A DNA stretch of 64,000 bases from an uncultured Flavobacteriales bacterium (GTDB taxonomy: Bacteria > Bacteroidota > Bacteroidia > Flavobacteriales_D > JABDKJ01): positions 16,394-80,393 of the forward strand of contig CAZSQZ010000009.1 of NCBI GenBank assembly GCA_964609215.1. The letters are read 5' to 3'. Below, in pieces: positions 1 to 64,000 of the stretch (position 1 is its first letter; the number at the start of each line of letters is the position of its first letter). The notes beneath the pieces are model-generated. The model was not told the origin of the DNA. It searched no databases and saw only the letters and a program-made list of their open reading frames with translations. Made by a program: the position numbers and the translations under genes.

Positions 1-2
1 AA

Positions 3-359
3 TGGGTTAGTATCGGAGAGATTGATGGAGCTGGAACTTCAAACCAAAACGACTACCAATTTCAAGCGGGCCCTATATCCGGCTTGAATAGATTTAGGGT
101 TATTCAGAAGAACTTTGAGGGAAAGGTTAGAAAAAGCCCAGAGGTGAGTTTCACTTCTGATTTAAAGCCTGTTACTTTTAAATACAACAGAAAATCGCAA
201 ACCATTGAATTCTCAAATAAAACCAGTTTTGAAGTATTCAATGAACAGGGTCAGATTGTTAAGAGAGGTTATGATTCAACAATAGATGTTTCTGGTTTAA
301 GAAAGAATCTATATTATTTGGCTTACGATAATTTGGATGATAAATTCCAAAAGAAGTAG
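3..359 (+). CDS. 3' end of a gene entering from the left edge; hypothetical protein
   Basis: Frame 3 is open from nt 3 to the stop at 357-359. The ORF track reports only the part after an internal codon (84..359). No catalytic motif recognised. Confidence 0.45.
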   Translation, partial: WVSIGEIDGAGTSNQNDYQFQAGPISGLNRFRVIQKNFEGKVRKSPEVSFTSDLKPVTFKYNRKSQTIEFSNKTSFEVFNEQGQIVKRGYDSTIDVSGLRKNLYYLAYDNLDDKFQKK

Positions 360-368
360 CCAGTAGAT

Positions 369-1010
369 TTGAATAAATTCGAAATTGAAATACCAGTAAC
401 TATTAGGTATTTCACCCACGGAAAACTCAGCTCCAGCACAAAATTCATTTGGATAGCTTGTCACGGCTATGGTCAACTGGCTCAATATTTTATTAAAAAA
501 TTCGAAGTTTTAGATGAGCATGAGCACTTTGTAATTGCACCAGAAGGAATGAATCGTTTCTATCTTAATGGTTTTTCAGGAAGGGTTGGAGCTACATGGA
601 TGACTAAAGAGGATAGAGAAACTGATATTGCTAATTATTGCAGGCAACTAAACGCAATTCTTCATTCCATACCTAAAGAGCAAAGGGAACATATAAGGTT
701 AAATTTATTTGGCTTTTCTCAAGGCACAGCTACCATTTCCAGATGGATGGAAAAAGAGAATATCAAATGTGAGAATCTGATTTTATGGGCTGGGAAACTA
801 GCACATGAAGTAGAACTTAAAAAATTTAGATCCCAATTCAATAAAGGATATTTTTTATTGGGCTCTGAAGATGAATTTTCTTCCGAAGAAGATATCCGTA
901 AATATTTGAGCTCAATTTCAGAATTCGGTGTGAATTTGTCATTTATACCTTACAAGGGTAATCATGCAGTTGATTCTGAGTTATTAAGGGAAATTTCATC
1001 TAACTTCTGA
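369..1010 (+). CDS. alpha/beta-hydrolase fold esterase (phospholipase/carboxylesterase-like)
   Basis: GFSQGTA nucleophile elbow (G-x-S-x-G). Length and layout are typical of small serine esterases. TTG start. Confidence 0.7.
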   Translation: MNKFEIEIPVTIRYFTHGKLSSSTKFIWIACHGYGQLAQYFIKKFEVLDEHEHFVIAPEGMNRFYLNGFSGRVGATWMTKEDRETDIANYCRQLNAILHSIPKEQREHIRLNLFGFSQGTATISRWMEKENIKCENLILWAGKLAHEVELKKFRSQFNKGYFLLGSEDEFSSEEDIRKYLSSISEFGVNLSFIPYKGNHAVDSELLREISSNF

Positions 1011-1114
1011 TTTGGAATTCCATTATTACACAGTTATAATCTCTAATTCTTGAATTCTAATTTGAACAAATTAGTGTGTTTATAGGTATATTTATCACCT
1101 TATATCAGAAAATT

Positions 1115-2890
1115 ATGAAATCAATCTTTAGCGTTCTTTTTTCAATTCTCGCATGCAGTTCAATGATTCATGCGCAATCTATAACACCTCCCAATTTTTC
1201 AACACCCGAGGAATTGAGTCAGGAAGTGATTCCAGTAGATGGAATACTTGACGGGATAACTGATCCTCCAGACTTCGATGTTAGACCAATGGCAGAGTGG
1301 GAAGAAATCCAAAGTTTAATCATTACTTGGGCTGGATTCAATAGTATCAATAAGAACATTGCAAGATATGCTAAAGAAGAATGTGAGGTTATTATTTTAA
1401 CCGATAATCCTTCTTCAACTCAAAATTATTTAATGGGAAATTCTGGTGGTGGACCTTTGAACAATATGGACAATATTACCTTGATAGATTCCAATTATGA
1501 TTCTATTTGGGGAAGAGATTACGGTGGGAATACCTGTTATAAAAATGATGTTGAAGAACCAATTTTAGTAGATTGGATTTATAACCGTGTAAGACCTAAT
1601 GATGATGTGACGCCTGCGCTTATTGCTAATTATAAGGGTATCGATTTATATGAAACTACTGAACCACCTTATGATATGATGGCTACTGGTGGTAATTTTA
1701 TGTCAGATGGTGTACATACGGCTTTTTCTTCTGAACTTATCTTAGACGAGAATCAAGGAGGTTTTTTCAATGGCTTGAATCATCCTACGCATACTGAAGA
1801 GGAAATTGATGACATCGTAGAACAATTTATGGGGATAGAGAACTATATTAAAATGGATAATCTCCCTTATGACCTTATTCATCATATAGACATGCACATG
1901 AAGATTCTGAATGAAGAAACTATTGTTGTAGGGCAGTATCCAACTGGTGTTTCGGATGGTCCGCAGATTGAAGCGAATATTGATTATGTGCTTTCTAATT
2001 TCACCACTTCTTTTGGTACTCCTTACAAGGTTGAACGAGTAATTCAACCACCTGAGAGTGGCGATTATCCGGGAGGACCTTTTGGAAACGGAGATTATAG
2101 AACCTATACGAATTTGGTTTTTGTAAACAAGACGGTTATTGTTCCTGTTTATGAAGCGCAATTTGATAATCAAGCCTTAGAAACCTTAACGGAATTACTT
2201 CCCGGTTACAATATTGAAACGATTAATTGTAATAATATAATTCCTTTAAGTGGAGCTATTCATTGCATTACAAAAGCAGTAGGTGTAGACGATCCTCTTT
2301 GGATAGGGCATGATCCTGTTGATGATACTTTTGTTGAACTTGAAGATCAAACAATTCAGGCTATAGTAAAGCATAAAGATGGAATTGAGGCAGTGAAATT
2401 ATTTTACAAAACAGATTTGGCGGGTTCATATACGGAGATCCCGATGACTCTGGTAGATGCAGATGAATCAATTTACGAAGCAACAATACCAGGTCAATTA
2501 TTTGGTACACAAGTGTTTTATTATATTAATGGAGAAGCTACTACAGGAAAAACAATTAATCGTCCAATGCCCGCTCCTGAAGGATATTTTTCTTTTGAGT
2601 TCATTGGAACTGTTGGATTATCTGAATTAGATCAAGATGTGTTTGAATCTATTTATCCAAATCCTGCAAATGCCATAACTGTGGTTCCGTTAAATATTCC
2701 TAGTGCTTTGAGCGGAAGATTGTATGTTGTTAATTCTTTAGGTCAGCTTATTGAAGAATTGCACAATGGTAGCTTTAGTCCAGGATTGCAAAAGTATTTC
2801 CTGAATGCAGCAAATTATTCTACTGGTGTTTATAACGTAATTTTTGAGTCCGATGGTTACGTGTCAACTCAGAAATTGGTGGTAAGATAA
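1115..2890 (+). CDS. agmatine deiminase / Porphyromonas-type peptidyl-arginine deiminase family protein with T9SS C-terminal sorting domain
   Basis: GGNFMSDG and the GAIHCITKAV catalytic-Cys motif of the guanidino-modifying (PAD_porph/AguA) family. The signal peptide MKSIFSVLFSILACSSMIHAQ starts at ATG 1115 (the ORF track starts at 1076). The C-terminus IYPNPANAITVV...VYNVIFESDGYVSTQKLVV is T9SS-CTD-like. Confidence 0.75.
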   Translation: MKSIFSVLFSILACSSMIHAQSITPPNFSTPEELSQEVIPVDGILDGITDPPDFDVRPMAEWEEIQSLIITWAGFNSINKNIARYAKEECEVIILTDNPSSTQNYLMGNSGGGPLNNMDNITLIDSNYDSIWGRDYGGNTCYKNDVEEPILVDWIYNRVRPNDDVTPALIANYKGIDLYETTEPPYDMMATGGNFMSDGVHTAFSSELILDENQGGFFNGLNHPTHTEEEIDDIVEQFMGIENYIKMDNLPYDLIHHIDMHMKILNEETIVVGQYPTGVSDGPQIEANIDYVLSNFTTSFGTPYKVERVIQPPESGDYPGGPFGNGDYRTYTNLVFVNKTVIVPVYEAQFDNQALETLTELLPGYNIETINCNNIIPLSGAIHCITKAVGVDDPLWIGHDPVDDTFVELEDQTIQAIVKHKDGIEAVKLFYKTDLAGSYTEIPMTLVDADESIYEATIPGQLFGTQVFYYINGEATTGKTINRPMPAPEGYFSFEFIGTVGLSELDQDVFESIYPNPANAITVVPLNIPSALSGRLYVVNSLGQLIEELHNGSFSPGLQKYFLNAANYSTGVYNVIFESDGYVSTQKLVVR

Positions 2891-2906
2891 ATAGAAGAGA
2901 TTAAGT

Positions 2907-2939
2907 AAAAAAAGGAGAGCAATTTGCACTCCTTTTTTT
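2907..2939. terminator. bidirectional rho-independent terminator between convergent genes
   Basis: A-run, then GGAGAGCA-att-TGCACTCC (8-bp stem with 1 mismatch), then a T7 run. Confidence 0.6.
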
Positions 2940-2957
2940 GTTTAAGGTGAACGGTAA

Positions 2958-5438
2958 TTATAATTTCATCAGCTTACGATGGGCTTTTTTGCCATCTTTT
3001 TCGAATACAAATAAATATACACCACTTGCCCATTTTGATATTTCAAAGGGGGTTACTTCAGTATTTAATTCTCTCTCTTCTATAAGCATTCCCTGCAAGT
3101 CAAAAACTTTAAGGTTGATATCGGTTAAATCTGATATTTCGATTATTACTTGATCAATTGCAGGGTTTGGAAAGAAATTAATTTTGTTTTCTATGTCTAT
3201 TCCTTCTATGCCAATAATTGGAACTGAATCTGCAGAAATACAGATTTCAAATTCCCCTGCCTCATTGCTTCCTCCATTCCAAAATTGAATGAGATAATCA
3301 GTGTTTTCATTTAAGTTAGTTAACTCAACTAGGGCTAAAGAATCAAGATCATTTTCACAGATCATTTCTAAACTGTCGCAAGTCTCATAAACAGCAAATG
3401 AGGCATTGCTTGCAGTGATAAGATTTATATCGACACTTACGCTAGTATTTGAGCCTGTATTAAAGGAGTACCAGACGTCTTGAATAATGCCAAATTGGTC
3501 GCAAACAGGATTGTTCAAATTTGTACTGGCGCATGCATTGGATCCTATAACGTATGAGCATGAATCTGATTGACTTAGTGCAATGATTTCAGCTGTGGAA
3601 CACGTTTGGTTATTTGGAATAGGTAAGCATGGCTCCATACAAGTTATTTCCATGTTGAATGTTCCAACACTAAATTCATTAAAGCCATGAACCAGTATGT
3701 AATAATCAATTCCACCGGTAGTATTCCATGTTGCGATCGAAGAGAATCCACTACAATCTAAACCGTCTGGACCAACTGCATCATCATTTGCAACAACGCA
3801 ACTAAGGTTTGAACAAGAGCCTTCATAGACTGAAATTTTTGTATCGTAATCTGCAATATTGCAGGTACTAGCGATGAACTGCCCACCAGTGCCTACAATA
3901 TGATACCATATACCAGGAGCAACTACAGTCACAGCGCCACAATCTGGAGCATCCGGACTATCCACGCTGGCAAAAGTTGTAATTCCACTTACAATAGTAT
4001 CGCATTCCAATTCTATTGCATCTGTGCATATGTCATTTATTGGAGGTGTATCTCCAGTTGTGAAATTCAATACTAACGAGGTGTCGCTAATACCATCAGT
4101 ACCACAATCTTGCAGTATATAGGCAGAATAGTTTGTTATTGGATCTAAACCTGAAATGGTATATGAAGGACCATCAGTACCTGTTATTCCGGTGATCATT
4201 GTACCATTGCCGGGAACAAAACCACCAAGACCATATTCTATAATGAAATTCGTTCCTGGTGTTGCAGGTGACCAATCTAAAATTGCTTCAGAATCACTAA
4301 CATCAGTTAAAACTAAAGAAGGCTCAGGACATGAAATACATGAGAGAGTTAAGTGAAATTCTCCTACACTACCTCCAAATCCATGCACGAGAATAAAATA
4401 TTCTTCTCCGAGATTTGATTGCCAAGAAAAAGTAGATGTATTCCCTTGGCAGGGAAAAGAATCATCAACTCCACCAACACAGTTCAATGAATCGCACGAG
4501 CCTGAGAATACGCTTATTTTAGTATCAAAATCTGCTGAATCACAAGTTGATGCTTCTAACAAGGATCCATCACCAACAACTGAATACCATATTCCGGGTG
4601 AGTCAATAGGCGTTCCACAGTTTTCACCATTTAAGGAAACATTGGCAAATTCCGTACTCCCGTTAACAGTAGCTCCACAGTTTAATGGAACCGAACCTGT
4701 GCATAGATCATTTGCAGGAGCTGGTAAAGAATCTGTACTGAAGTTTATTGGGCCAAGAAGATTGGATAAGGAAGAATCTGGACATGTCTCAAAAATATAT
4801 GCTTGATAGTCGGTGTCTATGTTAAGGCCGGTAATATTTACTGTAGCATTTGTACTACTCTGAAAAGTGCCTGTTCCTAAGGGAAAGCCAGCTAAGCCAT
4901 ATTCTATTGTTGCTTCATTCGTTGGCATGCTACTATTCCAAGATATTTGTGCTGCATCAACAGTAGTGAGATCAACTACTGGGTCTGTAATTCCAGGGCA
5001 AATATTAAATAGTAATCTCCAATTAAATGGATCTGATTCCCAATTATCGTCCCATTCTATATAATAGGTAATGCCGGGTTCTACGGCAAATTCTGCAATC
5101 GATGAAAAATTAGTGCCCACTCCACAACCATCATCACCTTGAGCAATTAAACTTAGATTATTACAATCTCCGCTATATGCCCAAAATCTGGTGTCAGGGC
5201 CGTTCTGATCTTCGCATGATGTAACGGTGGCAAATCCTATTTCAGGCACCGTAAAAGTATACCAATCTGCATTTACGGCATTAGAAGAACAATTAAAACA
5301 TCCCATTCCACTTGATGGTCCATCTGCACTAAATGAGTTATTTACGGTTGCTATTTCTGCAGTTGCACAGGTTTCTCCCTGCCCGAAAATTTGAATTGAA
5401 AAAATAAGAAAAGCTAAAATGGAGGAGCAATTTTTCAT
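2958..5438 (-). CDS. large secreted repeat protein with T9SS C-terminal sorting domain
   Basis: Signal peptide. Three copies of a Cys-rich ~150-aa module (…PGIWY…TC…DTKISV(F/Y)(S/E)GSC..L.CV..(D/N)D…ILVHGF…). Two FN3-like modules (…IEYGL(A/G)GF..G.G…). C-terminus FFPNPAIDQVIIEI…GVYLFVFEKDGK matches a T9SS CTD. Confidence 0.7.
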   Translation of the reverse strand: MKNCSSILAFLIFSIQIFGQGETCATAEIATVNNSFSADGPSSGMGCFNCSSNAVNADWYTFTVPEIGFATVTSCEDQNGPDTRFWAYSGDCNNLSLIAQGDDGCGVGTNFSSIAEFAVEPGITYYIEWDDNWESDPFNWRLLFNICPGITDPVVDLTTVDAAQISWNSSMPTNEATIEYGLAGFPLGTGTFQSSTNATVNITGLNIDTDYQAYIFETCPDSSLSNLLGPINFSTDSLPAPANDLCTGSVPLNCGATVNGSTEFANVSLNGENCGTPIDSPGIWYSVVGDGSLLEASTCDSADFDTKISVFSGSCDSLNCVGGVDDSFPCQGNTSTFSWQSNLGEEYFILVHGFGGSVGEFHLTLSCISCPEPSLVLTDVSDSEAILDWSPATPGTNFIIEYGLGGFVPGNGTMITGITGTDGPSYTISGLDPITNYSAYILQDCGTDGISDTSLVLNFTTGDTPPINDICTDAIELECDTIVSGITTFASVDSPDAPDCGAVTVVAPGIWYHIVGTGGQFIASTCNIADYDTKISVYEGSCSNLSCVVANDDAVGPDGLDCSGFSSIATWNTTGGIDYYILVHGFNEFSVGTFNMEITCMEPCLPIPNNQTCSTAEIIALSQSDSCSYVIGSNACASTNLNNPVCDQFGIIQDVWYSFNTGSNTSVSVDINLITASNASFAVYETCDSLEMICENDLDSLALVELTNLNENTDYLIQFWNGGSNEAGEFEICISADSVPIIGIEGIDIENKINFFPNPAIDQVIIEISDLTDINLKVFDLQGMLIEERELNTEVTPFEISKWASGVYLFVFEKDGKKAHRKLMKL

Positions 5439-5526
5439 AATAATACTTAATCATTGAAAATTACTTCAATTGTATTATTAGCGAGAAGAAGTAAAATTTA
5501 TGTGTCCACTTTATAAAGTGAATAAT

Positions 5527-6243
5527 CTATTTCTTGCTTTGGGGAAGGAAGTAGCGGAAATCAGCAGTTAGGTAACCACCATTCAATTCGGTGACATAAT
5601 CAAATATTTCCGATTGCTTTCTATAATTCAACTGAGTGAATGCAATATTTTCAAAAGGGTTATGAAAGGTAACACCTAAATAGAAGAAACCACTTTTTTC
5701 TGTTCTATATTCAAATCCGATATTTGCTTTTAAAGAAGGTTGAATCCATTTTCTATAAAGAGTTACTTGACTAAACTCCTCCCCAGTGCTAGCTACATCG
5801 CTTGCATACATATCTAATGAAATACCTAAAGAATTATTGAGATATAAATTCTCTCCCATTTGAACGTAAAAAAGAGCTGTAATTGGTATCTCATAGTTTA
5901 CCAAACCAACATCGGAACCGGTGGTAAAGGTTGAATCCAAATCGGTTAATTTAAAATCGAAATTTCTTCTAACATAGCTAATGCCAGTTTCAAAAGAGAA
6001 CTTTTTGGAAAGACTTTTTCTGACAACCGCTCCCCATGAATATCCGAACTTAGGATCAACATTTATTCTGGCAAAACCTTCCGTAAACTCAAAAGAACCA
6101 CTATTGGTTATATCCGTGGGAATTATAGGTTTAAATTGAACACCTATTGTCAGCCCATCTTGCGCATAAGTTGCAGAGCAAAACAAACTGATTAGAACTG
6201 CTATGAATAGGTATTTAATCTTCAAATAAAAATATTTATGCAA
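5527..6243 (-). CDS. outer-membrane beta-barrel (porin-family) protein
   Basis: Signal peptide, an alternating amphipathic beta-strand pattern, and a C-terminal aromatic residue context. Confidence 0.55.
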   Translation of the reverse strand: MHKYFYLKIKYLFIAVLISLFCSATYAQDGLTIGVQFKPIIPTDITNSGSFEFTEGFARINVDPKFGYSWGAVVRKSLSKKFSFETGISYVRRNFDFKLTDLDSTFTTGSDVGLVNYEIPITALFYVQMGENLYLNNSLGISLDMYASDVASTGEEFSQVTLYRKWIQPSLKANIGFEYRTEKSGFFYLGVTFHNPFENIAFTQLNYRKQSEIFDYVTELNGGYLTADFRYFLPQSKK

Positions 6244-6289
6244 ATATCCTTATAAATTACGATTCTTCCAGAGTCTTATTGTCTAAAAA

Positions 6290-7438
6290 TCAATCAAACT
6301 TTATCATTAAACGTTGTCCTTTTCTTAAATAAGCACGTCTATTTAAGCCATTATCCGCGCATAAATCCATGAGATCAATACCATATAATTGAGAAATATA
6401 GGATAGATTTTCTCCATTTTGCACAAAGTGGAGGCGAACTCCTTTGGGATATGCGGTATAACCCCATTTTGATTTTTTAAGAACTATTGTATCAGAATGC
6501 AATGTTTTATCCTTGAAAGAAATAATATGCGATGGATTTAAAGGAATACCTTTGAAACGCATTTCAAAATGTAGGTGACTTCCAGTAGATCTTCCGGAAC
6601 TTCCACCTAAACCGACTATATCTCCAGCTTCTACAATGTCCCCTGGTTTAACTTTGAAACGGTGCAGGTGTGCATAATAAGTCTCTAGTCCATTATAGTG
6701 CCTTACAACTACTAGTCTACCATAATTTCCATGATATTTGGCCAAACGCACAACACCCCCAAAACTTGCATGCACAGGATCCCAAACTTCTAGATCAATA
6801 TCATAACCATTGTGGTTTCTTCCATCCCTATATCCATATTTAGATGTAATTACTCCATCAAATGGCATGTGAAAATCACAGTTCATGTTTTCGTTTTTTA
6901 ACTGAAGCATCACTGTAGTGTCATGCTGTGTTAAATTATAACTGTAGGGATTTGCGCTTTGTGTATTCCAGGTTTTATAAAAGTAGTTTGCCGGATAAGG
7001 GGAGTTATCATACGGAATCATGAAATCAAAATCGATCTCGTCTGCTGAAAATTCGTAATGTGCTATTTGAAAATTTATTTCATTAATTAAAGCATAAGGT
7101 ATTTGATCTAAAGTAAATAGAGAGTCCAATATGCTTTGAAGTTCTCCAGGTTTTTTTCTGTTTAAGCTTTTACAAAGTTTGACCGTTTTTTGAAAATCAA
7201 CTGAAATACTATCATGTTCCAGTATTTCGTTTAGATATTGATCAAAATGACTTTGGTAGTTTTCCCAACCACTTCCTAGAATCATGTCATTACCATACAT
7301 AACGACAGCAGTGGCTGTATCTCTTGCGGTTTTCTTATCACCCTTTTTGATCTTATTCCCATCACCACTTGCAGAAAGCAGACAAAACGAAAAAAGAAAA
7401 ACAAAAAGGAAAAACCCCTTATGCTTTGAAAGTGTCAA
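6290..7438 (-). CDS. M23 family metallopeptidase with C-terminal LysM domain
   Basis: HNGYDID … GSHLHFEMR M23 motifs. LysM-like segment NGENLSYISQLYGIDLMDLCADNGL. Confidence 0.8.
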   Translation of the reverse strand: MTLSKHKGFFLFVFLFSFCLLSASGDGNKIKKGDKKTARDTATAVVMYGNDMILGSGWENYQSHFDQYLNEILEHDSISVDFQKTVKLCKSLNRKKPGELQSILDSLFTLDQIPYALINEINFQIAHYEFSADEIDFDFMIPYDNSPYPANYFYKTWNTQSANPYSYNLTQHDTTVMLQLKNENMNCDFHMPFDGVITSKYGYRDGRNHNGYDIDLEVWDPVHASFGGVVRLAKYHGNYGRLVVVRHYNGLETYYAHLHRFKVKPGDIVEAGDIVGLGGSSGRSTGSHLHFEMRFKGIPLNPSHIISFKDKTLHSDTIVLKKSKWGYTAYPKGVRLHFVQNGENLSYISQLYGIDLMDLCADNGLNRRAYLRKGQRLMIKFD

Positions 7439-7594
7439 TTGTTAAGTTCTTGTATAAAGTCTTTAGGTTATACGCAAAAGAATAATTTTTAGATATAATA
7501 CAAAAACCTAAAACTTAACTATACAATTATACTTTTTAACAGGAATGTGTATAAGTTAAAAGTCTGGATTTATAAACAACTGAATATTAATTGC

Positions 7595-7957
7595 TTAGAC
7601 GGGATTTTTGAAATACCCATATATAGCTAAAGCAATAACGGAAATACTTAATAGTATTAAGAAATATCTAAAAACGGGGTCTCCTATGAATGGCCTTCTG
7701 AACTTTCCAATAGCTATATTATTTAGTTCTGTAGCTTTCTCCATGTCCTTTCTGTGGATGCCATAAAGCTCTCTTTTCACCAAATCTTCACTGCTGTGAT
7801 GTTCAAATTCTATGCTGTTATTCTTTAATAGTTCTTCGAAATACTTCGCCATTTTTATATCCGAATAGAAAAAGACCCAATAGGATTTGTTGGTTGGGTG
7901 GATATTGAAATTCCTAATTTTAAGTTTTGAGGAATCTGCCTGATCAAACTTGTTCAT
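7595..7957 (-). CDS. hypothetical protein with C-terminal TM helix
   Basis: ORF only. Hydrophobic C-terminus. A 4-nt overlap with the upstream gene suggests an operon. Confidence 0.4.
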   Translation of the reverse strand: MNKFDQADSSKLKIRNFNIHPTNKSYWVFFYSDIKMAKYFEELLKNNSIEFEHHSSEDLVKRELYGIHRKDMEKATELNNIAIGKFRRPFIGDPVFRYFLILLSISVIALAIYGYFKNPV

Positions 7958-8541
7958 TCTTCAATCCATTCTGTAATATACTCAATAGGCTTTCTTTGCC
8001 CTTTTGGCCATTCTCCTTTAGGATATCCAAGGTAGACTATTCCTATCATGTTGTCAGCTTCTTTAAGGCCTAAACGCTCTTTAAAACCATCGGTATGAAT
8101 AAAACCAGGGGTACTCCAAAATGAACCCAAACCATGCGCGGTTGCATGTAAAAGGATATTTTGAACAGCTGCAGCACAGGCAAAAAGTTCATCTTTTTCG
8201 TGAATCCTCTCTTCCTTAGGCCTTTCCATCCAAACCAGAATTGCAGCACTTGCATTTGCAGGACTACTTTTCATTTTATCTTCCTTTGCTTTTTTTCTGT
8301 CTTCTTCTTTTACTGCAAGATGGTACTCACTAACAAGTAAATCAGCCAGTTTTGCTAATCCATCTTCCATGTAGACTTTAAACCTCCACGGTTGGTTCAT
8401 ACCATGTGTTGGGGCCCAAATGGCAGAATTTAGAAGCTCTTCAATGATCTCTTTATGAACCTTTCGCTCGGAAAATTGGATGGGATAAATTGTTCTTCGA
8501 TCCTTTATTAGATCTCTAATCTCACTAAGATTGTATTTCAT
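7954..8541 (-). CDS. nitroreductase family protein
   Basis: Length and the RRT..P… / WAPTHGMNQPWRF pattern are typical of NAD(P)H-flavin nitroreductases. Confidence 0.7.
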   Translation of the reverse strand: MKYNLSEIRDLIKDRRTIYPIQFSERKVHKEIIEELLNSAIWAPTHGMNQPWRFKVYMEDGLAKLADLLVSEYHLAVKEEDRKKAKEDKMKSSPANASAAILVWMERPKEERIHEKDELFACAAAVQNILLHATAHGLGSFWSTPGFIHTDGFKERLGLKEADNMIGIVYLGYPKGEWPKGQRKPIEYITEWIEE

Positions 8542-8547
8542 CCAAAT

Positions 8548-9102
8548 CTATTTCCATTTTATATTGCAACCCATGCTAGGCATTTGTCTTTCTGGTATGT
8601 CCTTACCATTCAATACGCTATCAAGAGCTTCACGCATGTCTTTACCAGTTACGGGAATATCTTTACCCGGACGTGAATCATCTAAACGACCTCTATAAAC
8701 GCAGTTGTCATTCGAATCAAAAAGATCAAAATCAGGGGTGCAAACTGCATCATAGGCTCTGGCAACATCTTGTGTTTCATCATATAGATAAGGAAATGGA
8801 AAATTGAGTTGCTCTCCAAGTAGCTTCATTTTGTCAGGAGCATCATCAGGATAGTTGACTGCATCATTTGACGAAATAGCTATAAATCCTATTCCCTTAT
8901 CTTTATAATCGTTAGCTAATCTTACTAATTCTTCTCTGATATGAATTACATAGGGACAATGATTGCAAATAAACATTACCAATGTTCCTTTCTCACCTTT
9001 TAAATCTTGAAAAGAATAGTTATTCCCACTAATGGTGTCCAGTAAATTAAACTCGGGAGCTTTAAATCCTAATGGAATATTTAATGTTGGAGTTAATGCC
9101 AT
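8548..9102 (-). CDS. thioredoxin-fold thiol-disulfide oxidoreductase (AhpC/TSA-like)
   Basis: FICNHCPYV redox motif in a thioredoxin-fold-sized protein. Confidence 0.7.
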   Translation of the reverse strand: MALTPTLNIPLGFKAPEFNLLDTISGNNYSFQDLKGEKGTLVMFICNHCPYVIHIREELVRLANDYKDKGIGFIAISSNDAVNYPDDAPDKMKLLGEQLNFPFPYLYDETQDVARAYDAVCTPDFDLFDSNDNCVYRGRLDDSRPGKDIPVTGKDMREALDSVLNGKDIPERQMPSMGCNIKWK

Positions 9103-9188
9103 ATTTCTATTTTAAGTACAAAGATAATTCTTCCGTTTTGTAAATCAGTATAAATGATGTTTCTTAGTTGAGAGACAAAGAATAGATA

Positions 9189-9950
9189 ATGCAAAAGACA
9201 TTTATAATTACAGGTGCCGGAACGGGAATAGGAAAAGCAACAGCTCATAAATTAGCCAACGAAGGACATCGTTTAGTTTTATGTGGAAGAAGAGGTCATT
9301 TATTGACGGAGCTTGAATCGGAACTGAAAGGGGATGAACACATTACTCTAAGCTTGGATGTTTCAGATAAAAAGGCAGTGAAAGAAGCATACGATTCTAT
9401 TGGATTAAGCGATTTAAATTTGGCTGGAATTTTTGCGAATGCTGGAATAGGAGGAGAGAATGAATATGGGGATGATGATAGATGGGAACAAATTTTAAAT
9501 ATTAATTTATCTGGAACATATTATTCCATTATGGAGGCTATCCCGGCAATGAAAAAGGCAGAAGAGAAATTCAAACATATTTTAATTACTTCAAGTTGTT
9601 TGGCTAGGTTTGGAGTTCCATACTACACGGCTTACTGCGCTTCTAAAACAGGGTTGTTAGGTCTAACAAAAGCTCTGGCTATTGAATTAGCACCTTTTAA
9701 TATATTGGTAAATTCTATAACTCCAGGTTGGGTAGAAACTGAGATGGCTAAAGCTGGAATTCAAAAATTAGCAGACCATTCTAGTAAATCCTATGAAGAT
9801 GCATTTAGAGAGCAAATGGGATATGTTCCTTTAGGCAGAATGTCTGATCCAAATGAAATAGCCAGCTATGTTTCTTTTTTATTCTCGAATAAACAAACCT
9901 CAATTACTGGACAAGCGCTTGATATTAACAACGGAGCATTTATGATATGA
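9189..9950 (+). CDS. short-chain dehydrogenase/reductase (SDR)
   Basis: TGAGTGIGKA cofactor motif, NAG, YCASK catalytic motif. Confidence 0.85.
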   Translation: MQKTFIITGAGTGIGKATAHKLANEGHRLVLCGRRGHLLTELESELKGDEHITLSLDVSDKKAVKEAYDSIGLSDLNLAGIFANAGIGGENEYGDDDRWEQILNINLSGTYYSIMEAIPAMKKAEEKFKHILITSSCLARFGVPYYTAYCASKTGLLGLTKALAIELAPFNILVNSITPGWVETEMAKAGIQKLADHSSKSYEDAFREQMGYVPLGRMSDPNEIASYVSFLFSNKQTSITGQALDINNGAFMI

Positions 9951-11323
9951 AAAGGATTTTAGTTCTTCTGTTTTGCTTTCATTTTATCCATTCATTTTCG
10001 CAGGATGATAATGATTCTTTGGTTGTAAGGTCAATTTTTGATGAGGCTTTGGTGAATGGAGAAGCCTATGATAATTTGAGATTCCTGTGTAAGAATATTG
10101 GAGCGCGTTTAAGCGGTTCAGACGCTTCTTACAAAGCCATTTATTGGGGTGAGAATTTGATGAAATCTTATGGTTTTGATAATGTGCAATTGCAGAAAGT
10201 AATGGTTCCTGTATGGAGAAGAGGATTACGCAATAGTCTTACTATTGAAGGTTTGGGAGAAGTTAATGTATTGGCACTTGGAGGATCTATTGGAACGAAT
10301 GGTCAATTGCAGGGAGAAATAGTTGAAGTAAAGAAGTTTGATCAGGCTAAAGAAATGGACCCATCTCTTTTCAAGGATAAAATTATTTTTTTTAATGAAG
10401 CCATGGATCCACGTTTCATAAGCACTTTTAGAGCGTATGGTTCTTGCTCTAGTCAGAGATATGCGGGAGCAAATGTTGCAGGAGAATTGGGAGCTAAAGC
10501 GGCTATTGTTCGTTCTTTAGGACTTTCTAAGGACAATTATCCTCATACAGGAAGTATGGGGTATATGGAAGGTGTAACCAAGGTTCCGGGTGCAGCAATC
10601 GGAACGGAAGATGCATTTAAACTGAGTCAGTTATTAAAAGACAAAAAGGTGGAAGTGAGTCTTGAATTGAGCTGTGTGCAGAAACCAGATACTTTATCTT
10701 ATAATGTAATGTGTGAGATTAAAGGGACTGAATACCCTGAGAAAATCATCCTCATCGGAGGTCATTTAGATAGTTGGGATGTCGGTGAAGGTGCTCATGA
10801 TGATGGGGCAGGAGTTGTGCAATCATTGGAAGTTTTAAGATTATTTAAGGCACTTGGAATAAAACCAAAACACACGATTAGATGTGTTTGGTTTATGAAT
10901 GAGGAGAATGGCAATAGAGGCGGAAAAGAATATGCCAAAATTGCTAAAGAAAATGGGCTTGAACATGTCGCGGCATTGGAAACGGATAGGGGCGGTTTTT
11001 CACCAAGGGGTTTCGACTATGATGGTGATGATGAGTTGCAATTTGAGAAATTTCAAAGTTGGAAAACCATACTTGAGCCTTATGGATTGCATCAATTTAG
11101 AAAAGGTTATTCCGGAGTAGATATTAGACCATTAAAGGATGGTAAAATTGCGCTATTTGGTTTGTCTCCTGATTCTCAAAGATATTTTAAATACCATCAT
11201 ACAGATGCAGATGTTTTTGAGGCGGTAGATGAAAGAGAATTACAGCTAGGAGCAGCTTCTATGGCTTCTTTAATTTATCTCATAGATAAATATGGTTTTC
11301 CTACTCCTCTGAAATTGGATTAG
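9947..11323 (+). CDS. M28 family aminopeptidase
   Basis: GGHLDSWDVGEGAHDDGAG metal-binding motif plus a signal peptide. Confidence 0.8.
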   Translation: MKRILVLLFCFHFIHSFSQDDNDSLVVRSIFDEALVNGEAYDNLRFLCKNIGARLSGSDASYKAIYWGENLMKSYGFDNVQLQKVMVPVWRRGLRNSLTIEGLGEVNVLALGGSIGTNGQLQGEIVEVKKFDQAKEMDPSLFKDKIIFFNEAMDPRFISTFRAYGSCSSQRYAGANVAGELGAKAAIVRSLGLSKDNYPHTGSMGYMEGVTKVPGAAIGTEDAFKLSQLLKDKKVEVSLELSCVQKPDTLSYNVMCEIKGTEYPEKIILIGGHLDSWDVGEGAHDDGAGVVQSLEVLRLFKALGIKPKHTIRCVWFMNEENGNRGGKEYAKIAKENGLEHVAALETDRGGFSPRGFDYDGDDELQFEKFQSWKTILEPYGLHQFRKGYSGVDIRPLKDGKIALFGLSPDSQRYFKYHHTDADVFEAVDERELQLGAASMASLIYLIDKYGFPTPLKLD

Positions 11324-11676
11324 TCAATACCAGTAAAAATTTTCTGAAAGGTTTCCCCTAAAATGGGAAGCAATTTATTTTTTCGGTTCATGGCATGAAC
11401 AAAGCCGATTAAGAGCAAAATTATTACAGACAACCACAATAAAATATTCACCAGCCAACCTAAGACTGGAATCATTTGAATCATATTTCCAACGAAGTAC
11501 ACAATTAGCATCGTGACATGCATACCTAAAGCCTGTCTCAGATGAAAAGAACTGAGTTTTGTTTTATTGTTTCCGTGTAAAATTATGGAAGCTAATAAAC
11601 CAACTATAGGAATATATCCTATAGCGGCAGCTAGCCTCCCAGAACCATCTTTTGTTTCTGAAGTGTCTTGTTCCAT
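11320..11676 (-). CDS. small integral membrane protein (DUF4870-like)
   Basis: Three predicted TM helices. No catalytic motif. Confidence 0.45.
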   Translation of the reverse strand: MEQDTSETKDGSGRLAAAIGYIPIVGLLASIILHGNNKTKLSSFHLRQALGMHVTMLIVYFVGNMIQMIPVLGWLVNILLWLSVIILLLIGFVHAMNRKNKLLPILGETFQKIFTGID

Positions 11677-11688
11677 TCACGCTAAAAT

Positions 11689-11721
11689 AAAAAAAAGGGG
11701 AACATAACATGTTCCCCTTTT
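11689..11721 (-). terminator. rho-independent terminator of the 11742..13343 gene
   Basis: GGGGAACA-taaca-TGTTCCCC, with an A8 run on the plus strand (a T-run on the minus strand). Confidence 0.7.
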
Positions 11722-11741
11722 CAACTAGTGTTTATTAGTGC

Positions 11742-13343
11742 TTATTTAAAAGCAATTCTCTTCGTAATAATTGCATTATTATTGAACCTTAGTTCCGCAA
11801 CATACATTCCACTTGCTAAGGCATCTTTATCCATTTGGAAAACGTTATTTTCAATCTTAACGTGAGCTTTAACCAATCTTCCGTTCAGATCATATACATA
11901 AACATCTTGGATAGGATACTCGCTATTGGTCGTAAACGTGATTTGATCAACTCCAGGATTTGGACCTACTTGTAATCCAACAAGTGATTCTGCTAACTCC
12001 TCTACTCCAACTGTAATACCTGAACCTTGCAAATCGCATCCTAAATCCAGAGTAATACATGCTCTTGGTGCATAATATCCAATAATTGTATCAATAAAAG
12101 TTCTGGCTTTTTCAGGTGTCATATCTGGGTTAAGAAATATACCAGTGGCATGATTAACGTTAGTCGCTGGATCCCAAAAATCCCATGGAGATGAATCGAA
12201 TTCAGCACCAGCAGGACGTGTAATTGGCATTAAACCATTTACAGCCATACCTGGCAATTGTGCAGAAGAAGCAGGTAGAGCACCTTCTAATTCATCCGCT
12301 CTTAGAGAAAATGGATCCACGAAATCATGTTCATACCATTCCGCATTATTCCCAAATGAATCCTGAATTCTTTGTACATCATAAGAACCTGAAACTTCTA
12401 CTACAGGTTCGTTTGTTGTAGGTACGATTAGTGTCGCAGTCTCGTAAGGAGCAAAAGGATCAGTAGGTGTTTGAATAGAGATAATAGGAGCATCTCCTGG
12501 ATCAAGCCAAGTTGAATCTCCCATAGCACCTCCTACATTTACACAAAGTTGAAAACTAGAATCGAAGCCAACATGGTTGGGATAACATAAAGTGTCTCCA
12601 GGCGGAAAAGCAGGAAAACCAGGTGGAACCACACCGAATGATGTGCCAAAAATATCTCCATTCACATCCTCAAGAACCATAGGAATAAATCCACCCATTC
12701 CATCTGGAATAAAGAATTTATTTAAAAGAACTTCTTCATATGCATGAAGTGAATTTGCGGCCAAGGAAATATATCCCCCTGTACCTTGCCCAAAAAGAAC
12801 AATTTTATTTGGATCTATTCCATGCGGATTTCCAAGTTCAGCAACCGTTCTTTTAAAATATCTGACTGCAGTTCTCGCATCTTGGACTCCTCTATAAGCA
12901 GCATTTATTAATGTTGCGGTTCGTCCAATTTGGGTTGTGTCTAGAGGGTTCCATCCTAATCTGTAGTCAATGCTTGCCACAACGTATCCCATTCTGGCAA
13001 GGCGGCTGCAAATTTCAACTGCCGTTGAATCAGTTCTTGTACCCGATACACTTCCGTTTTGTGGATGAGGAAGGAAATTTCCTGTGTGAGCGTAGATAAC
13101 CAAAGGTCTTTCAGTTTCTGTATCTCCTGCTGGCATATATAAATCAGCAACTAAAGGTTCCGGAATTGCCTCACCAACAACCCCCAATAATAAAACGGTA
13201 GCATTTACTCCATAAATCTCTGTTGTAACAGGTTCAATATCAGTGAAAATTTCATCGATATATCTTTCCGTTTGAGCATTGAGATTCATTGAGAATGCAA
13301 AACATGCTAATAAGCATAGTGTAAAAATTCTTCTCATAATCAT
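11742..13343 (-). CDS. secreted alpha/beta-hydrolase-fold protein with T9SS C-terminal sorting domain
   Basis: Signal peptide. Esterase-like core (IYAHTGNF…, FGQGTGG at the elbow position). C-terminus VGPNPGVDQITF…GMYVAELRFNN is T9SS-CTD-like. Confidence 0.6.
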   Translation of the reverse strand: MIMRRIFTLCLLACFAFSMNLNAQTERYIDEIFTDIEPVTTEIYGVNATVLLLGVVGEAIPEPLVADLYMPAGDTETERPLVIYAHTGNFLPHPQNGSVSGTRTDSTAVEICSRLARMGYVVASIDYRLGWNPLDTTQIGRTATLINAAYRGVQDARTAVRYFKRTVAELGNPHGIDPNKIVLFGQGTGGYISLAANSLHAYEEVLLNKFFIPDGMGGFIPMVLEDVNGDIFGTSFGVVPPGFPAFPPGDTLCYPNHVGFDSSFQLCVNVGGAMGDSTWLDPGDAPIISIQTPTDPFAPYETATLIVPTTNEPVVEVSGSYDVQRIQDSFGNNAEWYEHDFVDPFSLRADELEGALPASSAQLPGMAVNGLMPITRPAGAEFDSSPWDFWDPATNVNHATGIFLNPDMTPEKARTFIDTIIGYYAPRACITLDLGCDLQGSGITVGVEELAESLVGLQVGPNPGVDQITFTTNSEYPIQDVYVYDLNGRLVKAHVKIENNVFQMDKDALASGMYVAELRFNNNAIITKRIAFK

Positions 13344-13375
13344 AGCTAATAAAAATTAATAAGTCCTAAATCTAG

Positions 13376-16201
13376 TTATTTTTTTCGGAGCTCATAAGAA
13401 ATAGAAAAATAGGCCAATCTGCCTATTCTTGGACCCCCATAAGTCTGAAATTGTCTATTGTTTAAAATATTTGTAGCACCTAATTTAAATGTGCTTTTCA
13501 ATTTTTTTGCTTTATAATTGACTTGTGCGTCCACCAAATCATAGGTTGGAATGAATCCTGTGAATTGTGGAGAGCCTTCAAAAAGAAAGCCTTCTATCCA
13601 TTTATAGTTTACATTGAAGCCAAAACTTTTTATTTCTTTATTGCCTATTTTCAGAGGGATATCTCTTCCACTAACTCCAATATTGTACTTGTGCTCTGGA
13701 GTATTAAAAGCTGGAATAATGGGATCATCATCAAAGGATTTGTTTAGCTTGTTCCAGGAATAATTACCATTGATACTATAATACTTTCTGAAATAGTAAT
13801 TCCAACCTATGGAAAATCCTTGGGTCGTAACTTGGTTTTCAGAATTGGCAGAGTACCGGAATACTTGAAGCTCATCAATTAAGGAAGTAACAGGATCTAG
13901 TTCTAAATCTATACCAATGTTAAAGCCCAGAAAGTCATCGTAGATACTGTAATAATAACCTGCGTCTAGATAAAGATTGTTATTAATAGTTGTTCGATAA
14001 CCCAACTCAAAAGTCTTAACTCTTTCCGGTTGAATAGGATCGATGCTAAAATATTCGAGATCATCTGAAAGCTGACTTCCCCTGAAGGCCTGAAAGGAAT
14101 CAAGTGTTACCAAACTATCCACACCATTTAGATTTCCAGATAAAATAGCTGGCCCAACATTTAGAAATTGGAATTGATCCGTTAAAGTAGGGTTCCTAAG
14201 TGCAGATGAGAAAGAGAAACGTATAAAGTTATTCGCTCTCGGCTTCCAGACAAAGGAAACTGCGGGAGTGAAAATTGCGTTAAAGTTCTCATTCTTATCC
14301 ATCCGTATTGTGGCATTCATAGTAACTCTATCATCAGCCAGCTTTTTCTCAATTCCTGAGTAAATTCCAAATTCTGAATTAGTAATTCGAATTCCTGCAG
14401 TATCAGAAAAGATGGTCCCATCTGATAATGGTCGATATATTCTTCCATTTGCTCCAACTGTCAATTCTTCTGTCCATTCTGGATTGAAAGTGTATTCCCC
14501 TTGAATATGAAATAGTTTAGATTTATCATAAAACATGGTTCCTCCTTCACGCTCATTATTCCTTAAGGAACGAATTCGATTAAACTCGGCCTGAAACTCT
14601 GGTGAACTTGGATCGAGAAGCACACTGTTTCCTGATCCAAAACCTGAGTTTACAGTGTCTGCTGTGATTGCATGAAATTGACTAAGAATATCTTGATTGT
14701 CAATTAACCATTGATTTGCAGCTGCAATTGAGTCAGGGTCAAAGAAAGAGATAAAATCAGGTGGAGGACCAATAATGAAATCGTCACTAAGATCAACATA
14801 GCCAGCATCCAACATCTGTGCGAAGATGTTATTCTTCCAGAAATTTGTGTAAGCACCTATCCAAGAACTCAATTCACCAGTTTGTTCTTGAAGCCTGAGT
14901 GCAGTTGCAAAGGGGTCATAGGATGAACCGGCATCTTCAGCCGTTATATAAGCCCGAACAAAATACTTATCCGTTTTCCGCAATTCTATTTTGTTCTGAA
15001 AAAATAAAATATCCTCCAATCTAAATCTGTTATCACCTTGATAAATGGTTGTTCCAGTTCCCACATTTCCTCCAACAATTAATTCCGGAGATTGCAATTC
15101 CATATCTGGCTTTAGTCTAAAATGGAATGCCAAGTTGGCTTTTAGATTTTCGGTGTCATAGTCAACAAGATCTATTTCTCTATACCCTGTTCGGTAAAAT
15201 CGACCTAAGCCAGCTTCATTCAAAACTGGAGATTCAGCAAAATTCGCAAAGGTTTCATCTCCATATATATTAACCGCATCAAAACCACCCGGATTTGATG
15301 CAGTAACTGGAGAGCCATCAACAGGATCGAAGTTTTCCGCTTCCCAATCATCGGCTGTTAAGTAGGAAATATTAAACTTATATGCCATAAACGGAAGCTC
15401 TTCATTATTATTAAAAACATCCGCCCAACGAACAGAAACTTCCGTTAAAGCTCTTTCACCTACTTTCAAACTTGCAGATAATCCTTCATGAAGAAATGGA
15501 CTTTTATTATCGATATTAATAACTCCGTTAAACGCATTTGGACCATAAAACGCAGAGCTTGCTCCAGAAATAATTTCTACTTTTTGTACATCTAGCTCGG
15601 GTGAACCTAGAAAATTTCCTAAAGAAAAATTTAATCCCGGAGCTTGATTATCCACTCCGTCAATAAGCTGCAGAGATCGAACAGGACTAGTGCTATTGAA
15701 GCCTCTGGTATTAATTACTTTAAATCCTAGACTAGCGGCAGTTAAGTCCACTCCTTTTAAATTTCCAAGTCCATCATAAAAATTATCTGCTGGTGTTTCC
15801 TTTATCGCAATCAAATCCATTGCTTCAACGGTTAATGGTCTAGATTTTTGTTTTTCTGAAATTCTTTGACCTACTATTTCAACTGATCCAATATCAATGG
15901 CTTCTGAATCTAGAAATATTTCAATCTTTTGATTTTCGCTAGTTACTTCAACCTCTTTGGTTAAATAACCTATAAACTGAACAACCAGAGTTAAAGGTAA
16001 ATCACCTTTAGTTTTAAATTGAAATGCACCATCAATATCTGTTACAGCGCCATTGGTAGTTCCTTTTTCTACAACTGTTGCTCCAATTAGTGATTCATCT
16101 AATGATTTATCTTTTACAACACCTTTAACAGTAGTTTGACCCAAAAGATTGGTACTGAGAAAAATAATAAAAGAACAAATAACACACACTTTTCCGTTCA
16201 T
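13376..16201 (-). CDS. TonB-dependent receptor with N-terminal carboxypeptidase-regulatory-like domain
   Basis: N-terminus VKGVVKD…GATV matches CarbopepD_reg. A plug region follows. Long beta-barrel with a C-terminal …YFSISYELRKK. Confidence 0.8.
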   Translation of the reverse strand: MNGKVCVICSFIIFLSTNLLGQTTVKGVVKDKSLDESLIGATVVEKGTTNGAVTDIDGAFQFKTKGDLPLTLVVQFIGYLTKEVEVTSENQKIEIFLDSEAIDIGSVEIVGQRISEKQKSRPLTVEAMDLIAIKETPADNFYDGLGNLKGVDLTAASLGFKVINTRGFNSTSPVRSLQLIDGVDNQAPGLNFSLGNFLGSPELDVQKVEIISGASSAFYGPNAFNGVINIDNKSPFLHEGLSASLKVGERALTEVSVRWADVFNNNEELPFMAYKFNISYLTADDWEAENFDPVDGSPVTASNPGGFDAVNIYGDETFANFAESPVLNEAGLGRFYRTGYREIDLVDYDTENLKANLAFHFRLKPDMELQSPELIVGGNVGTGTTIYQGDNRFRLEDILFFQNKIELRKTDKYFVRAYITAEDAGSSYDPFATALRLQEQTGELSSWIGAYTNFWKNNIFAQMLDAGYVDLSDDFIIGPPPDFISFFDPDSIAAANQWLIDNQDILSQFHAITADTVNSGFGSGNSVLLDPSSPEFQAEFNRIRSLRNNEREGGTMFYDKSKLFHIQGEYTFNPEWTEELTVGANGRIYRPLSDGTIFSDTAGIRITNSEFGIYSGIEKKLADDRVTMNATIRMDKNENFNAIFTPAVSFVWKPRANNFIRFSFSSALRNPTLTDQFQFLNVGPAILSGNLNGVDSLVTLDSFQAFRGSQLSDDLEYFSIDPIQPERVKTFELGYRTTINNNLYLDAGYYYSIYDDFLGFNIGIDLELDPVTSLIDELQVFRYSANSENQVTTQGFSIGWNYYFRKYYSINGNYSWNKLNKSFDDDPIIPAFNTPEHKYNIGVSGRDIPLKIGNKEIKSFGFNVNYKWIEGFLFEGSPQFTGFIPTYDLVDAQVNYKAKKLKSTFKLGATNILNNRQFQTYGGPRIGRLAYFSISYELRKK

Positions 16202-16242
16202 ACAATAGATTATTAAGTTGTAGAATAGTCTTCTGTTTGAAT

Positions 16243-16725
16243 TTACCGAATTCTATCCAATGATTTTATCAGATTTTCATCTTTTTTGATAGAACGACTT
16301 GCCAAAATCAAAAATGGCAATGCTGCCACAGCTAGATAAAGTCCAATTTTATAGGTGGTTTGTGCGTTAGATCCTAAGTTTTCATTAAATGAATCTGCGG
16401 AGTAAAACAAGTAGACTATCAACCCAAGACTAAGGAGGGTATTCAAATAATTTAGTTTGATCTGAACTCCTCTTTTCTTGAAGAATAGAATGGCTATGAT
16501 AATACAAGCAACTGTTATTGTAAGCCATAAATATACAGGAAAGATAGGTTGATATCCACTCATTTCGTTCATCGAACTGGAATTAGTAGAACTATAAACA
16601 AACCCATTTTCGTTAAATTCGTACACTATAGCATCTCTACTGATTTCAGCAATGGGAAAGAAAAAAATCAACCCTAGTAAAATTGCTGCTAGCAATAGAT
16701 AAACAGTTTGAATCCTTTGAATCAT
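16243..16725 (-). CDS. membrane protein (DUF4293-like)
   Basis: MIQRIQTVYLLLA start and four TM helices, a pattern common next to rho in Bacteroidota. Confidence 0.5.
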   Translation of the reverse strand: MIQRIQTVYLLLAAILLGLIFFFPIAEISRDAIVYEFNENGFVYSSTNSSSMNEMSGYQPIFPVYLWLTITVACIIIAILFFKKRGVQIKLNYLNTLLSLGLIVYLFYSADSFNENLGSNAQTTYKIGLYLAVAALPFLILASRSIKKDENLIKSLDRIR

Positions 16726-16903
16726 AAAATCTCGAAAATTATTTTCAAGACGAAATTAATGGAATTTCGAAAATAATGGCAGAATTATAATACTGAATAA
16801 ATAATTCGTATAATTGCATCGGAAACGCAATCGCGATTTCATTTTTTCCTTATTACGTATTCATTCTGAATCAATCAATAACAAATTATCAAATTAAATT
16901 TTC

Positions 16904-18481
16904 ATGTACGACATTATTGAATTAAACTCTAAAAAGGTTGCTGAGCTTAGAGAAGTTGCAAAGGAGTTAAATATCAAAAAAGCAGAATCGCTTAAAAAAC
17001 AAGACCTTATTTATAAAATACTAGATGAACAAGCTGTAAACCCTTCTGCGATTGCTGTAAAGGAAGCAGCTGAGCCGAAGTCTGAAGCAAAAAAGACTGA
17101 GAAAAAAGAAAGAAAACCTAGAGCTGAGAAAAAGCCAAGAGAAAAAAAGGAAGATCAAGTAAAGGCAGATTTTAAAGAAGAACCAAAGGATGGTGATGCT
17201 CAAGTTAGTTCGGATAATGATTCAAATACTGAATCTAAATCTGAAGTAAAAACCGATCGAAGAAATGGCGATAGGAGAAATGGCGATAGAAGAGGAGACA
17301 GAAATGGCGACTCAAGAAGAAGAGAACATTCGAATAGAGGAAAAGCTGATGAACACGGTTATAATTTTGATGGAATAATTAATCAGGAAGGTGTTTTGGA
17401 AATTATGCCTGATGGTTATGGATTCTTAAGATCTTCCGACTACAATTATTTAAATTCTCCAGATGATGTTTACGTATCTCAATCGCAAATTAAATTGTTT
17501 GGACTGAAGACTGGGGATACTGTTGTTGGAGCTATCAGACCACCAAAAGAAGGTGAAAAGTATTTTCCATTAATTAAAGTAGATAGTATTAATGGTAGAG
17601 ATCCTTCTTTCGTAAGAGATAGAGTGCCGTTCAAATATTTGACTCCCTTATTTCCCGATCAGAAATTAAATCTTGCTGGAAATAATAAGAATATATCTAC
17701 CCGAATTATGGATTTGTTCTCTCCAATAGGAAAAGGGCAAAGGGGAATGATTGTGGCGCAACCGAAAACTGGTAAAACTGTATTGTTAAAAGATGTTGCC
17801 AATGCAATTGCAGAAAATCATCCAGAGGTTTACTTAATCATTCTTTTGATTGATGAAAGACCAGAAGAGGTAACAGATATGGCAAGAAGCGTAAAAGCGG
17901 AGGTCGTGGCATCCACTTTTGATGAGCCAGCCGACAGACATGTTAAGATCGCAAACATCGTTCTTGAAAAAGCAAAAAGAATGGTTGAGTGCGGACATGA
18001 TGTGTGTATTCTTTTAGATTCTATTACCCGTCTGGCAAGAGCATACAATACCGTTTCTCCGGCTTCTGGAAAAGTATTAACCGGTGGTGTGGATGCAAAC
18101 GCTCTTCAAAGACCTAAGTCTTTCTTTGGTGCAGCGAGAAAAATTGAAAACGGTGGTTCATTAACCATTCTTGCTACTGCACTCACAGAAACAGGTTCTA
18201 AAATGGATGAGGTGATTTTCGAGGAATTCAAAGGAACGGGTAATATGGAATTACAATTGGATAGAAAGCTCGCGAATAGAAGAGTTTTCCCATCAATTGA
18301 TATTCCTGCATCTGGAACAAGGCGAGAAGATCTATTAATGGATAAGGATTCGTTACAACGTGTTTGGATTTTAAGAAAACACCTAGGAGATATGAATTCC
18401 GTTGAAGCAATGGAGTTTATCAAACAAAGAATTATGGGGACCCAAAACAATGAGGAGTTCTTAATTTCGATGAACGGATAA
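16904..18481 (+). CDS. rho: transcription termination factor Rho with N-terminal low-complexity insertion
   Basis: Rho N-terminal helix bundle ([19 protein letters not shown]), the RNA-binding [14 protein letters not shown], Walker A AQPKTGKT, and C-terminal RecA-type motifs. A ~100-aa K/E/R/D-rich insert lies at aa ~53-152. Confidence 0.95.
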
Positions 18482-18502
18482 TTCCAAAATAAAATTTAAT
18501 CA

Positions 18503-18535
18503 AGCCTGATTCCTTTTGGTCTCAGGCTTTTTTTA
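18503..18535 (+). terminator. rho-independent terminator after rho
   Basis: AGCCTGA-12 nt-TCAGGCT followed by T7. Confidence 0.75.
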
Positions 18536-18545
18536 TTTTCGAACC

Positions 18546-19085
18546 ATGGAGCGAAAAAACTTTCCATTGCTGTTAGCTTTGGTTTGGCTTTTGATTAAGT
18601 CGGGAATCAAGTTTACAGATTTCTATGATCAATCCATTATTATTGGAATAGGTTTAAATCTATTGATTTTACCTTTTATAGTTCTATTTGCTATAAAACC
18701 ATATTTTAATGAGAAAGGACATAGCGGAATTTTTATAGCTAAAGAAGGGATGAAATCTGGAGCGATTTATGCAATTTGTGTAACCTTCGGAATTTTTATT
18801 TACTACAGTTTTTTAGATCCCACATTTGCAGAAAATATTGAGGAACAAAGAATAGAAGCAATAACATCGGAAATTGAAAATGCTGGTGGAATAGAAGCTT
18901 TTAGAGAACTTTATCCTGCTGTTGGAGATAAAACAGCAGAAGAGCTGATAGAGGAGGAGAAGGCGGTTTACGAGAATTTAACAGCATTCAAGTTAACTAC
19001 ATTCTCACTTCTTTGTTTAATGATTCTAGCTATCTTTTATTCCTTTTTAATGGCCATACTTTTTAAAGTACTAAACCGGTCTTAG
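18546..19085 (+). CDS. membrane protein (DUF4199-like)
   Basis: The ATG at 18546 (MERKNF…) lies just past the rho terminator, whereas the ORF-track start 18516 lies inside it. Four TM helices. Confidence 0.5.
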   Translation: MERKNFPLLLALVWLLIKSGIKFTDFYDQSIIIGIGLNLLILPFIVLFAIKPYFNEKGHSGIFIAKEGMKSGAIYAICVTFGIFIYYSFLDPTFAENIEEQRIEAITSEIENAGGIEAFRELYPAVGDKTAEELIEEEKAVYENLTAFKLTTFSLLCLMILAIFYSFLMAILFKVLNRS

Positions 19086-20442
19086 CTGCCAATTCCTTTG
19101 AATATTCATCAATATTAATTCCTCCATAGTTTCCGCTGCTCATCAAAAGCAAATTTGTATTCCTCAACTCCGTATTCTCTAATATCTCCCTAACCTGCTC
19201 GGTACAAATTACTACTTCCAAATTTTCTTTTTTAAACGCTTCTTTTATTTGCTCTATGCTTATATCATCTAGTTTTTTATGCTTAACAACATCTGGATTA
19301 AAATAGACAATTGCTCTGTCAGCAGCGTCCATTGAAGAATTATATTCCTTCAGAAAATCAGCATTTAAACTGCTGAATGTATGCAGCTCCATGCAGGCAA
19401 CCAATGTTCTGTTTGGCCATTGTTTTTTCACAGCGTTGGTTGTTGCTTTCAGTTTAGAAGGAGAGTGTGCAAAGTCCTTGAAAATTCTGAAATCCGGGCC
19501 TTCAGCCATGGTTTCCAATCTTCTAGCTGCGCCTTTAAATGTTTGAATAGCTTCATAAAACATCTTAGAGCTGATTCCAATTTTTTCACAGACCAGTCTT
19601 GCACCATTTAAATTTTGCAAATTATGATCTCCAAAAATGAGAATAGGATAAAAGCTCTCGTCATTTTCAAGAATACTTAATCCATTTTCGATATAGTGTG
19701 GATGAACAGTATAAGGCAGAATTTCAATGTTTTGGGCGTTGAGAGCGATCTCATGGAGATTTTTATCTTCTCGATAGTAAATGAGCGCGCCATTTTCTTC
19801 TATGCTATCAGCGAAAATTGAAAACTGCTCAACATAATTTTTAAATTTGGGAAAGACGTTTATATGATCCCATGCTATTCCGCTTACCAATGCAACATGC
19901 GGCTTGTACCAATGGAACTTTGGTCTTCGGTCAATAGGTGAACTCAAGTACTCATCTCCTTCCAGAATTATGATTGGAGCATCCGATAGTTTTACCATGC
20001 AGTCAAAACCCTCTAATTGTGCACCTACCATATAATCATTTTCGATGCCATGAAAATTCAAAATGTGCAGAATCATTGAAGTAATAGAGGTTTTACCATG
20101 ACTACCTCCAATAACAACCCTTGTTTTATTCTTGCTTTGCTCGAAAATATATTCAGGGTAAGAGTAGATTTTTAAACCTAGTTCTTGCGCTTTAATTAAT
20201 TCCGGATTATCAATCCGCGCATGCATCCCCAAAATAATGACATCAATTTCGTCATTTATATTTTCAGGATGCCAACCCATTTTATTGGGTAAAAGACCGT
20301 GTTTTTCTAGTCGGGATTTTGAAGGATCAAAAATTTGATCATCAGAACCGGTAACCTTATAACCTTTAAGATGTAATGCAATAGCCATGTTATGCATTGC
20401 AGCTCCTCCTATAGCAATTAGATGGATTCTCATAGTTCTCAA
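19063..20442 (-). CDS. mpl: UDP-N-acetylmuramate:L-alanyl-gamma-D-glutamyl-meso-DAP ligase (Mur ligase family, Mpl-type)
   Basis: N-terminus IHLIAIGGAAMHNMAIALHLKGYKVTGSDD and the Mur-ligase P-loop GGSHGKTS. Confidence 0.75.
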   Translation of the reverse strand: MRTMRIHLIAIGGAAMHNMAIALHLKGYKVTGSDDQIFDPSKSRLEKHGLLPNKMGWHPENINDEIDVIILGMHARIDNPELIKAQELGLKIYSYPEYIFEQSKNKTRVVIGGSHGKTSITSMILHILNFHGIENDYMVGAQLEGFDCMVKLSDAPIIILEGDEYLSSPIDRRPKFHWYKPHVALVSGIAWDHINVFPKFKNYVEQFSIFADSIEENGALIYYREDKNLHEIALNAQNIEILPYTVHPHYIENGLSILENDESFYPILIFGDHNLQNLNGARLVCEKIGISSKMFYEAIQTFKGAARRLETMAEGPDFRIFKDFAHSPSKLKATTNAVKKQWPNRTLVACMELHTFSSLNADFLKEYNSSMDAADRAIVYFNPDVVKHKKLDDISIEQIKEAFKKENLEVVICTEQVREILENTELRNTNLLLMSSGNYGGINIDEYSKELAAKTGLVL

Positions 20443-20501
20443 TAATACTTAAATTCAAAAGTGCATATTTGCAGAACGCGTAGAATTATTAACTGAGAAC
20501 A

Positions 20502-21350
20502 ATGAAACTTTATTCTATAAATACAGGCTTCTTCAAGTTAGACGGAGGGGCTATGTTTGGAGTAGTCCCAAAATCAATATGGTCAAGAACAAATCCTGCA
20601 GACTCAAATAACATGTGCGATTGGGCAATGCGTTGTTTGTTATTAGAGGATGGAGAAAGATTAATGCTTTTTGATTGTGGAATTGGAGATAAGCAAAGCG
20701 AAAAGTTCTTTAGTTACTATTATTTATTTGGAGAAGATACGCTAGACTCCAACCTTGCAAAACACGGATTTTCAAGAAATGATATTACGGATGTTTTCTT
20801 TACGCATTTGCATTTTGACCATTGTGGTGGAGCAATTAAAAGAGATGGAGATTTACTGAAACCTTCATTTCCAAATGCACACTTTTGGAGTACCAAAAAC
20901 CATTGGGATGCAGCTCTGGAACCAAATGCGCGAGAAAAAGCCTCTTTTTTAAAAGAAAACATACTTCCAATTCAAGAGAGTGGGCAATTGAAATTCATTA
21001 ATAGAAAAGATGACTTCACGGAAAATGCATTTGATAATATTGATGTTCTTTTCGCAGATGGCCATACTGAAAGTCAAATGATTCCACACATAAAGTATAA
21101 GGATAAGACCATTGTATATATGGCAGATCTTTTGCCTTCTGTTGGGCATATTCCGCAGGCCTATGTTATGGGTTATGATACACGTCCTTTGATTACCTTA
21201 AAAGAGAAAAAGCGATTTCTGGAAAGAGCGGTAAAGGAGAATTTTATACTTTTTCTAGAACACGATCCAGAAAATGAATGTTGCACGGTTAAAATGACTG
21301 AAAAAGGTGTACGACTAGATCAAAAATTCAGTTTGTCATCTATTCTTTGA
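20502..21350 (+). CDS. MBL-fold metallo-hydrolase
   Basis: THLHFDHCGG motif. Confidence 0.8.
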   Translation: MKLYSINTGFFKLDGGAMFGVVPKSIWSRTNPADSNNMCDWAMRCLLLEDGERLMLFDCGIGDKQSEKFFSYYYLFGEDTLDSNLAKHGFSRNDITDVFFTHLHFDHCGGAIKRDGDLLKPSFPNAHFWSTKNHWDAALEPNAREKASFLKENILPIQESGQLKFINRKDDFTENAFDNIDVLFADGHTESQMIPHIKYKDKTIVYMADLLPSVGHIPQAYVMGYDTRPLITLKEKKRFLERAVKENFILFLEHDPENECCTVKMTEKGVRLDQKFSLSSIL

Positions 21351-21880
21351 ATGTGATAAATGAGGTGAAGAAAATGTTAGCACTAAGAATCGCCACAAAA
21401 AAAGATGCATCGGAAATTGCTCAGTTGGGTGCAGTCGCATTTAAACATTATTTTGAAAATGATAATAACAGAGAAGAGCTTCTTCCTTATCTTAAGAAAG
21501 CTTTTTCCGAAGAAGCAATATTGAAAGAATTTGAGGCAGATAAAAACCACTTTTTACTTGCGGTTGAGGAAGACAAAGTATTGGGCTTTGCAAGGTTATG
21601 GGAGGATTTGGATGAAAATGCCCCTGATAACTCCTTGAAGATGGAACGTTTGTATTTATGGCCGAAAGAGGTAGGGAAGGGTGTGGGAGCCTTTTTAATG
21701 AGGCAATCCATAGAGCTTGCAAAATCGGAGGGATATAAAACACTTTGGTTGCAAGTGCTAAGACCGAACAAGTTGGCGCATGGCTTTTACCTAAAATGGA
21801 ATTTCGAAGAATTTCATCAATCACCCGGAAAATTTAAAGGTGATAATGAAATTGATTTATGGATGAAAAGAAAGATTTAA
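21347..21880 (+). CDS. GNAT family N-acetyltransferase
   Basis: …VGKGVGAFLMRQSIELAK acetyl-CoA binding motif. Confidence 0.75.
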   Translation: MNVINEVKKMLALRIATKKDASEIAQLGAVAFKHYFENDNNREELLPYLKKAFSEEAILKEFEADKNHFLLAVEEDKVLGFARLWEDLDENAPDNSLKMERLYLWPKEVGKGVGAFLMRQSIELAKSEGYKTLWLQVLRPNKLAHGFYLKWNFEEFHQSPGKFKGDNEIDLWMKRKI

Positions 21881-22386
21881 GGTTTTTCTTTGGCTCTTGG
21901 ACCAAGTTCGATTACTTCTAAATCCCTGAGATTTCCGGCATCAATTTTAAACCGAAGTAAAGTTCTCATTTTGTGAAACCCGTGTCTTCCAGCAGCACCT
22001 GGATTCATGTATAACATTCTCAATCTCTTGTCCATTTGCACCTTGCAGATATGAGAATGACCACAAACAAAAATATCAGGCGGACTTGCTTTTAATGCTT
22101 CTCTAATTCTGTAATCATAAGCATAGACTGGACCACCAATATGGGTAATCCAAACTTTCATGCCCTCACAAATGAAACGATTGTGCAAGGGAAATTCGGA
22201 ACGTATTTTTGCATTGTCAATATTGCCATAAACCCCCTTTACAATTGCCAATTCTGCCAATTGATCCATTACTTCGATCTTGCCAATATCACCAGCATGC
22301 CAAATTTCATCTACCCCTTTGAAATGATGAAGTATTCTGTCATCCATATATGAATGCGTATCTGATATTAGTCCTATTTTTTTCAT
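21877..22386 (-). CDS. YfcE/MJ0936-type metallophosphoesterase
   Basis: ISDTHS, GDIG, GNID and GHSH motifs in order. Confidence 0.8.
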   Translation of the reverse strand: MKKIGLISDTHSYMDDRILHHFKGVDEIWHAGDIGKIEVMDQLAELAIVKGVYGNIDNAKIRSEFPLHNRFICEGMKVWITHIGGPVYAYDYRIREALKASPPDIFVCGHSHICKVQMDKRLRMLYMNPGAAGRHGFHKMRTLLRFKIDAGNLRDLEVIELGPRAKEKP

Positions 22387-22531
22387 TTAGTTAAAGAACC
22401 TACTTGCTTATTAGAAATCCTATTGCTAGAGAGGTACCATAGCCTTTGAAGACAAAAATCAATTTCGTCAAAAATAGAAGCAAAATGAAAATATTGAGAA
22501 TATCCCACGGAAAAAATCGCACTTTTGCGAA

Positions 22532-23281
22532 GTGGCAAGGTATTTCTTGAAAATAGCGTATGATGGCAGCCAATATCACGGATGGCAAGTCCAGGAAAAT
22601 GCACATTCCATTCAAGCTGAAATAAATGGAGCATTACAAAAGCTATTAAGCGATAAGGAAATTTATGTTGTGGGTTGCGGAAGAACTGATGCGGGCGTGC
22701 ATGCGAGTGAATTTTTTCTGCATTTTGATACGGAAAAGGATTGTAGTAACAGAGAAAATTTGATCTATCGTTTGAATCAAATTTTACCTAAGGATATTGT
22801 GGTATTCGATTGGATTAATGTTGCAAATGAAGCACACAGTAGATTTGATGCTTTATCAAGGACCTATCAATATCATATCATTCAATTTAAAAACCCTTTT
22901 AACCAAGACTATGCAGCTTTTTTTCCGAAAGGATTGAATTTGGATAAAATGAATGAAGCCGCTGGTATTCTTGAGTGTTATAAGGATTTTACTTCATTTA
23001 GTAAGTTGCACACAGATACACATACCAATGATTGTGAGGTGCATTATGCTAAATGGTTCGTTCAGGAAGATGAGCTTATATTTGAAATAAAAGCAAATCG
23101 CTTTTTACGAAATATGGTGCGCGCTTTGGTAGGAACATGTATTGAAGTGGGTAAGGGAAAAATGGAAATAGATTCCTTTAAGAAAGTTATAGAAGCAAAA
23201 GATAGAAGCCAAGCAGGTAGTTCTGTCCCAGCGAAAGGATTGTTTCTGACCAAGGTTGAATATGATTATGTTGGTTCCTAG
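22532..23281 (+). CDS. truA: tRNA pseudouridine(38-40) synthase TruA
   Basis: YFLKIAYDGSQYHGWQVQ and GCGRTDAGVHA (catalytic Asp). GTG start. Confidence 0.9.
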   Translation: MARYFLKIAYDGSQYHGWQVQENAHSIQAEINGALQKLLSDKEIYVVGCGRTDAGVHASEFFLHFDTEKDCSNRENLIYRLNQILPKDIVVFDWINVANEAHSRFDALSRTYQYHIIQFKNPFNQDYAAFFPKGLNLDKMNEAAGILECYKDFTSFSKLHTDTHTNDCEVHYAKWFVQEDELIFEIKANRFLRNMVRALVGTCIEVGKGKMEIDSFKKVIEAKDRSQAGSSVPAKGLFLTKVEYDYVGS

Positions 23282-23429
23282 TTCCTAGTTTGGGATTACT
23301 AATTCCTAATAATTAACCACTAACTATCCATTCAGCTATTAATCATTAACCATTAATTCTCAATTATTACCATAAGTCTTAACAGACTACTCCAAAAAAA
23401 TCCAATAAAGCAATTATCTTCGTGCTCTG

Positions 23430-25190
23430 ATGGCGGCAGTAAGCGGAAAGGCATTTGATTCACAGATTTTTTGGCGGTTAATGAGCTATGCAAGACCTTA
23501 TCGCATAAGGTTTTGGCTGACCCTTGGTTTAACCCTTTTTTTAGCGACTATTGGTCCTTTAAAGCCTTATCTTATCATCCTTATTGTCAACGATTATATC
23601 GCAACAAAGGATATCGCAGGGCTGACGAACTGGTCCTTAATATATGTTGGAATCATTATTATTGAATCTCTGGTTACTTTCTTTCAGACCTATTCCGCAA
23701 ATTGGATAGGACAAAATATTATTCGTGATCTTCGAGTGAGTTTATATAATCATGTAGTTAATTTTAAACTCAAGTACTTTGACAATACGCCCATAGGAAG
23801 ATTGGTCACTAGGTGTGTTTCTGACATAGAAACTATTGCAGAAGTTTTCTCTTCTGGCATTTTGGTAATCATTGGAGATATTTTGAAATTGATCGTGATT
23901 GTTCTGATCATGTTTTTGGTGAATTGGAAGTTTGCGTTGGTAGTATTAATTCCTGTACCCGTTCTTATTGTTGCCACCCGTATTTTTAAGAATGCTATTA
24001 AATCAGCTTTTCAGTCTGTTCGAACTGAAGTTTCTCGTTTGAATACTTTCGTTCAAGAACATATTACTGGAATGAGCGTTATTCAGATTTTCAATAGAGA
24101 AAAAGAAGAACAAAAGAAATTTAGAGATATAAACAAAAGACATAGAGACGCCCACATAAAATCTGTTTGGGCTTATTCTATCTTCTTTCCTGTTGTTGAA
24201 ATTTTGAGTGCGATGTCAGTGGCCTTGCTGATATTTTGGGGGATAAAAGCAATAGATGATCCTATTGTATTAAAGCAAGACATATTTGGGCAAATTGTAG
24301 GCTTTGTAATGTTCATTTTTATGATGTACCGGCCCATTCGACAATTAGCAGATCGTTTCAACGTTTTGCAGATGGGAATGGTTGGAAGCGAACGTGTTTT
24401 TGAAGTTCTGGATACGGAATCTTCAATTGCCGAAGATGCTGAATTAAATGACTTAAAGATTCAAGGCAACATTTCATTTAAAGATGTTTGGTTTGCATAT
24501 GTTGAAGAGAATTATGTGCTTAAGAATATTTCTTTCGATCTAAAGGCTGGAGAGACCATAGCCTTTGTTGGGGCAACTGGTGCAGGAAAATCATCTGTGA
24601 TCAATTTGTTGAGTCGTTTTTATGAATTTCAAAAAGGGGAGATATTGGTAGAAGGGAGAGACTTAAGAAGTTTAGATAAGAACTTCCTTAGAAAGAATAT
24701 TGCTGTGGTGCTGCAAGATGTATTCCTCTTCTCGGATTCTATCTTGAATAATATTACCCTTAATGATCCCAGTATTGACTTTGAACAAGTTGTAGCTGCT
24801 GCAAAAGCAGTTGGAGCCCATGATTTTATTATGAAATGCCCAGGTGGATACGACTATGATGTGAAGGAAAGAGGAGCAATGCTTTCAGTAGGACAGCGTC
24901 AACTTATTTCGTTTATCAGAGCCTATGTGCATGACCCCAAGATTTTGGTTTTAGATGAAGCAACAAGTTCAGTGGATACAGAGAGCGAGATATTGATTCA
25001 AAATGCAATTGAAAAACTGACAGAAAACAGAACATCCATAGTTATTGCTCACCGACTTTCAACCATCAAAAGAGCAAATAAGATTATAGTCTTAGAACAA
25101 GGAGAAATTATCGAGCAAGGAACCCATTCAGAGTTAATTAATGCTAATGGCCACTACAAAAAACTGTATGATCTGCAGTTTAAACATTGA
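23430..25190 (+). CDS. ABC transporter, fused permease/ATPase (MsbA/exporter type)
   Basis: Six-TM N-terminal half. Walker A GATGAGKS, signature LSVGQRQL, Walker B ILVLDEATSSVD. Confidence 0.9.
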   Translation: MAAVSGKAFDSQIFWRLMSYARPYRIRFWLTLGLTLFLATIGPLKPYLIILIVNDYIATKDIAGLTNWSLIYVGIIIIESLVTFFQTYSANWIGQNIIRDLRVSLYNHVVNFKLKYFDNTPIGRLVTRCVSDIETIAEVFSSGILVIIGDILKLIVIVLIMFLVNWKFALVVLIPVPVLIVATRIFKNAIKSAFQSVRTEVSRLNTFVQEHITGMSVIQIFNREKEEQKKFRDINKRHRDAHIKSVWAYSIFFPVVEILSAMSVALLIFWGIKAIDDPIVLKQDIFGQIVGFVMFIFMMYRPIRQLADRFNVLQMGMVGSERVFEVLDTESSIAEDAELNDLKIQGNISFKDVWFAYVEENYVLKNISFDLKAGETIAFVGATGAGKSSVINLLSRFYEFQKGEILVEGRDLRSLDKNFLRKNIAVVLQDVFLFSDSILNNITLNDPSIDFEQVVAAAKAVGAHDFIMKCPGGYDYDVKERGAMLSVGQRQLISFIRAYVHDPKILVLDEATSSVDTESEILIQNAIEKLTENRTSIVIAHRLSTIKRANKIIVLEQGEIIEQGTHSELINANGHYKKLYDLQFKH

Positions 25191-25199
25191 ATATATCCA

Positions 25200-25430
25200 A
25201 GTACCCTTCGAGAACCTCAAGGTACTAGGTAGGACTCTCAAGATTGCACCCTGAAGTTCTCGAAGGGTGCTCACTAAGACTCTTCGAGGGGGTGTTCACA
25301 AAGTTCTCTAAATAGCTCACTGAATAATTGAAGTTTCTCACTGCGACTCTCAAAGAATACACCCTGAGGTTCCCGAAGGGTGCTCACTGAGGCTCTCGAA
25401 GTGAGATTTCACTTAGATTCTCAAAATCAT
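25200..25430. repeat. degenerate ~22-nt periodic repeat block with two near-identical 30-nt hairpin units
   Basis: About 10 units, each containing (C)TCACT..GACTCTC(G)AAG-like words spaced ~21-24 nt apart. Units at 25246-25275 and 25359-25388 are 27/30 identical, and each can form CACCCT…AGGGTG. Confidence 0.6.
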
Positions 25431-26166
25431 AAAGTTTAGCATCCATTAAGTGAGAAGGTGAAACATTTTTAATTGCGTTGAAAATCACCTCTTTTCTTCC
25501 GGGTTGCATTTCTTCCCATTCTGCTAGCATTTTCTTCACTCTTTGTCTTTGCATGCCATCTTGAGAACCACAAAGTGTACAAGGAATAATTGGAAATTCC
25601 ATATGCTCTGCATATTCCGCAATCATTGCTTCTTTACAATATGCCAAGGGACGCAGAACAATATGTTTGCCATCATCGGTTCTGTACTTTGCGGGCATAG
25701 CCTCCAACTTTCCGCTGAACATCAAGTTAAGAAATAGTGTTTCAATAATATCTTCCCTATGATGACCAAGAGCCAATTTATTACAACCCAACTCCTCTGC
25801 TGCTGAGTAAAGCGTTCCTCTTCTCAATCGTGAGCAAAGGCTACACATCGTTTTTCCTTCAGGTGTTTTGTCAACCACAATAGAATACGTGTCTTTTTCT
25901 ACAATCTTATAGTTGACTCCAATTTTTTCAAAATAATTGGGTAAGATTTCTTCAGGAAACCCGGGTTGTTTTTGGTCCATGTTTACCGCAATAATTTCAA
26001 AATCATAGATTTCTGTAGCTTGCACATGCATGAGCATATCCAGCATAGTATAGCTGTCTTTTCCACCCGAAATGCACACCATTATGCGGTCACCTTTCTC
26101 AATCATGTTGAAGTCCTTAATAGCACTCCAAACTTTTTTCCTTAATTTCTTTTGAACCTGTTCCAA
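25384..26166 (-). CDS. ttcA: tRNA 2-thiocytidine(32) synthetase TtcA
   Basis: PP-loop [18 protein letters not shown], and C-terminal CTLCGSQ cysteine motifs. The last ~15 codons run into the repeat block. Confidence 0.85.
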
Positions 26167-26218
26167 TGTGATGTAAAGGTAGTTTTTTAAATATCAAATT
26201 GATTAAAGAAGAAGGCTC

Positions 26219-29023
26219 TTAATCTTTGAATTTCCCTTTTAAATACCTTCCGGTAACCGATTTCTTTTCCTTCATCGCATCCTCAGGTAAACCCTCAAAA
26301 ACAATATGTCCTCCTTCTTCACCACCCACAGGCCCTAGGTCAATCATCCAGTCCGCACATTTGATAACATCTATATTGTGCTCAATAACAATAACCGAAT
26401 GGCCTTGGTCAATCAATGCGAAAAGGGAGATCAATAATTTTCGGACATCATGAAAGTGCAAACCTGTTGTGGGTTCGTCAAAGATAAATAGGGTCTTTTC
26501 GGCTTTTTCCTTTTTGGATAAGAAGGATGCCAGTTTAATTCTTTGTGCTTCACCTCCTGATAATGTACTTGATGCCTGACCTAATTGCACATATCCCAAA
26601 CCAACATCTTGTAGTGGTTTTAATTTATTCAAGATTTTTTTGGAATAACTATTCTCTTCTATTTTGAAAAACACGATGGCTTCATCAACCGTCATTCTTA
26701 AAATTTGAGAGATGTTTTTATCGTGATATTCAACTTCTAAAACTTCTTCTGAAAAACGTTTGCCTCTGCATGTCTCGCATTCCAGAGTAATGTCTGCCAT
26801 GAATTGCATTTCAATCTTTACACTTCCCTCACCTTCGCAAGTTTCGCACCTTCCTCCGGAAACGTTAAATGAAAAATGGCTGGCTTTATAGCCCCTTATT
26901 TGCGCCAGTTGTTGTTTGGAAAACAAAGTTCTTATTTCGTCAAAAGCTTTGACATAGGTTACCGGATTGGAACGCGATGATTTCCCAATTGGATTTTGAT
27001 CAACAAATTCAACAGCGCCAATTCTGGAAAAATTTCCATTCATTTCGGAATACTCGCCAACTGCATCTGCATAGTTTCCTAATTTTCTTTGCACAGCAGG
27101 GTAGAGGATGTCTTTTATCAAAGATGTTTTCCCTGAACCACTTACTCCAGTTACCACAGTAAGATTACCCAAAGGGATTTTTACATCTACATTTTTTAGA
27201 TTGTTCTCTCGCGCACCTTTTATTTCAATGCATTCCTTCCAAGTTCTTTTCTTTTTAGGAACGGGAATAATTTCTCTACCCGTTAAATACTTTGCTGTTA
27301 AACTTTCTTTTTGATCAATCAACTCAGCATGAACTCCTTCAAAAACAACTTCACCACCATGATGGCCAGCTCCTGGCCCCATGTCGATAATGCGATCTGC
27401 AGCTTTCATCATTTCTTCATCATGTTCAACTACTATCACAGTATTTCCTAAATCTCTCAGGGACTTAATCACGGATATCAAACGCTCGGTATCATGTGAA
27501 TGAAGACCTATACTCGGTTCATCAAGAATGTACATTGAACCGACTAAATTACTACCTAGAGAAGTTGCCAAATTGATGCGTTGAGACTCTCCACCAGAGA
27601 GCGTATTCGATCTCCTGTTTAAGGTTAAATAACCTAGTCCAACATCGCATAGGTACTCAAGCCTGTTTTTTACCTCTATTAATATTCTTGAAGCAATTGC
27701 TTCATCATGTTTGCTGAGTTGGATGTCCTGAAAAAATTGAGAACATTTGGCGACAGCAATTTCCGTAAGTTCGTTTATGGATTTACCATCCACTTTGACA
27801 TTATTGGTATCTGCTCTCAGCCGACTTCCTTTGCATTCGGGGCAGGTAGTTTTACCTCTGTAGCGTGAAAGCATTACTCGATATTGAATTTTGTAAGACT
27901 TGGATTCTACATATTCGAAGAAAGCATTTAAGCCATCAAAATGCTCATTACCCGACCATAGTAGTGCTATTTCCTCTTCACTAAGTTCATGAATGGGGCG
28001 GTGAATGGGAAAGTTAAATTTATCAGCTGCCATCATCAACTGATCCTTCCATAAACCCATTTTCTCTCCTTTCCAACAAACAATAGCTCCATCAAAAACC
28101 GAAAGTGTTTTGTTGGGAATTACCAAATCAGGATCAATACCTATTACCGATCCAAAACCTTCACAAGTTTGACATGCACCTAGAGGATTGTTAAAAGAGA
28201 AAAAATGCACACTGGGTTCAGTAAAAGTTATTCCATCAAGCTCAAATTTGTTGCTATAGTTTTTTTCGATATGCTTTTCTTCAAGGTCATATAAAAGAGA
28301 GATTTCACCCCTTCCTTCAAAGAAAGCTGTTTCCAAAGAGTCCCCAATACGACTCAAATTTTCTTCACTTCGTTCAGCAGTAAATCGATCAATAACCAAT
28401 TGAACATCTCCTTTAGGAATTCTTTCGATATGCTGTATCTTTTCAATTTTACCATTGACTATTAATCTCACATAACCTTGCAACTCAAGAACTTTAATCT
28501 GTTCTTTTAAGCTTCTGTCGCCTGTATATATCGGTGCGATTAATACTATGCGAGTAGCTTCGGGTAATTTTATGATATCCTCCACGACATCTTCAACACG
28601 ATCTCTTTTTACTTCTTTTCCCGAAACAGGAGAAATGGTTTTGCCTATTCTGGCAAATAACAATTTGAGATAATCGTAAATTTCTGTTGCTGTTCCCACT
28701 GTTGAGCGAGAATTTCTCGAAACTACTTTTTGCTCAATAGCTATGGCAGGAGAAATGTTTTCTATTTGATCTACATCTGGCTTATCAAGCCTGCCAAGGA
28801 ATTGTCTTGCATAGGAAGAAAGGCTTTCAACATACCTTCTTTGCCCCTCTGCATATAACGTGTCAAAAGCCAAAGAAGATTTCCCTGATCCTGATAGTCC
28901 AGTTACCACAACCAATTTGTTTCTGGGGATACCAACTGTAACATTCTTAAGATTATGCACTCGCGCGCCTTTAATCTTTATTTCAGCAATCTCTTTTTTC
29001 TCCTGTATGGCTGCTTTCGGCAT
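26219..29023 (-). CDS. uvrA: excinuclease ABC subunit A
   Basis: Two ABC modules ([20 protein letters not shown]), CxxC zinc modules, LSGGE(S/A)QR signatures, 934 aa. Confidence 0.97.
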
Positions 29024-29282
29024 AGTATTTGTTGCTATCTTAACAGAAATTAACGCACGAAATTAGACCTTTATATTGACATTTAGGGTAAAAGAGTCTA
29101 AGTTTGTATAGTAATTGCATCGGAGGCAAAAAAAAATTGCTAAACATGTAATAAAATTTAAAATTTTGCGTTTAAATAAAAAGCGCAAGCTTATTGTCTA
29201 ATTAAAACAGAAAGAATTATTGCATAAAACTCTACTTTAAAAAGAAAGTTTTTTTACGAATTAATTAAAGAGAGGAATTATT

Positions 29283-29870
29283 ATGCAAAGTTCTGGATTA
29301 GCCGATCAGGTTCTGATCAAAAAGTACATCAACGGTAACGAAAAAGCATTTGAGGTGTTATTAAATCGCCACAGAAATAAGGTGTATACACACGTTTATT
29401 TAATGGTGAGAGATAATGACCTTGCAGATGATATTTTTCAAGACGCATTTATTAAGGTTATAAATACCTTAAAGTCAGGTAAATATAACGAAGAAGGAAA
29501 GTTTCTTCCCTGGGTAATTCGAATTGCGCATAATCTGGTTATTGATCATTTTAGAAAATCTAAGAAAATGCCAAAAGTGCGTGAAGATGAGGAATATAGC
29601 CCCTTTGCCACCATTGAAAATGAGGACATGAATGTTCAGGATGAAATGATTACTGATCAAATTCATTCAGATTTGAAACATTTGGTCGAATTATTACCAG
29701 ATGAACAGAAGGAGATTATACTTCTAAGACATTATATGGGTATGAGTTTTAAGGATATTGCGGATAGAACTAACGTGAGTATTAATACTGCTCTTGGTCG
29801 CATGCGTTATGCTTTAATTAACCTTCGAAAGATGGTTGAAGAAAAAGAAATCATTCTTACCCAATCATAA
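29283..29870 (+). CDS. RNA polymerase sigma-70 family (ECF-type) sigma factor
   Basis: Region 2 (DIFQDAFIKV…PWVIRIAHNLVIDHFR) and region 4 HTH (SFKDIADRTNVSINTALGRMRYA). Confidence 0.85.
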   Translation: MQSSGLADQVLIKKYINGNEKAFEVLLNRHRNKVYTHVYLMVRDNDLADDIFQDAFIKVINTLKSGKYNEEGKFLPWVIRIAHNLVIDHFRKSKKMPKVREDEEYSPFATIENEDMNVQDEMITDQIHSDLKHLVELLPDEQKEIILLRHYMGMSFKDIADRTNVSINTALGRMRYALINLRKMVEEKEIILTQS

Positions 29871-29932
29871 TTTGATTTCATTTTATAGAGATCGAATTAT
29901 GCAATAATTTGGTTAGTTTTGGTTAGTTCGGA

Positions 29933-29969
29933 AGGCCCCATGGAGAATATCTGTGGGGCTTTTGTTTTG
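29933..29969 (+). terminator. rho-independent terminator after the sigma factor gene
   Basis: AGGCCCCA-13 nt-TGGGGCTT followed by TTTGTTTTG. Confidence 0.7.
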
Positions 29970-30077
29970 TCTTGGTACTTATTGTTCTTGAAAAAATATT
30001 TTCGTTTCGAACCTCGAGCGAAGCTGAGAGGTACGAAATGATAGAATTTAACTACGATTTTTTAGTTCCAATTTGAC

Positions 30078-31088
30078 TCAAATAGAAATGCTTGCAAGAG
30101 AAATATTCCTCGGCTGATAATTCTTTGCAGTTTCTGCCATAGCTCGAATATGATCTGGAGTTGTTCCGCAGCATCCACCTAAAATATTTACTAAGCCATC
30201 CTTTAAATATTCTTCAACTTGATTTTTCATTTGCTCAGGGCTCTCATCGTATTCCCCCATTTCATTAGGTAAACCAGCATTTGGATAAGCAGAAACAAAT
30301 ACATTAGACTTTCTTGCAAGTACTTTTACATAAGGAGTCAATTGATCAGCACCTAAAGCGCAATTGAAACCGATAGAGAGTAGATTGATGTGTGACAATG
30401 AAATAAGAAAGGCCTCTGCAGTTTGCCCAGAAAGTGTTCTTCCGCTTGCATCTGTGATTGTTCCTGACGCCATTAAGGGAAGTTCAACATTCTTTTCTCT
30501 AAAGACTTGTTTGATGGCAAAAAAAGCTGCTTTGGCATTTAAAGTGTCAAAAATGGTTTCAACCAGCAACAAATCGGCTCCACCATCAATTAATCCTCGG
30601 GCTTGTTCAGAATATGCATCAACCAATTCGTTAAATGTAATCGCTCGATACCCAGGGTCATTTACATCAGGTGATAATGATGCTGTTTTATTGGTAGGTC
30701 CTAGTGCTCCTGCAACCCATCTAGGCTTTTCTGGATTTTCTTCCGTCTTCTTTTTAGTTGCTCTTTTTGCTATTTCTGCAGCAGCTTTATTTAATTCATA
30801 AACAACAGATTCCAATCCGTAATCTGCTTGTGCGATACTGGTTCCACTAAAGGTGTTGGTTTCAATAATGTCTGCTCCTGAATCTAAAAATTCTTTATGA
30901 ATTCCTTCAATGATCTCAGGCTTTGTTAAACAAAGAATATCATTGTTCCCTTTTAAAGGATGCGTGTGATTCTTGAAAATGTCACCGCGAAAACCTTCTT
31001 CACTCAAAGGGTGTTTTTGAATCATAGTTCCCATGGCACCATCCAAGATGAGAATGCGATCTTCTAAAACTTTGCGTATATCAACCAT
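30078..31088 (-). CDS. homocysteine S-methyltransferase domain protein (MetH N-terminal module only)
   Basis: ILDGAMGT, the ETNTF region, and GGCCGTTPDHI zinc/homocysteine motifs. At 336 aa it lacks the pterin- and B12-binding modules. Confidence 0.8.
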   Translation of the reverse strand: MVDIRKVLEDRILILDGAMGTMIQKHPLSEEGFRGDIFKNHTHPLKGNNDILCLTKPEIIEGIHKEFLDSGADIIETNTFSGTSIAQADYGLESVVYELNKAAAEIAKRATKKKTEENPEKPRWVAGALGPTNKTASLSPDVNDPGYRAITFNELVDAYSEQARGLIDGGADLLLVETIFDTLNAKAAFFAIKQVFREKNVELPLMASGTITDASGRTLSGQTAEAFLISLSHINLLSIGFNCALGADQLTPYVKVLARKSNVFVSAYPNAGLPNEMGEYDESPEQMKNQVEEYLKDGLVNILGGCCGTTPDHIRAMAETAKNYQPRNISLASISI

Positions 31089-31323
31089 TTTGTTTTTCAG
31101 CTTGACGCACTTTATACATATTGAAAAAAAGAATGCCTAAAAGTATATAAGGAATAACCATTAAAATGTAAATCCCCTTGTTTATTCCGTTTCCCATTTC
31201 AACTTTATTGACAGGCGTCATTCCACTTTCAACAACAGCCTTGCACATGGAACATTGGGCGTCTATATCTATGCTCAAGAAAAAAGAGAAAACAAATAAT
31301 ATGATGATGATTTTACCTTTCAT
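31081..31323 (-). CDS. small membrane protein (signal peptide + one TM helix)
   Basis: ORF only. An 8-nt overlap with the downstream gene. Confidence 0.35.
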   Translation of the reverse strand: MKGKIIIILFVFSFFLSIDIDAQCSMCKAVVESGMTPVNKVEMGNGINKGIYILMVIPYILLGILFFNMYKVRQAEKQNG

Positions 31324-31400
31324 ATTTAATAAACAAAGGTAGGGAATTAAGGTTTTGATTTATTAAATAGTGCTGACAGTTTTGTTCGCTTTTATGAGTA

Positions 31401-31432
31401 CAAAAAAAGCGAGATTGCCTTGGCAATCTCGC
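31401..31432 (-). terminator. rho-independent terminator of the SPFH gene (left end of the RNA-repair island)
   Basis: Minus strand: GCGAGATTGCC-aa-GGCAATCTCGC followed by T7. Confidence 0.8.
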
Positions 31433-31450
31433 TTGTGGAACAAATTATAA

Positions 31451-35317: not shown

Positions 35318-35455
35318 CGGAAAGAGTGGGAGTCGAACCCACACGAGTCGTTATCTCCGAACGGTTTTAACTCCATATAGCGAACTCAATTGGTGTCGTT
35401 GAGTTCGCTTTGCTCAGTTCAAGGTCGTGACCACCACCAATTGGCTTGTCTTTCC
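35318..35455 (-). ncRNA. 138-nt tRNA-like RNA: perfect acceptor and T arms, Ser(UGA)-type 5' half, ~65-nt non-tRNA core
   Basis: GGAAAGA/…/GTGGG-TTCGACT-CCCAC/TCTTTCC/G. The 5' part AGCC-AATTGGTGGT-GGT and ACGAC-CTTGAAC resembles a class II D arm plus the 5' half of an anticodon arm. Internal 9-bp hairpin AGCGAACTC-13 nt-GAGTTCGCT (35379-35409), whose loop CACCAATTG is complementary to the D-loop CAATTGGTG. Confidence 0.4.
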
Positions 35456-35467
35456 AAAATCTTTTTC

Positions 35468-35500
35468 AAAAAAAAAGCACCTCACGAGGAGGTGCTTTTT
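35468..35500. terminator. symmetric A-run/hairpin/T-run element 13 nt upstream of the first array member
   Basis: A9-GCACCTC-acgag-GAGGTGC-T5. It can act as a terminator in either direction. Confidence 0.55.
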
Positions 35501-35925
35501 AAATGTCTTGATCTATTTATTTCAATCTATTTTAAATGCTTCTCCCTATAGAATTTTTTGAATTCCGGATAGAATAATCGCAGCGAACTACATCCTTGTT
35601 CTTGGACTAAGTGGGCTTGGATTATATGTTCTAATGCAATTTTCATTGTGCTTTGTTTTGTGCGCTGCAAATATTTAAACTCTTTTTCAATTATACAAGA
35701 AAAAATTAATTTAAGTTACTGATAATCAAATGTTTACGATAAATTTTTGGACATAGAAATCCCGACTCGTATTTCTCGAATTTTCTTTTTTTTCGCAATT
35801 GCCTGTCTCTCAATTGATTCATTTTTTCTATTCTATTTCAACCTTATTTTAATTTATTCATTAATTATTTTTTTCAGTGTTTTTCAATTTCATTTATTCA
35901 AGCTCTTGTTATAGAGTTTGGGACA

Positions 35926-35959
35926 TAAAAAAAGCCCGAACATTTTTAGGTTTCGGGCT
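35926..35959 (-). terminator. rho-independent terminator of the rtcB-NTase operon
   Basis: Minus strand: AGCCCGAA-11 nt-TTCGGGCT followed by T7. Confidence 0.6.
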
Positions 35960-36136
35960 TTAACAATTCAAAATATTTTATTTCTAATGCATAAAAAGCC
36001 AAAACCGATTAAGACTGAAACGCGGTTCAGATATAGATGATATTAATATATATTGTTGCTTATGCATTTGTATTCTTTCTTTGCGTCTCAAAAATATTCG
36101 TGTTTTTTTGAAACGTGCCCTATAGACGTTAGAAAT

Positions 36137-37207
36137 TTATTTTGGTTGTCTAACCCGAGCATAAAATTCAGTTCTTAAGTTTCTGAGAAGCAAGTCTATT
36201 TGGTTTTTATCAGGTGAATCTTTTAAATTGGAGAACTTAAATAATAAATCAAGTTCCTGCCTTAATTTTTCTGCTTCTTTTAGAAGATATTCATACTCGA
36301 ATTCCCCATTTTTAATTGAAAGTAAAAAATCTCGATCTTTTCTTTTTACATTAATTCTTCCTTCTAGTGCTATTTCTTTGGCCATCTTGAGAAGCCTGAA
36401 TGTATGCATAATGTTTTTCGAGTCATAGTTTTTTCCATGTTTCACAGTTGTATTGTATCTCTCTTCATTTCTATTTTCCACCCAAGCCCAATATTCTTTA
36501 TGTCTCTTACAATAGGTGGAATAGCCATCTAGATTGAAAAAGAGCATGGTAAGGGCCTTTTCTCCTTTGGGTATTGAACTTAATGCAATTTCATTGGCAT
36601 TAGAGCTATTTATAATTCCTTTGTGTTGAATTGATTTGCTGTGAAAAAGACTATAACAGTCTTTCATGTTGGCTAATTTAACAAGACCACAATCTTCTTG
36701 TCGAATATTATTGTCTTTTAAGTATCGGCTAAGAGGAACTGATTTATTATGATCTAAAACAAAGCAAAAATCAAGAACTCCTTTTTTGACTTTTGACATT
36801 GGATTAACAATTTTCTTCTCAAGTCCTCTAGCTTTTTTAATCTGAGTAAATACATAGTTAGAAAATGTTTCCTTGCAACGCTTGCTCAAGAATAGATCTG
36901 TTTTCACCTTACCAAAAATGGGGTCTTTGTGCAATATGCAACCCTCCGGAACAGACAGGAGCTCAATTATATTGGGGTTATTATTAAGGCATAATTTCAG
37001 GAACTTTCTGATTTCATAATAAACAATGTCATTGCTTGGATTATTAATTTGTTCTGTATAATCGAAAGAATACAATTGCTTTTCTGGAAGAATATATACC
37101 CCTCTAATATCCGTGTCCGAATTTGGAGTAGCTAAACCATAAGCTCTACTTCCACTGATGCACTCAAAAATGATGTGACCTGATTCTTTTAATTCCTCAA
37201 GAGTCAT
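36137..37207 (-). CDS. Pol-beta superfamily nucleotidyltransferase (RlaP-like / YcgL family), long form
   Basis: N-terminus SGSRAYGLATPNSDTDIRGV matches G-S-x(10)-D-x-D. A 4-nt overlap with the upstream paralogue. Confidence 0.7.
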   Translation of the reverse strand: MTLEELKESGHIIFECISGSRAYGLATPNSDTDIRGVYILPEKQLYSFDYTEQINNPSNDIVYYEIRKFLKLCLNNNPNIIELLSVPEGCILHKDPIFGKVKTDLFLSKRCKETFSNYVFTQIKKARGLEKKIVNPMSKVKKGVLDFCFVLDHNKSVPLSRYLKDNNIRQEDCGLVKLANMKDCYSLFHSKSIQHKGIINSSNANEIALSSIPKGEKALTMLFFNLDGYSTYCKRHKEYWAWVENRNEERYNTTVKHGKNYDSKNIMHTFRLLKMAKEIALEGRINVKRKDRDFLLSIKNGEFEYEYLLKEAEKLRQELDLLFKFSNLKDSPDKNQIDLLLRNLRTEFYARVRQPK

Positions 37208-37950
37208 GTCAGTTCATTTATAAAAAACTCATTGAATGCAGTTGGATTCAATCTTACTTTTTTCAATGAATCCTTTTTCGATTCGTTTTCAAGTACAATT
37301 GTTTTAGCCATATTTAGCAAGTCTGTATTTATAGCAACAATTCCAGCTTCAGCAGTCGAAGCCTTTAACTGAACTAAATCGAGTAAAAGTCTTGATTCAT
37401 GATCTGAAATCAATTCAAAAAGCTCGGTAAATGAAACTGGAGGGATGGTCTTATTTTTTAAAATCCAATTGGCACATAATGCAGTTCTTATGGCGTAGAA
37501 GAATTCTTTAATAGTAAATTTTCCTTCTTTCAATTTCTCATGAAATCCTTTGTTCATACTGTGAAAATGATAGAATCCAGAAACAGGATTGAAATTTTCT
37601 TTTGCAAGAGTTCGCATATTTTCGAGTGTTTCCCTGTGAGAAAAATAGACGATTGGAGAAAATAGCCAACCTAGAAACGAAGCATTGGACTTGGCCAAAA
37701 GTTTGGAGGCTTTTTGCAAATCCCATCCAACTCCATCCAAGTCTTCTTCCGTCATAAATTGAATTGTATCATCTTCTTCCCATAGACTTAAGTATTTACG
37801 AAAGTCCTTTTTGTAAACGAAACGAACGTCATAATCTGAATCGGGAGACTCAAAACCCCAGGCCCTACTTCCAGATTCAACAGCAAAAAGAATATCTACT
37901 TCCTTCGTTTTTTCTATTTCTTTGAGTTTATTTATTATTAAGTCTTTCAT
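37204..37950 (-). CDS. Pol-beta superfamily nucleotidyltransferase (RlaP-like / YcgL family), short form
   Basis: N-terminus SGSRAWGFESPDSDYDVRFV. Paralogue of the downstream gene. Confidence 0.7.
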   Translation of the reverse strand: MKDLIINKLKEIEKTKEVDILFAVESGSRAWGFESPDSDYDVRFVYKKDFRKYLSLWEEDDTIQFMTEEDLDGVGWDLQKASKLLAKSNASFLGWLFSPIVYFSHRETLENMRTLAKENFNPVSGFYHFHSMNKGFHEKLKEGKFTIKEFFYAIRTALCANWILKNKTIPPVSFTELFELISDHESRLLLDLVQLKASTAEAGIVAINTDLLNMAKTIVLENESKKDSLKKVRLNPTAFNEFFINELT

Positions 37951-37961
37951 TTTTTTTCAAT

Positions 37962-38639
37962 TTAACAGCTTTGTTCTAGTATGGTGTATGCAATAGAGAT
38001 TTTGTTAGCTTCATCTTCATTGACTTTTTCAAAATAAAGTTTCATCAAATTACTTTTCATTTTGTCTGAAGAAAGCCAATTCTGAAACACATTCTGTTGT
38101 TGTTCATTTAATCCCAAATCCGCGGGATATAAAACATATTCAACAAGTGGTTGAAATGATTCTTTATTGCGTGCTTCTTCCCAAATAATCAAAGCAGTTT
38201 CGAGATCATAATACATATGCATTATTTGAAATGCTTCCGAAATTGTTGAACTATTGAGTCTTATATTCTCTTTCCAAAGTTCTAGAAAGAATTGTTTTAT
38301 AGAGTGAATTTCTTTTGATTCCCAATTCTCCCATTTACAATAATTTAATTTTTCAAAAGTCAGAAAATCATCAATCAGGTTATATTCTTGGTCTTGAAAC
38401 AATTCTAAAATTCTGGGTAAAAAGTGCTTAAAGTCTTTTTCGTCTCCAAAAGTCGTAACCGCAGACCTAGTAAATTGACCCATGACTTTTATTGATAATT
38501 CTCTCAATGGGCCAGAAGTTAATTCGCTAATTTCTTTATCTGTAACACAACATTCACAGGACCTATCCCTCAGTCCATTTGCTAAGGGATAGGCATTGAA
38601 TACATCATACAATTGCTCTATTGCAGTTTCTAAATTCAT
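37962..38639 (-). CDS. hypothetical alpha-helical protein, translationally coupled to rtcB
   Basis: The ATG at 38639 lies 1 nt after the rtcB stop (38641-43); the ORF-track start 38696 overlaps rtcB. Contains a CECC cluster. No motif recognised. Confidence 0.5.
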   Translation of the reverse strand: MNLETAIEQLYDVFNAYPLANGLRDRSCECCVTDKEISELTSGPLRELSIKVMGQFTRSAVTTFGDEKDFKHFLPRILELFQDQEYNLIDDFLTFEKLNYCKWENWESKEIHSIKQFFLELWKENIRLNSSTISEAFQIMHMYYDLETALIIWEEARNKESFQPLVEYVLYPADLGLNEQQQNVFQNWLSSDKMKSNLMKLYFEKVNEDEANKISIAYTILEQSC

Positions 38640-38640
38640 C

Positions 38641-40047
<1,407 letters not shown>

Positions 40048-40065
40048 TCAAAGGTGTAATCTATG

Positions 40066-40084
40066 TGCGCAATAATTTTGCGTA
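40066..40084. promoter_or_regulatory. palindromic motif TGCGCAATAATTTTGCGTA in the rtcB/WYL divergent promoter region (candidate operator)
   Basis: CGCAA-N5-TTGCG. Near-identical copy at 33487-33505. Confidence 0.4.
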
Positions 40085-40111
40085 GATAATTTGAAAGCTT
40101 TAATTTTGTAT

Positions 40112-41140
40112 ATGGCTCAAAATAAAAACGCTCTGATAAGATATAAAACCATTGATAAATGTCTTCAAAATCAATATAGAAAATGGACTTTGGAGGATTT
40201 AATTGATGCTTGTTCAGATGCATTGAACGAATATGAAGGACGAGATATAAATGTAAGCAAACGAACTGTTCAGCTTGATATTCAGTTAATGAGGAGTGAT
40301 AAACTTGGATATAATGCACCCATTATTGCTTATGAACGCAAATATTATCGTTATGAAGATGAGAATTATTCAATCACGAATATTCCTCTTACAGAAAATG
40401 ATATGAGTGTATTGACAGAGACGGTTGAAATGTTGAAACAGTTCAAAGATTTTTCATTGTTTTCTGAGTTGGGTGGTATTATTCATCGTCTAGAGGACAA
40501 AATTCACACGGAGAAAACTCAAAACTCTTCAGTCATTCATTTAGAAAAGAATGAGAATCTAAAAGGCTTGGAGCATTTAGATTTGCTTTATCAAGCGATT
40601 CTAAAAAAGATTTGTTTGACATTGGATTATCAATCCTTCAAGGCTAAGTCATCGAGTAGAATCGTTTTTCATCCATTTATTTTGAAAGAGTTTAACAATC
40701 GCTGGTTCGTGGTTGGAAGAAAAGGGAAGAGTAGTCCCATCATTACTTTTGCCTTAGATAGAATAATAGCTATTGACTATAATTTAGACATTCCATATTT
40801 AAACGAAGACTTTGATAGAGATGAGTATTACAAAAACACAATTGGTGTAACCGTACTTAACGAAACGCAGCTGAGAGAAGTTGATTTGAAAATTGACAAA
40901 TACAATGCACCTTATGTTTTGACCAAGCCCTTTCACCAATCGCAAGAGGTAATAGAAACAGATAGATATGGAAACGTAACGGTCAGAATCAAAGTTCATT
41001 TGAATTTCGAATTGGAACGTCTCATACTAGGTTTTGGAGATTCAATTCAAGTTCTTAAACCTAGACAATTGAAGAATAGAATAAGAAGGAAATTAAAAAA
41101 TGCGATTGAGAATTATGAGAAGGCTAAGGAACCTCATTAA
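40112..41140 (+). CDS. WYL-domain transcriptional regulator (HTH-WYL-WCX architecture)
   Basis: N-terminal wHTH (NALIRYKTIDKCLQN…WTLEDLIDAC). Central WYL-type segment (…HPFILKEFNNRWFVVGRKG…). C-terminus …GDSIQVLKPRQLKNRI. I use ATG 40112; the ORF track uses TTG 40091. Confidence 0.75.
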   Translation: MAQNKNALIRYKTIDKCLQNQYRKWTLEDLIDACSDALNEYEGRDINVSKRTVQLDIQLMRSDKLGYNAPIIAYERKYYRYEDENYSITNIPLTENDMSVLTETVEMLKQFKDFSLFSELGGIIHRLEDKIHTEKTQNSSVIHLEKNENLKGLEHLDLLYQAILKKICLTLDYQSFKAKSSSRIVFHPFILKEFNNRWFVVGRKGKSSPIITFALDRIIAIDYNLDIPYLNEDFDRDEYYKNTIGVTVLNETQLREVDLKIDKYNAPYVLTKPFHQSQEVIETDRYGNVTVRIKVHLNFELERLILGFGDSIQVLKPRQLKNRIRRKLKNAIENYEKAKEPH

Positions 41141-41648
41141 AAAACTCGAGTTGCTTATTCAAATTCTCTGGATTTCTAACAGGGTTGTATAGGAACGGAT
41201 TCTTCATCATTATCGCGAAAGTTTGTAGTTCTTCATCATTCAATTCATTTAGTTCTTTGTCAAAATAAAATTCTGCAGCTCTTTTAAGAGAAATGTTTTG
41301 GTATAAAAAATCATATTGATGAGCTATGAAATTTAAACATTGTCTATTGTTGACTTTTTTAAGTACATGCGAAGCATATACATATTTATTGCTCAAAATA
41401 CCTCTGTTAGATGCTAAATGAAACATGGAGATCGCCCAAACGCATGGACATTCAGATTTATCCGAGTTGAATAAAGAGTATAAATGAGGGATTAATTTTT
41501 TGCTGTTGTGGTACTGATTGAAAAACTCTGCAAATCGTTCAGGAACTTCGGGAGAATTCTCTACTTCAAGGATAATTTCTTGCACTATTTTTCTATCAAT
41601 TTTTGGATTAAGATTGCTTCTTAAGAACAAAAGAAATAAAGTTAGCAT
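41124..41648 (-). CDS. GT51 transglycosylase-like fragment protein
   Basis: C-terminal half resembles the GT51 region …AAEFYFDKELNELNDEELQTFAIMMKNPFLYNPVRNPE…. The N-terminal ED..F..H catalytic motif is not seen. Confidence 0.4.
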   Translation of the reverse strand: MLTLFLLFLRSNLNPKIDRKIVQEIILEVENSPEVPERFAEFFNQYHNSKKLIPHLYSLFNSDKSECPCVWAISMFHLASNRGILSNKYVYASHVLKKVNNRQCLNFIAHQYDFLYQNISLKRAAEFYFDKELNELNDEELQTFAIMMKNPFLYNPVRNPENLNKQLEFFNEVP

Positions 41649-41791
41649 GAGCAGTACTCCCCCAATTAAACGAATTGTGGTTCTCAGCGTTTTTTTTTAG
41701 CAGGGTGTTCATTTTATTAATAGAATTAATGTACGCAGGTGTGATTGGATAAAAGATGTTTTCTTAAACGGGTAGTTTTTCGATATTGAAT

Positions 41792-42160
41792 TCAGTACAG
41801 GTGACATCCAAACAAAACCAAACCAACAATACTTACTCCAATAGCAGTAATTAGGACAGAAGCTGAAGCAATATCTTTTATTTTTCCAGCCTTTTCATGG
41901 TAATCCGGGGAAATAAAGTCAACTAAATATTCGATGGCTGTATTTATTCCCTCCATTGCAAAAATGAAAAAGATGCATAGTATAAGTATCATAAACTCCA
42001 TGAGAGAAAACTTAAGAAAGAATGCAGCGCAAATAGTCAGTAGCGCAATTATAAGGTGAATTTTGAAATTACTTTCTCTGAAAATATATGGAATACCTTT
42101 AAATGCATCTGAAAAACTCTGTTTTCTTCCTTTCAAGTACGAATCATTTGTCCTTTTCAT
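41792..42160 (-). CDS. dgkA: diacylglycerol/undecaprenol kinase family protein
   Basis: Three TM helices. NTAIEYLVD…AGKIKDIASASVL motifs. Confidence 0.75.
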   Translation of the reverse strand: MKRTNDSYLKGRKQSFSDAFKGIPYIFRESNFKIHLIIALLTICAAFFLKFSLMEFMILILCIFFIFAMEGINTAIEYLVDFISPDYHEKAGKIKDIASASVLITAIGVSIVGLVLFGCHLY

Positions 42161-42827
42161 TCATCCAACTTTTGTAATGTAAATATCCAAAATGTCTGAT
42201 GGTGAAATAAGCAATTATCAAAAAACTTGATAAGACAATAGTCATTCCCCAAGTTGCAGAGTGTTGGATAGGGTGACTGATTCTTTGAACAATGTCCAAT
42301 GCCAGTCCTTGGGGATTAGTTAGAATATCCCAGGAATTCCATCTTAAGTAGCGACCTATATAAACACCAAATCCTGCCATGAAAAGAGAAACAAGAGAAA
42401 AGCACCAGGCAATTCCCTTATTCCATCTTTTCTTAACTACTTCTTGCATATGCCACAGACTATAAAAACCTAGAATAAGTCCGTTCCAAGCGTATGAGAA
42501 TATGAGCATTAAATCGTACCAAAGTGGAATATCCTGTTTAGGTTTAAGATGAAAAATATCCGTTACTATATATGGTGCATTTGGAAAGAAGAGTAACCAG
42601 AGTGCAATTAGAGATAAAAGCATCCAGGTTTTGAATTTTTGAAACTTGTGATTTGCAATTACGGCTATAACCAAGGGGATTCCTGCCAAAATTAAATTCC
42701 ATATTAGGAATGCATAAGTAATGCTACCCGACATTTTCATTCGTGCGTAGCTGAGCACTAAACTTAATGAAATGGAGATGGATATAATGGCAATAAGCCG
42801 AGCTTCCTTTCGTATGATATCTACCAT
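42144..42827 (-). CDS. polytopic membrane protein (DUF1361-like)
   Basis: 6-7 TM helices. No catalytic motif recognised. Confidence 0.45.
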   Translation of the reverse strand: MVDIIRKEARLIAIISISISLSLVLSYARMKMSGSITYAFLIWNLILAGIPLVIAVIANHKFQKFKTWMLLSLIALWLLFFPNAPYIVTDIFHLKPKQDIPLWYDLMLIFSYAWNGLILGFYSLWHMQEVVKKRWNKGIAWCFSLVSLFMAGFGVYIGRYLRWNSWDILTNPQGLALDIVQRISHPIQHSATWGMTIVLSSFLIIAYFTIRHFGYLHYKSWMNEKDK

Positions 42828-42944
42828 GTTGCTTTAATTGGTATTTGTTCAAACGGATAAGAATGGAATTTGTGATTTGGACTTTCTTAAGGAATGTTAA
42901 AGGAACCTTTCGGAGAATTATCGTTTCAGGTATTTAAGGCCAAA

Positions 42945-43973
42945 TCAATCTTTTCTTGATTGAATGTAATTTTCCCAGCGTTCCAAGACTTTCTGCATAT
43001 CGTCTGGAATTTCTTTTTCAAACTTCATTCGTTCTCCGCTGCTTGGGTGATCAAATTCCAGGGATTTTGCATGTAAGGCCTGACGGGAAAGAATATCGAA
43101 GCAATTTTCTACAAAGCGTTTATATTTTGTGAAGATGGTTCCCTTTAAAATCTTGTCACCACCATACTCATCATCACCAAAAAGAGAATGGTTTATGTGT
43201 TTCATATGAACGCGAATCTGATGTGTTCGGCCTGTTTCTAATTTGCATTCAATGAGTGTTACATAACCTAACCTCTTGAGAACCTTATAATGGGTGACTG
43301 CATGTTTTCCATATTCCGCATCTTCAAATACAGTCATCATTTTCCTGTTTTTCAGAGAACGACCAATGTGTCCTTCAACGGTTCCATCTTCTTGAATATC
43401 ACCCCAAGCTATTGCTGCATATCTTCGATCTATAGTGCGATCAAAAAATTGTTTGGCTAAATGAGTTAAAGCATGTTCGGTTTTTGCAACTACCATTACA
43501 CCGGTAGTCTTTTTATCCAATCTATGAACTAAGCCAGGCCTTGGGCTATCAAAATCTCCTTTGTCTGGTAATTGTCCAAAATGATAAACCAAAGCATTGA
43601 CTAAAGTTCCAGTATAATTCCCATAACCAGGGTGCACTACAATACCTGCTTGCTTATTGAGAACGATTAGATCATTATCCTCATAGAGTATTTCTATAGG
43701 TATATCTTCTGGAATCAACTCAATTTCACGAACAGGATAGGGGAGTACTATGGAAATATCGTCACCTGGTTTTATTTTAAAATTGGGTTTAACTGCTTTA
43801 TTATTGACTTTAATCCCTCCATTGTAAGCAACCGCTTGCAATTTTGTTCTGGAAGTATTTGGAATACGATCCATTAAAAATTTGTCAATACGCAGCGGTT
43901 CCTGTCCAGGATCTGCTTTTAATTTGTAATGTTCAAAGAGTTCTTCTTCGTTATGCTCTTGCTTATCTGACAA
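42945..43973 (-). CDS. rluD: RluA-family 23S rRNA pseudouridine synthase with N-terminal S4 domain (RluD-type)
   Basis: S4-like RIDKFL…SRTKLQ and the catalytic HRLDKKTTGVMVVAK. Confidence 0.85.
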   Translation of the reverse strand: MSDKQEHNEEELFEHYKLKADPGQEPLRIDKFLMDRIPNTSRTKLQAVAYNGGIKVNNKAVKPNFKIKPGDDISIVLPYPVREIELIPEDIPIEILYEDNDLIVLNKQAGIVVHPGYGNYTGTLVNALVYHFGQLPDKGDFDSPRPGLVHRLDKKTTGVMVVAKTEHALTHLAKQFFDRTIDRRYAAIAWGDIQEDGTVEGHIGRSLKNRKMMTVFEDAEYGKHAVTHYKVLKRLGYVTLIECKLETGRTHQIRVHMKHINHSLFGDDEYGGDKILKGTIFTKYKRFVENCFDILSRQALHAKSLEFDHPSSGERMKFEKEIPDDMQKVLERWENYIQSRKD

Positions 43974-45822
43974 GTACTATTTTCTTTGTAATAGGGGGCG
44001 AAAGATAAGGATTGGAAAGTCTTATCCAATACAATCCATTATTACTTTGAGATAAATCAATAGAATTTGTTTGTAAGAAATCCTGAGCTATTATTTGCCC
44101 GGAAATATTAAATACCTCATATCTCCATTTATTTGCAATTTGAGGTAATTCCAAATACACAACTCCATTACTTGGATTAGGATAAAGATTAATATCCTTA
44201 TCAGAAATTTCATTGACACTAACAATAGGAATATCTCCAACAGCTGGTCGCATCATTAAAGTTCCAGTTATCGCAGAAGGATTCCAGGTTCCGTTTACAT
44301 TAAATTTTAAACGATTCGCATTGTTGTTAGTATTCTTGTCGTTTCCAATATTTAAAGATAAATCTCCGGATTGTTGCCAGCCTATCCATATCGGTTGTGA
44401 AGCGTCAACAAAAACTTTTTCTTGAAGTGGGTACACCAAAAAATAATCAGGAGCAACTTGATAATCTACAAAAGAAGGAGCTGCTATTGTTGACTGTTGA
44501 ATTATAGTGTCTGGACAATTAAGATCTGCATCATGGCTCCAAATAGTCAAGAAAAATTGCTCATCACTTGGATCTTGAGCAACGGGTAAGAAATACATAT
44601 ACAGAGCTGATATACTGTCTGGTTGCAGAAAATCAAATTTATAGGCAACCTGACCTCCTGCAATATCGACTCCATAGCCTCGTTCGGCAGAGCCGTCATC
44701 ATAGGCATAAAAGTCATCAAAGCTCTGGGTAAATTTCAAGCGGTTATTATCCAGTATGAAATCTGGGCTAACATTATAGGAAAATTCAACATCAAAATTT
44801 ACTGGACCTGGTAAGGAACTATCATATTCTATATTCCCTCCGTTTAGATCATAGTTATATCCTTGTGTGCTTCCAGCAGAAACAGATGGATCAAAAATAT
44901 TTTGATAGGACGTTTGTAAAACTCCCGATTCAAAAATTTCAAGAAAATTGTTATCTTGGAAAGATCCATTATTTCCATTGTTCTTAATTTGCAAAAGAAT
45001 ATTTTCCCTAATCAAAGAGTTGTCGAAATGATCCCAAGGAACAGAGGAATATTCTTCGGTCAAACTAAATTGAGGCTCAAAAAACGCCAGATCTTGGTTA
45101 ATGGTATCTGTTAAACTCCTGTTATCATCTATTTCGATGTAATCAATATTCCAATGATCTAATGCTCCAGAAAGTGTTGCATAATTCTTGAATCTAATTC
45201 TGAAATCCGGTTCAAGGAAAATTGTACTGTCTATAGGTATTAGAACCTGTTCAAATTCTGAAAGTGCTCTGCCCGGAGATGACCAGGCCCAATGCCATTT
45301 ATTGGAATCTGGCTCGAAAAACTCCAAAACTAAAGAATCACTTGCTTCAGGACGGTTACCCAATCCTTCAGCTTGAAAGAAAAAACTCATTACCACTAGA
45401 CCAGATGTCGAGCTAAGATCTATGTCAACAGATTCTAAAGTGTCTGCTACACCAAAGTCATTGGCATTTTCAAAATTATAGGGAAAACCGGTGCAATCTA
45501 AACCGTCAAAAGTCATTACTCCAATGCTAGGAGCATTTACTGCAAAAGTTTCATTTCTTCTTGCACAACTTTCCTCCCAAAGTACCTGGTTCCCATCGGG
45601 GTTATTAAATGTCTTGTCTATGGAGAAGTCATCAATAAAGGGAAGAGAGATCATACTCTTTTCCGCATTGCTGGACTTTTTTTGTTTAGTACTTTCTTTA
45701 AGTAATTGGATATCGTAGGTCAACGGAACTTCTACTTCTTGTGCTCCCAAACTAAAGGTGAGTAGAAGAGAAAAAATCCAAATAATTCTGTTTCGTTTCA
45801 TATATACATTTAATACATGCAA
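43963..45822 (-). CDS. secreted hypothetical protein with T9SS C-terminal sorting domain
   Basis: Signal peptide. C-terminus INLYPNPSNGVVYLEL…GLYWIRLSN. Confidence 0.6.
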   Translation of the reverse strand: MHVLNVYMKRNRIIWIFSLLLTFSLGAQEVEVPLTYDIQLLKESTKQKKSSNAEKSMISLPFIDDFSIDKTFNNPDGNQVLWEESCARRNETFAVNAPSIGVMTFDGLDCTGFPYNFENANDFGVADTLESVDIDLSSTSGLVVMSFFFQAEGLGNRPEASDSLVLEFFEPDSNKWHWAWSSPGRALSEFEQVLIPIDSTIFLEPDFRIRFKNYATLSGALDHWNIDYIEIDDNRSLTDTINQDLAFFEPQFSLTEEYSSVPWDHFDNSLIRENILLQIKNNGNNGSFQDNNFLEIFESGVLQTSYQNIFDPSVSAGSTQGYNYDLNGGNIEYDSSLPGPVNFDVEFSYNVSPDFILDNNRLKFTQSFDDFYAYDDGSAERGYGVDIAGGQVAYKFDFLQPDSISALYMYFLPVAQDPSDEQFFLTIWSHDADLNCPDTIIQQSTIAAPSFVDYQVAPDYFLVYPLQEKVFVDASQPIWIGWQQSGDLSLNIGNDKNTNNNANRLKFNVNGTWNPSAITGTLMMRPAVGDIPIVSVNEISDKDINLYPNPSNGVVYLELPQIANKWRYEVFNISGQIIAQDFLQTNSIDLSQSNNGLYWIRLSNPYLSPPITKKIVLVR

Positions 45823-45839
45823 ATGCTGGAGTTCCCTAT

Positions 45840-46688
45840 TTATTGAAACCCCACAGTATCTGTGGTTAAGTAAATATCTACACTGGCGCCAATACCGAGT
45901 TCACCATCACCAAAACGAGGTTTTTGATCATATATTCTCGCAAGAGATGAATCAATTTTGTCTTTGCAATCCATACATTTTAATACAATTCCCAAATTCA
46001 GAGAATTTTCACTTAAATATCTTCGTGCGTCCGACATTGTAAGTCCATATAAGTCTGGCGCGGAAGTAGATTCATATGTTTTTTTGCTAACTACTAAATC
46101 TATCTTTTCTCCCATTTTAATTGGGGCTCCTGCTTTTATTGCTTTGCCCTTATACAATTGCTTTAAAATAAGGTTGTCACCTAAACTATTGGCTTCGTAA
46201 GTAATGTTTCCTACACCAAGCCCTGCAGTTTCAAGCTTTATAAGCGCTACTCTTTCAGATATATCCACAAGTTCTGGCATTCTTTTAGTAGGTGGAGTCA
46301 CTCTGGAAATTGTAACATATACTTTTCGGTTTTCTTTTACCTGCCTTCGAATAGAATCCCCATTACTAAGAACAGCATAGGCAGCAGGATTTTGAGAAAT
46401 AACCCTACCCGGCATATGGTTTTTCAGATAAACAGAATCCTGAATGACCAGCCTTAGATTGCTTTTCTCGATTAAACTTTTCGCCTCATATTTAGAATAA
46501 TCCATTAAATCTGGAACATCAATAGTGTCTCCATGATTTGTATAAAAGCGTAGACCAAAAAATACTGCAAAAATCAATAAGCTGATTATCAGAACATAAA
46601 GACCCAAATTCTTAATGAAGGACTTACTAAAAACAAATGCGATTAAATCTTTTAGCATAAAGTGTTCAAATATAACACTACAACTCAT
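45840..46688 (-). CDS. PASTA-domain protein with N-terminal TM anchor
   Basis: Three PASTA-like repeats (…VPDL(M/Y)G…A…L…GL…). An alternative start lies at 46658. Confidence 0.6.
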   Translation of the reverse strand: MSCSVIFEHFMLKDLIAFVFSKSFIKNLGLYVLIISLLIFAVFFGLRFYTNHGDTIDVPDLMDYSKYEAKSLIEKSNLRLVIQDSVYLKNHMPGRVISQNPAAYAVLSNGDSIRRQVKENRKVYVTISRVTPPTKRMPELVDISERVALIKLETAGLGVGNITYEANSLGDNLILKQLYKGKAIKAGAPIKMGEKIDLVVSKKTYESTSAPDLYGLTMSDARRYLSENSLNLGIVLKCMDCKDKIDSSLARIYDQKPRFGDGELGIGASVDIYLTTDTVGFQ

Positions 46689-46792
46689 TTATAGGCAATG
46701 TATTTTATTCCTAAATCGTTCAATTAGATGTGTTTAAAAATAATTAACAGATAAAATTATTGGAAACAAAAATTTCGAAATTTCAAAATTGA

Positions 46793-47794
46793 ATGAATAA
46801 AAGAAAAAGAATAGCAATAGTTGCAGGAGGTTTTTCGGGTGAATCGATTGTTTCTTTAAAGAGTGCCGAAACCATTTTGAAGCATATTGATAAAGAGATA
46901 TTCGAACCATTTCTAGTAAAGGTTTTGGAAAGCGGATGGACCGTTGAGTGGAAAGCACAAGAATTACCAGTTAATAAAGAAGATTTTTCATTTAATTATG
47001 AGAATGATAAGGTTCAATTTGACTTTGCTTTCATTATTATACACGGAACACCTGGGGAAGATGGTATACTACAAGCCTATTTTGATTTGATTGAGATGCC
47101 TTATAGCACAGGAGATTCTACTCTTATGGGGCTCACTTTTGATAAGGCATACACGCAAAACGTTTTGAAAGGACTTGGTTTTAATGTGGCTAGAAATAGT
47201 GTTGTACAGAAGGGGATGGAAATACAAGCAAAGGAAATATGTTCGGATTTAGGTTTACCTTGCTTTGTTAAACCTTCTCGGGCAGGAAGTAGTTTGGGAG
47301 TTTCTAAGGTTAAATCATGGGAAGAGTTGGATTCGGCTTTGAATAAAGCCTTTTCTGAACATCCGACTGCTTTAATTGAAGAGTTTTTAGATGGTATTGA
47401 AATAACCTGCGGAGCCTATTTGAAAAATGGAGAAATTATTGCTTTGCCTGTAACCGAAATAGTAAGTCAAAATGAGTTTTTTGACTTTGAGGCAAAGTAT
47501 AATGATGAAAGTACAGAGGAAATAACACCAGCGAGAATTTCAGCAGATGATTTTCTTAATTGCCAAGCGGTTACCAAAAAAGTATATCAGCAGTTGTCTT
47601 GTAAAGGAATTGTAAGGGTAGATTATATGTTGGTTGGACGTGAGTTGTATATTATCGAGCTAAATACTGTGCCTGGTATGAGTGCTGAGAGTATAGTTCC
47701 TAAACAACTTGCCGCAGCGGAAATAGACATTAAGTTATTTATTAGCGATTTAATTTTAGGAAAAATTAAAAATCAAGAACCGGCTCATTCCTGA
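46793..47794 (+). CDS. ddl: D-alanine--D-alanine ligase
   Basis: IIHGTPGEDGILQAYFDLIEMPYSTG, ATP-grasp core, ELNTVPGM. Confidence 0.9.
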   Translation: MNKRKRIAIVAGGFSGESIVSLKSAETILKHIDKEIFEPFLVKVLESGWTVEWKAQELPVNKEDFSFNYENDKVQFDFAFIIIHGTPGEDGILQAYFDLIEMPYSTGDSTLMGLTFDKAYTQNVLKGLGFNVARNSVVQKGMEIQAKEICSDLGLPCFVKPSRAGSSLGVSKVKSWEELDSALNKAFSEHPTALIEEFLDGIEITCGAYLKNGEIIALPVTEIVSQNEFFDFEAKYNDESTEEITPARISADDFLNCQAVTKKVYQQLSCKGIVRVDYMLVGRELYIIELNTVPGMSAESIVPKQLAAAEIDIKLFISDLILGKIKNQEPAHS

Positions 47795-48372
47795 GTATAA
47801 TTGGCTTCGAGATATTTCATGAAATTTCCAAATGCTCTGGCTCTATGACTGAATTTATTTTTCTCACTTAATTCCATTTCACCAAAGGTTTTATGTGATC
47901 CATCGGGTTTGAAAATAGGATCATAGCCAAAACCATTTGTGCCCTTTTGTTCTTTTATAATACTACCTTCAACAATTCCTTCAAAATTTTTTTCTTCTCC
48001 GTTAATGATGGAACATACAACCGTTCTGAACTGAGCCTTTCTATTTGCTTTTTGAGTCAATAGAATCAAGACCTTTTGCATGTTTTTTAGGGCGTCTTTA
48101 TTTGGTCCTGCATACCTAGCTGAATAAACTCCAGGTTCAAAATTCAATGAGGGAATTTCTAATCCTGTATCATCGGCAAAGCAGGGAATACCAAATTTCT
48201 TGTAAACCTGTCTGGCTTTTTGTATTGCATTGCCCTGCAAAGTTTCACTGGTCTCCAATAATTCATCCATTTGTTCAACATCATTAAGGCCAATTATTTC
48301 TACTCCCTTTGGAGCAATGGATTTAATCTCTTTTACCTTATTCGGATTTTGTGATGCAAAAATGAGTTTCAT
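47785..48372 (-). CDS. rdgB: non-canonical purine NTP pyrophosphatase (RdgB/HAM1 family)
   Basis: ASQNPNKVKE, ETSETLQGNA, GTNGFGYDPIF, SHRARA motifs. Confidence 0.85.
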   Translation of the reverse strand: MKLIFASQNPNKVKEIKSIAPKGVEIIGLNDVEQMDELLETSETLQGNAIQKARQVYKKFGIPCFADDTGLEIPSLNFEPGVYSARYAGPNKDALKNMQKVLILLTQKANRKAQFRTVVCSIINGEEKNFEGIVEGSIIKEQKGTNGFGYDPIFKPDGSHKTFGEMELSEKNKFSHRARAFGNFMKYLEANYTQE

Positions 48373-48376
48373 AATT

Positions 48377-51300
48377 CTATTCTACAAAAAACCATTGTAT
48401 TTGCGAATTTGAACCTACACTTAGCCTTAAGAGGTAACTTCCAACTTCCAGAGTTGGAACATGTATGAGGTGATTATTATGCCCATTAGTACCATCAATT
48501 TCTCTGTACTTAATGGTTCTGCCTTGAGCATCTATAATTTCCAAAATTACCAAATTGTCTATGGGAAGAAGGAAATCAAAATTCAAGGCACCCTTATTAG
48601 GATTTGGATAAGGTGGAAATAGTATAAACTCATCTTCAATAAGAGCTTTACAACGTGTGTTATTTTCTAACGTCAACTCTCTATTGTTTCCATTTGGCAT
48701 AGAAACAGTAGAACAGAGAAATTCGTGGTGCAGAGCAGGACTATACTCAGGAGCAGCAACAAAATCGTAAATTAAGGTTTCACCTGGTCTCAACAAGCCA
48801 TTCCAGGTTTCAGTAATTCTCGGACCGTTACCAACGTTCAAGTTAATTTCGAAGGTATTGATGTCATGGTTCCCAAAGTTTGAAACGATTGCAGAAGCAA
48901 AGATTTGTCCATTATCAATTACACATGAAATATCAGCTAAGTCCAATTCAAAAATAGGCTCAATGACTAGAATGGTTTTGTTAATCGTATCACTACAGTT
49001 ATCATTATTTATTGCCAATAACTGAATGGTAAAGATTCCAGTATCCAAATAAGTGTATTGAGGAGAGAAATCAAGGGATGAATCGCCATTTCCAAAGTTC
49101 CATACAAAATCATTTGCATCTGTTGTGAGATTGTTAAAAGTAACATCCAATGGAGGGAGGCCAATTGTTGGGTCAAATTCAAAGTTTGGATCGGGGTCTT
49201 CAAACACAGTAATAATTTCTTGTGCGGAAGCTTCGCAGCCGGCTTGAGATGTAACTTCTAGTGAGACATTGAAGTTGCCTGTGCTGTTAAATGTAAAAGA
49301 AGGATTAGCAAGATCAGATGCTCCTTGATTAGAAAAATTCCAATTCCATTCTGCGATTGAATCTGTTAGAAATATGTTTGTGGTATCCATAAAAAGAGTG
49401 GATTCGCCAATACATGCATTCAAATTTGAGAAACCAGCATTGGGTAAATCGTTGATGTTTACTATTTGAACAGTATCGTCTACGCATCCCAATATGGAAG
49501 TAACACTCAGGCTGACATTAAAACTTCCCGGAACAAAATAGGTTTGGGAAGTTGTTGGAAAATTACTTGTAAACCCATTGTCAAAATCCCATGCATAAAT
49601 TTGAATGGGACCTGCAATTGTGGTATCAATATTTTGACTAAACACAGTAGCCTGTCCTAAACAAGTTGAACTTGCAGTAAAATTGGAAACGGGAGAAGGG
49701 TTTATGGTAATGGTTATACTTTGTTCATTTGAGCAATTTACATCTGAGGTTGCTGTTAGAGTGACATTATAAGAGCCAGGTTCAGCATAAGTGTGCCCGA
49801 CATTTTGACCATTGGCGGAACTACTATCTCCAAAATCCCAAGACCAGTTATTAATGTTACCGTTGCTGATAGTAGAATTATCGTCAAAAAATGCATCTTG
49901 GTCCGAACATAAATTACTTACCAGAAAATCCACTTCAGGAAGTGGGTTTATCTGTATTTCGGTTTCAAAGATATCGGCACATCCTGCGGGTGTTTCAACA
50001 ACTAAGGACACTGTATAAGAACCCAGATCATCAAAAAGATGGCCAGGGTTTGGATCATTGGAACCATTTCCATCACCAAAATCCCAAGTCCAGGAAGAAA
50101 TAGTTTCTCCACCAGGTGGAAAGGATAAATCGGAAAAATCTACTTGCTCTCCCAAGCAAAAATTATTAGCAATAAAACTGGCTGTTGGAGCCTGTCCAAT
50201 AATAGTGACATCTATAGTGTCCTGAGCAATACATCCATTTTCATTCTCGGCTTCAACCCAATATGTTCCTGATACATTTACCACCAATTCGGGATCACTG
50301 GAAAGATCATTCCATTCGTAGGAAACTGCTTCATCCTGACCTGAAATAAGTTGTAAAGTGTTCCCAGAACATAAACTTAAATCTGGACCCAAAGATGCAG
50401 TATTTGGAAAATTATCTATGTCAACCATAACAGTATCACTTTGAAAAACACAGTTATTTTGATCTGTGACTTGAACATAATATTCACCCTCTTCTTCGAT
50501 AAGAAAATTAGAATTGACTGACATATCATTCCATTGATAAGTGAAATTGCTATTTCCCAATCCAATTTCCCAAGTAGAATCATTTCCAATACATAAACTG
50601 AAATCTTGTATGAAATTTCCAGGAAAGGAAACTTCGATAGTGTCAGAAGATTCTATTCCAAAATCTGAAATAGTATTAAGTATGTAAGTTCCACTCTCAG
50701 ACACTTCTATTTTAGGAGTGGTTTCACCTGTACTCCATAAATAAGACCGAAAAGAATCGTCTATACCTATAGAATCTGGACAAAAACCATCAAATGTGAT
50801 ATCGGCCCCCAAATCCAAAACAGGAGTATATTTTTCAATAAGATAATCATAGACTGTTTCTTTTTCGCTTTCGGAAAGCTCCTGATTAAAAGCTAGAATC
50901 TCTGCAATATTTCCATGCCAATTCCTAAATAATTGATCACGATCATTACCAATGATTAAGCTAGAAAAACTGCCTTGTGATGCAGATGTTCCCAGTGCAT
51001 ATTTATATTCCGTGGGATTTGAGTATGCACTTCCAGGAACTGCATTGACTTCAAAATTGGATTGAAAAAAGCCATTAGTAAAAAAAGCAGGTACACCACT
51101 ACTATTAATTATCAAAATACTCCCTGGACCACCAGATTGTTCGGTTATCAGTCCAGAGAAAGGAGTAATTGTATTTGTTTCAGAGTTAAAAACTATAACA
51201 CAGGATGCAATTTCAATACTATTGTTAATCAAGAAAACATCATCAGAGCCATCAAAGAAAAATGCACTTTGATTATTAAGGAACGGAATGTTTTCCCTTA

Positions 51301-51514
51301 ACTCAGGCTGAAAATCTGGATTAATTTGGCTTGCATTATTTCCATTTCCACTTATATCCTCCCAATGTAAAACTCCATCCATATCTACAGAAACTCCAGA
51401 GTCTGCCTGTAATCTTAAAATAAGACTTTGAATGTCCTCTATTTCTTGTCCAAATGAGCACAATGGAAGGCTTACAACTAAATAAATTACAACTAATTTG
51501 GTAAGTAGTTTCAC
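48377..51514 (-). CDS. large secreted PKD-repeat protein with T9SS C-terminal sorting domain
   Basis: At least four W(D/N)FGDG-type PKD repeats, an N-terminal LamG-like region, and C-terminus PPYPNPNKGALNFDF…GSYLLRLS. Confidence 0.75.
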   Translation of the reverse strand: MKLLTKLVVIYLVVSLPLCSFGQEIEDIQSLILRLQADSGVSVDMDGVLHWEDISGNGNNASQINPDFQPELRENIPFLNNQSAFFFDGSDDVFLINNSIEIASCVIVFNSETNTITPFSGLITEQSGGPGSILIINSSGVPAFFTNGFFQSNFEVNAVPGSAYSNPTEYKYALGTSASQGSFSSLIIGNDRDQLFRNWHGNIAEILAFNQELSESEKETVYDYLIEKYTPVLDLGADITFDGFCPDSIGIDDSFRSYLWSTGETTPKIEVSESGTYILNTISDFGIESSDTIEVSFPGNFIQDFSLCIGNDSTWEIGLGNSNFTYQWNDMSVNSNFLIEEEGEYYVQVTDQNNCVFQSDTVMVDIDNFPNTASLGPDLSLCSGNTLQLISGQDEAVSYEWNDLSSDPELVVNVSGTYWVEAENENGCIAQDTIDVTIIGQAPTASFIANNFCLGEQVDFSDLSFPPGGETISSWTWDFGDGNGSNDPNPGHLFDDLGSYTVSLVVETPAGCADIFETEIQINPLPEVDFLVSNLCSDQDAFFDDNSTISNGNINNWSWDFGDSSSANGQNVGHTYAEPGSYNVTLTATSDVNCSNEQSITITINPSPVSNFTASSTCLGQATVFSQNIDTTIAGPIQIYAWDFDNGFTSNFPTTSQTYFVPGSFNVSLSVTSILGCVDDTVQIVNINDLPNAGFSNLNACIGESTLFMDTTNIFLTDSIAEWNWNFSNQGASDLANPSFTFNSTGNFNVSLEVTSQAGCEASAQEIITVFEDPDPNFEFDPTIGLPPLDVTFNNLTTDANDFVWNFGNGDSSLDFSPQYTYLDTGIFTIQLLAINNDNCSDTINKTILVIEPIFELDLADISCVIDNGQIFASAIVSNFGNHDINTFEINLNVGNGPRITETWNGLLRPGETLIYDFVAAPEYSPALHHEFLCSTVSMPNGNNRELTLENNTRCKALIEDEFILFPPYPNPNKGALNFDFLLPIDNLVILEIIDAQGRTIKYREIDGTNGHNNHLIHVPTLEVGSYLLRLSVGSNSQIQWFFVE

Positions 51515-51606
51515 TTCTAGAAAAATATAGATTTTTTATCTAATCTGTATACCTAATTTAAAAAGATAAAAACAGAAAAGTTGAAAAATGAATGCCTTGA
51601 TAATCA

Positions 51607-52545
51607 ATGAGGATTAGATTAGTTTTGCGTATGTCAGAAAAAATAACTCACCCAATAAATGAAAACTGGAAATTTGAAATTCAAGACAGAATTTCAACAG
51701 ATAAGATAATAGAAGGGTATAAAAGAGTTTATGATTTCGATTGCAGTTATTTGTTTGCGGATATTCAAGAAGTCAATTTATGCAGGTGCGAAGAGACGGG
51801 CTTTAGATTTTATTCTCCTAGATCTATTAGTGGCGATTCCAAATTCTACGAGTATTTTGAAAATTTCGAATGGTATTATCTGAAATGGAAATGGGAACAT
51901 GATGAGTCTTTAGAATATATCAAAAGTGATTCCAAGGTTCTTGAAGTTGGCTGTGGCAGAGGAGATTTTATTTCAAAAGTACACCAGGATATTGGAGCTG
52001 AAACGGTTGGTTTGGAGTTGAATAAGAATTCTGCTTTGTCAAATCCAGAATTAATAGTGGAGGAAAGCGTACAGGAACATGCAGAGAAAAAACCAAATTT
52101 TTATGATGTTGTTTGTTCCTTTCAGGTTCTAGAGCACATAAGTGATGTCGGGTCTTTTTTGATGGCTAAAACAAAATGCTTGAAGCCAGGGGGAATAATG
52201 ATTATATGCGTTCCAAATAATGACAGCTTCATTAAATTGGATCATTTTAATTTGTTGAATATGCCTCCACATCATATGGGCTTATGGAACGAAGAGTCAT
52301 TGCGTTCTTTATCAAATGAACTTGGATTAGAGCATGTTAAGACTTCTTTTGAACCCCTTCAGGAATATCATTTAGATTATTACTATCGACTCAAGTGTAT
52401 TTCAATTCTCGGTGAGAGATTGGGTAGTTATTTCACTGCTATTATTAATAAGTTTGGATTAAAAGCTTTTGTGCATGGTTTAATTCGAAAGAGATCAAAG
52501 AGAATTAAAGGACATTCCATTTTTATTGCATTTAGAAAACTCTAG
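51607..52545 (+). CDS. class I SAM-dependent methyltransferase
   Basis: VLEVGCGRGDF motif I. An alternative ATG lies at 51631. Confidence 0.7.
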   Translation: MRIRLVLRMSEKITHPINENWKFEIQDRISTDKIIEGYKRVYDFDCSYLFADIQEVNLCRCEETGFRFYSPRSISGDSKFYEYFENFEWYYLKWKWEHDESLEYIKSDSKVLEVGCGRGDFISKVHQDIGAETVGLELNKNSALSNPELIVEESVQEHAEKKPNFYDVVCSFQVLEHISDVGSFLMAKTKCLKPGGIMIICVPNNDSFIKLDHFNLLNMPPHHMGLWNEESLRSLSNELGLEHVKTSFEPLQEYHLDYYYRLKCISILGERLGSYFTAIINKFGLKAFVHGLIRKRSKRIKGHSIFIAFRKL

Positions 52546-53715
52546 TTAGTGATTTAGTATCTCAGAAAAAAGATTTGAATAACTCTTTTCCTGTTCTTTC
52601 AGTGCAAATTTTTGCCTTGCTTCCTGTGAAATTAGACTCTTGTTAAAGTTTAATTTTAAAGCTTCTTCAATTGTTTTTTCAAGGTTGCTGGAATTTAATT
52701 CTTTTGCGAGTAAACCATTCTGACCTTCCTTTATTAATTCAGGAATTCCTCCAACCGCAAAGCCGATCACAGGTGTTCCGCAACACAATGACTCTAGAAT
52801 AGTGTTTGGTGAATTGTCTATCAATGATGGAATAACAAATAAATCTGCACTACAATATTTTTTTGCCATCTCACTTTCATCATGAATGGTTCCGGTAAAT
52901 TCAACAGAATCATTTGACAATCCTTTATTATCTCCTACCGCAATCCAATTATATTTAGATGAGTTTTTTAAGATTAACTCCTTCAATATTGAAAAGCCCT
53001 TTCGTTTATTTTTAATGCTTTCAGCTACAAATAGAATAGTTGGCTTTCGGTTTTGATCTGTATTAATAGATCTATATTTATCACTAAAGATGTTGGTATC
53101 AACAGCGTTTGGAATATGATAAAATTTAGAAGATTTAAATACTGCACTTTTTTTAGCTTTTTCCAATAACCATTTTGATGGGCTTACAACATGGATTTTT
53201 TTATTGGAACAAGCTGTGATCTTTACATTTAAATTCTCTTGAATTATATCTTGATGGCTCTTGAAATTGTCAATTTCATAATGGTATCCGCCTGTGAAAG
53301 CCTCCATATCGTGTAAGGTCCAAACCAAAGGCTTTTTGTTTTTCTTAAAAAATGAAGAGTAGTCTAGTAAATTAGATACCCAATGTAAATTTATCAGGTC
53401 TGCCTTTTTGTATAGTGGGTGTTCTAGGATATCTTCTGGATGAATAGGAAAATTAAATATTTCAGTTTTATGAAGAAGCTCTAGATTCTCTTTACGCAAT
53501 TTTACAAGTTTTCTATGTCTGATTAAATGAGAAGGCCGCAATAGATTTTGAATTTTCCTTGGTTCAAATATCAGCTGAGGAAATTTTTTGTTTTCGGAAA
53601 TTTTGAAAAGAACATTAACGCTGAACACCGTGTTTTTATCAAATGCTTTGCATAGCCTTATGCATGCTTTTCCTGCTCCACCAGTTGAATATGAATTGAT
53701 TAACAATATATTCAT
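52546..53715 (-). CDS. glycosyltransferase family 4 (GT-B)
   Basis: C-terminus PSLIDNSPNTILESLCCGTPVIG matches E-x7-E. Confidence 0.75.
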   Translation of the reverse strand: MNILLINSYSTGGAGKACIRLCKAFDKNTVFSVNVLFKISENKKFPQLIFEPRKIQNLLRPSHLIRHRKLVKLRKENLELLHKTEIFNFPIHPEDILEHPLYKKADLINLHWVSNLLDYSSFFKKNKKPLVWTLHDMEAFTGGYHYEIDNFKSHQDIIQENLNVKITACSNKKIHVVSPSKWLLEKAKKSAVFKSSKFYHIPNAVDTNIFSDKYRSINTDQNRKPTILFVAESIKNKRKGFSILKELILKNSSKYNWIAVGDNKGLSNDSVEFTGTIHDESEMAKKYCSADLFVIPSLIDNSPNTILESLCCGTPVIGFAVGGIPELIKEGQNGLLAKELNSSNLEKTIEEALKLNFNKSLISQEARQKFALKEQEKSYSNLFSEILNH

Positions 53716-53814
53716 CGGTCAAAAATATTAATAAATAGATTGTAGATTAATTATTTGAATTAATGAGGCTAAAAAATGATATTCCTTTAATTTGCAATCT
53801 AGAGAATTTAAGCA

Positions 53815-54591
53815 ATGACCAATAAAAGAAAACTAGTTATAATTCTAGGGTATCCAAAAAGTGGAACAACTTGGTTAACTAGACTTACAGCAGATTTGTT
53901 GAATTCCCCAATAAAAGGTTTTTTATACTCAGATCATTCCGACTTAATTATTGATGGTAAAGACAGAGAAGGCGAATACGAAATTTTCAAAGGACATCAG
54001 CAATTATCGGAAATACGTTCCGAAGAATTAAATTCTGCAAAGATTATCTACATCTATCGCGATCCACGGGATGTTGCAATTAGCGCTAGTCATTATTTCT
54101 ACAATAGAGAATTATGGGAGCCTTTTAATAAAATTGCACTGAGAAGAAAGCCAAAGTATATTCTTAAGATGATAATTGGTGGCAAATTAGGCCCCTATTT
54201 AATTAGAAATAGAGTGATTAACGCAATTCTAAATGGTGACAAGAATTTAGATTTTTGGTGCAGAATTTCATGGATTGAACATGTTCAGCCCTTCATAGAA
54301 AACAGGAACATTTTAAGTCTTAGATATGAGGACTTGTTAAATGATACACATTTGAAGGCAACTGAAATTGCTAATTTCATAGATGAAGAAATTCAGAATG
54401 ATCAAATAATTAAATCAATAGAGAATCAATCTTTTTCACATTTAAAGAAAAAGTTCAAAGACCATAAGGTTCAGAAGAAATTTCTTAGATCTGGAAATAA
54501 GGAACAATGGAAAAAGGTATTGACTGAAAGGCAAAAGCAAAAGTTTGATAGTCGCTTATCTACGCATTTGAAAAAGATGAAATTTAATTAA
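53815..54591 (+). CDS. PAPS-dependent sulfotransferase
   Basis: 5'-PSB motif YPKSGTTWL and 3'-PB motif RDPRDVAIS. Confidence 0.8.
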   Translation: MTNKRKLVIILGYPKSGTTWLTRLTADLLNSPIKGFLYSDHSDLIIDGKDREGEYEIFKGHQQLSEIRSEELNSAKIIYIYRDPRDVAISASHYFYNRELWEPFNKIALRRKPKYILKMIIGGKLGPYLIRNRVINAILNGDKNLDFWCRISWIEHVQPFIENRNILSLRYEDLLNDTHLKATEIANFIDEEIQNDQIIKSIENQSFSHLKKKFKDHKVQKKFLRSGNKEQWKKVLTERQKQKFDSRLSTHLKKMKFN

Positions 54592-54637
54592 TGGTAACTA
54601 ACTTTAATTTTGTTGTATAGCTGCCTAAGTATATAGA

Positions 54638-56371
54638 ATGAAGCAAAACATAATTATTAAATCTACACTTAAGACCTTGAGGATTTTGCCAAGGCGTCAT
54701 AAGAAGATTAGTATTGGCGTTTTGTTTTCTATGATTTTTTCGTCTCTATTGGATCTTTTTGGGATAGCTAGCATTTTTCCATTGTTGTTGCTATTGGTTA
54801 AACCGGGGGTGATTTTCGAAAATCCTTATTTGTATGCCATATATCAGTTTTTGGGATTGGAAAGTGAAAAGGAATTCATTATTGCTATGGCCATAATCTC
54901 ATTCTCTCTTCTCTTTTTAAAGAATGTGATTTATTTCATCAATCTTAGATTTCAGGCTAGATTCGCAATGGGAGTCCTAAGACATCTTACATCTCGTCTA
55001 ATGGACATTTATTTTGCAAAAGGCTACTTCTTTTTGACAGAGAATAATACCAATCATTTAGCAAAGAAAATTGCAATGTATCCTAGGGTCTTTAGTCTTG
55101 GGTTAGTGTTGCCTTTGCTAAAGATTATGAGTGAGTTTTTAATTTTATTAGTGATAATAACATTACTGGTAATTTTTTATTCAAAACTTATTTTTGGATT
55201 CCTTCTCTTTGTTATTCCTCTATTTTATGTATTCTATCGACTTACCAGAAAAAAGTTATCTGTTATTGACAAAGAAACGGCAGACTATACCTATAGAAGC
55301 CAACACTCATTGTTTGATGTGCTAAATGCAGATTTGGATATTAGAATAAGTGGTAACTATTCCTTCTTTAAGAAGAGATTTACGAATAATATTTCCCAAG
55401 AATCGAATTTAAGAATCTGGTCTATTCTTTTTTCAGAGGCACCAGTTAAGATCATAGAATTGGGAATAATGACTGCTATTATTACTTTGTTTCTTGTCAT
55501 TTCATTTTCTAATTATCCCGTAGAGCAGATAGTGGAAACTCTCGGAGTTTTTGGTTTAGCTGCTTTCAGATGTGTGCCCTCAATGAACAGAATAGCAACC
55601 GGTGTTATTAAGCTAAAATCAAATGAGTTTACTTTTGATTCATTGGATGAGATCGAACTTAGTAATAAGGAAGCAAAGATAGCTCAAAGTGAAGATTTGG
55701 TGTTTAATAAAAACATCAAGTTTGATAATATTTCTTTTACTTATCCAGGCACGCAGAACTTAATTCTCGATAGATTTTCCTTTACAATAAATAAGGGACA
55801 ATCAGTTGGTATTATTGGACAATCTGGTTCAGGCAAGACCACTTTGATGAATATTTTTCTTGGCTTCCTTACACAGTCTGAGGGTGATTTATTACTAGAT
55901 GGAATTGTATTAGACGAAAGAAATAAAAAGGCTTGGCACAAGAAAGTTGGATATGTGAAGCAAGAAGTATTTCTTCTTGACGATACTTTACTGAATAATA
56001 TTGCTTTTGGAGATACTTCTCCTGATATTAATTTAGTGAATGATCTGGTTGAAAAAGTACAATTGAAATCATTTGTAGATTCTTCAGAAAAAGGAATACA
56101 CATAAATGTAGGAGAGAAAGGTGCAAAAATTTCTGGTGGGCAAAGACAGAGAATTGGTATTGCAAGAGCTCTTTACAAAAATCCAGAAATTTTGGTTTTT
56201 GATGAAGCAACTTCCGCTTTAGATGAAAATACAGAAGATGAAATTTTAGATCTTATTAAAAGTTTATCTGTCTCAAATCTTACTACACTTATAATCTCGC
56301 ACAGGAAACGAACTTTTAAGTACACTGATGAAATAATTGATTTTGACAAAATCAATAAACAGAAAACTTAA
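54638..56371 (+). CDS. ABC exporter, fused permease/ATPase (polysaccharide/lipid export type)
   Basis: N-terminal TM domain. GQSGSGKT, ISGGQRQR, ILVFDEATSALD. Confidence 0.85.
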   Translation: MKQNIIIKSTLKTLRILPRRHKKISIGVLFSMIFSSLLDLFGIASIFPLLLLLVKPGVIFENPYLYAIYQFLGLESEKEFIIAMAIISFSLLFLKNVIYFINLRFQARFAMGVLRHLTSRLMDIYFAKGYFFLTENNTNHLAKKIAMYPRVFSLGLVLPLLKIMSEFLILLVIITLLVIFYSKLIFGFLLFVIPLFYVFYRLTRKKLSVIDKETADYTYRSQHSLFDVLNADLDIRISGNYSFFKKRFTNNISQESNLRIWSILFSEAPVKIIELGIMTAIITLFLVISFSNYPVEQIVETLGVFGLAAFRCVPSMNRIATGVIKLKSNEFTFDSLDEIELSNKEAKIAQSEDLVFNKNIKFDNISFTYPGTQNLILDRFSFTINKGQSVGIIGQSGSGKTTLMNIFLGFLTQSEGDLLLDGIVLDERNKKAWHKKVGYVKQEVFLLDDTLLNNIAFGDTSPDINLVNDLVEKVQLKSFVDSSEKGIHINVGEKGAKISGGQRQRIGIARALYKNPEILVFDEATSALDENTEDEILDLIKSLSVSNLTTLIISHRKRTFKYTDEIIDFDKINKQKT

Positions 56372-56392
56372 GCAAAACCCATTTTTGAAGTT

Positions 56393-57352
56393 ATGCAAGA
56401 CGAAAACTACTTCTTTCATGTTGGACTTCCCAAGACTGCAAGCACCTTTTTGCAGAAGGAAGTTTTTCCAAAGCTTGAAGAAGTTTTTTATTTAGGACGC
56501 CCTTATACTCAGGAGAACAAGGCTTTTAATCACTTGCAGTACGCAGATGGTCCAAATTATTCTTCTCAATTGATGCTTTCTGAATTTGAAAAGATTGAAA
56601 AGAGCAGGAAGGGTCGAAGTGTGTTAATATCCGATGAACTTTTATCTGGCCTTCCAACAAGTAATTTTATGAATAGGGGGACTATTGCTGAAAGAATCAA
56701 TACCATACTGCCTAATAGTCAGATAATTATTTTTTTAAGATCTCAAAGGACATTGATTGAATCACTGTATAATCAATATGTGAAGGTTGGATGGTTTTCC
56801 GAAGAATTGGATCCTGATATGTTGCATTCGCCTGGAAAGGGATTTGAACTGGAAAAATGGCTCGATGGGCAAAGGTCTTGGAATATTAGCAATAGACATT
56901 TTAATCACCGTTCTTATTTTTCAATTGATCATTTTAGGTATAGTACATTATTGGATTTTTATAATCAACTGTTCAATAAGGTTCATATTTTTTTATTCGA
57001 AGATTTAGAATCGGATTTTGAAAGTTTGCTGATAAGACTCTGCAAAGTCCTTAATTCAAAGAATCCAACCGAGATACAATTTGAAAGAAAAGTTAATGCT
57101 GGCATGGGCAGTAAGGACTTAGCTCATAAAATTGTTTCCAATAAATTAAAAGGCCTTGAAAGTTATTTTGGCAAAATAGAACAATTTTTAGTTAGGAAGT
57201 ATGTCAACTTAAAAAAAGGAAAAGAAGCTACTGATTTTTCAGTTATAGATAATAAGCTGCTACAGGCAGGATTATATGAAGACAATAAATTGATAAACTC
57301 GAAATTTAAATTGGGAATGGAAAAATATCCAGCAGCATTTTTTAAGGAGTAA
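56393..57352 (+). CDS. sulfotransferase-like protein
   Basis: HVGLPKTASTFLQ (PSB-like P-loop) and FLRSQRTLIESLY (R…S 3'-PB-like). Confidence 0.55.
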   Translation: MQDENYFFHVGLPKTASTFLQKEVFPKLEEVFYLGRPYTQENKAFNHLQYADGPNYSSQLMLSEFEKIEKSRKGRSVLISDELLSGLPTSNFMNRGTIAERINTILPNSQIIIFLRSQRTLIESLYNQYVKVGWFSEELDPDMLHSPGKGFELEKWLDGQRSWNISNRHFNHRSYFSIDHFRYSTLLDFYNQLFNKVHIFLFEDLESDFESLLIRLCKVLNSKNPTEIQFERKVNAGMGSKDLAHKIVSNKLKGLESYFGKIEQFLVRKYVNLKKGKEATDFSVIDNKLLQAGLYEDNKLINSKFKLGMEKYPAAFFKE

Positions 57353-57384
57353 ATTTAAACTCATTACACGTAAGCATCGCTTAA

Positions 57385-58278
57385 ATGAACTACACCATCC
57401 AAGAAATAGACATACACAATAATCGGATTAGGGAGCAAATAATAGTTCTAGTAGATCGCGTTTTTAATTTGAAAATAGACCATCAAAAATTAGTGAAAAA
57501 CACGGAAACCAGAAATGGCAAGACCTTATATCTTGGTGCCTTTTACGGTGATGAATTAGCAGCTATAAACTTTTTTATTGGTCATGAATTACAAATAGAA
57601 GCTGATAATATAATTGCACATCAAAGTTGTTGGTCAGCGGTATCTCCAGACCATAGAAGAAAAGGCTTGTTTTCCAAATTAATAGAAGAAGCAAAAATCA
57701 TCTTGAAGAATAAAAATAGTGCATTTATTTTTGGCTTCCCGAATCAGAATTCAGAGGGTATTTTTATAAATAAATTAGGTTTCAAATCCTACCCAATGTC
57801 AAAATTAAATATCCCTGCAAATCGACTTTTAGGGTTTACATTGAACCGGGATCTAAAGAAAATTGATAGTGATTTTTATCTTAAGACAGAAAAATGTGTT
57901 CTTCCTTTAGAAGGTGAGATTTATGAATGGAAAAGAGAAGAATTTGGAAATGATGTTTACTTGTTTTCAAGCTATAATAATCTGGTCTGGGGCAAAAGAA
58001 GGAGAATTCAAAAATTTGGAAAGAATCTTACATATTTAGACGTAGGAGGAATTCAAGTTAATAAACCTAACTTGATACATGATTTGTTTGCAGAAATAAG
58101 AAGAGCAAAGAAATTTGATTTTTTTCAAATCGTTGCGAGTTCTAATGCTGTGTTTTGGGAAATGTTTAAAGGAGTTCAATTTGCTCCAAAGATTGAACCT
58201 TTAATAATTTATGATTTGAATTTATCTACATCAGCATTACAATTTCAATTTTTTAAAGGAATAAAAGATGTATTCTAA
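57385..58278 (+). CDS. GNAT-type acyl/acetyltransferase
   Basis: …VSPDHRRKGLFSKLIEEA… acetyl-CoA motif. Confidence 0.55.
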   Translation: MNYTIQEIDIHNNRIREQIIVLVDRVFNLKIDHQKLVKNTETRNGKTLYLGAFYGDELAAINFFIGHELQIEADNIIAHQSCWSAVSPDHRRKGLFSKLIEEAKIILKNKNSAFIFGFPNQNSEGIFINKLGFKSYPMSKLNIPANRLLGFTLNRDLKKIDSDFYLKTEKCVLPLEGEIYEWKREEFGNDVYLFSSYNNLVWGKRRRIQKFGKNLTYLDVGGIQVNKPNLIHDLFAEIRRAKKFDFFQIVASSNAVFWEMFKGVQFAPKIEPLIIYDLNLSTSALQFQFFKGIKDVF

Positions 58279-58281
58279 AGA

Positions 58282-59145
58282 ATGAAGGCTCTAGTTAAAA
58301 AAGCATATAACATAGTTGCCTCAAAATCTTCATTGAGAAAGTATAAATTACAATTGCTGTTTGTATTTCATACAGAGAAAATATACAATGATGAAATTTA
58401 CAATAACCTAAAAGAATTTTGTTTCGAATATTATTCTTTGACCGGTGCCAAAGCTATTTGTACTATTATTCCACCAACCAACTTGAAGCTTCAAAAAGAA
58501 ATGAAAGAAGCATCTTTTGACAATGGCGAATTTGTGGAAAGATTACGTGAATTAGAAAAAATATCTACTCTAGGATATCATGGACATTTCTTTCAGAACA
58601 ATACTCCTGAATATTGGAACGCGATTCATTGCAATAGCTTTCAATCCACAGCGATGATTGATCAGTTCAATAAAGATTTGGAATGGTTTAAGAAGAATGA
58701 TATAAATCATAATGGAATTTATGCAGCTGGTTGGTGGTTTATGAATAGTAGTTTGATGGATATGTTATTGGCGAATGGGTTTAGATGCGATTTTTCATTT
58801 TCTTTACTGCCTTATTTCTATAATTCCTATTTCGCAAAATTAAGGCAAAGTGATGAGGTGAAATTGGGTGAAATTTTAAAATTAAGAAGTCCCAGTAAAT
58901 CCAATGAAATTATTGGTGTTCAGAATTTTATTGGAATTCAAAAGAGTTCAGACTTACTAGAATTCGATAGAAATTTGTTAAAGCTTATTAAAAGATATAA
59001 AATGCCGGATCAAATGATAGGAAGCGTTAATTCCCATGATTATGATCTTAATATTAAAAATGCTTTAACTGGAATTAAGCATTTATTGGAAGACTCAAAA
59101 GCTACTTTCCTGTCATTTAAAGATATACAAAAGCTGCACTCATGA
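58282..59145 (+). CDS. hypothetical protein in polysaccharide cluster
   Basis: ORF with a tight 4-nt spacing to the upstream gene. No motif recognised. Confidence 0.4.
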   Translation: MKALVKKAYNIVASKSSLRKYKLQLLFVFHTEKIYNDEIYNNLKEFCFEYYSLTGAKAICTIIPPTNLKLQKEMKEASFDNGEFVERLRELEKISTLGYHGHFFQNNTPEYWNAIHCNSFQSTAMIDQFNKDLEWFKKNDINHNGIYAAGWWFMNSSLMDMLLANGFRCDFSFSLLPYFYNSYFAKLRQSDEVKLGEILKLRSPSKSNEIIGVQNFIGIQKSSDLLEFDRNLLKLIKRYKMPDQMIGSVNSHDYDLNIKNALTGIKHLLEDSKATFLSFKDIQKLHS

Positions 59146-59173
59146 TCCTGCGAAATTATAAAACACTCGTTTT

Positions 59174-60052
59174 TTAGTCCAGATTTTCAAGGTCAAATTC
59201 CTTGGGTAAAAAGAGATAGTTATACCCTTCCTTTTTTGATAATGAAGAAGTATCCATTTGTAAGCCATTAGAGTTTATACAAAACGCTTGATATTCGTGC
59301 TTTTCTAGAAAGTTCATTAACCAATTCCTTTTGTCTTCATCGGGAAAAGTTTCAAGTAGAATTTTTGGTCTATTTTTTTTCATCTGCGTACTCGCCCCTT
59401 TTAAAACTTCAATCTCATAACCTTCAACATCCACTTTAATAAGATCTATTTTTTCTAAGTTATGAAGTGAACAAAATTCGTCTATTGAAACTTGTTTGAC
59501 ATCTATCTTTTTCCACTCTATTTTTCCTTGATAAGTAGATTTACTAAAATCTTCTAATACAGAGGTGGTGTCTGAAATGATATTGTTCTTTGGAACATTA
59601 AGTTCTATCTTTTGAGTATTAGCACCTATTGCATATCTGGAAACTTGAATATTGCTAAGTTCATTTAGCTTGATATTCTCCTCTAATCTTTTAAAATTAA
59701 CGGGGTTTGGTTCAATTGCAAAAATTTTGGAATTGGGTTCTGACTTGCCACTAAGGATGCTATAAATTCCAGTATTTGAGCCAATATCTAGAATTACAGA
59801 ATCAGGTTTTATTAAACGCAAAAACTGCTTCAAATCATTAACCTCTGAGTATTTGAGCTTAAAATAAAGCTGGTCGACAATTCCATCATCACAACAATTT
59901 CTCATTTTGAAACTAATGTTGTTGAAGTTTATTCGAACAATTCCAGAGGTACGCCACCGAAGCTTTAATTTGTCAAATTGCTGGGGTAAAACTTTCAATA
60001 TATTTCTACCCAACAAATTGACAAGAGAATATTTTCTTATATCTTTTTGCAC
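59174..60052 (-). CDS. FkbM-family methyltransferase
   Basis: ILDIGSNTGIYS motif and family-typical length. Confidence 0.7.
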   Translation of the reverse strand: MQKDIRKYSLVNLLGRNILKVLPQQFDKLKLRWRTSGIVRINFNNISFKMRNCCDDGIVDQLYFKLKYSEVNDLKQFLRLIKPDSVILDIGSNTGIYSILSGKSEPNSKIFAIEPNPVNFKRLEENIKLNELSNIQVSRYAIGANTQKIELNVPKNNIISDTTSVLEDFSKSTYQGKIEWKKIDVKQVSIDEFCSLHNLEKIDLIKVDVEGYEIEVLKGASTQMKKNRPKILLETFPDEDKRNWLMNFLEKHEYQAFCINSNGLQMDTSSLSKKEGYNYLFLPKEFDLENLD

Positions 60053-60086
60053 TTTTAGGACTAGGACTCAATACTAATTAAAATAT

Positions 60087-61100
60087 ATGATAAACTCAGA
60101 TCTTCCAAAAATCTCTATTGTAACGCCCTCTTTTAATCAGGGTGCTTTTTTGGAAGAGACCATTGATTCTGTTTTGAGTCAGAATTATCCTAATCTCGAG
60201 TATATAATTATTGATGGAGGAAGTAGTGATAATTCTATTGAGATTATAAAAAGATACGAGAGGCATCTTACTTATTGGATTTCAGAAAAGGATAGAGGAC
60301 AAAGTCATGCAATAAATAAGGGTTTGAAAAAAGTTACTGGTGATATATTTAACTGGCTGAATTCAGATGATTTTTATGAACCAAAAGCACTATTTAAAGT
60401 AGGTGAGGTTTTTAAAGACAAAAGGGTGAAAATGGCTGCTTTTAGAAGTAATATTTTTGGTAAGGAAAGCAGGGTTTCAAAGGGCACAGATATATTCGAA
60501 AACTTAGAAAAAACGATTGCCTATTCTAGAATAGATCAGCCAGAAACATTTTTTAGTTTCGATGCGATAAAAGAAATCGGAGGTGTAAAAGAGAATATGC
60601 ATTATTGTATGGATCAAGACTTATACCTTAGATTCCTTTTCAAATATGGACTTGAGCCCATTGTTAAGAGGGAGGAGGTCATCGTTAACTTTAGAATTCA
60701 TGAAGATTCTAAAACAAACAATCATAGACAGAAATTCACTAATGAAAAAGACAATATGTTTTTGGCGCTGTCAAAAAAAAGCGATGAAAAGAAAATTGAG
60801 AAATTTATAGAAGGATTTATTGGTCAGGAAAACAATTTAGGTTTTACCTATGATGATCTTGTCATGAACAAATCTCATTTAAATGGAGCTATACATTATT
60901 TTTTATTTTTTAAGGGCATGTCTCTCTATGGTCAGTCCAGGTATAAGGATGCCCAAAAGTATTTTGAGCTTATAAATACAAAATTCCTATTAAAGGAAGA
61001 CCAAGATAGCTTGCGCAAGGTTATTTGGAGAAATAAAAATATTCCCAAACCTATTTTGGAGGTATTGAGAAATTTGAAATCAAAGACTTCAAATGCATAA
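60087..61100 (+). CDS. glycosyltransferase family 2
   Basis: ISIVTPSFNQGAFLEETIDSVLSQNYPNLEYIIIDGGSSD. Confidence 0.85.
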   Translation: MINSDLPKISIVTPSFNQGAFLEETIDSVLSQNYPNLEYIIIDGGSSDNSIEIIKRYERHLTYWISEKDRGQSHAINKGLKKVTGDIFNWLNSDDFYEPKALFKVGEVFKDKRVKMAAFRSNIFGKESRVSKGTDIFENLEKTIAYSRIDQPETFFSFDAIKEIGGVKENMHYCMDQDLYLRFLFKYGLEPIVKREEVIVNFRIHEDSKTNNHRQKFTNEKDNMFLALSKKSDEKKIEKFIEGFIGQENNLGFTYDDLVMNKSHLNGAIHYFLFFKGMSLYGQSRYKDAQKYFELINTKFLLKEDQDSLRKVIWRNKNIPKPILEVLRNLKSKTSNA

Positions 61101-61111
61101 TAAGAGAATTC

Positions 61112-62047
61112 TTGGAATATAACTTAAGTGTCATAATACCAACTTATAATGGAAGGCATCGTATTTCAAAAATATTAGGAGCCTTAGAAAATCAAACACA
61201 GCCTGATTTCGAGACTTTGGTTATGGTAGATGGATCGAGTGATGGAACGCTTGAATATTTAAGCAAAGAAAAATTCAAATTGAAAAACTTAAATGTTCAC
61301 TTTACTGAGAATATTGGAAGAGCTGCAATTAGAAATTTGGGTGCAGAAAAGGCAAGCGGTAACCTGCTAGTTTTTTATGATGATGATATGCTTCCTGAAT
61401 GCAACACAATTGAACTTCATTTAGCACACCATAAGGAATACTTAAATTCCATTTTAGCAGGTGCTCAGATAGATAAATACGAGAGGGATGAAAGCACAGA
61501 TTTTCTCGACTATAAATCTTTGAGATCTGAATTTTGGATGAAAAAATACACTGGGAAATTAAAAATGGGAAGAGATAATCTATTTATTACCGGAGCTCAC
61601 TTTTCCATACCTAAAAATTTGTTTAATGAATTAGGAGGATTTGATAATAGGTTAACGGATGCGGAAGATTGGGATTTTGCGGTGAAGGCATTTCTTGGAA
61701 AAAGCGATATTTATTTAGATCCTGACAACATAGCTTATCATCAAGATTTTATCACTTGCGAAAATTATATCAGAAGAAGAAGAGAATATGTGGTGGCACA
61801 GAAAAGGCTTAATGAACTAAATAAATATGTTTTAGAAAATGGATTCAGTAGATTGCAAGAAGTGAGGGCACCTTTTTTGAAAAAAAGTATAATTTCTATG
61901 GTATCCAATATGACTATGGTTAAATTAATTGATAATGGTTTTTTTAAGACTGTTTTACCAAAAACTATCAGATATAGATTGTATGATCTTGTGATAGTTG
62001 GTCTGGTAAAGATTTTTCCTGACAGGAATATTAGTAAATCTAATTAG
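61112..62047 (+). CDS. glycosyltransferase family 2
   Basis: SVIIPTYNGRHRISKILGALENQTQPDFETLVMVDGSSDGT and the DDD motif. Confidence 0.85.
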   Translation: MEYNLSVIIPTYNGRHRISKILGALENQTQPDFETLVMVDGSSDGTLEYLSKEKFKLKNLNVHFTENIGRAAIRNLGAEKASGNLLVFYDDDMLPECNTIELHLAHHKEYLNSILAGAQIDKYERDESTDFLDYKSLRSEFWMKKYTGKLKMGRDNLFITGAHFSIPKNLFNELGGFDNRLTDAEDWDFAVKAFLGKSDIYLDPDNIAYHQDFITCENYIRRRREYVVAQKRLNELNKYVLENGFSRLQEVRAPFLKKSIISMVSNMTMVKLIDNGFFKTVLPKTIRYRLYDLVIVGLVKIFPDRNISKSN

Positions 62048-62055
62048 AATAGAAA

Positions 62056-62859
62056 ATGTTCTGTTACTTCGGTCATCCTAAATCCGCTTCTACCTATTTT
62101 GGTAAAATTATGCTTCGTTTTGGAGTAGAGCTAGGGTTTAAACATTTCTACAAACAAATCACTTTACCTGGTAGCCTTGAAAAAATAAACAGCAATTATT
62201 TCGATTTAGTAATTAGCCAAAACTCTAGTTATTCAAAAGTGAATAGCATCAAGCATGATTTCAAGGCATTTCATTTAATTCGAGATCCAAGAGATATATG
62301 TGTTTCTGCTTATTTTTCATATTTAAAAACACATGACATAGATAATTGGACTGAGTTAGCTGATTTACGAAAAACTCTTTCCAAAAAGTCTATAGATGAA
62401 GGATTGTATGATGTAATTGATTTTAATCATCAATTCTTTGAACATATGGGAACATGGGATTTTGGCGATGAAAGAATATTAGAACTTAGATTTGAAAATT
62501 ACATTCTTAATCCTTCAAAAACCATATTTAACATTATGATGTTTTTTGATTTGGTGAAAGAGAGGTCAACTTTGCTAGATGAAATAGTAATTTTCTATAA
62601 TAGATTAGTTTTTAAGTTATTCAGAAGTTCAACATTAGCAATAAGAATTAAAAAATTGTCTAAATCCAGAATTGAAAAAATAATAGAAGAACTCTCCTTT
62701 AAAAATATTACCAAGGACAGGGAAATAGGAGAGGAAAATGTTAATTCGCACTACAGAAAAGGAATTCAGGGAGATTGGAAAAAATTCCTTAAGGAAGAAC
62801 ACTTATCTTACTTTCGATCAAAACATCCAGATTTGCTGTCTAAATTGAACTATGAATAA
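62056..62859 (+). CDS. PAPS-dependent sulfotransferase
   Basis: GHPKSASTYF (5'-PSB) and IRDPRDICVSAYF (3'-PB). Confidence 0.7.
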   Translation: MFCYFGHPKSASTYFGKIMLRFGVELGFKHFYKQITLPGSLEKINSNYFDLVISQNSSYSKVNSIKHDFKAFHLIRDPRDICVSAYFSYLKTHDIDNWTELADLRKTLSKKSIDEGLYDVIDFNHQFFEHMGTWDFGDERILELRFENYILNPSKTIFNIMMFFDLVKERSTLLDEIVIFYNRLVFKLFRSSTLAIRIKKLSKSRIEKIIEELSFKNITKDREIGEENVNSHYRKGIQGDWKKFLKEEHLSYFRSKHPDLLSKLNYE

Positions 62860-62868
62860 TACTGTTTT

Positions 62869-63987
62869 TTGAAAAGGATAAAACTGACTTATATCATTTC
62901 TAATATTCAAAAATCTCTTGCATTTGAATGGGTTGCAGAAAACTTAGATCACTCTAAATATGAGTTGTCATTTGTTTTCTTGAATTCTGAAAAGTATCCA
63001 ATTCAGGAATATATGGAACATAGGAACATTGAAACTCATTTGATTTTCAATAATGGTAAACGCAGTTACCCATTTATTTTTCTGAAGCTTTTTGCAAGAT
63101 TTCTTTTAAATAGACCAAGCATTGTTCATTGCCATATGTTTGATGCTACTTTGCTTGGTTTGCTGGTAAGCAAATTACTCCATATTAAAAAGCGAATTTA
63201 CACTCGTCACAATGCAACTTTCAATAGGGAGTACTTTCCGAAAATGGTAAAATGGGATAAATTCAATAACAGCTTGGCTACACATGTAGTAGCAATTTCC
63301 AGAAACGTAAAAGAAGTTCTTGAGACTTTGGAGAATGTTCCAAGCAATAAAATAGAACTTATTCCCCATGGTTTTGATTTGGAAAGGTTCAGGAATATTC
63401 CAAATAATGATAAGAATAGAATTTTCAAGAAGTATAATATAGAATCAAATCGGGATTATCCGGTTGTGGGCGTAATTTCTAGATTTTTGCATTTAAAGGG
63501 AATTCAGTATGTTATACCTGCATTCAGATTATTATTGGAAAAAAAACCAAATGCTGTGTTAATACTATGTAATGCAAATGGTCCTTATTCAAATGAAATT
63601 GAAAAACTCTTAAGCAGTTTGCCAGAGAGAAGTTATAGGAAAATCACTTTTGAAGAAGATATCTTTGCGCTCTATTCCATTTTTGATGTATTTCTACATG
63701 TTCCCATCAATGAAAAAATAGAAGCATTTGGACAGACATATGTGGAGGCATTGTCCGCAGGTGTTCCAAGTGTCTTTACCCTTTCTGGAATTGCAGTAGA
63801 GTTCATTGTTGATGAGCAGAATGCTCTGGTTGTCGATTTTAAAGATTCTGGTCAAATTTATTCAGCTATGATTAAGATATTGAATTCCGACAAACTAAGA
63901 GATAAGTTAATCATGGAGGGTTTCAAATCAATCAAACCATATAACTTAACTACTTTTGTTAATCGGCTGCACAAGCTTTATGAATGA
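62869..63987 (+). CDS. glycosyltransferase family 4 (GT-B)
   Basis: EAFGQTYVEALSAGVP (E-x7-E). Confidence 0.8.
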   Translation: MKRIKLTYIISNIQKSLAFEWVAENLDHSKYELSFVFLNSEKYPIQEYMEHRNIETHLIFNNGKRSYPFIFLKLFARFLLNRPSIVHCHMFDATLLGLLVSKLLHIKKRIYTRHNATFNREYFPKMVKWDKFNNSLATHVVAISRNVKEVLETLENVPSNKIELIPHGFDLERFRNIPNNDKNRIFKKYNIESNRDYPVVGVISRFLHLKGIQYVIPAFRLLLEKKPNAVLILCNANGPYSNEIEKLLSSLPERSYRKITFEEDIFALYSIFDVFLHVPINEKIEAFGQTYVEALSAGVPSVFTLSGIAVEFIVDEQNALVVDFKDSGQIYSAMIKILNSDKLRDKLIMEGFKSIKPYNLTTFVNRLHKLYE

Positions 63988-64000
63988 AGAAGTGAAATTT

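Follow-up and report, generated by a model that had tools for sequence, protein, structure and literature searches.

[quoted passage not shown] They accept RNA and not DNA or protein, show little NTP specificity and need no template; on a cleaved tRNA mimic they favour the 5' half, and they are weaker on the acceptor-end fragment once it is annealed (PMC12776372). Treatment with RlaP before ligation restores the aminoacylation of a tRNA that is one nucleotide short, and in the crystal structure of PfRlaP the C-terminal helical domain forms a cleft with the nucleotidyltransferase (NTase) domain (PMC12776372). Two problems are left open by this work. Addition by a single RlaP is almost unselective, so that most of the tRNAs it repaired would be wrong, and its products end in a 3'-OH that cannot be joined by RtcB, the partner ligase most commonly encoded with RlaP, a gap flagged in the preprint itself (PMC12776372).

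Papers that cite Burroughs & Aravind (NAR 2016) credit it with describing systems that combine RtcB, a Band-7 protein (a known partner in RtcB systems), an RlaP-type NTase and tRNA-like RNA elements beside the Band-7 gene ('b7a-tRNA'); these components recur in the locus described here, the tRNA-like elements as weak matches, and an Rnl-type ligase and a complete array of 8 tRNA genes come in addition. In cyanobacteria long arrays of tRNA genes are regulated together with rtcB, and long arrays have been reported in Bacteroidetes too (Santamaría-Gómez et al., NAR 2021, PMC8421152). The same link between an array, RtcB and RNA processing is found here, together with an NTase and a WYL protein, neither of which is mentioned in the text of that paper. 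A review on jumbo phages groups RlaP, RNA ligases and CCA-adding enzymes together as phage RNA repair. The RlaP family and its role in RNA repair are thus already known, and what appears to be new here is the fixed pairing of a short with a long RlaP. The Pseudomonas operons are described as having a single RlaP gene between rtcB and rtcA (PMC12776372), whereas our locus encodes two deeply diverged paralogues whose order is fixed. Such a short-then-long pairing is not mentioned in the RlaP literature that we examined, a set to which Burroughs & Aravind (NAR 2016) does not belong.

A short and a long RlaP are encoded in tandem

The window analysed is a stretch of 64,000 nucleotides from an uncultured Flavobacteriales bacterium, and its features are collected in Table 1. 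A sequence-only reading of it had described two tandem RlaP-like NTases of 248 and 356 aa that overlap by 4 nt, share a Pol-beta active-site block and lie downstream of RtcB in an RNA-repair setting, and each of these points was confirmed by the analysis. The two genes, here called RlaP-S and RlaP-L, meet in the sequence ...CTG ACA TGA / ATG ACT..., an ATGA overlap that points to translational coupling. With scores above the Pfam gathering threshold of 23 bits, the cutoff for PF10127, both proteins qualify as members of the family. RlaP-S matches the profile at positions 1-247 of 249 (E 6e-61, 206.7 bits) and, because it covers the whole profile, has the canonical RlaP architecture. The match of RlaP-L (E 2e-25, 90.3 bits) is confined to its NTase core, the N-terminal 118 residues that it covers (residues 9-126). 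A search of PHROGs linked RlaP-S to phrog_14344 (E 9e-57) and RlaP-L, over its full length, to phrog_388 (E 7e-49), and a sequence search of the PDB gave no match for RlaP-S.

The Polβ motif common to both proteins reads GSRAWGFESPDSDYDVRF in RlaP-S and GSRAYGLATPNSDTDIRG in RlaP-L, and pairwise BLASTP aligned the two at 29% identity over 90 aa (E 6e-9). When the families were compared with hhalign only residues 9-94 of RlaP-L aligned with residues 17-103 of RlaP-S (probability 97.7%), and the C-terminal part of RlaP-L showed no profile-level alignment with RlaP-S. Judged by sequence, the NTase core is the sole part of RlaP-L that is homologous to RlaP-S. The predicted catalytic residues are G27-S28, D37/D39 (and D41) and D72, the third acidic residue, in RlaP-S and G19-S20, D31/D33 and D60/E65, all invariant or nearly so, in RlaP-L. 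The GS, the DxD and the third carboxylate are each conserved in at least 95% of the orthologues (about 80 for each protein; 79 for S), and both proteins keep intact catalytic motifs.

Like PfRlaP and PaRlaP, the two proteins belong to PF10127 and are encoded in an RtcB operon (PMC12776372), and they probably also share the succession of a Polβ core and a helical domain. RlaP-L is distinguished from canonical RlaP by a β-rich insert and by its non-aligning C-terminal region; in its AlphaFold model (pLDDT 77.5) the helical bundle is placed after this extra domain. The comparison of S and L with the Pseudomonas RlaPs rests on published description and family profile. The phrog_388 NTases, which occur in large phages, jumbo phages included (for example Klebsiella phage BIS47 gp147 and Escherichia phage 121Q gp506), are homologous to RlaP-L over its full length, insert region included, with 27-38% identity. 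The long form is thereby defined as a separate subfamily with phrog_388 as its full-length phage counterpart.

Two further observations concern RlaP-L. It has six cysteines that are invariant within Bacteroidota, and a zinc site was considered and rejected; the homologue P0159 (44% identity) retains only C148 and C233, which makes a metal site of four cysteines unlikely. A PDB match of residues 179-270 to HIV/SIV gp120 (E about 1e-3) had neither structural nor contextual support and was taken as chance.

Table 1 Features of the RlaP-S/RlaP-L locus, in positions of the window.
Feature	Position	Strand	Basis
Band-7/SPFH protein	31451..32551	-	PF01145
ATP-dependent RNA ligase (Rnl-type)	33578..34270	-	PF09414 E 1.3e-17; phrog_548 RNA ligase E 3e-25
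Array of 8 tRNA genes, downstream of the pair, same strand	34243..35192	-	ARAGORN + Rfam
Terminator-like hairpin, 9-bp stem, 11-nt loop, T run	35927..35960	-	read by eye
RlaP-L, long RlaP paralogue, 356 aa	36137..37207	-	PF10127 (partial), phrog_388
RlaP-L, C-terminal helical bundle with invariant KNYD-KN-MH motif	36152..36532	-	
RlaP-L, β-rich insert domain, L-type-specific, about residues 140-225	36533..36790	-	AlphaFold model
RlaP-L, Polβ NTase core, residues 9-126	36830..37183	-	hhalign + Pfam coverage
ATGA overlap, RlaP-S stop codon / RlaP-L start codon	37204..37207	-	read from sequence
RlaP-S, short RlaP of canonical architecture, 248 aa	37204..37950	-	PF10127, phrog_14344
244-aa ORF without known family, accessory gene between RtcB and RlaP-S	37962..38696	-	
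Divergent RtcB RNA ligase, first operon gene	38641..40026	-	PF01139 E 1.6e-35, residues 185-441
WYL-WCX regulator, transcribed divergently	40091..41140	+	PF13280 + PF25583

The operon and its neighbourhood

The RlaP genes are the last two of four tightly packed genes, in the order RtcB, 244-aa ORF, RlaP-S and RlaP-L, which are separated by overlaps or by an 11-nt gap and among which a terminator scan found no convincing terminator. The terminator-like hairpin read by eye lies about 180 nt 3' of RlaP-L; the automatic scan, limited to loops of at most 8 nt, listed neither of the hairpins read by eye, and the loop after RlaP-L exceeds that limit. The frequency of promoter-like sites did not exceed that in shuffled sequences. 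The RtcB of the window scored below the cutoff of every NCBIfam RtcB model. The 244-aa ORF gave no match in Pfam, NCBIfam, PADLOC, PHROGs or the PDB, and is present in just 11 of the 80 related loci examined (see below). The WYL-WCX protein, an orthologue of which is found in 49/80 of these loci, presumably regulates the RtcB-RlaP operon, in the place that RtcR holds in Pseudomonas. The island proteins that were scanned include no RtcA. Three stretches were compared in search of a shared operator: the spacer between the RtcB and WYL genes, the sequence upstream of the tRNA array, and the gap between the Rnl-type ligase and Band-7 genes. These have only AT-rich 9-10-mers in common; no motif links the first two, whereas the cyanobacterial arrays are regulated through promoter direct repeats (PMC8421152).

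Besides the RtcB of the same operon, an Rnl-type ligase (whose start is placed at 34216 in the public annotation) is encoded 1.9 kb downstream of the pair. ATP-dependent ligases of the PF09414 class join 3'-OH to 5'-P ends, a chemistry compatible with RlaP products. No polynucleotide kinase that would supply the 5'-P needed by this ligase was recognised in the island, a point against the module proposed below. The Band-7/SPFH gene, present in 24/80 related loci, has weak YrlA and tRNA matches beside it (32866-33013). GC content gave no signal of horizontal transfer, being 33-39% across 24-48 kb with the island not standing out.

The short-then-long order is invariant

Public genomes contain several hundred S-L pairs (522 relatives were detected), carried among others by the cultivable Kordia algicida OT-1, Flavobacterium suaedae and a Tenacibaculum species, and the locus counts given here rest on 80 related Bacteroidota loci. 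S lies upstream of L on one strand in all 80; the spacing is 1 nt or less in 58, and 38 have the -4 (ATGA) overlap. Such an arrangement is far beyond chance. The surroundings are much less constant. A close orthologue of the window's RtcB is found no farther than 10 kb from the pair in 53 loci and any RtcB in 65, and RtcB may lie upstream (29 loci) or downstream (36, of which 7 are common to both groups) or be missing within 3 kb (22). The same cassette occurs in Proteus mirabilis directly 3' of guaB-guaA, where the association with an RNA ligase is absent (neither a ligase nor a tRNA array lies within 8 kb), on a Hymenobacter plasmid that has no tRNA array, and, at 33% identity, in a contig made up mostly of unannotated small ORFs. 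In addition, a natural fusion of 619 aa was found in 4 assemblies, with S followed by L and both catalytic motifs intact; the genes called around it include no tRNA array and no RNA ligase. The S-then-L unit is therefore conserved across bacterial phyla, fusion included.

Pairwise identities of S and of L across the loci are correlated (r = 0.60), as expected for any co-inherited gene pair.

From the overlap the sequence-only reading had suggested a heteromeric pair. Its cooperative side gains strong if indirect support from the invariant order, the stand-alone Proteus cassette and the fusion, whereas the obligatory side does not hold for L: in 70 of 80 viral contigs the L-type gene has no S-type neighbour within 5 kb, which makes an obligate S-L heteromer unlikely. 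Such solitary L-type genes are found in annotated phages, BIS47 and 121Q among them, and S-type genes occur in a different set (80 records, mostly from Pseudomonas phages such as phiKZ). Each type being solitary in different phages, S and L can each work alone. A physical heteromer of the two could form, and we regard it as somewhat doubtful.

These phage genes bear directly on the strongest competing explanation, that S and L are independent enzymes with different substrates or nucleotide preferences (breaks in the anticodon loop, for instance, might be served by one and another kind of RNA end by its neighbour), their adjacency serving co-expression only, with no complex and no hand-over of substrate. 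In its favour, each type occurs alone in distinct phage groups, and the two have only the NTase core in common, their substrate-facing C-terminal parts being unrelated at profile level. S is also bimodal and diverges faster than L (mean pairwise identity across loci 53% versus 66%), which suggests different constraints. Co-regulation, however, does not usually go as far as a stand-alone cassette in another phylum and an in-order fusion, and the S-L order holds in 80/80 loci while every other neighbour varies. Independence is accordingly a serious alternative that we consider rather improbable.

The tRNA array and the CCA question

Next to the pair the sequence-only reading had noted that the array tRNAs lack an encoded CCA, and it had proposed 3'-end repair or tagging of the array RNAs. 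The observation is correct, as none of the 8 tRNA genes (0/8) is followed by CCA, and template-independent 3'-end repair as such would agree with the chemistry published for the two Pseudomonas RlaPs (PMC12776372). An acceptor-end role also draws on the position of the arrays: in 43/80 loci an array of 4 or more tRNA genes is found no farther than 10 kb from the pair, and every one of the 47 arrays shares the strand of S and L.

The idea that S and L rebuild or tag the 3' acceptor end (CCA) of these RNAs found no support in the wider comparison. In the related genomes the encoded CCA is missing from 48 of 52 isolated tRNA genes as well as from 466 of 484 array genes, and the argument fails because its absence is general. 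The pair has no array in 37/80 loci, nor in Proteus, on the Hymenobacter plasmid or around the fusion. Phage BIS47 encodes a separate CCA-adding enzyme ('tRNA nucleotidyltransferase') 2 kb from its solitary L-type gene and, since both are present, L does not replace that enzyme. A Pfam search gave neither RlaP-S nor RlaP-L a match to any CCA-adding enzyme or poly(A) polymerase family, their other matches being weak generic Polbeta and two unrelated families below cutoff. Finally, the addition of just 1-2 nt with little NTP specificity and the weaker activity on an annealed acceptor fragment (PMC12776372) suit CCA synthesis poorly. We therefore judge this explanation very unlikely. T-loop-bearing segments in or near the array had folding z-scores of -0.15 to -3.45, which is insufficient to call new tRNA-like genes.

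Comparison with other nucleotidyltransferase families

As a further possibility the pair might have no part in RNA repair, and might instead make an oligonucleotide signal in the manner of Hailong HalB, or nucleotidylylate small molecules or proteins, as ANT and MNT enzymes do. RlaP-S does have a weak match to MntA, and no RNA ligase is found nearby in Proteus or in the fusion organism. That match reaches 26.3 bits against a cutoff of 60, L has none, no HEPN gene adjoins the pair and PADLOC gave no match for S or L. HalB (PDB 9dbh) and the antibiotic NTases (ANT(4')/KNTase, ANT(3'')(9), Lnu) share 10-17% identity and no HMM match with the two proteins; partner genes of those systems, such as an adjacent HalA channel gene, are missing here and the genomic context is different. 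Such matches are generic to the minimal fold of an NTase plus a helical domain. The profile search thus assigned the pair to neither the MNT nor the antibiotic NTase families, an assignment that the sequence-only reading had named as one that would refute its proposal. With the PF10127 match of RlaP-S, the use of RNA and not DNA or protein by the tested family members (PMC12776372) and RtcB within 10 kb in 65/80 loci also weighing against it, a role outside RNA repair appears highly improbable. Least probable of all is that one of the two is a dead pseudo-enzyme that only binds RNA or regulates its partner, for which just the difference in length and the incomplete Pfam match of L speak, and against which stand the GS, DxD and third acidic residue conserved in both proteins and in both halves of the fusion, and the persistence of solitary L-type and S-type genes in phages.

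Discussion

On balance we favour, with modest confidence, the explanation that RlaP-S and RlaP-L form a conserved, translationally coupled two-enzyme RlaP module whose members cooperate to restore nucleotides before ligation. The pair would be co-transcribed with the divergent RtcB, probably under the control of the divergently encoded WYL-WCX regulator. S and L would then act together, in a complex or in consecutive steps, on RNA that has been cut and trimmed by a ribonuclease, most likely tRNA; both the cooperation and the substrate are inferred. By analogy with other family members each would add 1-2 NMP to an RNA 3'-OH with Mn2+, after which a ligase would seal the break, a step that the Rnl-type ligase of the island could fit directly and for which RtcB would need a further conversion of the ends. 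The role of the pair need not be break repair in every host, because no ligase is found nearby in Proteus and in the fusion organism.

A division of labour of this kind has a parallel in the split CC-adding and A-adding enzymes (for example in Aquifex aeolicus), two Polβ-superfamily paralogues that divide a template-independent, multi-nucleotide addition to the 3' end. They belong to the class II CCA-adding family, and S and L have no Pfam match to CCA-adding families; even so, they help to picture how S and L might divide the work. By extension, S and L might constitute a machine with two active sites, as a heterodimer or a strict relay, that fills a defined 1-2-nt gap left by ribotoxins able both to cut and to trim, with a specificity beyond that of a single RlaP, the insert of L reading the damaged tRNA. 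This we consider unlikely. In a bolder variant, the step still needed for RtcB to join RlaP products would come from L.

If S and L were merely redundant, the finding would amount to routine annotation. Otherwise a widespread and sometimes fused pair of a canonical and a long RlaP is an obvious place to seek the specificity that a single RlaP lacks, or the step that is missing between its product and RtcB. In Bacteroidota, where the S-L pair is linked to tRNA arrays, it would give the idea that such arrays respond to tRNA damage a concrete enzymatic partner.

Two overlapping RlaP genes in an RtcB operon

The sequence-only reading had described two ORFs of 248 and 356 aa that overlap by 4 nt, share a Pol-beta active-site motif and encode RlaP-like nucleotidyltransferases. 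The ORFs lie on the minus strand and are present exactly as claimed, the motif was found in both products, and both pass the threshold of Pfam PF10127 ('RlaP, RNA repair pathway DNA polymerase beta family'). The short canonical protein, RlaP-S (S), covers the entire profile (E 6e-61), and the long paralogue, RlaP-L (L), matches it over residues 9-126 only (E 2e-25); aligned pairwise they are 29% identical across 90 residues. The S/L junction reads CTG ACA TGA / ATG ACT, ATGA being common to the S stop and the L start.

Upstream on the same strand are a 244-aa ORF without family and a divergent RtcB, and along RtcB/244-aa/S/L the first two genes overlap, an 11-nt gap follows, and S and L share the 4-nt overlap. 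A WYL-WCX regulator is transcribed divergently from this operon. All NCBIfam RtcB models score the window RtcB far under cutoff (e.g. 76 vs 407 bits), and its N-terminal ~180 residues lie outside the Pfam RtcB match. The 244-aa protein had no match in Pfam, NCBIfam, PADLOC, PHROGs or PDB sequences, and no Walker A motif was seen on reading its sequence by eye. The contig derives from a metagenome (JGI sample 3300002927), and its nearest relatives are Flavobacteriales.

Features of the RlaP operon and its downstream region (window coordinates)
Feature	Position	Strand	Remarks
RtcB, divergent	38641-40026	minus	Pfam match residues 185-441 only
244-aa protein	37962-38696	minus	between RtcB and RlaP-S
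RlaP-S	37204-37950	minus	248 aa
RlaP-L	36137-37207	minus	356 aa
Terminator-like hairpin	35927-35960		~180 nt past RlaP-L; read by eye
tRNA array, 8 genes	34243-35192	minus	downstream of RlaP-L

Beyond the array come a PF09414 ATP-dependent RNA ligase, a 1-kb gap with tRNA-like fragments and a Band-7 gene. Within this gap a weak YrlA (Y RNA-like) match (32866-33013, minus strand, 28.6 bits, E 0.004), a weak tRNA match (24.5 bits) and three GGTTCGA-type T-arm motifs (near 33215, 32990 and 32880) fit the predicted 'band-7-associated tRNA' mentioned in bioRxiv 10.1101/312249. Directly upstream of the array, a 39-codon ORF read by eye (MKIALEHIIQAHLVQEQGCSSLRLFYPEFKKFYREKHLK, 35527-35646, minus strand) is flanked by the hairpin that follows RlaP-L and by a second terminator-like hairpin (35468-35495, by eye). 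T-loop-bearing segments without an ARAGORN call lie inside or just upstream of the array (35197-35311, 35322-35412 and 34880-34975, minus strand), with folding z-scores from -0.15 to -3.45; one of them, closed by a 7-9-bp stem around four internal hairpins, resembles a class II tRNA that carries an additional hairpin. In some related arrays, the ARAGORN calls include odd tRNAs of 94-99 nt or undetermined ones.

The S-L pair is a conserved unit

A scan with the L alignment, restricted to one genome per GTDB species, yielded 80 loci, all from Bacteroidota (Flavobacteriales, Chitinophagales, Sphingobacteriales) except one contig labelled cyanobacterial. In every one of them L has an S-type gene upstream and on its own strand; at most 1 nt separates the two in 58, and 38 have the identical -4 overlap. 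Within 3 kb of the pair, an RtcB occurs upstream in 29 loci and downstream in 36 (seven of these also upstream) and is absent in 22; a WYL regulator was found in 49, Band-7 in 24 and the 244-aa protein in 11, and a homologue of the window ligase was detectable in none of the 80. The S-L pair is the conserved unit and all other neighbours vary.

In 33 of the 80 loci, a second, distant RtcB paralogue (27-31% identical to that of the window) is found no more than 10 kb from the pair, often accompanying a close RtcB orthologue (e.g. loci L006, at 12378-13703, L015 and L019). In Kordia algicida OT-1 (L003/L010) the pair sits inside a far larger RNA-repair island containing a WYL regulator, two RNase T-like exonucleases, an Rnl1-like ligase, a PNKP-like kinase/phosphatase, an R2K ATP-grasp protein, DUF434/DUF5616, an Rnl2-like ligase and 17 tRNA genes; there the S-type RlaP has 419 aa, and an extra 329-aa gene separates S and L.

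The cassette also occurs on a Hymenobacter plasmid, directly past guaB-guaA on the Proteus mirabilis chromosome (with neither a ligase nor a tRNA within 8 kb), and on a contig of mostly unannotated small ORFs whose L is 33% identical to that of the window. Searching 1.84 billion representative proteins moreover revealed a natural fusion of 619 aa (P0126), in which a complete S-type RlaP (residues 7-252) is followed by an L-type RlaP (residues 270-617), with catalytic motifs intact in both halves. The gene is identical in four assemblies from four sequencing runs, which makes an assembly error unlikely.

Relationship between RlaP-S and RlaP-L

Profile-profile comparison of the two families (~80 orthologues each) aligned the NTase core only (L 9-94 with S 17-103, probability 97.7%), with no alignment past it. 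In the AlphaFold model of L (pLDDT 77.5), a β-rich insert at ~140-225 stands between the NTase domain and a C-terminal helical bundle. One of the two proteins might be a catalytically dead partner, but this is unlikely because the G-S motif, the DxD pair and the third carboxylate are kept in both families, and S and L are both predicted to be active. Judged by mean pairwise identity (66% for L vs 53% for S), L is the more constrained; the S family is divided into two lineages. Their phage families differ as well, L matching phrog_388 over its full length and S matching phrog_14344.

Some L-type homologues (P0159 and P0212) reach ~700 aa and include a match to a LAGLIDADG homing-endonuclease domain, as an intein would. 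In P0159 the insertion of ~340 aa falls between D262 and S263, within the invariant KNYD-SKN-MH motif of the helical domain. Inteins tend toward functionally critical sites, and this motif is therefore probably critical.

Solitary S-type and L-type genes

Among annotated phages, L-type genes stand alone in Vequintavirinae and Asteriusvirus, the groups taken in by our neighbour check (the Lak megaphage and other matches fell outside it), and in IMG/VR no S-type gene lies within 5 kb in 70 of the best 80 L-type loci. L has an adjacent S in 10 viral contigs (L101, L105-L109 and L114-L117). Nine of these are predicted viral regions of ~40-43 kb with isolate-genome-style taxon numbers in their IMG/VR names and L no more than a few bases from the contig end; the nine paired genes may be prophage-boundary calls instead of true phage genes. 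S-type genes are found in a different phage set, mostly Pseudomonas phages such as phiKZ among the 80 records listed, and the characterised operons of Pseudomonas are described as having one RlaP each (PMC12776372).

S and L are thus each able to function alone, yet cellular genomes keep them as a coupled unit. We read the pairing as cooperation or complementary specificity, not as an obligate complex, and the physical heteromer suggested by the sequence-only reading is a possibility that we lean somewhat against.

Linkage to tRNA arrays

Long tRNA arrays and the S-L pair are strongly linked in Bacteroidota: arrays of 4-20 tRNA genes lie within 10 kb of the pair in 43 of the 80 loci (39 of the 67 full-length loci), and the array is on the strand of the pair in 47 of 47 arrays. 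The absence of an encoded CCA, which had been taken as a pointer to 3'-end repair of array RNAs, was confirmed for all eight array tRNAs of the window, but in the related loci CCA is missing from isolated tRNA genes (48/52) and array genes (466/484) alike, and is thus a trait of the phylum and not of the array. That the pair repairs acceptor ends of array tRNAs is very improbable: 37 of the 80 loci have the pair without an array, in Proteus and on the Hymenobacter plasmid the pair has no tRNA nearby, phage BIS47 encodes a CCA-adding enzyme besides its solitary L-type gene, and characterised RlaPs are poorer on the acceptor-end fragment once it is annealed (PMC12776372).

Proposed role of the pair

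Earlier work had established the RlaP family, its chemistry and its links to RtcB, Band-7 and tRNA-like RNAs; the name derives from association with RNA ligases (Burroughs & Aravind 2016, as cited in later papers). According to a December 2025 preprint, two Pseudomonas RlaPs add one or two NMPs onto an RNA 3'-OH, and not to DNA or protein, with Mn2+ as the best metal and slight NTP specificity; given a tRNA mimic cleaved in the anticodon loop, they favour its 5' half, and RlaP treatment before ligation partially recovered aminoacylation of a tRNA lacking one nucleotide (PMC12776372). Given the family they belong to and their context, S and L should share this chemistry and would add NMPs at the 3'-OH of cleaved, trimmed RNA. 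The resulting 3'-OH product is not joinable by RtcB, and PF09414/Rnl-type ligases join 3'-OH to 5'-P ends (PMC12776372). The Rnl-type ligase of the window belongs to the enzyme class able to perform such joining; a kinase to supply its 5'-P was not found.

In the accessible literature, Burroughs & Aravind 2016 excepted (where an earlier description may stand), we found no description of the fixed S-then-L module, of L as a subfamily in its own right that has an insert domain and a phage counterpart along its full length, of the S-L fusion or of the strong linkage between pair and tRNA array in Bacteroidota. The words tandem, paralog and dimer are absent from the text of PMC12776372, and the paper on long cyanobacterial tRNA arrays co-regulated with rtcB (PMC8421152) does not link arrays to RlaP pairs. 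If the pair supplies a specificity or an RtcB compatibility that is absent from single RlaPs, the finding would carry more weight.
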